This document shows positions 1-64,000 of a DNA stretch of 64,000 nucleotides, piece after piece (positions within the stretch are counted from its first letter, which is position 1; every line of letters starts with the position of its first letter). The stretch spans positions 870,364-934,363 of the forward strand of contig ML996696.1 of NCBI GenBank assembly GCA_010356995.1, read 5' to 3'. The stretch comes from Trichodelitschia bisporula. Its lineage: Eukaryota. A program made the translations under genes and the position numbers. The notes below the pieces were generated by a model that had not been told where the DNA came from, ran no database searches, and was given only the letters and a program-made list of their open reading frames with translations.

Positions 1-27
1 CCACTCAAACCCAACCTAACCCCCCAG

Positions 28-566
28 CCGCCGCAGCAAAGATCTGCAAAGACCTCGCCGAGCGTAACGAAATTGCCAGCCGCGCCTCGGGCAAACAAAT
101 CGTCTACCACGCCCTGCAGGCACGTCACCCACCCCTCCCCTCACCGTAACTAACAGCTCAGGACCCAGCGCTCTTAGAGCAGTGTACGCCCGAACACCTC
201 ACCTCCCTCGACGCTGCGCTGCGCGACGCACAAGCTGAGATTGCGGAGCTCAAATCGCGGCATAAGGTCCTGACTGCACAGCTGGCGACGCTGAGTAAGG
301 CGGTGCCGCTTGCAGAACTACAGGCGAGGAATGAGGCGCTGGTGGAGGAGAAGGAGGGGTTGGAGAGGAGGATTGAGAGGTTGAGGATGGGTGCTGTGGG
401 GCCGGTGAGGGAGGGGGAGAGAGAGGAGATTGATAGGGAACTCAAGAGGGTGGAGAGGGTTGTGGCGCGGCGGAAGGGGATTGTGCGCGAGATGTGGGCG
501 GTTATTAGTGAGGCGGTGGGAGAGGGGAAGGAGGAGTTGAGGGAGGAGCTTGGGGTAGAGATTTAG
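28..566 (+). CDS. HOP2: Homologous-pairing protein 2 (Hop2/TBPIP), 3' part; gene begins upstream of the window. Exons 28-119 and 162-566
   Basis: Exon reads AAAKICKDLAERNEIASRASGKQIVYHALQ (Hop2-type GKQxVY motif), then a coiled-coil C-terminus ending ELREELGVEI*; intron 120-161 carries an in-frame TAA. Confidence 0.85.
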
Positions 567-615
567 GGGTGTTGGAGGCGATGCGGTGGGATGTGAAGGA
601 TACGAGTGTGGATGC

Positions 616-1400
616 TCAGAAGCAGATTTGATCCTCTCTCAGACCATAATCTGAATGCACAATCCCATGATACAACCCTCGACATGATCCCTCGTCTCGA
701 CCTTCCGGACGCTGATCTTTGACATTCCCAACCCGTCGGTATGGTACCCTAACCCCTTTCGGCCTGATGCCACGCCCCGAACCATATCTTCGGGTCGGTA
801 CCCGCCCTCACGGCCCGTGCGCCGTTCCACGGCCGGCGAACGGGGAATCTTGGCGATATGGGAGGCGGACTTCACCGTGAACCTCGTGAGAGTGTGATAT
901 GAAGCTTCGGCGTTGCGCAGTTCCAGAGTTAAACATGGATTTGGGTGATCCGATACTCCGCAGATACGGTGGGAATAAGCACGCCTATCGCAGATCTGCA
1001 AATCCCGCCCCAACTTCAGCACCGAGGGATGTGAGCACGCAATGTCCATGATCAACGTGCAAAGCGAACACGAGTTTCGTTAAGCGTTCGCCGTCTCGCA
1101 AATAACTACCGATCTTTCTTATACCGGTTTCCGCCCCGATGCGGCATCGCCTCTTCACACGTGGGAGGGCGCAATTTCGCTTCCGGCACCCGCTTCATTC
1201 CAGAACACGGGCCGGGCGCGGGGGGCGCCGATCAGTGGAGTTCCACGTTTCGGGTGCCGAGGCGGGAGGGGCGCCTTAAGGCGTGCACTCGAAGATCACC
1301 AAAAGAGTGGGGGCGGCAACGTTCTTCAATTGCCGATTAAGTTGCGTGTTCGCTTCCTGACATGCAGAGCCGACTCCGGCCTAAGATCATCACTATCAAA
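616..1400 (-). ncRNA. Candidate long structured ncRNA with C-box/D-box-like ends, family unknown
   Basis: Minus-strand GTGATGA at 1393-1387, CTGA at 642-639 and 619-616; perfect 11-bp inverted repeat 1062-1072/1345-1355; closing helix 1377-1386/637-646; helices extend by G-U only on the minus strand; no credible ORF. Confidence 0.5.
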
Positions 1401-1570
1401 TCAATGCCCAACGCCATGCTGTAAATGCACCCGCCCACCGCTATCCGACCGACCATGCACCCTTCCCCCAAGTCCTACCGCCAAATGAAACATACATACG
1501 GAGTACGCTTCGCAACGGGCATGCGCGCCGGAGGATCAGGATGAATCCGCATCCCGCGTGGCCTCGTGGC

Positions 1571-1686
1571 AAAACGCGTGCTCCCGCTCCCACTCCCACG
1601 AGGCAAACAGCCCGCTCCCATTCTCACGAGGCAGAAAGCCTACTCCCACGAGGGCAAACAGCCCGCTCCCACTCCCATGAGGCACA
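1571..1686. repeat. Degenerate tandem repeat (CCCGCTCCCAyTCyCAyGAGGCA-type units) downstream of the APH gene stop
   Basis: GGCAAACAGCCCGCTCCCA occurs twice and CTCCCACGAGG-like units about four times. Confidence 0.6.
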
Positions 1687-1698
1687 TGCACAATCCCC

Positions 1699-2749
1699 TC
1701 ACCCCGCCGCCTCACAATCCAACTCCCCCAACGCCGCCGTAAGCGTACGCCTCGCCTCAAACTCCCCCCCACTCCCGGGGCGCACATGCGCCGTCACAAT
1801 CGCCACGAGGGCACGATACACCGCATACCTGCTTTCATCAGCCTTGTAAACCATAAAACTCAACCCAACACGGTGCTCACAGCAACCCCCTAACCCTCGC
1901 TCCCCCCCCCTCAGTACCCCCCCACCCGAGAAGCCCGGTGACCCACCACTCCCCCCCGCGCTCCTCTACCAAAATCCCGCTCTCGTCGAGACCGAGGGGG
2001 ACACAGCGTGCGTCGGTGATGGCGTCGAGTGCGGAGGAGAAGGCGGCGACGTGCCCGCGTATCCGCTCGTAGGGTAGCACGAGCAGGACGTCCTCGCCGT
2101 CGCGCAGCACCTGCTCGACTAGGCCTGCGAATGCGGCGGACCAAGACCGCGCACCCCGCCCGGCCCACACGGCGGGCGTGCTCCCGAAGGCGCCGAGCCG
2201 CGTCCCGCACACGGCGGCTAGGATAGCCCCAAGCTGGCCCTCCAGGCGCGCCCTCGTCTGCGCCGGGAGCTGCACGCTGGGGTACGGCGTGCCGGAGAGA
2301 AAAGCACGTAGCAGAAGCGGCCCCGGGAGGCTAGTCGTGCCGCTCGGGTCGTAGGCGAGGGTTGAGGGGAGGGTGGGCAGGCGGGCGCGGGAGAGGAGGG
2401 TTAGAACGTTGGCTTCGCTTGCTATTGCCGCTGTTTCGTGCCGGAGGAGATGCGTGGCCGACGGGGCGGGGGTTTTGAGCACGGAGGGCCCGTCGGAGGT
2501 TTGTAGGAGGTGGAGGGTGTGCAAGGGCGCTCGGAGGGGGGTGGAGGAGGTGAGGCGGGGGCGGGAGGGGAGGAGAGTGCGGAGGAGGCGTTGGAGGGTT
2601 GCGAGGTCGGGGTTTGATGCTGGGCGGTGGGAGGAGGGGTGGTGGTAGTAGGTTGTTGAGGAGGCGGAGTTGTGGTGGGGTGGTCGGCTCGGGTACCGGC
2701 TACTGCTGGATCCCGGGCCGGGAGAGGGGGTGTGGTACGGGTAGCTCAT
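1699..2749 (-). CDS. Aminoglycoside phosphotransferase (APH)/kinase-like family protein; intron 1829-1880; alternative ATG at 2782
   Basis: VLKTPAP..HLLRHE..E segment; after a GTGAGC..GCTGAT..CAG intron the frame continues LLYAVYRALVAIV..EARRTLTAAL..*. Confidence 0.7.
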
Positions 2750-4124
2750 GGTCGCGATGGGGAGCATGGCGGGCAGGGCCATGGCAGCGCGGTGTCGGGC
2801 GATATATACCGCAGGTCAGGTCTTCCCTAAATCACAGGGCAGTCGTCGCGGGTGCGGTGGCAGCAGAAGGAATATCACCCGCGGCGCATGCGGCGGGTCC
2901 CCTGTGTTTATGGCGTTCTGGATGACGGGTCGTCGCGGTGGGACGGAACGTTGTGTAGCTGTGGAGGAGTGGGGGTATGGTTTTTGGGGTGGATGCGTGG
3001 ATGATGACCGGGTTATGGGACGCTGACGGCAGCAGCCGCGGGCATTAAAGGCGTTCCCAAGGGCGAGGTTTACCCCGTTCATGCTCGGCTAAGGCTCGCA
3101 TGGCGGAGGGTGTTATTGGCCGTTTGGCGAGGGAGGGCGGGCTGGTACGGGTGTGGTTGACGAGGCTGGGCATGGGCTGGGGCGGAGGTGCCGGGTAGAT
3201 TGAGTGCGTAAACGCGAGGTGGGGTGGGAGGGGGCTAGTTGGACGAGGGGAGAGGGTGGGTGTTACTGTCAGCATATCTTAGCATATCATCTACGGTAAA
3301 TACTATGGATTGCGATCATTGCGTGATGGTAGGTGGTGGACGGTGTGCCGGGTGTACGGTTGGGGTGGTGCCCGCCGGCGACACCAGCCCTGTCGGAGCC
3401 CAAAGAAGCGGAGTGACAGAGGGAAGGACAGCAAGAGATCAATGAATGTCGAATGGCATCAGAAAAACAGAGGTCATCAAAAATCAGCACCAATCCATGA
3501 TTCATACCGCCTTGCCCCTCCCAGAGACAGGCATTTTGCTGTCATTCAGTAGCCGAAAACACCCAAACCAGGACGCCTCGGCCGGGCAGATGCAAAAGAT
3601 ATGCCCCCCGAAAGCGGCATTAGCGCCTCTCGCTTCTCCAAACGCCTTCGCTTGGGCCTGAATCTGGGATTTTGAGGCGCATGCCGTGCATAAAACGTGC
3701 ATTCGCTTGCCCCGGTAGCTTAGTGTGCGCTCATTCCCCAATCACAGCTCTTCGGATATTTACCTCTCCGCCTCGAAGCGAAGATCCAGGGAACTCCCTA
3801 GTTCAGATCCCAACTCGTTCCTCGCCAGAAAAGTGTCAAAAGCAAAGAAAAAGTCGATCCGCGCGCCTCGAACGCGCCAAGTCGTCCCGGCAGTCCAGAA
3901 CAGACGAATCCCTTGCTAACCGCCTCCTCGGATATTCAATCGGCTACCCACGGCCACGAGGCGAAGAACAAGCCACCGCCTTTCCCCTCATCACCCACAA
4001 AATCGTCACTAGTGCATAGTCCTCGGTATCAACTGCCGTATCAACTACGCGAAACGGGACCCAGGCCGAGCAGTCACCGAACCACGTACGTAACCAGTCG
4101 TATCCATCAAGACTCAAATTCCCC

Positions 4125-5681
4125 TTATGCTTCTTCCTTTTGCTCCTCTGCAGCTTCTCCTCCCTTGGGTTTGACGTCGGCCCTCGCTCCCGGCTCTGAC
4201 GTCACTCGGCTCGCCGGCGCATACAGCTCGGCGATGTTAAACTTCCTCAGCGTGTCGTATTCCTTGCCGACGACACTCATACCGCACACATTCTGTTCCA
4301 CGCATCAGTCCTGTCATCTCGCTCCCCCATCTGCCATGATTGTCAAGTGAAAGGGAAGCGGGCGTGCCTGCCTACCTTGTACAATTCAACCAGAATCAAC
4401 ACATCATAGTTCTTCAGATCAACCTGATGGCCCGGCCCGACAGCCGTAGCCACCTGCTTGATAACGCCGTCTCGGGTCAGGAGAGAGTGATTGCGAAGAT
4501 TAGGCCGGATAGCAAACTGCGAAAATGCCTCAGTGAACGCTGCGCCGCGCATGGAGGAGGCGTATGTCATGTGTGCCCAAAGAACACATAGGGACATTTC
4601 TCCGCGAGCCAACTAACCTTCTTGCCTGCACATCCCGGCTCATGGAAGTGCGGCCTGAGAACCTCCTTCGCGACTTCCTCGAGGCCTTTCTCCGTCGCCT
4701 TGCCCACTAGCGAGATGGGTGTCAGGCGTTGGACTGACCTGCACTGCTTGCGGCCCGACGAGTCGGCGGCGTCTTTGCAGATAGCCTGGACGAAGGAGAC
4801 AGGCTCAATAGGCGGGAGCACCTTGAAAAACGCGACTTGTAGTGGTCAGACACATCCACTGACGCAGACATGCAAGACGCGCAACCTACCACATGGCGTA
4901 TCCAGCCTCACGGAAGCAAACAGCTGCTGTGCAGCAGAAGGCTTCCGCAAACTCTCCAGTTCCTTTGCGATCTCGGCTTCGACATCCACGACATCGTCGT
5001 CCGCGTCATTTCCCCCCTCGTCCCCAACAGCTCCATGCCCGTAGAGCCGACTTGCATACTGCCCGCATCAGCATCCAATCCCTAGCCAGAACAGCCGAGA
5101 GCGCCGACAACTGGCCGCCTCTCTCGCTAACGGTGAAGAAATGGAGGGGAGGAGGGCGGGGGGGGGGAAGCATACATCATCAAACAGCGTCTTCAGTTCG
5201 CCCACACACTTCGCCTCCTTCCCCTTGTTGCACGTGGCCCAAATGCCAGCGTCGCCGGGTTCGATATCCCTTCGCACCGGCACAGGTCTGGCAGAAGAAG
5301 CGCCGGAGCTACCCCCGCGCCCCTGCCGCGTAGTTGCCCACTTCTTCTAAGTGACGAGGAGTGTGGCGTTAGCGTAGCTGCGGGAGGAGGAGGGGGGCGG
5401 GGCCATCTTGCAATCGAGGCCCTCTGCGGCAGGAGTAACCTCCGAGCCGGCAGCCATTGCACCGGCACCACAGCGGCAGCGGGCGGGGGCTACCTCGCGT
5501 GCATACGCGATCGTGCAGTAGCCAGGAAAATGTGAAAGACAGGGGTCGTGGAGGTCGGAGGGAAAGGTAGGGAAAAAAGCCCGGCGCTCCGCGTACTAAC
5601 TTTGGATCGTTTGGAGTCAGGAGCTCCTCCGTCAGACGCATGCACGTCCCCTGCCTTTCGCTTCCTCTCCTCCGATGACAT
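4125..5681 (-). CDS. TAN1: THUMP-domain tRNA acetylation adaptor Tan1, multi-exon; first intron 5347-5600
   Basis: GDAGIWATCNKGKEAKCVGEL, CRSVQRLTPI, FAIRPNLRNH, HQVDLKNYDVLILVE and NVCGMSVV..LRKFNIAELY segments joined by GT-AG introns. Confidence 0.85.
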
Positions 5682-7781
5682 CGTGGTCGCCGGCGCCCGC
5701 TTCGTGAGGGAACGGAGATTTAGGGAAGAGCGAATAAGCGAGTGGGGAGGGGCGGCGGTTGGAGCCAGCAGTTTCGTGTCGGGCAGGGCGCCAGTCGCTA
5801 AGGGTTGAAACTTCTGGGCGGTCGGCCGGTGGTGGGTGGTTTTGCTGCGCCTTGAATGGGCGTTTTTTTTTTGCTCGCGTGTGGGGAAACGCGGGCGTGA
5901 CGGTGAGGTTTTGTGGTGGTACTGTATCTACGGTGAGGGGAGGCGCGAAGCGAAGAGGCTGGCCAATCTCGCGTAGGAGACGCGGGGAGAGGGAGGGGGA
6001 CGGTGAGTGACAAACAACACAATAACGTAAAGGTGACGATGCAGAAACGGAAGTGTTCCGCGTGTCAAAGAAGCGGTGGGGAAGTTTGTGAGGATCTTCG
6101 CTTGGGCCTGTTCCAGCGCGCGGCACTGGGCGGTTCTCGCGTGAAAGTGAGACAGGCGGTAAGGCGGGGAATCGGCGTTTATCGAGCGCGAAGAACTGGA
6201 GAGGAACAAAAGAAGGAGAGGGGCACCGCAAGGGTAAGGGGAAGAAGGTGGGGCCGGGACAGCGGGAAGCGCCACAAAGTGACGACTCCGTTCTACCGTA
6301 CCGCCTAGCTTAAAGAGCCAAACCTCTTGGTCTTTCGCCGAGGAGCAGTTGAAGCCGAACGCGTTTGCAAGTGGCTGATGTGTTCGGGAGCGCAGATTGA
6401 GGAAGAAGAGCAGGACGAGACGAGAACGACATGCTGACAAGCCACTTTTGCACAAAAGCGAGTGTAACTCCCGACGCCCGACGCCCGACGTCCGCAAACC
6501 CGATTAACCCCCGGCCTGAGTATTCGGCAAGCCGGGCCAGGATATCGCAAGTTTCCTAGCCGCAAGCCGCCTAGCGTCATGCATACAGGCATTCGGCAAA
6601 TCCCGGCCCCTGTTCGGCACTCCAAAGCCTATCCATCTCGCGTTCCTGAGCGTCGTGCTCGGATTCCAAACTCCACAGCTTCCTCGGTCGGTTTCTGCTG
6701 TGTTGTAATCGCTCGCCGTTTGGCTGCGATGGAAGGACCTCAGCACTAGGCTGGAAGGCCACGCGAGCGACTTCGGAGATTAACTTCCTTCCACGTTGTC
6801 CACGATGTCACTCTTCGGGCGAGTCGACACCAGCAGCCCCGCAAGGCGACAACATTGCCCATCCAAATCACTCTCCACGCGTGTCGAACTGTTCGATAAT
6901 CCACGGAAGAAGCACATCCCAAACTACATCCCTCACCCCTCAAAAAATATATCCGAAGCTCCAACAACCCCGCACTGTAGCTCTGTATCCATCCTCACCC
7001 CAAGCCGCAGCCTCGTCGCCGGCAACCCCAATCTCTGCCCCCCGCCCTCGGCTCTAGCCCCCGTCCCCCAAGGCCCAGACTCCACCTCACCCGCCGAAGT
7101 CGTCGGAGGCAGTTCAGTACGGATATAATGATGACGCGGCGCCAGCGCCGCAGGCATACTGTACGGTAGGCGCTCGCGTGGGGTACCAGGGCGGGGAACT
7201 TCAAGCGCGGGGCATGCAGCCGTCAGGGAGCTGCATTCGCACTTCGATAGGCAACATATTCGGCTCTACATTAGAACTAGAATTAGCTAGCGGTATTGTT
7301 TAGGTTATTCTAAGCTTTCCCGCTGCGAATCATCCGCCCGGAAATATGCACGTCGCTTATGCCCGTTCGCTTCTCGAGCTTGTTGGTCGCGAGAACGGCG
7401 CGTGTGAGTGCATTATGCACAGTAGGCGAGCGAAATCTGCCAAGGATACGCGAGATCGGGTGCGTGGGCCAATTGTCGTTCGCCGCTTTTCTCAGCTGGG
7501 GCTCAGCTCGAGGCAGAGCTGGGAGAGGGTGTGCGTTAGACTCGCCTTTTGGGACGATGGGTGTGGGTGGGAGCCTATGGGAAGGGCCGAATGGAGCTAG
7601 ATGCAAGGGGAAGCGAAGAGAAGCGAAGATGTTAACTGATTAGTCTTCATCATGAGAAATTGATGTATTCAGTCTTGTCTCTCGAGGAAGACGGCTATGA
7701 TACGGGAATCGGAAGGAGAACTCCTGCCCCATTGTGTCCTATTGGATCGGAATGTTGAATATGCCACCTAGTTCTCCCCTT

Positions 7782-9028
7782 TCAGCTGATGAATCTCATC
7801 GTGACTTCCGCACTGTGAGAAAGTTAGCAGGCATACCACAACCTTCACGACCACCCAAAGAGCAATCAAAGGCTCGTACTCACACCGCAAACGTTCCCGC
7901 ACTAACCGGCATAGCCCTCAAAAGCGTCGGCCCAATCCCCTTCCAAAAACCCCTCAACCCCTCCGCCCTCCACGTCTGCCCAAAACAATCCCTCATACTC
8001 TTATACCGCATCCCACTCCCCAGCCCATCACTCTGCATCTTACTCTTAACCACATCAAACGGATAACTCGCCAACCAAAGCGCCTCCCCGGCAAGTCCAC
8101 CATACAGCGCCACCTTCCACGTCGGCACCTCCCTACGCTCGATCTTATTCCTCGCCGCATCGAGGTTCATCATGTACTCGTAGGCCAGAAACCACACGCC
8201 GTACGCCTGCGCTTCGCGCAGCACCGTCACCGCCTGCCCGCGATACAACCCGCGCAACACGCCGCCATTCCCCGGGCGGCTCAGCGTGCGAATGCACGCC
8301 AGCGGCCCATCATACAAGCGCCCCGCGCCGTGGGGCTGCGTCTGCAGCCGGATGCGCACGTGCTCGATCGGGCCCGAGAGCACGGAGTTGGTGACGCCGG
8401 CGAAGGCGCCGGCGAGATAGTACTGGCCGTAAGATAGAGTGGGCGGGAGGGCGGGGTTGGCGGCGGCGTTGCGTTGCTCGAGGATGCGGCGGGCGTAGTG
8501 GAAGCCGCCGAATTGGACCGAGACCTACGAGTAAGAGTGTTGATATGAGGAATTGTGGGGGGACAGGAGGGCGGCGAGGGCACTTACGCAGGCGCCGATG
8601 CCGATGAGGGGGGTTAGTGTGCCCTTGTAGAAGGCGAGGGGGCCCTCTTTTTTCCAGATCTGGGTCGCGCAGTCGAGGGCGTTGGAGTACTGCGTTGTGG
8701 TCTGGAGGCGCACTTTGACGATGTCTGTCGCCGGGGTCAATTAACCCCATCAAAGCATTTCCCGACACAACATACCAAATGGCTGGCCTGGATTCGTCAG
8801 TACTGATCAGAAAATGGAGGAGATGCCCGCGGGATGGACATGACGGGCCGGGAGCATCAGCTTTGGTAGAGTGACGTGAAGTACCCCACAGCCCCTCACC
8901 CCACCAGCCCAAGAACGAACAAACTCACCCAGTAAAACCTGAGCAATTCCTCCACATGCGCCTGAAAATAAATCCTTAGCCGTCTGCTTCAGGCCCTGGC
9001 CTTCGACTTCCAGTTCCTCGCCACTCAT
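7782..9028 (-). CDS. YMC1: Mitochondrial carrier family protein, Ymc1/Ymc2-like; includes 12-nt microexon 8776-8787
   Basis: Three Px[DE]xx[KR]x[KR] signatures (QPFDIVKVRLQ, GPIEHVRIRLQ, YPFDVVKSKMQ); last exon VAEVTMRFIS*. Confidence 0.85.
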
Positions 9029-9950
9029 TTCGAGATGACGGGCCGATATCGGGCCGCGGTACTGTCCTCCGGAACGTGGTAAGCAGACGAAGCAGCGGCT
9101 CTTTGATATGAGACGGTTATGATTGAGTACGAGTAGCAATGGGAGCAGGAAGAGTGAAAAGAGTGTATCGCGTGGTTTGCCTCTGGTAGTTCAACTCATG
9201 CCAAGCGACCTATCTGAGGTCGGGGGGAAGGTTGCGTGCTTCGCGCTAGCCTGAGATCGCGGTTCCGGGATCCGGACCGCCAGCCCGATTGGGAAAGCAT
9301 TCGGGATACCGGTACAATTACTTTGACATCGATCCGGCTTGCTGTGCTCTTGAATAATGCAAATAAGCGTAGGAGACTATAAGACCACTTCGTTCGTCTA
9401 TGCTCCTACTGCTAGATGTCTTTAAATTTTTCGGTCAGGGCTGCTTGATACCCTATGTCCTTCGAGATCTAAAAAAAAGGTTAATACTCATCGGCCAGGA
9501 CGACAAGAAATACAGTAGAAGACACTTGACGTCTGAAGCAAGCTCACCTTCACGTTAATTGAACCTAAGAACAGTACCCACCTCATGAAGCTCACAGCTT
9601 GGATGCCTTTGGGAAATGTGAAGGCATAGCCTGTCCGCCGGCTGGTTCACCGGCTTCTCTTTCTTATCCTTCTTTTAGTTTCAATCACGCACTCGTTGTT
9701 AGTGCATGAACCTCTTGTCGATGCTCCCATTATCGATGCTCCCATTACAGCATCCTACCACCCTCTCACAGCACAGCCACAAACCGCGGACCAAAGCACC
9801 TCATTAAGAGTACTACTCCGCCTAAAAGGCCCGACAGGGGGGCAAAATCGCCAGCCCAGCCGCACGATCAAGAAGTGAAGTCCCACCAGCATCTAGACAT
9901 AAAAAACTTATTACATCCAGACATATACCCATTACATCCTCCTCATTGCC

Positions 9951-11506
9951 CTACATCTGTCCCAAAACCACCACTCCTACAACACCACCCACAACCCCCC
10001 ACATCCACCCTCCCACCCTCATCCCGGCGGCACCGCCCGTAAATGCCTCCAGCGTCGCTCTCGCAGACGCAGGAGCATACGACGTGGTCCCGTCGACCAC
10101 CGCCCCGACCCCACCAGGCAACAAACTAACCACATGCCCCCCCACCGTCGCAACGCCCCCCGCACTCACCGTCGACCCTCCAACGACCCAGTAAGTGCTT
10201 CCCCCGGTGATGGTAGGGGCATACACCACCCCACCCACCGTCAACGCAGCGGCACTCGGCACAGTCAACGTTTTCGTAACCCCGTCCACAACCCCAACCA
10301 CCGCGCCCTGCGGACTCCAGCCTAAACTAACCACCTGCCCACCCACAGTAGTCGCCGCCGCACCCGGCGTCAGCGTCTGCCCACCCGGGAGTACCAAACC
10401 CCCGCCGCTGGCAGCAAGCGTAGCCACACCGGCCGCCAGGGTCAGCGGTGCGGGCGCGACGGGCGCGGGCGTAATCCCTGCAGCCACGGCAGCAGCGACC
10501 ACGGCGGCGAGGCCGGGCAAGCCAGCAGCGAGTGCCGGGGTCGGTATTACGGGCAGTACCGGTAGAAGCGGGTTGAGGAACCGGGCTACGGCGGCGGTGT
10601 CAGCCGGGCTGGGCGCGAGCTGCGCCTGCGCGCCGCCATAGCCTTGGACGTAAATCGGAGATCCGGTCGATGTGGCGACGACTAAGACGGAGGTTTTGAC
10701 CACCGGAGGAGCTGCTTCGGGCTGATTGCCCCTGTCGCCACCAGCTGGGACGCCTTGGAGGCCGTCGGGGAGGGAGGGGACGACGTTGGGAGAGTGGGGG
10801 GGGTTGATGGTGGGAACGGCGGTGAAAAGGGTGCAGGTTGTTAGGTTTGCGGCGGTGAAGAAGGCGGGGACGGAAGGGAGTGCGTCGAGGTAGCTCAGGA
10901 TCTTCGGGGGGAGGAGAACGGCGGAGGCCGTGGGCGTGAGGTAGGAGGTGCCGGTTGGGAGGGGGAGGACGAAGGACTCGTAGGCCGGGACGTGCGGGAG
11001 GGGGAGCGGACTGATGGTGCTAGGGCAGCTGGAGGAGGCGACGGGGGCGCCGCTTATACCCGTGGGATCGTAGGCGAGGTAGGTCGTGGGGTAGGTACTG
11101 CTTGATTAGCACGGCAATTGAAGGGGGAAAAGTGAACCCACAGCGAGACACCACTCCACGTCCACACCAACTCCGTCGTGGCATTGGCGTAGGCAGCTGT
11201 GCTCGTCGCATAGGCGCTGAGCGTCGAGTACCGCGTCACGGAAGAGCTGTTCCCGTACACCGTGACGATGGGCACAACGCTCAGCGTGCTCGTCACCTCT
11301 TGCACGTCGGCAGGGTAGCTGAGCAGCGAGGGCGCCGCGGCTTGCAGAACGCAGGCCGCGCAGGTGACGTTCACTGCCTTGACGGGGAATTTGGCGATAC
11401 GTGGGACGAGGCCGGCATTGTTGCTGTTGCCGGCTGCGGAAGCAGAGACGCCGTGTAGGCCCAAGAAGAAGGAAAGGCCGGCGAGGATGCCGTATGTGCG
11501 GACCAT
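9951..11506 (-). CDS. Secreted, probably GPI-anchored T/G/A/V/P-rich cell-surface protein; one intron near 11098-11141
   Basis: Signal-peptide-like MVRTYGILAGLSFFLGLHGVSA; VSL|TYPTTYLAYD across the intron; repeated TVGG(Q/H)VVSL; hydrophobic tail after FTGGAA. Confidence 0.7.
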
Positions 11507-12891
11507 GCCGGTGACGCCCGTGGACGGGCAAGCGAATGTATGCTTCCGCGAAGCCGTGAAGAGACCGTGATACTTCCGTTCGCCGTAAAAGACCGTGGAT
11601 GCTACGGCATCAAAACGAGCGACGCGGTGGGGGAGAAAGCCAACGTGCAGCCAGGCAGCGCTGATCTATACTCCCAGCGGCGGTGATGTTATCGTCGCGC
11701 GTCTATGCCATCCGAACCTCTCTCGCAAGAGGAGAAATGAGCTGAAGAACCAAACACTCCTTCCGCCACCCCCAAAGTCCTCCTCACGCACCTGACTGGC
11801 GCATCGTTCCCACGGTCCAGATACTTTTCATCCACGCCATTCCAACCACGCCGACCCACAGGGATGGCCCGCGAACCACGCCCGCCGTCGCGCCCCTGCC
11901 AAGCCGCTGCTGCTTCCACACCCGTGTCCAACGTCGCGGTTCGCGGTCCTAATTCGCTGGGACGCGCATCTGGGGAAATCGCCCAGTGGGGAGCCAGCCG
12001 TGCAAATCGCGATGCATGAGATGCAATTTGCCGGCGTGACCGCGAGATGGCTGCGGCGGCGAACGCTTGAATGCCTTCGCCTTTAGTATCGCGACTTTAC
12101 CGTACCGTATCTTGTTCAAGCTCCCGTAGCGTGGCGCTTCTTCGTCGCTTCGTCGCCTTTCGCTTGCAACAATCGGCCCGTTGCTATCACTCTGGTTATT
12201 GTCATCGGGAAATCAGACTACCGTAGACGTTAACACGGACGCCGCGGGCGCAGAGTGGCGCGCACATCCCACGCCCGCTGCCGTGCCGTAGAAACTCACC
12301 GGTCCAGTGGCGCGAAACAAAGGGCGAAATGTGTGATTTCCGACATCACTATACGGATGTAGCTGTTGGGGAAGTACATAATTTCGGGATGTCAGAATGG
12401 CGAGCCGTTACTCGCTCAGCGCTTTCAGCTCGAGAAATGATGTATCAGAAGCTTCGGTGTGTCCGGAAGGTTCTCCGCATCGATGCTAAGACGGCGCCCC
12501 GATCTGACGGCTGGGCAGGGCTGTCCAGTAATGGACGCAAAGCTTGACAACGTGCAATGGCTACGGTGTGAAGTGAAAGGTTGATATTTAGAAGACAAAC
12601 AAGAGAAGAGAAAAGAAAGACGCTCCAGAATAAGTACGCGATGTGGGAAATGTTCTCCGATGCTCCTTCCCTCGATATGAGCCATATTGCTATGCTCCTT
12701 TTGAGTACGGTACCACGTCCCTTCCAAAAGTAACATGCTTATCTTGATGCCTGGTCGCCTTGGTGCGTCTACACCAGGTTGGAAAGCTGGCTGGGCTTGA
12801 TGTCACGGCGGGCATTCCAGATGCACTGAGCTCGTTACAAGCTTATGTCTTATTGGTATCACCAGATCTAGCCCAGAAGGGATTACCCATC

Positions 12892-13968
12892 TCAGTTGCC
12901 AACCTCTCCGAAATCATAGTGCCCTGAAGTCTCAGCATGCTGCGAAGCGGACTTCTCGCCCTTGCCCGTCCACCCGCACTGATTACACTTGATGTCAAAG
13001 CCCGCGGTGTCGGTAAAGTAGTGCATCTCCTGCAAATTCTTGGTGAGCTCGCGCGCCCCCGCCACAACTACTTCGTCCAGCGGGTCAAACTGCGTGACAT
13101 CAAAGTCGGGCGATGCTGCCGCTCCGTTGGGAGCGAGCACAACCGTGTCGTAGTGGATGCCCGAGTAGACCAGGAAGCCGCGCATGTTGCCCTGGCCCTC
13201 GTTGAAGCGATCGATGCGCAAATCCTGCACGTTGATGCTGGATATCTCCAGGTTAAAGTGCTGCGCCAGAATGCCGATTTCGATCGCACCTCCCCAACTG
13301 TCCGGGTCCTGGATCCATCGGCAGTAGTCGTCCGGCTTCTGCTGCAACACAGCCTCGTTATAAAGCTCAGTGTCGGCCTGGATTCTCTGCGCGACGACAG
13401 ATCGCAGTTCCGTCATCCAGTCCAGGTCTCCGCCGATGCACTTCCCAATCGCGCGGAACAAACAGCTGTTGTCGTCGGGCATGACGCGCAGGACGAGACG
13501 ACCGCCCCGCCCAGCGAGCGGCACCTCTGGTGGGTCCATCTCCAACTTGTTCTGCTTGCGGGCTAGCTGGAGAGGCTTGGAGGTTGCGGCAGCCGGGCCT
13601 GAACCGGCTGGTTTCGACGCGACGGATTTGGAGGAGCTTGGAGGTGGAGTGCGGGCGGGAGACGGGTGCGAAATCGACGGTGCGCGCCCAGTGGGCGGGT
13701 GCGACAGCGGGTGATGCAGCTGTCCGGCGATATCACGCGCCGCGGCGATAAGCTGCTCGCCGTTGAGCTTGAGGCCAGTGTCGCTGAGAAGAGTGGCGGC
13801 GTCGAATGAGGTGAGGTCGAGAGGCTTTGGGGGAAACCCGCTTTTGAGGTCAAAGACGGGGAGTGAAGTGGCTTCCGCGATCTTCGCCGTCAGGTCACCG
13901 ACCGTGGCGGAGTCGTCGATGGTGACATTCACCACTGCGCCGGAAGGGCCTCTGACTCTGAAGCGCAT
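12892..13968 (-). CDS. OTU1: Ubiquitin thioesterase Otu1/YOD1
   Basis: N-terminal Ubl-like MRFRVRGPSG, OTU motifs MPDDNSCLF, WGGAIE, YSGIHYD, C-terminal zinc finger CNQC..HAETSGH. Confidence 0.95.
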   Translation of the reverse strand: MRFRVRGPSGAVVNVTIDDSATVGDLTAKIAEATSLPVFDLKSGFPPKPLDLTSFDAATLLSDTGLKLNGEQLIAAARDIAGQLHHPLSHPPTGRAPSISHPSPARTPPPSSSKSVASKPAGSGPAAATSKPLQLARKQNKLEMDPPEVPLAGRGGRLVLRVMPDDNSCLFRAIGKCIGGDLDWMTELRSVVAQRIQADTELYNEAVLQQKPDDYCRWIQDPDSWGGAIEIGILAQHFNLEISSINVQDLRIDRFNEGQGNMRGFLVYSGIHYDTVVLAPNGAAASPDFDVTQFDPLDEVVVAGARELTKNLQEMHYFTDTAGFDIKCNQCGWTGKGEKSASQHAETSGHYDFGEVGN

Positions 13969-14963
13969 CTTGTCTGTTGTTTGCGACTGTGACTGGAGAG
14001 CTTAGTGATCGTGTACCGTGGTTGAGCTACCAGTGAGATGTGGTGTGAGCTACAGTTCTGAAGCTTGACGATTCGCCGAAACCGGCCGACTTGAGCGTAC
14101 AGTGATGAGTTGCTTCCGGCGCGAGGTTCCACGTCCGCTCAAGATGGATAAGATGCGGATGTTTGTGGATTCTTCGCTTTCAAAGAGAGGTCATCCGGTC
14201 GAGACAGATGACGCTAGGAGGCGGTGTTGACATTGCCCCACCTGCAACCGATCGCCGCTTGGTGGTGGGGGGTGAACTGCTGGCCATGGATGGCCTGCCG
14301 CTCGCCACTTGCAAGGTGGCGTAGATCTAATGAAAAGGTATAAGGGGAGAAATACTTCTCTGTTGTTTGCAAGGCACCTAAATACACGATTGAATGTGTG
14401 CTGTAAACGGTAGAAGAGGCCAACGATGCGTGTGTTTGTCTGGCGAGTGTGTTACGCGTAGTGTTGCAAGACATTCACAGTCCAAGACGGACCATCAATA
14501 GGGAGGCACCCTCCCTAAGTTTTGAGTCTCCCAAAAGCTCCTTGGCCAACGGACGGGCCACATGGCGATCATGTCCCAGCCATGCTCGGTACGGATAAAC
14601 CAGATTATCCGGCTTCGCGATGGGACGCGACGCTGCCTTCGACGGCAGGACGAGGATTCACTGTTGAACCTTCGTTACCTGCCATCGTCCAAGAGAGCGC
14701 ATTAGATGTTTCCCCCCCATTTCTGAATCATCCTCAGGGTGGTATCAAGGGGTTCTTTTGCGCGCCTGTCCGGCGACCTCCCCAATCAACCACGCATCAC
14801 GAAACCTACAACTTTCGCGCGCGCACGCATCAACACGCGCAGAAGAAAGCTGCAAGCTGTTCGACCACTCATCAACCTTACCCCCCCCCCACTTATTCGC
14901 GCAAGCTTGAGTGACCGTTCTACCTCCTACCTTTGGCGCAACGTCGCTTAGGCTCCCCCAATC

Positions 14964-17820
14964 ATGGCGGATCCAGCGGAGAGCACATCGCCGGTGCCCA
15001 CCACGGAAACGCCGGCGCGCGACGACGCAAGCAAGAAGTCGGTAGTGACGGACGAAGAATGGCGTGCGATGCAAGACATCCTCAACGCGATCTACGCCTA
15101 CCGTACCGAAGAAGGGGATGACCCATCGAAGCTATTCCATCGAAAAGTCAACCGGCGTCTTCTGCCGGACTACTACACCGTCATCAAGGAGCCTATGGCG
15201 ATGAGTACCGTCAAGGCCAAGATTGCGAACCGCGAATACAAGAAGTTTTCCGAGTTTGTGCGCGACTTCGCACTCATCTCGCACAATGCGCAGGTGTACA
15301 ACCTTCCGGAGTCGCAGGCTTACCTGGATGCCCTCACCATCAAAGACCTGCTCGAGAAGGAACTGAAGAAACTCGTCGAGAGCAAGTTGATCACGGAAGA
15401 AGTCGCGAAGCTGCCGTTCCTCGGCGAGATTCCCCCTCAAGATGATGCTCCCGAAGAAGCTGAGGAAGAGGAGGAAGAGGAGGAGGATGACGAAGATGAC
15501 GAAGAACCGGATGACTCGGACGATGAAGGGGCGCGCAAGAAGCGCAAGCGTGCCTCTCGAGTTGGAGTTGCGAAGGGCGAAGCGGTGAAAACTGAGTCGA
15601 AGAAGGCTCCTGAGGATCCAGACACCCGCAAGAAGCGCGGCCGTCCGCCTCGTGTCGATACCCCGATGGAGGCACGTATCAAAGCGGTCATGAAGGGCTT
15701 ACGCAAGTATAAGACGGATGATGGCCAGCTCCTCATTACGGACTTTGAGCGCCTCCCAGAGAAGGCGGCCATGCCCGAGTACTTTGCCGAAATCAAGAAT
15801 CCGATTGCCCTGGACGTGATCAAGAAGAAGCTCAAGCGCAAGAAGTACACTAGTCTGGATCAGTTCATGAAGGATCTTGAACTCATGTTCGATAATGCGA
15901 AGGCGTACAATACCGATGAGAGCCAGATCTACAAGGATGCCGTTTTCCTCCAGGTGCGTTTGGATGTTCTGTCGGCCACGTGTCGTCGGGGGTTGTTTCC
16001 TAACATTTTGTAGAAAGAAGCGCGGGCCATGGCAGATGCGGAGAAGAAGAAACCAGATACCGAGTACGTCATGGAGGACGGTCGCTTGCCCATGCCCGAC
16101 GGGATCCATTACAACGGCGAGCTCTGGAAAGTTGGTTAGTATTCCGATGCTGTGTAGTACGGTGATGGTCAAGAAATTAACGCGCGTCTAGGCGACTGGG
16201 TGCACCTTCAGAACGCCAACGACCTCACCAAGCCTATCGTCGCTCAGATCTACCGCACCTGGCAAGACCAGCAAGGTCACAAGTGGATCAACGCCTGCTG
16301 GTACTATCGTCCTGAGCAGACTGTTCATCGCTTCGACCGTCACTTTTACGAAAATGAAGTAGTCAAGACGGGTCAATACCGCGACCATCCTGTCGATGAG
16401 ATCGTGGACCGTTGCTTTGTTATGTTCTTCACCCGCTTCAACAAAGGCCGTCCTCGCAACTTTCCGACCGACAAGGAGATCTATGTTTGCGAATCTCGTT
16501 ACAACGAAGAGAAGCACAAGCTTAATAAGATTAAGACCTGGGCCAGCTGTTTGCCAGACGAGGTCCGCGACAAAGACTACGAGATGGATCTGTTCGAGGT
16601 GCCCAAGAAGATGAAGAAGGTTCCAAGCCCGATCAAGTTTCTGTTCAAGGAAGGCGAGCAGAAGGAGACCGATGATCTGCCGAAGCCGGTGTGGGGTGCT
16701 CCCAACGCGCCTCCACGCGTTGGTGCCGTTCATTGTCGCCCACGCGACGAGAAGGTCTGTGCTCCCCCGCGTCCCCCCGTTCCAAGCATTTATGTTTCCC
16801 ATTTTGTGTTGCCCATTCCTAACAATCACGTAGGAGTCACCTCCCCCTGAACCAACTCCTACACCTCCTCCACCTCCTCCAGTACCTGCACCACGCCCCA
16901 TCTCCAGCGCCCCCCCAATTGCGGTGCAACCGGTCCATCAACAACTTCAAGCTGCGTCGCCAGCTCCTATCCACCCCGCCCCCACTCCAGGCTTCACACC
17001 GGCGCACGCCTCTCACTACCACGGGCACTCTGCGTCCCCGGCGCCACTGCAGCCAATGCCTCCCACACCCTTCACTCCGCACCAGCAACCCTTCGCCCCT
17101 CAGCCCATCGCTCCAACGCCGATGGCGCACATCCAGCCCACTCCAGCTCCGGGCTACGGTCCTACCTCGACGCCGATGACAGGCATACCGATGCGCCAGG
17201 CGCACAAGGCTCCGACGCCGGTCGAAGTCTACCATCTTCCGGATCAGGCCAACGCGTCCATCCCGCCGGAAATTCGCCAGCAATTCCAGACAGACGACCA
17301 GGGCCGTGTGCTCTTCTTTACTGCTCCCCCGCGCCCGCCGCCCCAGATGGTGACGATTCGTGGGACGCGCCTCGCCCACACGCCGAAGTACCTCGCTTGG
17401 CGTGCGGAGAAGGAGATTGAGGCCAGGAAGGCCGGTGAAAAGCGCAAGGCGGAAGAGGAGGAGCAGCGGGTGCAGCCGCCGCCGGCGAAGAAGGCGCGTT
17501 TTGAGGAGGAACCACAGCCGGAGCAGCCCCAACCAGAGCCACAGACGAAGGAAGAACTTGAACAGTTGGCTCGCAAGCACTTTGCCAAGCTGTACGTTGA
17601 GGGGATCGAAAACTTGTACAAGGCGGAGTATGGTCTCGGTGATGATGACAAGCAGTACCTCCGCGCGATGCTTGCGGATGTCGACAACTTGATTGAGCGT
17701 CAGAAGAAGTGGAAGGCCAAAGAGGAAGCCTATGAGGCGACGAACAAGAAGTACGAAGAGAATGCGGCGAAGCGTATTGCGGCGACTAAGAAGGCGCGGG
17801 CGGCTGCCGCTGAGGAGTAG
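14964..17820 (+). CDS. RSC1: RSC chromatin remodeling subunit Rsc1/Rsc2 (two bromodomains, AT-hook, BAH); introns 15954-16013, 16135-16191, 16755-16833
   Basis: PDYYTVIKEPM..NAQVYN, KKRGRPP, PEYFAEIKNPI..NAKAYN, BAH segment WINACWYYRPEQTVH. Confidence 0.92.
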
Positions 17821-20800
17821 CGGTTGTTATCATGTCGGTTAGCCGGACTCTTGTCATACTGGTAGTTTGTGGTGCTTGTTTAAGCTGGGTTGAGGGTTGT
17901 GGGTCGGCTTTCAAACTCGGCGGTAATGGGCTCACAACGGCACTGGTTATCAGCATGGGAGGATGGTTGTACTACTACTCTGAGCAGGCGTTTACGGTGT
18001 TCTCGGTGGGACGCTACTGGTGTGTACTAGGCGCTCGGTCAGAGGGTATCTGATAACCAATGGATGCAACTTTCATAAATGTTCCGGTGCGTTGTGCTTG
18101 ACGTGCTCTGCCCCTTTCCTTCGTCTACTAACGTGAAGCACTGCCCACTCGGGTTACCAGTCGGTCCGGGGAGTCCAGAATCTACAGTTTGATACCATGA
18201 CAATGCGCAAATTCCAAATCTCCCCTCATCCACCATTTCCATGTCATGAATCCAAATCTCCTAACCCACACAATTATAACCATATATTCAACATTTACCA
18301 ACCACGATTTAACATCACCACGCTGACACGCCAAGGCCCATAAGGCAGACTATCCCATACGAGGACGCACACGCAATGGGCATACCATGATATCCACCGC
18401 ATCAGAAATACGAGCCACCAACCTCCATCCCATCATAATTGGCCCCAAACACGAGCCCGCCCAAGAACTTCCCCACTTATCAGCAACCTCAGCCCCACCA
18501 TAGGGCAAAAGGACAGCGTCGATCCCTCCTCCAAATATCTAGCTGAACAACCTCATCGTCCCTTAGATTCGCGAACAAGGCTATGCCAAAGCCTACCAGC
18601 AGTATGACGTTCGCGCCGCCATTCCAAATGCACCCGATACGAAACGGTATCGGCACAAGCATATCTGCCCCACTCCACCCACGACACCGAATCCAGTCAC
18701 CACCATACGGCTGCTTATGCTCAGGTCTGGACTGCTGAACTCACCGCCCGTCCCCACTCTTTCCTGCTGCAAGCGCCACACCCGCGCCCACCACCCCAGA
18801 GCAGAGCCGTAGGGCTAGCGCCGTGCGACTTGGGCATAGCCGGGCAGGCTTAACGCGTGTTAACCCGTTACACTCGGCCCGAGTCCTCCATGCCCGGCCC
18901 GATCATGTTACCGACGCAGGTACCGCACGCCGTTCTCCTTCCATTTCCACACATCTTGCGCCCGCGACCGCGCCGCCGCCGCTGCTGAAGGATTCGTACC
19001 TTGCGCCGAGACCGGAACCAGCATAGAGGGAAAGCAGCTATGCTGCACCGCTATGCGGGCGCATTATACCACGCGCGACGGGCCCTTAGCGATGCTGACT
19101 GTGCCTGGGCGGGGGGTTTAGGCCGGAGCATGGAAACGGACGGTAGGGGACTGTGCGACGGTGGGGGCGTGGCTTCGACTGGTGCTTCTATGAGGGGGAG
19201 CGGATGCTTGGGTCTTTGTCAGATATGCAGGGTGGGGCGCGGGGCAGGGATCGAGGGGGTGATTGGTGTGCTCGCAAGGGGGCTATGGACCGGTAGTGGA
19301 CGTTTGATGGCGAAAGGCGCGGCGCCGTGGGCTTGAGGATCTAGAGGTCCGTTTCATTTGGGATACGGACGGAGAGATAGGCTCCGGATACTAGTGACAT
19401 TTGCATTGTACTGCGGTGTGCAAGCGAGCCTTGTAGTTCTACCACAGTGCTGTGAGCTGATATATGGTTAGCGCAAGTTGCTGGGGCACACGCCCGCCCG
19501 AAGCGGTTAGCCAACCGAGACGGACGATGGTTATCGGCGATGCGATGCGTGCGGTTCGGACCCGGGGCCGCGGCCGAGCTGCGGAGGGGCGCCGCGCCTT
19601 GTGCGCTTCGGCGCTGGGACTCGGCGGCTAGGGAGGGATTTGCGCGGTGGTGTAGGCTCGGGGACGGGAAGACGAGGTTCCGAGTATGGCGGGTAATTAG
19701 CTGGGGACGGGAGTGCGGCATCGTGGATTCATCCCCTGCTTCTGGACTTCATTCGCCTGCTGTTGTCGGAAGAGCTCCGGCGTGCTTTCATGCTGAGGGC
19801 ACGAAGGGAGAGCTGTCACGGGCAATCACTTTCAACCTGCCCCATTTTATCTACGGTGCTGGTCTATCCAATCATCGAGTGGGCAGCCCCATGTGCGCGC
19901 CACGCATGTGCAGGGTTTCGTGCACTCGTGTCGCCAATCTCGCCATGGAGAGGAACAAGAAGACTCCAAGAGTCAACTACGTAAGCACAGAGTGACTTAG
20001 ATAATAAGCAGTGCGGGGTGTTAAAAGGGGTGCCTCGAAAAGCTTCACGGTGAACATGTCAGGCCTTGTCAGTTCAGAAAAGATATGATCTTCGTCAATT
20101 GCTGCGCGGAATGTGGGAAGTGGGAGGCACGTCGAGTCGTTGCAGGCCTGAAGAAAGCAAGAAAGCACAAGACGCATGTCTGTTTGGCTGATCGATTAGC
20201 GATCGTTGATGAGTTAACAGTTGGCGAGGGCAACCATTGCCGAGGCAGAGGAGGTGCATTCCTACTGCATCTTGTCATGATGAGGACGAAGGTGCAAGAC
20301 AGGATTGAGCGGTGGACGAACTTGCTCGGGGCATGGTGCATATTTGCAGGCGATTGCGAGCACGGCGAGATGCCTCTTGAGAATCCTGGTCACACCGATC
20401 GACGTCCAAGTGTGCAGCAGAAAGAGTGCAGATGCGGTAGACACAGCAGTCATACGCCCCTTTGAACCTCTTGGACAGGCTCTTGTCTCCAGCATACCAT
20501 ATCCTAATCCGCCTTGAGGATAGTTTATCCCCTCCAACTCCCCAGCCCAGCTCATCACCAAGCACTTGAGCAGCAAGGAATCTCAAGCCACATTGAACCC
20601 CTCCTCATCGCCAAATCGCCAAATCGGTGTCCATCAACGGGAAAAGCGGTATCCTTGGACCTCCAATCGCCGCCGTCGGTCGTTGCGTGGCAACGGAAAT
20701 AGTTCGCACTTTTCACATTTTACTTTCCCATCATAGAATTTTTCATGGTCTCCCTCTCTCCCCTAGCCTGGAGCGCCTTGTGGCCGCATCCTTGCGTGGC

Positions 20801-22542
20801 TGGGGGAACGTCGCTCGGGTTCTTTGACCGACCGAGTGCCGGTTGCTTATCCAACCTAGCGGCTTGAATTCATTTGCTGCGCGACGTCCGTCTAATCCTC
20901 ATTCTCGTACTCCCATGCCAGTCTTGACCTTGTGCTGTCTGCCAACGGCCTAGTTATATGTCCACTCACCGTGCGCATGGGGAATTCACTCCGATTACCG
21001 ATTACCTACCGGCTCGGCTACCTAGCCGTCAAGCCTCACTACTCGTCCAGTTCGCGTCATGGGTCAAAGCTCGCATCCACAACACCTACCCCCCCCTCCA
21101 TCAACCCTAGTCCACGCTTCATCGTCGTGGTCATCTCAATCTGTGGGTCGAGCTGCATGGCAAGCTGCGTGCCGCACACCCACACGCACGCACATACCAT
21201 AGAGCCTGTAGAGACGACGACTTGCCACCCTCCGTGCATGCTGACTCCGTACAAGCTTGCCAGGCCAGCATATTCGGTTTCCCGCTTTCCATGCTCGACT
21301 TGCTCGGACTCTAGACGAATCCGTGAGCCGATGGCAGGTGCAAACGCCGAGAAGGTTGGCTCCTCAGCTAGGTTGGCGGAGGGAGCTAAAGTTGCGCGGA
21401 GTTTAGGTGTGTGGAAGAGGATATTGTTCGGCAAGGCGTCTACGGTATGGCCCCATCATCGCAATATCGATGCGACTGTTGTGCTTCGATGAACGCATGG
21501 AAGCGCTAGCGAGCTACACGCCGTGCTATCGGTCTTCTAAGATCAAAAAATGCTTCTGCCTTCTGCGGAGGGAGGGGGAGCGCCGGTGGAGCAAAAGTGG
21601 TCCCGTCCCGACTGGAGGAGCCAATGCGAATGCTTCTTGCTAGCCTTTGAAACTGGAGCAAAGAGTCGGGAGTTGTCAACGAGGCGGAAAAGCGCGCGCG
21701 CGCCGTGAGCAAGAAAAAAAATAAGTCGCTCATGGGGAGCCAAGATCGCTCTGCCATTCTGACTGTTCTAGAGGAGATTTGAGATTGCAAAGCTACGAGA
21801 AGCGAAAGAAGCTGAGGTACGGAGTTACGAGGTGCATCCGTGGCCTTGCACACGCACTCCAAGCTCCCAAGCAAGCACCTTCCAACCACCCCCCTACCTC
21901 CCCCCCTGCCAGATGCTGCACCTCCTCCCTATGGCCTTACGAATGATGAGGGCACAGATGACTACGTATTATTCCGGTCATAGCCCTTGTTCATCTGGTC
22001 CTATGCTCTAGATATAAGGTAATGCTTCCCCACTCTCCAGCCTTCCTTCCCTTCCTTTCTGGTAGCCTACGCTCTTGCCGAACCATCGCACGACCATCCA
22101 TCCCACAGCCTCTCAACTCTCCAATCCCTCTCCCCCCCAACCTGCGGGTTTCTGACTTCGACTCCCTTCTACAACGAGCCAGTAGTCTCCCTCTTCTTAT
22201 CAGTCCAATCGTCTCAATCATCCTCAATTCTCAGCCCACCGATATCCGATCATCCCACCATCAAGTCGCCTTGCTTGCCTCAGGATAGCCTTCCCCACCA
22301 GCTTTCCTAGTCCCCTGGAGTTTAGCAGCGACACGTACGAATTTCACATGGGGGTTGGCCGTTCTCGGAAGTGACGTTACCGTTAGGAGCTGGCCCGCAT
22401 CTCGCTAGTATCGTAGCCGCTCTTGCCTCTTGAATATAAGATCGAAGGGACCTCCAAAACAGGGAACGTTCTACGCCTAGCCGGATTCGTCTTGGAGTAC
22501 CTCTGTTCTTCTGTTGTTCTAGATCTACTCTCCTTTTCCAAC

Positions 22543-23587
22543 ATGACGTCGCCTCGTATGTCCTCTGTCAATTCCACCGACAGCTCAGAGGGCAGCGCTC
22601 GCAAGCGAGTATGCAAAGCCTGTGACCGCTGTCGGCTTAAGAAATCAAAGGTTTGTGACCTTTGAATGAATTTGGGTGTATCGTTGTCTGACTTCTTCAG
22701 TGCGATGGTGCGAACCCATGCAGTCGGTGCAAAACTGATAATGCCATCTGCAACTTTGGAGAGAGGAGAAAAACTCACGACAAAGTTCATCCCAAAGGGT
22801 GAGTCTTTCGGTCTCTCAGATGTCAGCTTTCTAACATGTCCGAAGATACGTGGAGATGCTCGAGCAGCAGCAGTATCAATTGGTCGAGGCCGTCCGCGAA
22901 ATGTACCGGCGGCTACAGTCCGGAGAAGGCTGGCCCGGGGCCCCTCTCCAAGCCGCCCACGGAGGCTCTCCCCTGACCCACGACATTCTGGAACGTCTGG
23001 ACCTTCTGCACTCGAATGGCGACAACCCGCTCCAGCACGAAGGATTTGAAGAGAACGTGGACCGCCTGCGCGAGCGCGCCGCCCGCTCCATCGGTACTTA
23101 TCAGTCACGTCGCTACTCGATAAGTTCCGAGTCCGAGCCCAGCCTGGCCTTCTCTGACTCCATTCGCGAAGGCGCTCCCTCCGAGAGCGGCATGAATTTC
23201 CAGGAGCCCTTCAACCTTAACGCTGCGCCGCCTACGCCGCCCACGGACAACTCATTCACACAACCACCTCGCATGGTCATCCCGCAGCCCATCAAGGCGC
23301 CCCTGCAGTGGCAGCAATGCCCGCCCAACATGCCCCAAGGTGGCTTCAGCAGTGTGCAAGTTGCCCAGGCCCAGCTGGCAGCAGCCTCCAATGGCGGAAA
23401 CACCCCACTCGATGCTGGCATGGATGCCGCGGCCTTTGCGCAGTTTGGCAGGGTTGAAATGGGCTATGATCCCGCGACGTTTACACCCTTCACGCTCACG
23501 GGCAATCCCATGGCTACGACGGCGGCCCCTGACCCCCTGGAGCTGGACTTCAATACGTTTTTCAACATGACGGTTCCGCGGTGCTGA
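22543..23587 (+). CDS. Zn(II)2Cys6 transcription factor (Fcr1-like); introns 22651-22700, 22799-22845
   Basis: RKRVCKACDRCRLKKSK|CDGANPCSRCKTDNAIC followed by PKG|YVEMLEQQQ. Confidence 0.9.
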
Positions 23588-25081
23588 GTGGCGCCATGCT
23601 GTTCGTCCACGGCTCTGCTTCCCCAGCGTATCATGGGCTAATGCAGCGGGCTGCCACATGGGCGGAATAGATTGCATGTCTTACTTTGGCTTCATCAGCG
23701 TTCAAGCGTAGGCGTTCTTGGGTTACTTTTCTACATCCAATTCCACTCTCCAGGGACCACCAGCTACATGACTTGGGAATCAACGCGGCAGTAGAACGGC
23801 AATAGACGGATCAAGGGCTTAATTCTGGGAGGGACGTCTGAAACGCGGCCATCTCTCCAAGGGAACGGATAACGAAAGAGCATAGGATAATCATGACGTC
23901 GGGAGGGGGGAGTTGGCGGCCACTTTTGGGATTTGATGGGCCGGTGGGCATTACGCTGCCCAGCACTACGCGTTCTGGTTGAGCCGGATTGCTATGCGTG
24001 GGCAGCCGAAAGGGACAGAGGGGGGGTTTCGAAAGCGGACCCCCCGGGACTGTCCGGCACCCTTTGGCATGTTTGATAGTGTGGATTTTGGCTTCTGCAT
24101 GATACCAGCTTCTTTCGGGTTTGGGACCTGGAAGCATTCTCTGTAAATATTTGGCTGGACTCAAGGGAGGCTCCTCCGGGCGGAATACTCGTATCGGTAA
24201 TTGAGTGGAGAAAAATACCAAGAAATTGAACCTTGCTGATCGCCATGAAGGTTTTGCTAGTTGTTCTTTTCGCGTTTCTTGAGAGCTGGCGATCTAGTCG
24301 ATACTAGCGATGAGATGGTGATGCTAGCCGATGCTATGATGAAGTCATGGTTGCGTCGGACCCTGCATCTTCACGTGAGAGTCGAAGCCGAATCTCGGGG
24401 CCGAACCTGTTCTCTGCTGCACCGGTGCTTCGCTAACTCAACTTCGACATCCATTACTCGATCCACAAACATCGCTACACTATTGCTCAACATTTCTGAA
24501 ACGTCTATGACGCTTGAATGCCATTGAGGCTTCGCCGCAGTCACCTGCTTACAGTCTTTATTCTTTGCTTCATCGTTCTCATTCTCAGGTAAACCGCCCT
24601 CTGTCGTTTCCACTTCTTCACCATTTTCGCTTGTCCTTCACCGTCAATATCCCGTCTGCACCAATAGCTAGTGACCCACGGAGTTTTCTAATCCCCTCAT
24701 CTATCTCCACCATCCCGCCGAGACTCCTCGCATCCCAGGCAGCAGTAGCAGAAATGCACAAGCAAACGAGCATCAGCCAGCGTTCGTACCCCCTCGTCTG
24801 CCATTTGTCAGACCGGGATGCGATATCTGGGGGCGGCTTGAGGCTGGATGAAATTCCGCACTTGCGCGCGGCACTTCCCGCCCGCGGCTGCTGATTTCCC
24901 ATTTCTGCGTTCTGGACCCGTTTTTTTCTTGCTTGCATCAGTTGGCTCATGCTTCCGATTGGAAATCGAGCATTAGTATCCGCGCCCTGTGGCTGACAAA
25001 TGGCGGCCTAGCAGCGCGCCCCGCGTCGGCAGATCAGTCTCCCGCCGTGCATCCGCACTCACGACCAACGACCAAGGCGTC

Positions 25082-26192
25082 ATGGCCGAATCATCGACAC
25101 AGAAGTCTGCTGACGGGACTGATTACAATAATGAAGGAGTCCCTGGTCTGGACTGCGAGCACGTCAGGTTCTTGCGTCTTGGTGCTATTATCCAGGAGTT
25201 CAGAGTGGGTGGCGTGAATATTGTGCAGAACTTCCCGGATGAGGGGCTGTATCGCGAGTTCAATGATCCCTACTTTGGGGAGACGATTGGCCGGGTGGCG
25301 AACCGCATTTCTGGGGCGAGGATTAAGAGCCTCAATGGGCGTGAATACCCGCTTGCGGCTAACAACGGGCCGAATAATCTCCATGGTGGGAACGTGGGAT
25401 GGGGCAAGCGCGTGTGGGATGTGAAGGAGGTTGAGAGGAACAGGAAGAAGGCGCTCATGTTCACGTATCTAAGCCCGGATGGCGAGGAGGGCTTTCCTGG
25501 AGCCGTAGAGGTGAGGGTTTGGTACACGCCATCCCCTGACAACGATGACTCGAAAACGGAGCTGGATATCGAGTATGAGGCTGAACTGGTGGGCAACGAC
25601 GAAGTCGAGGAAACAGTCGTCGCGATGACGAACCACAGGTCCGCCCTTCACCCCCCTTACCTTCATCCAATGCTGCTAATACGCCCACAGTTACTTCAAC
25701 CTCGCCAACACATCCTCCATCACCGGCACACAAGCCACCCTCTCCTCAGCTTTACACCAAGTCGTCGACTCCACCTCCATCCCCACCGGGCCCCTCGAAC
25801 CCTATCCCGGCATCAAAGCCAACGTACCCTTCATCCTCGGCCCTTCCGAGCCAGACATCGACCACTGCTTCATCCTCACCTCCAACCCGGCCCGAATCCC
25901 CATAGACACGCGCTCCCTCCCCCTCCGCACCCTCGCCTCCTTCTCCCACCCAACCAGCGGTATCAACCTCGAAATCCAGAGCACAGAACCCGCCTTCCAA
26001 TTATACACAGGCAAGTACATTTCCGTGCCCGCAGTTGGGGGTCTTCCCGCCCGGGGAGCTAGATCGGGGTTCTGCGTCGAGCCGAGCCGGTATGTAAATG
26101 CGATCAATGTGGACGAGTGGAGGGGGATGGTTATCCTGAGGAGGGGCCAGAAATATGGGAGTCGGACGGTATATCGAGGCTGGAAAGCCTGA
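25082..26192 (+). CDS. Aldose 1-epimerase (galactose mutarotase); intron 25639-25690
   Basis: FGETIGRVANRI, NNGPNNLHGG, DGEEGFPG, MTNHS|YFNL, DIDHCF, TEPAFQLYTG, GFCVEP motifs. Confidence 0.93.
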
Positions 26193-28564
26193 TCCGTGCC
26201 CTAGGGCCCCCCATAGGTAGCTTCTCGAAATGGGATAGAAGCTCTCTCTGTCTTCACGTGCCGTGTTCCCCCCCGCATGCATCGGCGTTATGCTCCCCCG
26301 CGCTCACCGTACCGCATTCCGCGCGTCTCGCGCCTGCATCTGCACGCCAGTCCCGTGTGCGGGACCGCAGCGAACAACCCAGCTCAGCCAGCCCCCGATC
26401 TCCTGACCGAGTCCGTGAGGCCTTTTCCCCCCAGTCAAGAATTCACGGCGATATGCGCCCGGCGATAAGGCTACAGGGATGTATCTCGGGCCGTGCGCGC
26501 GGACTTTGGGTCGGCTGGAGTCTTCGTCCGGGACAGGGCTGCGGGGGGTCTGTGCGGTCTGTAGGGCTGAGGCTTTCGGACAAGATTCGGGCTGGGTGCG
26601 CGGTTTTTGGTGCGCTGAGGAAGGCGCTAGTGGAGGATGGTTATGGTGGGGTTGGGATTGGGGTGGGGATGCGATTTGGATGGGGGTGGTTTGGGATACG
26701 GGATTCAGAGTGTTGCACGCGTGGATCATCCTGCCAGCGAGCGTCTACCACAGCACACAGATTGTGGCGGCGTGGAAGCTGACCGGTTGCACGAGTCTCC
26801 CGTATTTCCAGGTCACTTTTGGGGAGGTACTGGTACCCGCTACTTTGGGATTGATGCCCTGTCTGCGCCCTGCATGATGCACGAGGACGGTTTGGGCGGC
26901 GAGGCTGGTGACGTAGCCAGAAAATGAGGAACCTCAGCCTGGCAAAAGAAATTGCCGTTTTCCGGTCAGCCTTATGGCTTTCAGCCCTACGGATGATGAG
27001 GGTGTGCCTTGTGTGTCAAATGATATCGCGATGATGTCGCGTCGTGGACACGGCGGCTTCGCGATGGGAGTACGCGGGCGCTTTACGGCTGGTTCTGACT
27101 TGTGGGCGGGCGAAGACGAGGCTGATGGGATGATGGGATGCAGCGGACACTGCCGGAGTCTGTTCCGCGCGCCTCACGATCCCCAAACTCCCGAACGGGG
27201 TCCCGCTGCCCCACTACTCCCCGGCGCATTCCCCACCTATGGGCTATGCCCGAAGCCGACCCGCTGGCTTCCATGCCGGTTCCATGAACGGGCCGGCTGC
27301 TAGAACGTGGTACGGAGGTTGGTTCGTCATGTTGAGGCGCGCGCTGCCGACGGGCAGATCCGACGCTGGATGCGGTTCGAGAAGATGCTGATGTGAAATC
27401 GCGCATATATATGGGGGGTCTATGTCTGTGGGGCTGTTTGATGGAGGATTAGGGGTCTTGTTGTGGGACGAATCGGGTGGGTTGGGGGGATGTGGTGATA
27501 CCGCTCTGGGTTGGGGTTTGTGGTGTGGGTTATGGTTGGGGCGGATGCACTGGGTTAGGTTTTTGGAGATTGTTCGCACTTCTGTGGTTCGGAAGGTCTC
27601 CGGCTGGTCCTATCTCTTGATATGTGCGCTTTCGAATGCACGAACTTAACTTGGTGATCTGATTTTGGATTGCTACGATGCGACAGCCGCCGTTTGGTGT
27701 AGGGCGGTGACCTAAGGGATGATGGAGAGATGGCGTACTGCAAGCAACTTGGAAGATATCCGATATCGCACCACAGTGGATGGAAGCTGATTGACAAGAC
27801 TGCTTCCACTTTGGGTTGCCCACATGAAATCGCAAGAACTTGGAGATGCTAACCACTGTGATCTTTGATACTCTCCTGGCATGAGTTACCTGCTAGGGAT
27901 TTTCACAAAGACTACTGCATCGCCTCGACATTAGAGTCCAACGCCTCTTTGATACTCAAACTCCCTCCCTGTCATTCGGTCAGTCGTGAGTTTTCACAAT
28001 GCCTCTCTCAATCCGACGAATAATCTCGGGTGCCTCAGAACTATCACCGATCGTCAGTTTCATGGGTGTTTTCGACTCCTGATATTCAGGAGCCCAGCAC
28101 CAAGGAGGGCGAAGTTGATTGGAAGCTACGGTAAACATCGTGAAACGAGCGTGTGGAGCAATCCAGATACCGAGGGACATGCAGGTGAAGATGTGCAAAG
28201 TGGCTGGGTAAAGTCCAGAAATGTGGCTTGCGTGGTGGACCTGCAGCCCGTGACCACGGACGTCATTCCCTTGGCAGGGCTTTCCAGCTCCGTTCGCTGT
28301 GGTTGTTACGACTCACTCCACCACCAACTCTCCATCAAACAATCACCAAGCTCTTACTACGAACTCAGACCCATTCTCCAGCTCAGAAAGCTATCTACAG
28401 TGCTACCCCATCCCGTGAACTTTTCGACAGCAACTTGACAAACACCTCGCGCTAACCCCAACTTCACGACCCCGCCTTATCACGCAAACAAAGCCATCAG
28501 CTCTCTGTACACCTCATCAGCTCCCGAGACCATCATCCTCGCGACCATACGCCATCCCTCAAAG

Positions 28565-29453
28565 ATGGCCCCCACCCCTACCCTGATCAACCTCCCCCCT
28601 CCCCCTTCGGACCCCACCACCCCCTCTGAGATCCCGTGAGTGCTACCCCTCTCAAACTCCCAACCTCGTACCAATATACTAACCTCTGACTTCCAGTGGT
28701 ACCCCCAACTCCACCGTAACCTCAATGTCCGAGCTCTCCACCGTCGCCATAAAAGATGGCCACCGCGGCCACCTCCCCCACAACCATCTCCCCCTCGACG
28801 CCGAGCGCGCCGACCGCATCTCCCGCCTCGCAGGCCTAGAGCGCGTCGCCGGCCCCCGCACCGCCCCGCAAGCCCAAAACCCCGTCCAAAACCCCGGTTA
28901 CTTCGACGCAAGCGGCACACCACAACTCGTGCGTGAGCGCTCAACCGTCGGCTCCGCATCCGCCACCGGCTCCGTCGGCGGCCGCACGACCTGGGCGTCC
29001 GGCAGCGACGTCTACGACCCCGACAAGATGAGCGAGGTAGATCAAGACGTGGACGCGTCGAGCGTGGGCGGCTTCAGCGACGAGGGCACCGCGCCGCCTA
29101 GCCTTGTTGGTTTCGGCGAGGGGGCTCGGACCCCGGCTCGCGGTCAGAGCAGCCTGGGTTCGCCGGTTGCGGGTAAGGCGAGTGCTGTGCCGTCTCATTT
29201 GCGGGAGCAGCCGCCTGCGAGCCCGCTTTCGAGCGTTAGTGGTGCGGAGGCGCAGAAGCAGGATGCGAAGATGATTGATGGCGTTACGTATGACCCTGAT
29301 GTGTTGGATACTACGACGCGTACACCGCCGCTGGTGGAGGCTGATCCGAACTCGGAGCGTGGTGCCGAGACTACGGAGCGCATTATGCGTCAGCGTGGAG
29401 AGCGCGAGGCTGAGGCGAAGACTGCGCAGTTTGCAGTTGATGGAGAGCACTAG
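28565..29453 (+). CDS. Hypothetical low-complexity fungal protein; intron 28636-28696
   Basis: MAPTPTLINLPPPPSDP..|GTPNS.. joins the long ORF through a canonical GTGAGT..CTAAC..CAG intron. Confidence 0.75.
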
Positions 29454-29829
29454 ATACGGATTTGACGTCGCTTTCGGCCTCTTGTAGGCACGTTTCTGGG
29501 GGTTGATGGAGTGATGAGACGGGGCTTGCTCGCTTGAGCTTTTCCGACATGGCGTCTGCTGCTTTTACTGTGTTCATCATGGGTTATGAGAGACGATCAC
29601 TAAGTCTACTATGTAACCATTAGCCGTGCGCAGCGAGAATGGAATGGCGAAGAGCTTCTTTCGGTAACTGGATGTTGTATACGTGGTAGGACGGGTGAAG
29701 TCGGATCGGCTCCAGTCCGGATCGGCTGGCCGCGGCGTTGTAAGTGAGTCGCAGCACCCGAGGAAACAGCCAGGCAAAAAGAACTGCAGGCACGAAGCAA
29801 CCCGATAAGGTTCAAAAGGCAAAAAGATG

Positions 29830-29915
29830 TGGCTGTGCCTGGAATCGAACCAGGGTTTACACGGAACCGGCGAAGGAACCACAACGTGTTGTACTAACCA
29901 CTATACGACACAACC
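29830..29915 (-). tRNA. tRNA-His(GUG) with 14-nt intron (29865-29878)
   Basis: Acceptor stem GGTTGTG/CACAGCC plus A73, D-arm GTATAGTGGTTAGTAC, anticodon stem ACACG/CGTGT with TTGTGG, T-arm CCTGGTTCGATTCCAGG, T5 terminator at 29821-29825. Confidence 0.95.
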
Positions 29916-30293
29916 TGGAGGACTACCACATTGACCATTGAGGCCATTTGATGGAAGCTTTGCCTGCATTTAACAATATATTTAAGAAAACTAATTACTG
30001 ACCAGATGATGTTCCAGGAGGCTTGCCAGACCTTCGAATTGCTAGATTACAAGTCGAAGTAAGGAGTAACGCAGTGTCTTTGCTCCCAAATTGCCTCCAG
30101 TTTGCATTGAGGGCTTGAGGTAGATAGGAGTCGCTAATACCTCCAGCGCTCAGTGGCATGCCCAATATCTACCCGGCACTCACAGCCTAACAGCAGAAAC
30201 ACAGCTCATGAAACTCGCCCACACAGGCTCATGCATTACTACGCACAACGCTAACCTCAAATGCACCATCAAAAAGCCGCCCAAAACCCCCAT

Positions 30294-33200
30294 CTAAATT
30301 CTCGCCAGCACCTCCTGCACAACCCCCCTCAACCGTCCCAACCCATACCAAACCGCAACCCTCCCCCACCCCTCCAGCCTCCCCACCACAGCCCCCCTAT
30401 CCCCCCAAACCCACGTCCCAGCACACATACAATGCTCCATAAACTCATTCGCCCGGATGCGCCCACACTTCCCGCACTTCACGTCCTGCGCCTGCCACGC
30501 CTCTACCTCGCCCCGCACACGCCGCACGAGCCTTTCTTCGACTTCGGAGCGTGTGAACGCGCTGCCGCATCCGCGGCATTTCCATCGCGGACCCATGCCG
30601 GCCCGCATTTTTAGTAGAGTGGCTTGGGCGGTGGGGCTGGTGGGTAAAGGGTCGGTGAGCGGAGGGGGGAGCACGTCAGGGTCCCGGCATAGGTCCAGGT
30701 CGCGCACGGCGCAGCACTGCGCGCACACGAGCCCCTCGACCCGCGTGGAGCAACTGGGATTCGCAAATGCAGCTGCAGGACTGAATTCGCGCACGTCGAC
30801 TAGGGCGAGCATTTGCGCGCGCACGCGGCGGGCGGAGAGATGGGCGCTGCGGTCGAGGGAGAGGACTTGGGCGAGGGATTTGGCGAGTTGGAGGGTGGGG
30901 TTTTCGAGGGGTAGGTGGCTGCCTGGGTGGTGGGGGAAGGACCAGTCTGATGCTAGGTCCGGGTGGATAGATTCGGTGACTTGACGGCGTTGGATGGTGG
31001 TTAGGGCTTTGAGGAGGGGTTTGGTGAAGGTTTTGGGGAGGGTGGGGGTAGATTGTTCGTCGTCGGAGGCGTTGCCGTTGCCGTTGGGGTGGTTGGGGAG
31101 TTGGGTTGCCCTCGCCGAGGAGCCTGGGAGGCTGTTGTTGGAGTGCTTCCGCTCGTGCATTAGCTCGATGAAGGCGATGACCCAGTCTTTAAAGGTGGAT
31201 TGCAGGGCCGTGGGGAGAAAGGTCGCGATCTGCCAGTCGATTATCGTGTCAAGGGGCTGTTCATCCGCCTCGACAACCGTGCTCGTCCCCTTCCCACCGT
31301 AGTTGTACGCATCATACCAAACCAGATAGTCCCAATACTCCGTAATCTGCAAATCCAGAAACGTGAATATCGGCTTCGCCTTGACCGTCTTCAAGATGTA
31401 CTGGCTGTACGCATACGCATTCCCCACCTCCATCTTGCTCGTCTGCAGCAGGATGCGGTGCGCGCTCGCGTACACGATCTGCGACCCTACGCGGCGGAAG
31501 TCGCTCATCAGCTGCTGCAGCGCCTTGCGCGACATCATCTGCACGTAATAGTGCAGCGACCGGTCGTACAGGTACGAGCCTGGGCTCTCCACCCACCGCA
31601 CCAGATGCTGCACCATCACGTCCGCCAGCTCGTCGCCCGTGCACGCATCCGCCCACCAGTTCTTGACCATGTCGCGCAGGACCGCCACTCCGGCCGTGGC
31701 AAATGCCTGATCGGAGTAAATAACGTGCCCGGACCCGGCCTCCTCCTTCGGTGCCGCTGGGTTGAGAGCAACCGAGTCACTCCCCTCTGCCTCATTGATC
31801 AACGCCGACGCGAGAAGCGTGTTGATCGCCAGATTACCCACGCTAAGGTCGATGCAGACGGACGCATATGTGCCCGGATTATTGATAGACGGCATTTCCA
31901 CCGTCTCCAGCGGGCCGAGGATATCGTCCTTCTCATGTCCCGCATGGTCTGGCCGCGGCCCGGGCGCCCACCATAGCACGACGCGCTCGCGCTGCAGGCG
32001 CCGCGCATAGGCTACGTCGATGGTGAAACGCGGGTCGTGCGTTTCCAGGTTGCCGACGGGGACATCGGCGAAACGGGCCATATTGGTGAGATGCGAGATC
32101 CAGCCGCCTAGGTTGAGATAGTGGTGCACGACGAGGCGCGCGGCGGCGGGTTGCCAGCCGAGCGGGGGCAGCGTAGGGTCCGACGGGTCGGGCTGGAGGG
32201 TCATGGTGGGGAAGTCCTTGAGGACGGGGATATCGTGGGCAAGCTGCGCTTGGTGCGGGGATTGGACGACGAGCATCAGGGCTTTGTCCTTGTCTTCGTG
32301 GCGGAGACGGCGGATGGCGGCGGCGACTTCGGAGAGGGCTTTGGCGCGCGAGCGGACGTGGGTTGTTCTGAAGTGGAGCTCTTCTTGGTATTCGAAGCAT
32401 TGCTGCCATGGCTGGTCGCAGTTGTCTTGACAGCGTTGGGTGTAGGCGCCGCGGTAGACTTTGTCCATGTTTGGCATGCCTTGGATGTCGCGCGCTTTGC
32501 TGTAGATGATGAGGTAGGCGCTGTCACGGAGGGTGGAGAAGATGGCGTAGATGTGCTTGTCGCCTGAGATGACGTGGAACAGGTAGAGATACTCCAGCGG
32601 TGCGTCTTCGAGATATGGCTTCGGCGCCTTGACGCGCTTTAGTGCCGACAGGTCGAAGCCTTGGTCCAGGCCCTTGCCCAAAACCCCCTTTTGCGTCTCG
32701 TCGAAGGTGCAAAGGCTCCCAAGCTCGAGGACGGCGCGCATATTGAGTGGGATCTGGCGTTCGTACACACCTTCGACGCTGGGATGGCCGAACAGCACAC
32801 GGAGCTTCTTCGCCTCGTCAACGTACAACTGCTCCGGCATCGTGAGCTTGAACAAATGCACCGACGGATGGCCATTCGGCAGCGTATAGTTAGTAACCTT
32901 CTCCACCTCACACCCATCCACGAAGACATCCGGCAGGTTGTCCAGCTTCAGATTCAGATACAGCTGCCGCGGCACAATAACCTTGAGCGTGTGGATCTTC
33001 TTGTCAATGAGCACGAACAGGCGCATCTCGCCCGGCCGCTCCGTCTCGTGGCACTGCAGCACCTGCCACGTGTTGATGTACATCATCTCAGCCTGGTTGC
33101 GGAAGTAACTGCCAATGGCATCCGAAGTATCGACGCGCTTCTCGCCGAATAGCTGTCGGCGCCGGATGCGCGCCTGCTTTTGCAACCGCCACTTCTGCTT

Positions 33201-36200
33201 CTGGTACTTGAGCCACTCGGAGTAGTCCTCGCTGACATTCGGCATGACCGCCGGCAACGACGCGAACGGATCCGACTGCGCAGCCAGGGGCGCGTCCTCG
33301 CCCTTACGCTTCCTCGACATAACAGTCACCATCCCCTTCCGCGGCCGCGGCAGCTGCGACCCGCCAAAGTCCTCGAGGTCGACGACCTGGCTGACAGTGT
33401 TGGGGTGTATAGCCGCCAGCTTCTCCGTCGGCTTAAACATATCCGTCATCTTCTTCTGCTTCAAGCGGTCGTCCTTGATGCGGAGGCGGCGGTCGAGCCA
33501 CTCGGGATGCGCGACGCGCGGCACCGGATTGCGCACTTTCTGTAAAGCGGCCGGGATGGTGATTAGCTTCTGGATCACGGAGCCGAGACGCTCAAGGTAG
33601 TACGCCCAATCGATGACATCGCGCGGGTCCATGTCGCCTGGATCCTCCTTGAGCCATCTGCGCAGGAAGTGGCGCTTGACGTGCTCCTCGGCTGAGAAGA
33701 TGGCGACGGGGATGGCGCGTTCGGTGACGGGGGCGCCACGGGGCCGCGATGAGATGATGTACTTGCAGTTCAGGCCCTTGTCCTTGACCATCTGCTCGCC
33801 TAAGAACTCGGCGAGACGGCGTGCGGTGGTGATGGCGGTAGTCTTCTGAGCGCCGTACTCCTCTAGTGTTTTGGCCATGTTCTTGTTCTCGCAAATGAGA
33901 TCGATGAGCTCCTCGTCGGCGAGCGTTGTGCCGTGGGAGTGGAGGACGTCGAGCCACTGGTTGGCGACGGTCGCCACGGCATCGTAGCAGTCCTGAAGCG
34001 TCTGGCCCTCGAGGAAAAACTTGAAGATCTGCGTTTGGAAGATCTTGATGAGCTTCAGCTCGCCGCGGCGCTTGACCTCGAAGCCCTTCAGTTCAGCGAG
34101 GCTACCGTCGTGATTGAAGACAGCGTAACGCTTCTTCAAGTTTTTGTCCTCTTCTTTTGACGTTGGCAGGATCATGGCCTTGTACGGCCCGTCGACTTCG
34201 AAGAAAATAGAGTTGTCGCTGTGCGTCTCATACCTGAACCGCGCCGGATCGACCAGCGTCTGATATTGGTGATTCGTGAACTTTGCGTGAACCAGATGGT
34301 TCAGCATGCAGCACGGATACGACAGGAAGATCTTCTTGCCGCCCTTGAGCCTGAAGGTGAAGTTCTCCGGGAACGAGGCCGGTAGGATACACCAAATACC
34401 GTCAGTGTCGAGCTCGAGCGGGCGCCCGATGCGCTCAATCAGCTGGCGAGCCATCTGGATGATATGCGCCCCCGTCAGACACGTCACGCCGGCCATCTCC
34501 ATGGAGTACCAGCGCGAGCCCTTCCGCATGACATAGCCGTAAAAGCTGTTCAGAATGACCTTGTGCGCCAACTGCAGCGAGTCAAACACGACCACCATCT
34601 TCTTCGCCTCCTCGACTTCCGCACTCGAAGCACCAGCCTGCTTGAGCGTATCAACCTTCCCCTTCCACACCTTCTGCTTGCCTTTGAAATCGTACCGGCG
34701 GTCACGGAAATTCTTAACCGTATCGACATAAAACGGGTTCTCGCGCTGGCAAATAATGGCCTCGCGCTCAATGGTGCGCGTGTCATGAATCTTGTGGTAA
34801 ATCTTCTTGCTGTACTCCTGCAACCGCTTCTTGACCAACGTCGCCTGCTCGTCCTGCGACAGGTCCTGGAACGCACGCATCCCGTCGCTCGGCTTCTTGC
34901 CCGGGAACCGCTCGCTCTCTAGCGCGTGCCGAATCATATTGTACTCGTCGCGCTTCGCGGGCAAGAACTCTCCTCTCCACGCCCAGGGCAGCCGGCGATC
35001 GCACGTCTTACCCGGGCGATTGAAGTCGCAAGCCGCGCAATCGGACTCCTGAATCATAGAGTCAGGCTGCAGACGGTTGGTGGTCATGATGTTCGGGTAC
35101 ATAGACGCGACGTCCAAGTGGTAGATCAGGGGCTTGTCGCTGCGGGTAGGCTCCTGCTGAAGGGCGAGGAGCTGCTCGACGATTTGCGATTTGACTTCCA
35201 GGTAGTTCTCGACGTCGTCCATGCTCTTCTTTTCTTCGACTTCGATGCTAAATTTGAGGGCTGCGTCGAGGTCGGCTAGGAGCTCGTCTATTGCTTTCGG
35301 GTCCAGCTTGAAGTCGCAGGGGATGTCAGCGCGGAACACACCGGCCTCGATACTCTCGACGTGCCCGCCGACATACGTCTCCGACTCGAGCAAGTGGCCT
35401 TCCCAGAAAGACTCCTTCGCCGCTTGATGCTTGTTCGGGAGCAAGATTCCCTTCTGGTACGCCTGCACCATGAGCAACATCTCGCACAGCGTGCCGGTAC
35501 CTTTCCGCAGAACGTCGTCCGGGCCGAGAGGGATGATAGTGCAGAGCGAGAAGATAAACGGATGGACGTATTTCATGTACAAGTAGTACGTCGCCACCGC
35601 ATCGGAAACCGAGTACTCAGCCAGCGTCTGCGGGCGCTCGCTGGCATACGGTGTCATCAACTCTGGATCCAGCTCGTCGGGATCATAGCCGAGCTTCGCT
35701 ACCGTGACGGCCTTCAGGCCACGACTGCCCTGCGGAAGGTAACTGTCGCGATTGACCCAGGCGAAGGCGTCCATGTGCGCGCAGTAGTCGGACTGGTAAA
35801 TGTCTTCGGTGTTTCGCCGGAAGCCGATCTCTTGGTACATGTCGATCCCGAGGATGCTGGCGCGCGTCTCCACGAACGGCCAGTCGAAAAAGTCACCGTT
35901 GTATGTGACCATGACCGTAGGCCGGGCCTCTTTGATGTGCTCGAAGAAGCGCTCCAGGAGAGCCCTTTCATCTGGCTCGTTGAAGACCATGAAGGGGCCA
36001 TCATACTCCGGTTTCGGGGTGTACTCGAAGTCGGAAATGTCCTCGGAGACGATCTCGCGGTTCGTGATGAGGAATCCCTGGACGTCGATCATGTACGATA
36101 TCATCATGATTTGATCGAACGTGGCGTCTGGGAACTTCAGTGGGAGCTTCGTCGTCTCGATATCGAAGGCGAAGACCACTGGGTCGGCGCGTTGGAGGCG

Positions 36201-37113
36201 GTCTTCTAAACATTTCAAGGACACAACGCCGTGCTTTGCTGAGACCGTGTACCACTTCCCCACCCGGATATCTTGAACTGTCAGCCTCGTCTCAAGGGGG
36301 CGGAGGGGAGGCATACCTTTATCAATTGCAACCCGAACATGATATGGAACGTCATACTCCCGAATATCAACAATAAAATCGCTCGCATCAAGAACCCCAT
36401 TATGTCGTTTATCGTCCTGTTCTTCCTCGTCAAAAATATCGAACCCCGCATGCGCACTACCTCGTCAGCCTCGCATCTTGTCTCAGGGGTGAGGGGGGTT
36501 CATACCTCGCAACCTCAGCATACGTGTCCATAGCATTAACCTTCTTCTTATTCTTCTCCGCAACCGGCATAACCATCTTCCTCACCGCCAGTAGATCATT
36601 AACATTCCCAAACACCAGCTTGAGCAACGTCCGCCGATACCCCACCAGATGATTCGGCATACTCAAATCCTCCTTCTCCACCCTCTCCACCTTCTTCACC
36701 AACCCCTCACTACTCCGCCTAACCCACTCCTCCACCTCCGCCTCCCTGCCCCTCTTAACCGCCACCAGAAAATACGGCTCATACTCCACCGCCGCCTTGA
36801 ATCCCGTCCCTTCGTCGTCGAGGAAGTAAAACTCCACCGCTGCCTTCCCGCCCGGGTGGTCTTCGTCTTCGATAGAGGTGGAATGCATGTTCACGAGCCA
36901 CCCGACGCGCGGCTTGCCGGCCTCGAAGCGTGCGAACCCCATCGCTTCGTCGATTTTGTGCGCCGCGCGCGTGGCCTCGAGTTTCTCGTTCGCAGACGTA
37001 CGTTCCGAGGCGAGTAACGACGTAGGGTTGACAGCGGTGCGCCGTCCGCCATAACTTGTGTTTCCATTCTTGCCCATGCGCCGGACGGGCTCGCCAGGTC
37101 GTCGAGGTGCCAT
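30294..37113 (-). CDS. POL2: DNA polymerase epsilon catalytic subunit A; introns 36457-36505 and 36272-36316
   Basis: Exonuclease FDIET, polymerase DVASMYPN, KVILNSFYGY, ELDTDG, C-terminal CysA/CysB clusters. Confidence 0.98.
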
Positions 37114-37340
37114 GTCGAGTGTGGGGTGTGTAGGGAAGTGGGGAGGACCGTCCGAAACGGATCGCGGTGAGAGTTGTGGAAGGGAATTAAGGTCGTTATG
37201 CTAGGTCATGACAAGTGCCCGCTCGAGTGAAAGAAGAAAAGAGCGAGAATGCAGGCGGGATCACGGTGTCGAGGGTGTAGTGGTACTTGAATCTCAAGTG
37301 TGTTGTCGCAAGTACTCGCTGCCCATCAAACCTCGAAACC

Positions 37341-37373
37341 CCAACGCGTCGCGTCGCCGCGTACCGCGCGAAC
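37341..37373. promoter_or_regulatory. MCB-like (ACGCGT/CGCG) cluster in the divergent POL2-COX20 promoter
   Basis: ACGCGT at 37344-37349 plus several adjacent CGCG cores about 230 bp upstream of the POL2 ATG. Confidence 0.55.
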
Positions 37374-37538
37374 CCTGTGCGCTTCCGCCCGCCAAGCCAA
37401 TTAACCACCCTTCCGCCCTCCCCTCCTCTCCACCCCCCCCCTCCCCCCCCCGCCCCGCTCCGCCGCATATCAGAAAGAAATATCCACCGACCTCAAGCTC
37501 CCCCCGTCCCCCTCTCTTAGCAGCCATTGCCGCCAACC

Positions 37539-38428
37539 ATGTCCTCCGGCGCCCCCGTCGACGACCCTCCGATCCCCCCTCCAAACTACACCACCGAGTC
37601 AACCGAAGAATGGTCCAAAAAGCGCGGCCCCCCCCTCCGGGGCATAATGGTCGACCCCGCGTACCCGCCCTCCGCCGCCGAAGCCGAGAAGGCCTTCACC
37701 GCAGCACGGGCAGCGAAGGCAGCTTCAGCTGCTGAAGCCTCCTCTTCCACCTCTACCGCCTCTCCCTCTTCCACTACTACATCTACCTCGTCGGTGGACC
37801 ACCTCCGCCGCACCTCCGGCGCAAGCCACATCTTCACCGCCGCGCCCACAACCTCCGAAATCGTAAACACGCTCCCGGGGGGCACAGCACACACCGCCGG
37901 CGGGGAGAAGGTCGGCGATTACGGACTGGTCGACGGCCTCAAGACCGTAAAACCAGCCGACTATCTCGAATTCCACAAAATACCCTGCGTGCGCGAAGCC
38001 CTCCTGCAAGGCATGGGACTCGGCTTCATAGTCGGCGGGGGAAACTTCATCACAGGCCGTAAGACCCCCTCTCCCGCTCTCCATCCCCTCTCTTTTCCCG
38101 TGCGGGCGCGGTCGCTAACCCCCCCTCCTTCGCAGGCCCCCTCTGGCGCGCAACAAACTACTCCGTCATTACCTTCCTCTTCACCGCCTTCGCCTCCTTC
38201 GAATACTGCAAATCGCAACGCAAGCGCGAACGCGACGGTATGAAACTCGCCGTCGAAATCATAGAACAGAAGAAAGAAGACAAGCGCAAGGCATTGGAAG
38301 CCATGCGCGAGCGACGGAGGAAAGAGATCGAGGCGCAGAAGGCTGAGGCTGCGCGGTTAGAGGAGGAGCGCCGGCGAAACTGGTGGCGGTTTTGGGAGAG
38401 GGGTGGGGGTGGGGAGAAGAAGGAGTGA
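37539..38428 (+). CDS. COX20: Cytochrome c oxidase assembly protein Cox20; intron 38059-38135
   Basis: KIPCVREALLQGMGLG helix, second hydrophobic helix ending FEYCK..RKRERDGMKLAVE. Confidence 0.85.
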
Positions 38429-38773
38429 GATGGGGAGAGGGAGGGGAATATGTTTTCCAAAAGGGCGTGGGATTGCATTGCCTGGCGTTTTTTTGCGCTG
38501 TGGTGCCGTTTTGGACGATGAGGGGAAGACGCTGCAGTACCGCATTATTGCTGTGTACAGGACGCAAGGTATAAACTCCACTATCCAGCTCAAAGTATCC
38601 CACAGTGAAAAGGCGCCATGCAAGCTGAGAAGTGCATCTCCAAACGCCGATATCATCCATCATACCTCATGAACAAATCCCATACAAAATCATAAACACC
38701 GTTGTCCAGCCGCCCATAACATATGGCCCGCCGAACGCCCGTCCCATTCACATCTCCCATTATCATAAACCCC

Positions 38774-39706
38774 CTATGCAAACCGCACCGTCCTCCGCCC
38801 CGCAACCCCCTTCCCCACCCCCGAAAACTCCCCTCCTCCAACCGCCATCTTGCCCACTCCCCCGCGGCGCCGCAGCTCTGCACGCCGTTGCCTAGCCTCA
38901 CGCGCCTCACGGCTCTTCCAAGCCAGGATCTGTTCGCGCCGTTTCTGGAGGCGCGAATACGCCATCGCGGGCGTAGGCTTGAACCCGATGCCGTTAAGCC
39001 CGTATCCGTCATCGTCGGGGTCTTGTGCCAGATGGCCCGTGATCTCCTCGTCCTGCCAGGCCAGCGCCGAAGCATCCATTTCACCCGTCGATGATGGAAG
39101 CGGTGGTGACTTGGGCCGATGCGCCGAAGGTGAAGTTTTCCGTGGTGTCGAATCCGATCCAGTCGTATGTTCCTCCGCAAAATGCGCACTCTTCTTCGCC
39201 GGCGAGCCCTTGGCGTGAGGAATAAGAACCTCCACGACGGCCGCCTTTCCACCACGCTGCGCATCCATCCTCGCCGCATCTACCCTCCCCGCCTGGCCCT
39301 CCTTCACCTTGACCCTCTTCCCCTCCCGCCCCGCTCCCTCCCCAAACCTCAGCACCGGAACCGTGGGTCCCAGCGCCATCTGCTCAAACTGCGTCGCGAC
39401 CATACTTCGCGGCGAATTCGGGATCTTGCCGACTGGCACCGGGGGGGCCTCGCCGAAATCGCCCGCCTGAGTGCATGCGGGCCCCTCCCGTGCTGTAGGG
39501 CTAACCGAGTCCACGCTACAAGGGAGCGGGGCCCCTTCCAGCGCAGGGAGCGGCTCGACGACGATGGCAGGCGCGAAAGTGCTGTATTGCGCTTGGGGAG
39601 CGCTGTCCGCGCGCTTGCGTTTCGGGCTCTTCTTGCGCCAGTCCTGATTGCGATCGGCGTGGTGCGGGGGTGCAGGGTCGTCGTCTGGTTCCATGGCGTT
39701 AAACAC
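38774..39706 (-). CDS. Hypothetical fungal protein
   Basis: 310-aa ATG ORF with ordered C-terminal block WQDEEITGH..DDDGYGLNGIGFKPTPAMAY..KRREQILAWK. Confidence 0.75.
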   Translation of the reverse strand: MFNAMEPDDDPAPPHHADRNQDWRKKSPKRKRADSAPQAQYSTFAPAIVVEPLPALEGAPLPCSVDSVSPTAREGPACTQAGDFGEAPPVPVGKIPNSPRSMVATQFEQMALGPTVPVLRFGEGAGREGKRVKVKEGQAGRVDAARMDAQRGGKAAVVEVLIPHAKGSPAKKSAHFAEEHTTGSDSTPRKTSPSAHRPKSPPLPSSTGEMDASALAWQDEEITGHLAQDPDDDGYGLNGIGFKPTPAMAYSRLQKRREQILAWKSREAREARQRRAELRRRGGVGKMAVGGGEFSGVGKGVAGRRTVRFA

Positions 39707-40830
39707 GGTAGCGCGGAGTAGCAGCGGGGGGGGTATGGCGATGTTTTGCGGCGCGGGCGGTGATGGACGATGATCGCGGGGTTGTGAGGATGGCAGGTGA
39801 TGGGGATTGTCGTCGTCGGCCCCCGTTGGCGCGGGGTCAGATGCTGGCGCCTTGTGTCGTGGAGGACTGGAATTGGGGACTGTGATGGCGACGTGTGGGC
39901 TCGGGGAGGTGCCAAGGCCGGCGCGGGGGGGGGAGGTGCGGGGTTTGATTGGTGCCGTCGCGCGGGGGCGGCTGCGTGGTTGAAGGCTGAGAGTGGCGTT
40001 GCTGTTTTGTGGTGGGAGTTAGGTAATGTTGAATCTCTGCTGAGAGGTTTGTGTAGAAGATAGAGCCCAAGGAGATGTGGTTTTGATGGTAAACGTCTTT
40101 ATGCTTGTCGTTCGCCCGAAAGGAGGGTTTGGTTGAAGCCTGAAAGGGCCTGTATCACGGTCAGCAACCCCGCTTCGTCTCAAAAATGGAGAGACCGAGT
40201 GAGATGTTCCAGTCCCGAAGGAGCGGAACTGAGATTTGTATCTACCACAGTACCCTCGATTCACCCGGCCTGATCTCTGCTGTCCATGGCTGACTAGAAG
40301 GTCATTCTGGAGCTGCCAGTGGAAACACACGTAGAGCCCGAAAGGTTCCGGTTCTTTGACACCGAGATGGAACGCAATGAAGCATACTGTCGCTCAAGGC
40401 ACACGCAAAGGTAACGAGTGCAGAGTGAGAGCATTGTGAAAGTTGAAGAACAGAAGAGAGAGAGAGAGGATATTGGCGGGTCATGTCTAGATACGTTGAC
40501 CTCCAGGGCTCCTTCCCAGGGGACGACCAGTCCCTTCCCAAAGGCATGGCTTTTCCTTCCCTGTGTGTACCTGCACCAGAGCGAGGCATGTCACTCTCGC
40601 AATGAGTTCGGAGAGACCAAAAGGCCAACGATTATCTGACCATATGGTTATATAGACACGAACATGAAGCAGAGAGAAGCTTGATACGGAACATACAAGT
40701 CTACCGCGAACCCCAAAGCAAACCCAATCCAGCTCTTGCCAGATAGCACACATTACCTTTCATAACATCATCTCCAAAAATGCAATCAGCCAGTCTATCC
40801 CATCAAATCCCCCCGTCGCCCACATGATCC

Positions 40831-42429
40831 TCAAATATCAAGCATACTCCTCCTTTTCCCCCCCTCCGTCAAAGTCTGCCCCGTCAATCCCGTCCCCGCA
40901 CTCCCCGTCCTCCCACCAAGCCCGGGCCTCACCACCCCCTCATACGCCGGCGGATCCTCAAACGGATCCCCCACATCCCGCGGACGACTCCGACTACGAT
41001 CCCTCAACCCGCTTATATTCTCCAACTCCACCGCGTCCGTAACACCCCTATTCTCCTCCCTCGACTGCCTTGGTGGCACCTCCTCCACCATCGCACGCAA
41101 CCGCTCATCCGGCGTCATGGCATGCTTATAATTCCCATTCATCTTGCTCCACCAATTGGGCTTGTACTTAATCCCGAGCTCAGCGTCAAACGTGCGGCCC
41201 CGCTCGCGCCGCTGCTTGATGATGATTCTGTCTTCGTTGTCGTCGATGAAGCCGAAGATGTTGAAGATGATGAAGATGAGGAGCACGGGCGCGTAGCCTA
41301 GACCGTACGGCCACCCCGGGGCGACTTCCATGTTCAGCAGGTTGATGTCCCACACCCAGGCGCTAGCCAGGGCGTACGCGACGCGAATACCCGACACCAT
41401 GATGCCGAGGAAAAGCTTCGTCGGGCAGTGCTTGAGAAAGTTATCGAAGCTAGACCAAAGCCCACGTTGATGGGGCCGGTAGTAATGCATGCTGAGCTGC
41501 AGGCTGTAGACGATGATGCCCCAAGCGATGGTGGCGAAGATGGCGCCGACTTTAAAGCGTGCGTCTGTGGCGGCGGGTTCGGCAATCGCGGCGGTTTGTT
41601 CGGGGGAGCGTTGTTTTTGGATCGCGGTCCAAGAGCGGGGGATCACCATGAAGAAGTTCTGCGGGGGTGAGATGGGGTGAGATGGGAGTAGAGAGAGGGA
41701 CTGACCAGCCAGTTGAAGAAGTAGAATACGAGAGGAAGGTAGAATTCGTACTTGCTCCGTGTGTCGTCTTGACGCAGAGTGTAGGGATCGCGGTCTACGA
41801 TCTGGCGTTCTTGCCATGATCCCCTAGGATGGTGAGCTATAGTCGCAATCTTGGAGATGCAGGACTTACCAATGCCTCGTCCCCTCCCACACAGCCCCGA
41901 GCAGTCCGTTCAACGTCAACATAAAGAAGAAGCTCTGGAGGATGATGGGAAGCTCCGGAAGATAGTCCCGATCGACATCCACGCTCGTAAAGCAGCTGAT
42001 GATCCCACACGTCGCCGCAAAGAGCATCCAATACCACTGCCATCTCCTCCCCACAATCCGGAACCTCTTATCCTCCTGCAAAAACTGCTGCCCATGCTTC
42101 TTCAGGTTCATAAGCGTAAACATGATAGAAATACCAAACAACGCGCCAAACGCAACGCCCAGAGAGCCCCGCTGCTTGATGCCGAAAACGGGGACATAGC
42201 ACGTCGTGGCGTTGACCCACGACCCGTTGGACATAAACACAGGCTTGTACTGGTCGAAAATGATGTAGCATTTCGAGTTGTTGGAGATGGTGTTGTTGCT
42301 GTACAGCGTGTAGTTCCAGTAATTCAGCGCCGTCTTGTTGAAGTGCACGCCGTTGATGATGGAGTCCGTGGCATTGCCGGCGTCACCGCCCGGGAAGGGA
42401 ACCAGACCGCGGAGATCGAGGAGAGGCAT
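40831..42429 (-). CDS. Multi-pass membrane protein, DUF2434-like; two introns near 41826-41869 and 41659-41706
   Basis: NGVHFN..WNYTLYSN, RRWQWYW, DVDRDYL, WEGTRHW|GSWQERQ and several hydrophobic helices; family name from recall. Confidence 0.75.
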
Positions 42430-42907
42430 GATGGCGAGAAAAGAATAGGTGTTGAAGATATCAAGGCGTGCCTCCTCGCGCACTCGTCACTTGCGGAAGT
42501 CGTCCAGTTCTCGGGCCAGAGACGATGATGACGGCGTTCCACACAGCCTTTCGCAGCCCAGCTCTTCAGTCCCAACACAAACAGTAAGCAGTTCAAATCG
42601 CCTTAATCAACCCAGACAAACGCGCAACACCTTCAAACCCCGTCTTCGCTCGGATTCAAGTAGTTAACGAGAAAAAAAAACCTCGCCAAGTCGACGCGCG
42701 CAAATCGTCCTCACTGCGCGACTTTCGACGTCGATCCGCGCGCAGCCGGGCGGCCCTCCAAATCGTGATTTGGCGGCGGGCGGGGCAGGCAGGGCAGCCG
42801 GGAACACGCTTTCGGGCTAGTAACGAGAAACGCTTGGATACCAAGGACGACGAGAGCGCGGCGCTGATCAACTACAAGCCATGGCAAGCCGGATGAGTCG
42901 AATCTGC

Positions 42908-42967
42908 GGAGGAGAGGAATGGAGGAGAGGAATGGAGGACAGGAATGGAGGACAGGAATGGAGGAGA
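42908..42967. repeat. 13-bp tandem repeat GGAGGA(G/C)AGGAAT, about 4.6 copies
   Basis: Units start at 42908, 42921, 42934, 42947 and 42960 (partial). Confidence 0.9.
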
Positions 42968-43919
42968 AATCACCCGGCCAAAGACGAGATACCGTAGTAT
43001 TTGCTGATGCCGCGGGTTCCGGCCCGTTGAATGGCGTTGCGTGCAGCCATGCTGACGCATGGTCGGCGCGGGCGGCACAACGGCCGAGTGTGGTTGGCAG
43101 GGCCAACGTCGTATGAACGAGGGACTTGGCTGACTGTTGTTGCGGCCATGTGGATCTTCGTCCATGCTTCTCGGGAGTTTTAGCTTTCGAGATATCGTGT
43201 CTATGTCTCCGATTCCGAGTGGACGGGGGCTACATCCGTATTTTCACGACGGCTACAAGCCTCTTAAGCGCGCATATCGCCATTGAAAGATCATCTGCAT
43301 CGCAACTACCTACAAGCGACACCTATTCGCCGCACCCTCGTCAGTCATCCATAGCAACCACCGGTAAGACGCACACAAGCAGTAGTCTCACGGCAACTGC
43401 TCCTAGATGCCGTTCCAAGCACACGTTCGCCTCCCATATCCATCGTCCCCTAGCCACCGACCATTCCCCGACTCTTGCCTCTTACCATCCCGTCAGCGAT
43501 TCCATAAAGACGAAAGCACGCACTCACAAACGCCCTACTTCCCATTAACATCCCCCACATACGCCCCTATTACAGTTTCACACCCGCCGCGCGCTGATCG
43601 CAAAAGACATACGCACCTCACTGTACTCAGAAAGCGTCCGAACACGCAGCATGTTTTTTGGCATCGAGTTAGGAAAAACAACATTCAGAAACACTCCCCC
43701 CCTCCCGACCCCCAATACCATCACACATCCCAGCCAGACACAACCCTACATGGAAAAAGCGCGAAAGATAAACACCCCGTTACACGCAATAGAAGAGAGG
43801 AAACCCAGTTCATGTGTCACTTCACTTCACTAAAAAAGCGATCGGCTACTCCAAGAGCAACAATCAACACACAACACGCCGACAAACCTATGCTCTCAGA
43901 CCCCACCATAAACGCCTTC

Positions 43920-46268
43920 TCATGACCTCCGCTCCTTCTGCGGCCCAAAATTCGCTTCTGTCGGCTTGTCCTTCCGTGGCTTGACAGAGAACTCCGAAAG
44001 CAGCGCAAGATGGTCGCTCGGGAAGTGGTAATTAGGGAATCCAGGCACCCGCTGCAGGTACTCTCCGTCCACCTCGCCCAGCAATCCCCGCACTTGCAAC
44101 GTATTGGTCGAGTAGAAGATGTAGTCGAGCACACCGGAGAAGCCCGGCGTGTAGTTGGTGAATTGGAGCTCGTTGATATGGGAGTAGCTCGATTTGAGGG
44201 CGAACGGATGCTTCATGCCGTCTCGAGTGAAGAGGCCGTACTTGAACTCGCCCAGATCCTGGTGGTGGTTCTCGAGCGAGCCTTGCGTGATGAGGTTGTA
44301 GATACCGGATCCAGGCGTCGAGTTGAAATCACCGCAGACGATCATGGGGATCGACGGCGCATCGGTGTAGTCGAGGGAAGGTACCGGTCCCCGCACAACC
44401 TCTTCCGCATCATCTCCATCTTCCTTGTCACCATTGGAATAGCGGAAGAGCACCTTGTCCTTCTCTGGGACCGCAGGCCAATTGGCATACTTTTGCGCGA
44501 TTTTGCTGATCTGTTCCATCATGATAGCCACCTGTACGAGCTTGACGTCCTTGTACGCCTCGTCCCAGAACGTGTGGGTGTTGGACACAATGAGCCGGGA
44601 GCCGGTGAGGCGGTTCTCGAAGAAGGAAACAACGGCAATGTTATCCCTAGTCATGATGCGGTTGAAGACATCGTGTTCTCCCTTCATGTCCGGGCGAGTG
44701 ATGGCAGTGCCAGCAAAATCGATGAGCTGCTTGTCGAGCAAGACGAATCTGAGCTATTAGTAAAACCCCAAAAGAGAGCGCGGGCTACGTACTTGCTGTT
44801 CTTGTAGAACGTGGCACAACCATCGACCCACCGAGCCTGAGACTCGACCATGGTCCGGCTGCGCGTGCGCGGCCAGAAGACGCCCTTGTAGTCGTTGTGC
44901 GCCAACGCCTCGCGCAGAAAGTTGTTGTAGCAGTCTTGGTCAACCTCCTGCAGGCAGATGATGTCGGCATCGTGGGAGCGGAGCTCCTTGAGAATGACCT
45001 CTCTCCGTTGTTCCCACACAAGGGCCGCCGTGGGCGTGTATCCGTACTGGGAAGGTGTAGCTGCCTTGTCGCACAGGATGTTGTAGCTCAAGACCGTGAA
45101 CTTTTCAGCATCTGGCGTTTCTGACTCGTCGACAATGACCCAATCGCGCTCGTTGGGAGGGCCGAAAACTGGATGATATTAGCACCCGCGAGATGGTCCG
45201 TAGCATTGACCTACCTGGTGCATTCTCCCTCAAGTATTTCACGAGCGCGCTCGTACCCTCCTCCTTGATGATGGATAGCAGGTCTTCGTTAAGCGGGTTC
45301 CCAACTATGCCCAGAGTGTTCAGTTGGTAGAGGTTCCCCAACTCGAAGGGAAGGGTCTCGATGTGGTTGTCATAGAGCAGAAGCTCTTTAAGGTTAACCA
45401 GCATGCCGATCTCCGCGGGGAGCTCTGATATGTTGTTGATGGACAGGTTCAGTACGGTCAAGGCCTTCAGTTTCCGGATAATGGGAGGCACTGAGGTGAG
45501 ACGGTTATTGTTCAGGTACAGGTGCGTCAGGAAAGTGTAGTTGAACAGAGTTGGCGCGATGGTCTTGAGGGCCGAGCCGCCCATGTCCAATTCCGACCAG
45601 ACGAGATGGTCATCCGTGCTGACTGCGTGGCCTATCCTGCTGCGTTCCTCCTTTTCGGGCTCCTTGACACCATTCGACCCTGCGATCACATTCTTGGTCA
45701 CTCTCGAAGAATTGCGAGCATGCGGATGGGCTGTAGTCATCTCACGCTCTTGCTGGGCCTGCTGGATCTGCTTCGCCCAGTGCTCCGTCACCGGCTTTGA
45801 CGACTCTATGTACGCGTTCGTCGTCGTCCCGTTTTGAATCTGGGTGGAAGTGAAGTGGGACGCTCCGCTTGTCAGGTTTCCACCAGAGTGATTGTGCTGG
45901 TGGTGACTGTAGTTGGCCGTATGCGTGGCATGCGCCGTGTGCTCCTGCTGATGCTGGTGCTGGTGGGCATGCTGCAGGTGAGTCTGATGCTGGAATGGCT
46001 TCGCCGCCATCTGCACTCTGTACTGATGGTGGCTAGCCCCGTTGAGGATCGCATGCTGGCCTTGCGTATGAGACTGGTTGTACATGTTGTACGCTGGCGA
46101 CTGCGCGCCCGGTGAGCGTGAAGGTGAGGGCGTGTCTGCAGAAAAAGGGTTCCTTCCGGCGGAAGTTGGTGATTGTGGGCGCTGTTGCAAGTGGCGGGTA
46201 TGGTGCGAATATGGTTGAAAGTAGTGTTGACCGGCTCCTTGTTGGAACCGGTAGTGACCATCGGCCAT
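43920..46268 (-). CDS. CCR4: Ccr4 deadenylase (LRR + EEP nuclease); introns 45169-45214, 44749-44792
   Basis: LRRs (LTHLYLNNNRLT..), SYNILCD, CLQEVD, CGDFNS, TNYTPGF..LDYIFY, FPSDH. Confidence 0.96.
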
Positions 46269-48606
46269 CTAATACGACTGCAAAGGGAACGTTTGAGCCG
46301 GGTTTTTGACTGGTAGGCCAGGAAGCGCGAATCTAAGAGATAATGTCTAGGTAGTGGGGAACGTTCGAATCCGAAGTCTTCTCCGCCGCAACATGGATGT
46401 ATTGCCAGCCGTCCGTGTTTTGGGTCCTGAAGACTGGCCGCAAACCCGCGCGTGCTCCGGACGAGGCTAGCAATGCGCCCCCACTGTTGAATATCTGCCA
46501 ACCGGACTCGACGGGAACAAGACAGAGGCGCGTGGTGTTTATCCGGCAGCTTGTGGGTACGAGATGGTTTGAGATGCGATTCGAGATAGCGCGGGGACGT
46601 GGACGGAAGCGTTTGCGTGCGACGAACGACGGAATTCTCGCGCTCAAAAGGAAGCGATCCGGTTGGTCTGGCAATAAAGAAGGAAAGAATAACTAGAGAG
46701 AATGAAGCGTCAGCTATGCTCGTAGGCATTCTTCCAAGTGGTGGGCAGAGAAGGGCTTTTAACCGTGCTAAATGCGCCACGGCGGACAGTCAAGAGGTAT
46801 CTACGGCCACGCGCAAAAGCGAAGAGCGTAGCAGGCAACACTCTCGATAGAGAGTGAAGGAGTACCAGAGATACGGGCGGTAGGAACAGACTGATGGCCC
46901 TGGGATGGGAAGGTGTAGTGGGGAGCAAGAGAGAACAACGTACAATTGACGCGGGGGCGAGAGTCGATTCTCGGGACCGCAAGGAGTTTGTGGTTTGGAT
47001 ACCGGGCGGCGAGAGTTGGCGTGTTGGTAGGGACGAGGATAGGTGTTCGATGAGGGCTTCTAGGAGTCGAGAACCGGACATTCAACGACGTTGCGGCGTT
47101 TGCATGAAGAGCGAGAGAGGGAGGGTTGCTTGGAGTTCACGTGATCCTTTTCCCAGAGATCTGGAGTCCACGACGAAACCTGCCAAGCCGTCCAAGGATC
47201 TCTGCTGTGACGCGCGACTTGGGCAGCACGACAACAACCTCGAAGACTCTTTGTTTGTAGATCTGGTCCATTCACCAGGTGCACTTGAATTGATTGCGCT
47301 TGGTTGTTGACATTCGTTTGCCCTCTTCACTGTATCTTTTGCTACTTCCCTTGCTGGCAGAAACCCAGCAGTGTGTCTGTTCTCCTGTCTTCAGCGTCAG
47401 GTGTTTCGCTGTCCTACTACGTATTCAAAGACTACGGACTAGAACTAGTGACGTTGCAGGTCTAGTTTTAGTCCATGATCCATGACTTGGGAGCACAAGA
47501 CACAGCTGCCATCAGACGTTCCATTCACATCACGACGATGTAAATCACTGCGAGCGAATGCGGTGACACTCGATTAATTCCCGTCCAGACCGCTGTTCTT
47601 GCTTGAGATCCAACAAAGCTGCGTACATGATATCAAGGGCCAAGTAGAGGGAAGTTCCATTCGATTCCAGCCCCATTCTGTCTCGTTCTCCGACACACAG
47701 CTACGGATGTACATAATCCCATGTCTCCCATCCACTACCCGTACTGGTCATTCCCAACCTCTCGAAAACTGACTCCAGCTTTGATCGGAACAATTATGAT
47801 CCGGAGGGGTAGGCCTCCATGAAGTGGGGGGTTGTCCAAAGCTTAGGATTGAAGGAGCCGGGAAGGCGAGGACCTTCACCTGCCAGATATCGCCGAACGA
47901 TGCGTTGTGACCGACCAACATCACTGCTGACACTCAAAGCATGCCATAGGGCATCTTTGGACACCAATGGCAGCTTCAAACCGTCTTAACAAGTCCATTA
48001 TACAACCAGGAATTAGATATCAAAACTCACAACCCCTGCCCAGCAGGCATCCAGCTTCCCTTTACAGAGAGAGGGTGGATAAAATTGTCCCAAGGCTTCG
48101 GGGACGGCCTGGCCCATCATCAGAAAATAGATATCTACTGTGGATGGAAGCAGCTGTAAACAGTTCCTGGATTCTGGTCCCTCGGCTGGTTTTGTTGTGT
48201 CATTCTTTCAGATGCGAAGCGGATGAACGGGCAGGATCCCCCTTGACAGCCTCACGCCATGGCCAGCGGGGTTCAGGGGACGTGCGGCGGAGAGTTGTCA
48301 ACACCTAACTTGCCCTCCCCTGAAGGCCTCCCCCGCGGTAGTAATCCCCCAGTAAGCGGGGTTTTAATCAAGCCGTCGACCATCCATGATCATAATAGCG
48401 AGGCCTTAAGACCGCTCGCGATGCTTGCCCGCGGTCCTGAGCGTCATCCGCGATGTTCAAACATCCAACCTCTGCTACTCGTTATCCGTTCCCAAACAGC
48501 CGGTTTTGCGTGGCTCAGCGCCTGAAACAAGCAAATCCACCGGGGCGCTCATCCAGGCGCTGTCCTAAACAGCGCTAATGACCGGTCCGCCCCTCTGGCA
48601 TGCAGA

Positions 48607-49968
48607 ATGCTGCAAATGAGCGATTGGATGGTTTATCGCAACCGCGGGGGTCCAGACACCAGATATTCGAGCCGCTCGCAGTCCATCGACGAGACACGCC
48701 CACCTGTTCATCAATGGACTCATCTGCGGAGTAGCCGCTCGCGCCCCAAATCAACCGACTCTAGCCACCATGTCAGCAGTCTCTCCGCATCCATGGACAT
48801 CGCAAGAGGCAACGCTGCCTCCGTATCGAACTCTTCCACCTCCAGCGTTAACAACACCGACAAGGACGACGCTGTAAACCCGTTGGTGCTCCGCCACGGC
48901 CGCCGCTATCTCCGCGACTTGTCGTACCCGCTCCCGTGCGATCTCCCCGAGCTACACCGGCAGAATCTGCACACGCTACTGGCGACGGAGGTTTTCGGCA
49001 AGGCCCTGTGCTCGCCGTTCGTTAAGAAACGCCCGCCGAAGAATGTGCTCGAGATCGGCTGTGGCACCGGGTTCTGGTCGTCGCTGTGCCACGACTACCT
49101 AACCGATCTCGGCGTCCTCAATGTCTCGTTCACAGGCCTCGACATCGTTCGCCTCGCACCGGATCTCGAGAAACAGGGCATCAACTGGAAGTTCGTGCAG
49201 CACGACATCCGCCGCCTTCCGCTGCCATTCGACGATGAGGAGTTCGACCTGGTACTACTCAAGGACCTGAGTCTCGTCGTGCACTCGGGCGCCGCGACAG
49301 AGCGACTCCTGGACGACGCCATCCGGGTGCTGCGCCATGACGGGGTCGTCGAGATCTGGGAAACAGACCACATCATCCGCTCCTTGCAGCCGTACCCCCC
49401 GACCGCAGCCTCGCTGATCAAGCGGCCAGAGGAGCAAGCCCGTGCGCTCGAGACGGGCACCTTCATCGTATCGCCCGCAACGCCCTTCTCCAAAGCCCAA
49501 AACAAGTACCTGGGCGACTTCAACACGTGGATCCAGGAAGCCTGCGATAGGCGGAAGCTGTCCCCCGTGCCATGCGCCAATGTCCAGCCGATGCTGATCC
49601 AAGAGACGGACTCGCTGTGCGATATCGGGTTCCGCCGCGTCGCGATTCCGTTTGGCGAGATGAAGTGGGAGCGGCACGATCCGAAGCGGCGCAGGGCGGC
49701 AGCGGCGGAGAAGGGGAAAGGGAAGAGCCTGGCTGAGCCTGACGATTCGGTTCTGAGCGAGGAGCAGGCTAGTCTGAGGACGACGGCGCTGCTGGTCGTA
49801 GTGCAGCTGATTGAGAGTCTGGAGCCGGTGCTCAAAGAGGTGAGCAGCAAGAATCAGGAGGAGTGGCAGCGGTGGTGGGCGTGGATGATGGCGGACCTGT
49901 TCGAACAGGGCGGGGCGGAGATGGGGGATTGCTTGGAACTCGGGGCGTATTGGGCGCGGAAAATATGA
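48607..49968 (+). CDS. Class I SAM-dependent methyltransferase-domain protein
   Basis: HGRRY..YPLPCD..E..R, VLEIGCGTGFW, GLDI, LPFDDEEFDLV; start codon uncertain. Confidence 0.85.
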   Translation: MLQMSDWMVYRNRGGPDTRYSSRSQSIDETRPPVHQWTHLRSSRSRPKSTDSSHHVSSLSASMDIARGNAASVSNSSTSSVNNTDKDDAVNPLVLRHGRRYLRDLSYPLPCDLPELHRQNLHTLLATEVFGKALCSPFVKKRPPKNVLEIGCGTGFWSSLCHDYLTDLGVLNVSFTGLDIVRLAPDLEKQGINWKFVQHDIRRLPLPFDDEEFDLVLLKDLSLVVHSGAATERLLDDAIRVLRHDGVVEIWETDHIIRSLQPYPPTAASLIKRPEEQARALETGTFIVSPATPFSKAQNKYLGDFNTWIQEACDRRKLSPVPCANVQPMLIQETDSLCDIGFRRVAIPFGEMKWERHDPKRRRAAAAEKGKGKSLAEPDDSVLSEEQASLRTTALLVVVQLIESLEPVLKEVSSKNQEEWQRWWAWMMADLFEQGGAEMGDCLELGAYWARKI

Positions 49969-50686
49969 GATGGTTCAGAAGGACGGACTGGACTCGGCTG
50001 GGTTCTGGATGTTGGGATTCGGGTTACACGGCGCTCATGAGGATCTTTGTACGACGGTGATGACTCGGGTTTCGTTTGACTGTTAGATCGACGGCTTTTG
50101 GGATCTGGTTCCTTTACTTAGCTCGGGCGAGTGGCTGCCTTGGTAGGCTTGTGATGCTGTGTCGTCGTTTGGCTAGTTGCTAGAGGCTGCTGCCGGACCT
50201 CATCTCACAGTTGCACTTCAATTGATAGAGTTACATCTTGCCATGTCGAAACCGAACCAAGCTACAAGTCCACACCGCCCAGCTTTATCAATGATTCGAA
50301 GACATGATACGTCATCGCGATGTGCCTGCGACTCAGTAGCGTCTCGCGCCCCGCGATCCTCTCACGCCCTCTCTCCCCGCCCTCAACCTCCACGACAGCA
50401 GCCAGCCTCTGAAGCATGCCATTCCCTAACCAAACCGTCATCCCAACGCTCTCACCACCTCACAATTCCATTTTCACTCCGAACTCTCAATTGCTCAATC
50501 ACAAACCCCTCCATTCCCCCACCAGCCTCGCCAAGCACCGAGATCGCCCACGCAGCACGCTAACCACATCTCAACGCCCTCCGCTTACCTGCTCTCCGCG
50601 CTCGCTCACCTCGGCATCTGCGCATGATGTACTACTCTTTATAGTCCAGCACCCACCTTACGCGCTCGCACTGAAACACAACGGCA

Positions 50687-51771
50687 ATGCGTCTCCTCCT
50701 GCGCGTCCCGCGCGCCCTCAACCCGCGTACCGTCACCCCGCGCAGCGCCCTCACGCCCCCCGCCCTCGCCTCGCACTCCCGCACATACGCCTCAAAACAA
50801 CCCCCCATCGACCCCTCCGCCGTCGCCTCCGCAGCAGCAGCCCTAAACCCGCGCTGGCTCTCCGATCTCAAAGCCCGAATCGGGAAATGCATAACCTTCG
50901 GCCTTCACCAGGAACAAGTAACCGAAGCGGGTGCTATCTGCGCAGTGCTAGGCCAGGAATGGAGGGAACTAGTCGCGGGCGCAGAGGGCTATCTGACAGA
51001 CCCAGGGCGACGGGGACTGTGGGGGCATGCGGTGGTTTGGGGGGATCAGGTACGTCTTCCGTGCGAGGGTGGGAGTAGGGACAGGGGCTAATGAGGGGGA
51101 TAGGATTCGATGGTGAGTTTGCTGTCGCCCGGTTGTGTGGGGGGGGGGGCTGATGGGTGAAGGGTGAGTGGGTTGGATATTGGTGGTAAGGGGGAGGCTG
51201 ATGGGTCAGGCCATGTGAACAACGTAACCTACAACCGATACGCCGAGTCCGCGCGCATAAACTGGGCGTCCAACTACGCGAAGCATCTCGACCCGACGCA
51301 CGCGAGTCACTGGGCGAATCTGTGGACGCCCTCGGGGCAGGGTCTGATACTCAAAAGCATTACTACGGACTTTAAATTCGTGGGCCACCTCCTGCTCTCT
51401 CCTACACCCGCTGACCCCCGCAGCCCTTAACGTATCCGGACCGCATAACGGTGCTACACAAGCTCCGCGCCCAGCCCAAACCGCACTCCTCCGCCTTCAC
51501 CCTCTCCTGCATCGTCCTGAGCGAGAAGCACCAGCGGCTCGCGGCGCGGTGCGAGGAGGTCATTGTTCTGTATGACTATGTCAAGGGGCGCAAGAGCGGG
51601 ATGCCGGATTTCATGCTAAGCGCGTTCGAGACGACGTGGGATCTGCAGGAGAAGAGAAGGGAGGAGGTTTTGGAGAGGGTGCGGGGGTTGACGGAGAGGG
51701 TGAGGGAGTTGGAGAGGGGGAGTTGGGATCGGGAGGGTGCGGTTGAGGATATGGGAAGTGCGAAGGGGTAG
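50687..51771 (+). CDS. Hotdog-fold (4HBT-like) thioesterase, probably mitochondrial; exons 50687-51049, 51104-51112, 51163, 51210-51379, 51424-51771 (296 aa)
   Basis: VVWGDQ|DSM|G|HVNNVTYNRYAESAR motif reconstructed; Arg/Leu/Ala-rich presequence; exon lengths sum to 891 nt. Confidence 0.88.
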
Positions 51772-52122
51772 ATGGTGACGGTAAACAGCTAGACGCCGAT
51801 GACGGTGAACAGATGCCATTGCGGATTCCCTCCCGCGCCCACATGCTCGATATGGAGCCTAGGAAATAGGCCGGAGCCGCGCCGTGTCGCCTTCCCTCTT
51901 CGGGGCATGCGTGGATGGTGTACAAGCAGAAATTCAAGAGCAGAAACAAAGGAATAGCAGAAAACGCCAGAGGTATCTCGCCCGAGCAACAGAGCAGCAC
52001 AGCAACAAGAGAAACAAACAGAATTCAAACCGGCACCAGCATCCAGTACTCGCTCACAGCCATACCTGTCCATTCTCGCGTCTGTCCCTTGTCCCGCTTT
52101 TCATATGCCTCAGCACATCCGT

Positions 52123-52947
52123 CTACCAGCACTTAAGCTTATCCCAGAACCCCCCGTCCCTCTCCTCCTCACTCCGCCCCTTCTCCCCATCCCCACCCTT
52201 CCTCGACTTCTCCGTCGCCACATCCAGCGCCGGCGTACGATGACTCGGCAACGCACCAGCACCGCCCTGGGCCCTCGCCTCAACCACACGTCGCACGAGC
52301 ACTGCCCCAGATTAGCCTTCACCCACCCCAACGCAGAAGATCACCTACAAGCAAACGTCTCCTCCACATTAACCATCTCCCGCGCACTCGTCTCCATAAA
52401 CCCACACCCCCTCTTCCGCGCCCACTCCAATCCCTGCTGACTCCTCACCTGCCTCATCCCCTGCAAATCACACTTATTCCCCGCCACAATCTTCACCGGC
52501 GGCACGGCGCCCACATCCACCCTCCTCTCCGACTCCATCTCAATCAAGGAGTGGAAATGTTCCAATGCGTCTAGCGACGCGGTGTTCGTGATGTCGTACA
52601 CGAGGAGGAAGGCATCGGAGTGCAGGTTCGAGGCCGCCCAGAGACCGCGGTATTCTTCCTGCCCCGCCGTGTCGGTGAGCATCAGGAGGTAGGTTGCGCC
52701 GTCGATGGTGCGGGTTACGGAGTAGGAGTCTTCGATTGTGGGGTCGTATCTGGCCGGTTAGGAGGTTCTGAGGGATAGAGGAGAAGGAATGAAAACGCAC
52801 TCTTCGGTCCATTGCGAGCGCACGAGGCGCAGCGTGATAGAGGATTTTCCTGACGCGTTGTTAGGACTGTGCTTCTGCGAAGGGGGCAAACGTACCACAT
52901 CCGCCGTCACCGCATACTGTGATGGAGATTCGGTTGTTCTCGTCCAT
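52123..52947 (-). CDS. Ras-family small GTPase, three introns, C-terminus KLKCW*
   Basis: GDGGC|GKSS, YDPTIEDSY, DTAGQEEY, NKCD, ETSAR. Confidence 0.92.
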
Positions 52948-54889
52948 GGCTGCGAGGTCCTGTCCTGTGATGCCGATTGTGTAGATTCAATGGCGAAGGT
53001 TTTCCCCGCGATTCGGCTCTGCGCGTCAAGTCCGTATGCAGTTCCTCGTCGCCGTTGCCGCGAGCACTCGCACCGCTCGCCCGCGCGCTACGCGTCTGTA
53101 TGTACAAAGCGCACGGTCTCGGACCAGGGGGCAAAAGGTGAAGCAGCTAGTAGTAAGCGGCGGGAGCACGGGTCGGGGTGTTGTACTATCGGAAGATCAC
53201 CAACGTTGCGAATTCGGATCGAAGGTAGAAGACGCGTTTGCGGACGGGTAAACGGTTGGAAACGCGGTGCAATGGGCGATTGGGAAGTGTGTTTGGGATG
53301 TTTGGGAGTGTTTGCGGAGGGGTAAACGGGAGAAGGGGCCAGAATGCGGCCCTTTTCCACGTTGGCGTTTGGCGGTCGCGGGCGGAGGAGGCGCGGGCGG
53401 AGGAGGCGCGGGGGGAGGGCGGGCGGTTCAGGGGCTTTCGTCTATCGCGGGACGGGATAAGGGAGGGTCGACGGGAATTGAAGCACTTCTGGACAGTGGT
53501 GAATATCAAACGCAGCAATTCAATTGCAAAGCAGAAAGGGAAGAAAGGCAAGTAGTGAAGATAAAAGAGCTCGCGTCGCCGCTTAGTTCTAGGGAGGCGA
53601 GTATCTTGCCCCGTTCCGGCCTCGCCCCGCGGTGCTTTCGGCCATGCGCGCGGGCGGCCGTTTCGGCGGCTTGTACGGTAATCGCGTGAAGGGCAGGGTG
53701 AAATGCTCCGTGAGGGGAGGCGATTGGACGATGCCACGGATGCCAATTCCCAATTCCCAATCGCGGTTCACGCCCATCTCCAACACTCAGCTACCGGCTC
53801 CTTACACGAACTCCATCTCGGCCTCAAACTGCGAGCAAACTTCGTCATCACACAAAGGCAAGGCTTCTCCCATGATTAAGGAGCGACGATCCCGGCTCCA
53901 TCAACGCCCCGCGCGGCCGCCATGCGCCCCGCCCGCTTGCTGTCAACCTGTCATCGCAGAGCGCGAGTGGTCGATAAAGCAACTGGTGCACGGCCTATCA
54001 GTCCACGAGCATCGCCTGTGGCGGAAGAGAGAGAGAAAGGCTACACTACAGTAAGAGCGTAAGAACGACCATCTTCCCGAAAGTCTTCCAGTTCGCATTC
54101 GCGGATCCTCGGCCCGCCCTGCAACGGGCTGCCCGCATGTCTCCGGAGTATTTGCTCCATTCACTGGCCTTGCATCGCCGCCATGCCGTTCAGCCTTGTC
54201 CATGGGAGGCGTGCGCGATAGCAGGGGAGGATGCTGGCGTTAATGAGGAGGTAAGCGCGCATGGCGCGCTAAGCCTTTATCCGCAAGCGCGCGCGCAAGG
54301 CTGTGTAAATCTCCACGGTCGGAGAACCGCAGGACCGGGCCCTAAGGATAGCGGCGCGGGGGAGCCGACTTCGCGGGTTGCAACAATGAACACCTTCCAG
54401 ATACAACGTAGATCAAGTAGACATCAAGCCTTTTCTACTTGCTGGGTTCCTTTAGACGAGAGCAGAATCGTCAATGACTGAAACCGCGCGCAGCCTCACA
54501 CCCAATGCGGAACATCACCTCGCGCCGAACACGCCGAACAGCGGTTCGCCCGAAACACCGCACCACCATCTCGCCATGATATCAAGCAGCCTCCCGCCGC
54601 GGGCCTTGAGCATTACAACACGATCTTAATCTCCCCTCCCCATACCCATACCTACAGCACGTACCCGTATCCCGTACCAAACTCGCAACCATTCCTCATC
54701 CCTCGTCCTCTACCAATCCACGATGCCGCCAACCCCTCCATCCCACCACACCTGTCCGCCTCGTAAGCGACCCGAACCCCCAAGCCGAGCAAACTGCACC
54801 CTCATCCTCCCGACCAACCCATCCAATCCCCTCCCATTCCACCCTTCCAGACCAATCCTTACCTCGTCCCTCCCCCTCCCGCCCATCTT

Positions 54890-55300
54890 GACTCCCGATC
54901 TCCACAACCCGGGCAGGGATGCCACGCTCCCGCGATCGACACGTCCATCGGAGGTCAGTGCGCTTCTTCGATGCAGACTGCAACGGCGATGCGCACATCC
55001 AACACCCGGAACCTGCCCCGCCCAGTCAATCCATAAAACCCCCCGCCGCGTAAACTCCCAGCGAGCAGTCCGAGCACTCCGGGCGGTTGATTGGTCTCGA
55101 TCGCTGGAGGGCCCGCGTCTAGAACTAAGTTTTATATCTTGGGCCCAGAGATCGGGGATTGCGGACATGTGACGTGGAAGGTGAAAGACTGGGGACATGT
55201 GATATATGCTACTTCTCGCTCCCCCGGACCTATGTTGATGCTCAAGGCTTCAAGCCCCGTCAATGCGGACGGTGGTATACATATTCGCACTTAACACGGT
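54890..55300 (+). ncRNA. Candidate structured non-coding RNA
   Basis: Nested helices 54893-54902/55148-55157, 54911-54917/55012-55018, 54958-54963/54991-54996, 55022-55030/55086-55094; G-U pairs favour the plus strand. Confidence 0.3.
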
Positions 55301-55372
55301 ACCATATCGACATCAGTCTAGGCCACGAAAAAACCTCCCTCAAACACCCACCACCAACACCACGTCCAACCA

Positions 55373-55398
55373 CATCATCATCATCATCATCATCATCA
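55373..55398. repeat. (CAT)8 microsatellite
   Basis: Direct reading. Confidence 0.9.
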
Positions 55399-56072
55399 AC
55401 CCCTTCCGCAATCACAAATGCACCCTCCCGCCGCCCTCACCCGTCCAAACACCGCACCACAATAGCACCCACCCGCCCTCCCTCCCACAGATCCATCGAT
55501 CTCAACCCGCCACCCTTCCGCAGAATACACAGCGAGACATGCCGTACTTCGTACACCGCAACGAAAGTAACCAGGCACACGCCGGCGCCGCCCATATCTG
55601 CAGGAAAAGAGACCCAGGCCGCGTGTTGTGCGGAAGCAAACGCCGGTTCCTGAAATCCCCTACCACCATCTTTTCCCCTCCAAGCGAGAAGAAGAAAAAT
55701 GTCCCATCTCTTTCCCGTCTCTTCACAGGCCGTACGATATATGATACCCCATTTGAAGCCTCAAAGAATCATATGTCCCTCCCAAATTCATTAACATCAA
55801 CTGACATGTCAAAAGGAAAGGAACCACAACATCGAGACCCTCGAACCCAAAGAAAACCTAAACCCATTCTATGCCGTGTCGGGGTATCCGTGTTGCAAAA
55901 AATGGATGGAACAAGAGCAGGGAGGCCAGACAATCCGGAGAGAGAGCAGCGTCAAAAGCCGTGACCAGAAGACCAAAAACCATACCCGGGGCACGGACGC
56001 CGAAATCGAAACCCATAGCAATGATCAGGAAACCGCAGCCCGAACACTTCACGAAAGGGCCCGTTAGCGCAA

Positions 56073-58771
56073 TCACTCCGGCTCCACAGCCTCATCAATC
56101 TTCGGCGGCACCCCACTCGCCAACCTCAACGAACCCGCAACCTCCATCCTTGCCACCTTACTATTATGACTATCCAAACCCGCCTGCTGCGCCCCCGCCT
56201 GCATCTGCGCCCTCGCCTCCGGCGTCGCCCCCATCGGGCTCGGCGCCCTGGCCTGCGCAGGTCCAACCGCCCCGACACTCGCCGGGCTCGTAATCCGCAA
56301 ACCGTGGTCGCTGCGCGGCGACGCACTCGCCTTGTCGCTCTGCACACTCTTCCCGCTCTGCTGCGACGAGGTGCGCGGGGAAACACGCCCGTTCTGCGAG
56401 CCCGTTAGCTCGGCCAGGCCGCGGCGCGACGAGGGGGGAGCGCGGGATGCGCCGGATGCGCCGCGCGAGCGGTCACGTACTTGCTTTGCCCAGCGGAGGC
56501 CGCAGGAATTACACAAGTCGCGCTGGCCCGAGGGTCCGCGCCGCCATTCGGGTGTGTGCTTGGTGTGGCAATTCGCGCAGTCCTTCTGCAGCATACCCGC
56601 CCCGCGGCGGCGCTTGCGTTTCTTCTTAGCGGCGATGAGGGACTGGACTTCTTCCGCCAGCATCCTATTGCGTTTTTCCATTTGCCTGAGCTCGAATTGC
56701 CAGCTTGTGCTGCGGGTTGTTTTGAGCTCGTCGAAGACGTTTTCGTCCGGCCCGAGCGAGGGGCCGGGGACGCCGAGGTTGAGCGACTGGGTTAGTGGGT
56801 AGGCTTTGTGCACGGAGGCGTAGGCGGCTTGCATGGCGGTGGACGTGCCGGACATGGGCGTTGTGCCGCCGCCCGCGCTAGCGGGCTGCGGATTCGGCGA
56901 CGCGCCCGACGCGCCCGACGTACCGGCCGGCGTACCGGGCTTCTGCGTCAGCGACGCTCGTGCGCCGGTCCCGCCGCGGTGATAGCGCACCAGCCTAGTC
57001 TGTGCCACGACGAAGGTGGGCTTCTGCCCCGCCGCCGCGTCACCCGGGTAAATCCAGGAAAAGGCTTGGAGGACTTGGCCCTTTTTGTTTGTCATCTCGT
57101 GCTTCACAGACGTGTTTTGGCCACTCAGGGCTGTGGTGAGCGCGCGGCCGAATTCTAGCTTCGAGTCGGGGCGCATGAGCACTTGGATGTTTGTCCCTAC
57201 GAGGTCTTCGGGCTGACGGTCCAGTAGCGAGCGCACGTTGGACGACACGAAGAGGAACATCCCTGTCGTCGACATCTTGGTCCATAACTCGTTCTCGCCT
57301 ATGCCGCCGGCTGGGGACAGGCTGCCTCTGGTCAGGGTGTAGACTGGCCGCTCGCGGCCGACGAGTATGATGTACTTGCGGCCTTTTCCCGGCTCCGTGT
57401 GCAGCTGCCCGTGGCTCTCGAACCACATGAAGCCGCTGTTCTTGCGTCTGATGCGGAACACAACGCTCACGGACCCGTTGTATGCTTCCTTCAGCTCGCG
57501 GGTGACGGGGACTATGTCGCTCGGATGGCAGATCTTGGACAGCGCTGTACCTACCAGCTCGCTCGATTCGTACTCCAGGACCTTACGGCACGACGGCGAG
57601 AGGTACAGGAAGAGGCCCTTGAGCGAAAGGACGTGGATGACGTCGTCGCTGTTCTCGAGCAGGATCTTGTGGAGCAGGCGTTTGGAGATCTCGTTGTTAT
57701 CTCCGGCCATGGTGTTCAGCACTGACGATACCTCGTCCCATGGGGTTGGTTGGCCTAGCTCGGACATGAAGCTAGCCTCGGGCGGGGCCAACAGGTACCC
57801 GCCCAGATCGGGGGTACGCTGGTAGTTGACCGAGAACGAACCATCTATCAAAAGTCAGCAAAGCCATTGGGGTGTCGGATCCCGAAAATACCTGGGTTTT
57901 TGGAACGCATGGATGCCGGGTTTTCGACAAGATCAACTTGAAAGCCGACCAAATGCGTGACAATACCCTTGTCGTCACGAACGGGGATCATAGTAAGCAG
58001 ATTCACAAAAGGCTGGCCACCCTTTCGGAAATTGACGAGGCTGACCTGCGCCTCCACATTGGAATCGATGCATTGTCTGAGATAATGCACGGTGCCACCG
58101 TCGCAGTGATTTCGCGAAGTGCCTGGTTCTACCTTACCGTCGGGCGACTGGAGGAAGCGGCAGTTCTTGCCCTTGATTTCGTGCTTGGTGTACCCGGTGA
58201 GACGCTCGAAGCTCTCGGAGCAGAATTCGATGGGTTGGTCGTAGGCTCGCGCATCGCACACCACGAAGGCGCAGGAGAAGTCCACTCGCCCGATGTTGAT
58301 TTTGGGGTTGGGTCGCGTGGCGATTTTGGCCTATGCGTTTGTAAACAGTCTGTCCATGGGGGCTGGCATACAGCTGGGTACGTACAAGGAGAGATAGCAA
58401 GTCAACCCCGCTCGGCGCATACACGTCCTTGTATTGAGTCTCGATGTGCGTGCGGTTATGTTGGCTCGTGGGCCATACCTCTACGAAACGACGATCAGCA
58501 GCAGTTTGCGAGGGGCAAGGCTTAGTGCTACATGCTTACCAGGTGGATGTGCCCAGGGTATTTTTTGCCCGTTGAAAGAATCGTGGGGACTACCTTCGAC
58601 TTCTTGATTTGGGCTGAATGGGGTGGTCGGCTTTGACAAGGGCTTACTGCTTCCGGGTGTAATAGATGTACTGGTCGGGTTGGACGCCGGCTGCGCGGTT
58701 GACTCGGAGCTAATGGTTCGGGAGACCGAATTGCGGAAGTTGGGCGCCAATCCGCCCTCATTTGGTGGCGT

Positions 58772-58810
<39 letters not shown>

Positions 58811-59482
58811 CTCTTTGGGATCAGACCCGGCTTGCACCTGCGCCGCGCCGAGCAGCGAGCCGTCGTACCCGGGATGCACGGGTGAACCCATCATTGGCGC
58901 CGCATACCGGGCAGGCGCATACATGTTCGTCACCGGTATTCGGGGCTCGACCATGCCCAGATCCATTCCGGCGGCCATGGCGGGGAGGTCGAACGGGCTG
59001 TTCAGGTCCATGTCTAGTTGGCCGGAGACGGGCATCGGCGACGTGTACACGGCGGACGGGTCCGAGACGTTATCGAAGCCGGCTTGCGGCTGGTATTGGG
59101 TGTTGATGGAGAGGCTGGCGGAGGACCGGTCGGAGGACTGCTGCGTGTCCACCATGTCCATTGCCATTGTACCCATCGCTGTGCCCATCGCTGTGCCCGG
59201 GTTTGAGAAGTTGAAGTCCATTATGCCGGTGTCCATCATGGAGACGCCTTGCATGGACGAGTCGAGTCCGGGGACTGCTCCGAATTGCACGGGCATGCTT
59301 CGCCTGCGCAGTTCCTTTGCGTTGGCGTGGACGATGTCATCGAGGGAGCGGCCGCCTATCATGGAGGTGGTGTCCATGGAGTCTGTGTCCATCATGGCCA
59401 TCATGTGGGCGCCATTATTCTCCCCGGCGACCTGCTGGTCCAGATCGCCTTGGTTATAGCCGCGGGAGTAGAACTCGTTCAT
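56073..59482 (-). CDS. wc-1: White collar-1 blue-light photoreceptor (LOV, two PAS, GATA zinc finger); four introns, the last two at 57847-57892 and 56394-56480
   Basis: LOV GKNCRFLQ, two PAS domains, KKKRKRRRG basic patch, CANC..TPEWRRGPSGQRDLCNSCGLRWAKQ, N-terminal polyQ. Confidence 0.96.
58775..58810 (-). repeat. CAG/CAA repeat encoding Q12 in WC-1
   Basis: 36 nt of CTG/TTG on the plus strand. Confidence 0.9.
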
Positions 59483-60345
59483 GGTGGAGGGGAGGTTGCG
59501 CCGCCGACCATGGAATGTAGGGATGTACTGTGAGTGGATATAAACGGGCGGCTCCAGGGCCAGGCGCCTCTCAGATGCGGGGAGTGGAGGACCAGTGCTC
59601 TAATGATGTAATACGGGGGGGCGAATGCCTTGCTGCGGAGCTGGAAGAGAAGGTTGAAGGTGATGCACCGTTCGGGACGAACAGCGACACGCCTTAGAGT
59701 GGTGATGGTGTTTGCATGTAGAATGTTCGGACAAATTGGATGGAGGATTTGGCTGTGGAGGAGGGGAGAAAGGACCGCGGCGGGGGTGTGGGCTTTGGTG
59801 CTAGTCGGGGGGGTCGTGGATGGGATGGGCGGGATACACAAGGGCAGTTCGCTGATCCGTCCAGTTTCCCTCTCGTCCCTCTCGTTAGTCAGAGCCCCGA
59901 GAGAAGAAGAAGACGGTTGGTTTGCGAGTTTCTCGCCACCGACAAAGGCGCCGACCCGTCTCTTTTCCCTTCACTTCCGCTTTCCCCGCAGTCTCTCGCT
60001 CCGGGAATTTTGATAGGATTTCCTAAAGTCGGAGTTACTCCGGCCGGGGGGGACGGAAATTTATTCCTTGTAAACAGGTTGCCAGGTTATCCACTGAGGG
60101 GCGGCAAAAAGAAGTGAGGGGAGAGAGTAGACGGGAGACGGGAGAGAAAGACGAGAAAGCAGCACGGGACGAGACGAGAGACGGGCGAGTCCTTGCGAAT
60201 CCCGAGAGAGAGAGCCGAGGACTTCTTGTGCCACAACCCCGCCACAATTGGACTGTGCCACATACCCTTGCACTTTTCGGGCGACGAGCTTGACGTGAAG
60301 AGTTGAGAAATGCATGCATAGTGACCACCTGAACACCACCCCGCC

Positions 60346-61699
60346 ATGATAATACGACAACTCGCTCTGCGGCAAGGTACGGTCACTTGCTTTAGCTGCT
60401 CTCACACTAACATCCTCCTTCAGGGCGCAGAAGCCTCGCTCCACAATGGCGGTCCGCCCGGCGATGGATGAGCTCGGAAGTCGACTCCATCTCATCCTCG
60501 ATGCAAAACAGCCTCAACGAGACTCACTCCATCGAATCCATGCTCAACAGCCTCCCCGGCGAGCGAGTGCAGCCCATTGACGACGAAACGCACCAAACCG
60601 CCGACACCGAGAACATAGGCACCGTGTTCGCCGAATTCAAACGGCAGCGTGCGTCCCCCCATCTCCCCCCACCCCCCTTCCAATCCTTCCCATCTAACCC
60701 CACGCAGGCGAACTGCAAAAGCCCCTAGGCGCCATCGTCACCCCGCACTACGAGCCTCACACCCTCGTCACCAACCCCCCCAGACCATCCGATATATCCC
60801 TCGAACTCCTCCTCGCCTCGCAAGCACATATGGGCCATAGCACCTCGCTCTGGAACCCAGGCAACGCACGGTATATCTTTGGCATCCGCGACGGCATCCA
60901 CATCATCTCGCTCGACCAGACTGCCGCCCACCTGCGCCGCGCGGCACGGGTCGTGACCGCCGTCGCCGAACGCGCCGGCCTCATCCTATTCGTCGGGACG
61001 CGGCCCGGACAGGACCGGGCCGTGGTCAAGGCCGCAGAGCTTTCCGGCGGGTGCCATTTGTTCGACCGCTGGGTGGCGGGCGGCATTACGAACGGGACGC
61101 AGATTCTGGGCAGGGGTAAGGTGAAGGTGGTTGATGAGTTTGATCAGGAGGTTCCGGGCTTCGAGGAGCAGCTTGTTGAGCGCGCGTCCGTGAAGCCGGA
61201 TCTTGTGGTTTGTCTGAACCCGATGGAGAATTATGTGCTCTTGCACGAGTGCGCGTTGAACAATATCCCGACTATTGGGATTATTGATACTAATGCGAAT
61301 CCGCTGTGGGTTACGTATCCCATCCCCGCGAACGATGACAGGTACGTTTATTTCACAGTGTTTGGGTATGGCTAACGCCCCAGTCTCCGCTGCGTCCAAG
61401 TCATATGCGGCATCCTCGGCCGCGCGGGCGAAGAAGGCAAGACGCGGCGTCTCGCGGCCGCGCAAGCCGGGAACATTACCTTCACCCCAGCCGACGGGTT
61501 TGTGATGCCCGGCGAGGAGAAGACGGAGCAGCAGAAATTGCCCCGCGTGCTTAAGCTCGGCGCCTCGATTGAGGAGCTTGAGAAACAGGATGCGATGGGG
61601 AATAGGCCGTTGAAGAAGGATCCCTTGCCGAGGAACTTTATTGAGGGGGAGGTGAGGGAGCGGGTGCCTAGGTTTCATGATGCGAAGAAGGATTTGTAG
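60346..61699 (+). CDS. MRP4: Mitochondrial ribosomal protein uS2m (Mrp4); introns 60377-60423, about 60649-60707, 61342-61383
   Basis: LLASQAHMGHSTSLWNP..YIFGIRDGIHIISL, KPDLVVCLNP, PTIGIIDTN..TYPIPANDD|SLR. Confidence 0.93.
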
Positions 61700-64000
61700 G
61701 ACTAGATGGAGGGAGTGGCGCATCAAGCATTTGCGTGGGATGAATATCGTAAATGCATACTACGTACTCCAAGCTCCGCGGACTTGCATGCTATGCTCAC
61801 TACGATATTGCAGGTCCCAGGGTCCCACGCCTCGCTTCTAGAAGCCTTTTTTCGATTTCACTGATTTCCCTGATTTCCCGGAAAACTAGGGCTGACCGGC
61901 GTTCACATCCCGTTTGGGTAATGAGCTAATGTAGCCAGGGACGGATCGTCAACGGAAATCAAGATATATGGGATGATCCTAACTAGATCTGATTAATGAT
62001 CTGGCGACTGAGATCCATGTGCTGTACGGTACTTTGATGAGATGGGAAGTGCGAGGCTAAAGGTGCCCGAGATGTGGTGATCTTGGTGGGTGAGGGGGAT
62101 TGGAGGGAGTGGGATTTCGATGACATATCGGTATCTGGATCGCGGGATGGGAATCTGTTATTCAGATAGGCTTCAGGCACCTTTCTTTGGGTGCCCGCTT
62201 ACTGGCGCTCCAATTCGGTTGTGTATAGATCTGAGATACGTATATAGGATACTGATGCTTTCACAATGATGCGCTTCCTCCCGCCATACCTCGTCGACCT
62301 TAGCATTTACCAAGCTCGGCTGGCTTACACCTGCACCTCCTCCTCCTCCACCTCCTCAACCTCCTCCATCCCCCTCCACCTCAACTCAACCTTACCTACG
62401 ATAAGATCAATGATCCTGCCAGCAACACGGTAAAAAACACCGTGATCTTCGACCCGTCGTCATTCTCCCCCGACACCATAGAACGACCACGGCTCAAAGA
62501 TCACAGTGTGGTTTACTGCGCTGTTGACTGGGTCATTGGCCTGCACTACCACTCGGACAACGTCGTTCCAGCTCAGCAAGTCGCGGTCCTATCTGTTGAC
62601 CTGTTTCCATTCGACCTCGACAATCGACACCTCTTTTAGGTTCACCACATGCTCTCTCTATATCGGTGTCCGACTACTTGTCTCTCCAGTTCCCGGCCGG
62701 TTTCTGTTCCTCCTGGTCTATGGTCCTTCTGGCTATGCATTGACGGCAAAGGTCTTCAGCACTAGTTCCTTCGGACAGGGACTTCCACACCATCCAGTCC
62801 ATGGTGCAATTGTCATTCCAGGGCCATGCTGCACCAGAAAGACCTCCAGGAGGATATCGCAATCCTCCGGGAGAGGTGGTGCTCGCGCGACGCTGGTTTC
62901 GCAGCCATCACTGGCGAGTTCTCGTCAACCCCCTCAACCAGCAATGCGACGGCTTCCACCAAGGCCCTTTGGCCCACCATGACCGTTATCGCCTAGGCCT
63001 TCGCAGAAGTTTACCCTCCGCCTGTCTACCGCAACCCGATCATGTCCAGCACCACCACCACTCGCCACAGCACCCCCCCGCCAATAACCCTCGAAGATCA
63101 CCCGGCACCCGACCCTAGCATACAGCCCACAAATATCAGGGAATAGGGTGCAAGCACTCCCGAAGCCGCTGCGGGGACGTCCCATTCCGCTGGCAAAGTG
63201 TTGATGAAGCCTTCGTAGGGTCCTCTAAAGATAGGTTGCTTCCAAATACCCCAGAAGGTCGCCTGGAAGCAACTCCTCTTCAGAGGACTCGTCCCAAGCC
63301 AAATCAGGACCTGACTAGTTGGATGGGGCGGAGGAAGGGGTTGGCCTCGTCTAGTGTAATTACAATGTAGTTTTTCCTACCCACCTGCATGACTGTATGG
63401 ACTGAAAGGGACTCTCGTTCTTGGTTTGATCCGCCCTGTAACGATGCTAGGATCTCTCATCTTCGTGGGTTCGCCGGGCTCGAGCCAGAGTGTATCGTAC
63501 AATCCCATTCCCGGTTGGGCCATCGGGATTCTCGCAAGGACTTGTGTACTTGCTGCGGACGCTCATCTCGTCGCGCATTGTTCCACCCAATTAACATCCG
63601 GATATCAGTCCTGCCGATGCTCAGAGCCTCATGCCCGATGGTCTAGCTACGATCACCGTGATGCACCTTTTATATGTTTTGAATTTCACAGGGACTTCAT
63701 TTCAATGGACTGGATTCGCGAGACGTTCTTTTCTTTTGACCTGAACCTTTTAACTGAACCTCACTTCCCCAGCATCTCTTAGAACCCTCCTAATGCTGTG
63801 CATAGGTATCCTTGAGAACTTGAGGTCAGAGACCACTTGAACCTACAGTATACGTCCTTGGTTCGCCCAAGGCATGAACCCATCAAATGGGTGCCGGATG
63901 CCAAGCTCGTTAATGCCGATTCGTGCTAAGCTTGAGTCAAGCCTTTTGTCGTGTCTTGGGACTCTTGGTACGTAAAGCTTATCATAACCCTAAGTTTTAG

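Follow-up and report, generated by a model that had tools for sequence, protein, structure and literature searches.

One-nucleotide exons are already known from APC11, CYP621A and Coprinopsis, and the exon that we describe here, in a thioesterase gene of Trichodelitschia bisporula, is a well-supported further example. In Arabidopsis, the 1-nt exon of APC11 was demonstrated with reporter constructs in which the base was removed or substituted, as set out in the sections of Guo and Liu (2015, PMC4674806) on which we draw. In Fusarium, CYP621A carries an exon made of one G in the arrangement AG-G-GT (hyphens mark exon-intron borders), found in 20-24 genes and supported by SRA reads; the sections of the paper cited here count it as the second case known and the first from a fungus (Nelson and Syed 2026, PMC12940212). 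A long-read re-annotation of Coprinopsis cinerea counts, in the part of the study used here, 13 one-nt exons in 13 genes and 57 two-nt exons (PMC12230235). A neighbouring phenomenon is the stwintron, described in the excerpted text of Fekete et al. 2017 (PMC5587772) as an internal intron that splits the donor, branch or acceptor element of an external one, so that the latter becomes canonical only once the former has been spliced out.

The nucleotide G51163 of the stretch that we analysed is a real, constitutive and old one-nucleotide exon. The locus has the features of single-nucleotide exons of the APC11 and CYP621A kind, namely one nucleotide retained in the mRNA, complete flanking introns, a reading frame that needs the nucleotide, and conservation in orthologues. 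Our search of the one-nucleotide-exon literature, in which subscription journals and supplementary gene tables were largely outside coverage, found nothing on this thioesterase family.

Results

Gene layout and the one-nucleotide exon

The window, by which we mean the whole 64,000-nucleotide stretch of Trichodelitschia bisporula DNA that was analysed, contains on its plus strand a gene for a 4HBT_2 hotdog thioesterase of 296 aa (50687-51771). The gene has five exons of 363, 9, 1, 170 and 348 nt, separated by four GT-AG introns of 54, 50, 46 and 44 nt. Exon 1 (50687-51049, 363 nt) runs from the ATG to ...GGGGATCAG, ends in phase 0, and encodes an Arg-rich N-terminus, which looks like a mitochondrial presequence as predicted from its sequence, together with the residues ...VVWGDQ. 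It is followed by intron 1 (51050-51103, 54 nt; GTACGT...GCTAAT...ATAG) and by exon 2, a 9-nt microexon (51104-51112) with the sequence GATTCGATG, which encodes Asp-Ser-Met. Intron 2 (51113-51162, 50 nt; GTGAGT...GCTGAT...GAAG) has its branch A at 51153, 9 nt from the 3' end, and contains a run of 11 Gs at 51139-51149. Exon 3 is the single G at position 51163, the first base of the Gly codon GGC in D-S-M-G-H-V-N-N. Intron 3 (51164-51209, 46 nt; GTGAGT...GCTGAT...TCAG) has its branch A at 51201, 8 nt from the 3' end, and GCCATGTGAACAAC stands directly after it. Exon 4 (51210-51379, 170 nt) starts GC-CAT-GTG-AAC-AAC, which provides the last two bases of the Gly codon and HVNN; intron 4 (51380-51423, 44 nt) reads GTGGGC...CTGAC...GCAG, and exon 5 (51424-51771) comprises 345 coding nt and the stop codon TAG at 51769-51771.

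A first-pass annotation of this locus, made from the sequence, had proposed that G51163 is an exon required for the reading frame and for the D-S-M-G-H-V-N-N motif, and that skipping it leads to an immediate stop. Its coordinates, lengths and motifs were all exact when we re-read the sequence, and both parts of the proposal hold: with G51163, the CDS is 891 nt long, in frame, and reads ...VVWGDQ-DSM-G-HVNN..., and without G51163 the translation reads DSM-A-M-stop, with the stop at codon 127, upstream of intron 4. Each of the two introns that flank G51163 is complete, with its own donor, CTGAT branch site and AG, and both are similar in size to introns 1 and 4 (54 and 44 nt).

As a chance control, we searched both strands of the window with a regular expression for two intron-like units (GTRNGY, CTRAY, HAG) spaced 1-2 nt apart. 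There was one match, at the G51163 site; 100 block-shuffles of the window gave a mean of 0.09 matches, with at least one match in 7 of the 100. We also enumerated splice sites, allowing GT-AG introns no shorter than 38 nt with 12 coding nt remaining; this yielded 2 solutions for the window, of which the 1-nt-exon solution scored 11.6 and the other 0.3. A search of positions 49500-53000 for Rfam families returned none, and 51104-51209 is not crossed by any ORF of 70 aa or more on the minus strand.

Protein family and motif

The protein is a member of the 4HBT_2 thioesterase-like superfamily, with acyl-CoA thioesterase activity predicted. Residues 116-249 match positions 1-122 of the 122 in the Pfam profile 4HBT_2 (PF13279) in one ungapped stretch that crosses the junction, with a score of 87.8 bits against a gathering cut-off of 25.5 (E = 9.7e-25). 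Divided by exon, the part encoded by 51212-51379 starts at profile position 11, and exon 5 covers profile positions 58-122. The nearest solved structures are the small bacterial hotdog thioesterases 2fuj and 5byu, both of which share D-x-x-G-H-V-N-N; 2fuj_A aligns without gaps through W-x-D-x-D-S-M-G-H-V-N-N. We take D-x-x-G-H-V-N-N to be the putative active site of the 4HBT family, with the motif Asp as the putatively catalytic residue; what we observed here is its conservation. The spacing from WGxx to HxNN is exactly 4 residues in 103 of 122 public homologues. In 19 of the 122, the public protein model is garbled at precisely this junction, for example as DSMGNYYYYG-HVNN in Parastagonospora nodorum and by a deletion in Decorospora.

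Transcript evidence

We aligned contigs from four public runs to positions 50600-51850. Two of the runs (X1 and X2) are DNA; the other two (X3 and X4), from a second sample of a second study, were guessed to be RNA, and we took their contigs as cDNA because all four introns are absent from them exactly at GT-AG borders. There is one RNA contig per run, at a depth of 459 in X3 and 198 in X4, both from one sample of one study. Both contigs comprise 50600-51050, then the 8 letters ATTCGATG, then 51209-51379, and then 51424-51850, so that exon 5 is covered and the contigs extend to at least 51850. The alignment assigns the leading G of the 9-nt exon to 51050 and the single G of exon 3 to 51209, since the genome has a G at these two positions as well; the transcript has exactly 10 letters (9 + 1 G) between 51049 and 51210. 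Introns 1, 2 and 3 are missing from the contigs, exon 2 and the G of exon 3 are retained, and position 51379 is joined to 51424 across GT..AG in both RNA runs. Downstream of 51112, 96 nt are missing from the transcript, not 97. Junction reads in RNA had been suggested as a check on the exon, and the X3 and X4 contigs contain exactly GATTCGATG + G + GCCATG.

The form that includes G51163 is the only one in these contigs, which come from one sample and from an assembly that drops minor isoforms. There are no RNA contigs over 51062-51187, so no splicing intermediates are visible, given that assembled contigs drop rare forms. The five-exon model is identical at 296 of 296 residues to the deposited hypothetical protein EJ06DRAFT_530848 (P0001), and the public gene model thus already yields the five-exon product. 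The RNA contigs and the deposited protein are not independent of each other, since the same RNA was probably used for the gene model.

Other combinations of GT/GC-AG sites that restore the frame were also enumerated, giving 378 formal solutions (at most 3 introns of at least 35 nt, within 51030-51215). An example is the pairing of GTGAGT (51113) with AAG (51190), which would produce DSM-GEADGS-GHVNN. We rejected this example and all the other solutions among the 378, because the RNA contigs exclude them and because they break the conserved spacing.

Intron states in orthologues

To compare intron positions, which the first-pass annotation had recommended, we scanned metagenome contigs with an alignment of homologues and obtained 80 orthologous fungal loci, of which 78 were informative. 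Each locus was anchored at its WGxx and HxNN codons, GT-AG combinations with 12 coding nt remaining were enumerated, and loci in which the anchors failed were read by eye; the architectures of the relatives were thus assigned from sequence alone. No intron was present at the site in 19 of the 78 loci, intron 1 only in 2, introns 1 and 2 in 1, and intron 2 alone in 17, where a complete GGN (or AAY/CAA) codon comes directly after it. The 1-nt exon lies between introns 2 and 3 in 12 loci that do not show intron 1 (in two of these, which are truncated contigs, the state of intron 1 is unknown) and in a further 22 that carry introns 1, 2 and 3 like the window; the position of intron 1 is common to these 22. 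In the remaining 5 loci, which form one clade, the exon has two nucleotides (AAG-GG-GTGAGT...CAG-N). The AG-G-GT layout therefore does recur, as ...ATG-GT..AG-G-GT..AG-GN, in 34/78 informative loci. A phase-0 intron 2 position after the Met codon was found in 57/78, and intron 3 without intron 2 in 0/78.

Merging proteins that are at least 97% identical left 27 distinct groups with the 1-nt exon, or 28 with the window, and the proteins of these 28 distinct orthologues are only about 50-65% identical. In four loci (L019, L020, L072 and L073) a parse in which the 1-nt exon is a C (Arg) came out ahead of G by our ad hoc score; we chose the G parse there because the Gly is conserved. AG, G and GT are invariant in 28/28 distinct orthologues, and the flanking intron positions are variable. 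Intron 3 measures 46-62 nt in 27 of the 28 (158 nt in the other) and intron 2 measures 50-344 nt. A strict CTRAY motif 5-40 nt from the 3' end was found in 23/28 for intron 3 and in 14/26 for intron 2. As a control, we looked for an internal AGGGT that would split the intron into halves no shorter than 40 nt in the distinct loci with intron 2 and without intron 3, and found it in 0 of 15.

Age of the layout

The layout is old, since many diverged orthologues in Pezizomycotina have the same AG-G-GT at the same codon. The nearest named proteins to the 1-nt-exon loci belong to Pleosporales, for example Decorospora (83%) and Clathrospora (80%); other such loci are near proteins of lichen-derived MAGs, for example Pleopsidium (about 70%), and, more weakly, near Chaetothyriales (about 58-60%). 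Where intron 2 stands alone, the nearest proteins are those of Sordariomycetes and Leotiomycetes and Cladosporium/Zymoseptoria-like ones. With 58-83% identity to named proteins, the class placement of the metagenome loci is only suggestive.

We built a quick IQ-TREE tree from 66 rows and 232 columns, from which the junction itself was excluded; the tree is unrooted and was drawn with a midpoint root. Loci with the 1-nt layout fall to either side of the midpoint root, interspersed with intron-poor clades, and a single origin of the layout may be compatible with the starred branches. From the distribution of intron states we infer that intron 2 is probably very old and that intron 3 is old and was cleanly lost several times, with the proviso that in an unrooted tree gain and loss of introns are not formally separable. 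In the clade with the 2-nt exon, intron 3 lies one base further 3', which would correspond to a one-base slide that turned a 1-nt exon into a 2-nt exon.

We also considered a recent tandem duplication that made intron 3 from intron 2, as both introns carry GGCTGATGGGT near the 3' end. A global alignment of introns 2 and 3 scores 13 against a shuffle mean of 5.8, a score reached in 35 of 2000 shuffles, and introns 1 and 2 are about equally alike (21 of 2000 shuffles). Because the layout is old, we read the likeness of introns 2 and 3 as the result of G-rich composition and shared signals, and rejected the duplication.

The downstream donor

The donor of intron 3 reads G-GTA in 27/28 distinct orthologues and has a G at position +5 in only 5/28, among them the GTGAGT of the window; the other 23/28 are without +5 G. 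The donor of intron 2 has +5 G in 26/26, and so do the donors of the loci with intron 2 and without intron 3 (15/15). The contrast in +5 G gives 9e-11 in Fisher's test, a value that ignores shared ancestry. At the other end of the introns, the acceptor of intron 2 is AAG in 23/28, TAG in 5/28 and CAG in 0/28, and that of intron 3 is CAG in 10/28. The weakness of the intron 3 donor in these orthologues is systematic.

Discussion

We are highly confident that G51163 by itself forms a constitutive exon, and that the U2-type GT-AG introns on either side of it are complete and can be recognised independently of each other. Short fungal introns are recognised by intron definition, in which the splice sites pair across the intron. 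Under intron definition, introns 2 and 3 would each be removable alone and the G would be left in the mRNA, where G51163 would end up as the first base of the conserved Gly codon. The mRNA content, the genomic signals and their conservation were observed directly, and from them we infer two separate splicing reactions. Because the branch point of intron 2 is only 11 nt upstream of the intron 3 donor, spliceosomes would not be able to assemble on both introns simultaneously, and removal would therefore be sequential. The favoured order is that intron 2 would leave first, given that most relatives have a weak intron 3 donor.

The weak donor may have a part in this order. A strong U1 site 11-14 nt downstream of the branch point of intron 2 would hinder assembly on the 3' end of that intron, whereas a weak intron 3 donor would enforce the removal of intron 2 first and would come into use only afterwards. 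We put forward, tentatively and as one possibility, that the locus could be a natural one-base 'recursive' step, combining an exon that is ancient across several Pezizomycotina classes with obligatorily ordered splicing through the weak intron 3 donor.

The evidence was also weighed against three other explanations. The same mature mRNA would be produced if one non-canonical intron of 96 nt were removed in a single step, either as 51114-51209 (TG..AG) or as 51113-51208 (GT..CA), with the internal AG-G-GT a coincidence; these are the only two other placements of the 96-nt deletion that the flanking letters permit. Such an intron presupposes that every one of the 28 distinct orthologues has TG-AG or GT-NA ends, and the internal AG-G-GT, which is invariant in 28/28 while neighbouring positions vary, speaks against it. 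So do the distance from the junction to the 3' end, which stays at 46-62 nt in 27/28 as the upstream part ranges from 50 to 344 nt, the presence of a branch-site motif in each half, the size of the halves, which is that of the introns of 54 and 44 nt, and the GG that stands between the same signals in one clade. The comparative data thus favour two introns over one of 96 nt, which we consider very improbable. Even less credible, in our view, is an error of assembly, about which the first-pass annotation had cautioned and in which the genome would have one more G at the border of exon 2 and intron 2 or of intron 3 and exon 4, leaving an ordinary 97-nt GT-AG intron. The surroundings are indeed G-rich and include the run of 11 Gs at 51139-51149, but this run is inside intron 2 and so cannot alter the frame. 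The DNA contigs of X1 and X2 match the window, at depths of 191 and 400-540, with no inserted or missing letter and no extra G, although these runs may be the assembly's own source and are then not independent of it; minor DNA contigs with one differing letter reach a depth of only 6-7.5. Moreover, 34 independent metagenome loci show the same arrangement, in which the last AG is followed by just two bases of the Gly codon, and this recurrence is beyond what errors in a single assembly could produce.

A regulated switch would be compatible with the two-intron reading, and had been raised along with the exon. Here, the donor of intron 2 would be spliced to the acceptor of intron 3 (97 nt), giving Met-Ala-Met-stop and NMD, and thereby tuning the level of the thioesterase. 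The position of the stop in the skipped form, at codon 127 and upstream of intron 4, would suit NMD, and cross-pairing is conceivable in that both donors in the window are equally strong (GTGAGT). Against this, the skipped form is absent from the contigs of both RNA runs (in which minor isoforms are dropped, and from which NMD would remove it), long conservation within a motif codon suits a constitutive exon, and the fact that other lineages have cleanly shed intron 3, or both introns, more than once argues against an essential regulatory role. We therefore regard the switch as unlikely, and keep to G51163 as a constitutive exon.

This exon extends the very small set of RNA-backed one-nucleotide exons to a second, independent family of fungal genes, and its persistence across proteins that are about 50-65% identical indicates that it is no short-lived accident. 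The added value of the case lies in the breadth of conservation, in the intron states that can be seen side by side, and in the odd downstream donor. There is a practical cost in annotation as well, with 19/122 public models garbled at the exon site. The neighbouring states and the weak donor make the question of how two spliceosomes deal with sites one base apart a testable one. If the reading of ordered splicing is true, the locus would be a natural series for studying how the spliceosome handles an exon too short for binding, and would also record a one-base intron slide and repeated precise losses.

Comparison with known systems

The first-pass annotation had called the pair of introns reminiscent of stwintrons. 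This part of it does not stand, as no splice signal is interrupted and both introns are canonical as they are; the stwintron readings [D1,2] and [A2,3] fail because position 51114 is T and positions 51162-51163 are GG. There are nonetheless likenesses to the stwintrons in the excerpted text of Fekete et al. 2017 (PMC5587772), which also concern Pezizomycotina, two short U2 introns in contact and consecutive reactions. According to the same text, [D1,2] and [A2,3] stwintrons underlie intron shifts of 1 nt, and here one clade has intron 3 one base further 3' (PMC5587772). The difference is that in stwintrons, as presented in those sections, a signal is interrupted or a G is shared and no intervening base is kept, whereas here the introns are independent and one base is kept (PMC5587772).

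A recursive splice site consists of AG-GT with an exon of zero length; at this locus AG and GT are separated by a G, which the mRNA retains. Ratchet points, as outlined in the cited part of Guo and Liu (PMC4674806) and as known from work in Drosophila, have a 3' splice site with a 5' splice site directly after it and allow a longer stretch to be removed stepwise, as would be the case here. In these accounts, however, no base of a ratchet point remains in the mRNA and the introns concerned are very long, whereas here one base is kept and the introns are of near-minimal fungal size.

A close parallel is CYP621A. In the sections of Nelson and Syed that we cite, it resembles our locus in belonging to Pezizomycotina, in its AG-G-GT, in contributing a base of a Gly codon within a conserved motif, in being conserved among orthologues and supported by RNA, and in breaking the frame if omitted (PMC12940212). 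CYP621A is a P450 in which the G is central in the Gly codon, whereas in the 4HBT_2 thioesterase the G is the first base (PMC12940212). The exon is described there within one genus; the layout reported here is far wider, with nearest named relatives in several classes (PMC12940212). Compared with what those sections report for CYP621A, the thioesterase family also shows intron 2 alone, no intron, and a 2-nt exon (PMC12940212).

APC11, as far as the cited sections describe it, similarly has a constitutive 1-nt exon between two GT-AG introns that is essential for the frame (PMC4674806). It is a plant gene whose exon is an A, whose rice orthologues are intronless and whose exon is not widely conserved according to these sections, whereas the exon at G51163 has broad conservation and has sequence and RNA contigs as its basis (PMC4674806). 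The Coprinopsis study, in the part used here, is in agreement with ours in that 1- and 2-nt exons recur in fungal genomes and that gene models are broken when they are missed (PMC12230235). That work, as represented in the same part, concerns a basidiomycete and offers a genome-wide tally, whereas ours is an analysis at the level of one gene and of its evolution (PMC12230235).

Intron co-occurrence and splice-site regularities

Among the orthologous fungal metagenome loci L001–L080, of which 78 were informative, we found 18 in which the intron upstream of the one-nucleotide exon (intron 2 in the window, 51113–51162) was present without the downstream intron (intron 3, 51164–51209), and none of the 78 had the downstream intron while lacking the upstream one. 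We tallied splice sites around the one-nucleotide exon at 51160–51169 of the window and at the matching place in loci from L009 to L078, giving 28 distinct orthologues. The G at donor position +5 was absent from the downstream intron in 23 of these 28, compared with 0 of 26 upstream-intron donors. At the upstream-intron acceptor, the base before AG was A in 23 distinct orthologues and T in 5, and no CAG was found (0/28).

Sequence of the introns in the window

Introns 2 and 3 have GGCTGATGGGT in common near their 3′ ends (51145–51162 and 51193–51209). Their overall similarity is modest, being reached by 35 of 2000 shuffles, and introns 1 (51050–51103) and 2 resemble each other about as much. 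On the coding strand, introns 1 to 3 are G-rich whereas intron 4 (51380–51423) is C-rich, and intron 2 includes a run of 11 Gs at 51139–51149. In the public DNA sequencing run X2, contigs were fragmented into pieces of 31–60 nt over 51135–51225, with minor versions (depth 6–7.5) one letter off the major versions (depth 120–180); no indel was reported in these contigs over that interval. The minor versions probably stem from sequencing errors or from bubbles in the assembly graph near the G-rich stretch.

Public protein models of the family

The segment lying exactly between the conserved residues WGxx and HxNN was altered, by insertion, deletion or a change of frame, in 19 of the 122 public protein models (P0002, P0003, P0005, P0006, P0009, P0011, P0022, P0028, P0033, P0037, P0039, P0047, P0070, P0100, P0102, P0109, P0114, P0117 and P0118), in which gene predictors probably mishandled the 9-nt and 1-nt exons. 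Separately, some models of 428–468 aa (P0101, P0104 from Exophiala xenobiotica, P0037 and P0060) carry, per Pfam, a second domain fused to the thioesterase, either a short-chain dehydrogenase or a different one, and may represent merged neighbouring genes.

A clade with a two-nucleotide exon

In one clade (L018 and L022–L025), the exon between the WGEM and HVNN codons is two nucleotides long, reading AAG/GG/GTGAGT...ACAG/C or T, and enumeration of splice sites returned this parse as the sole GT-AG solution in L018, L022 and L023. The downstream intron of all five loci has a strong donor, GTGAGT, and is displaced by one base in the 3′ direction relative to its position in the window. Compared with the one-nucleotide-exon relatives, this layout appears to be a slide of the intron by one base.
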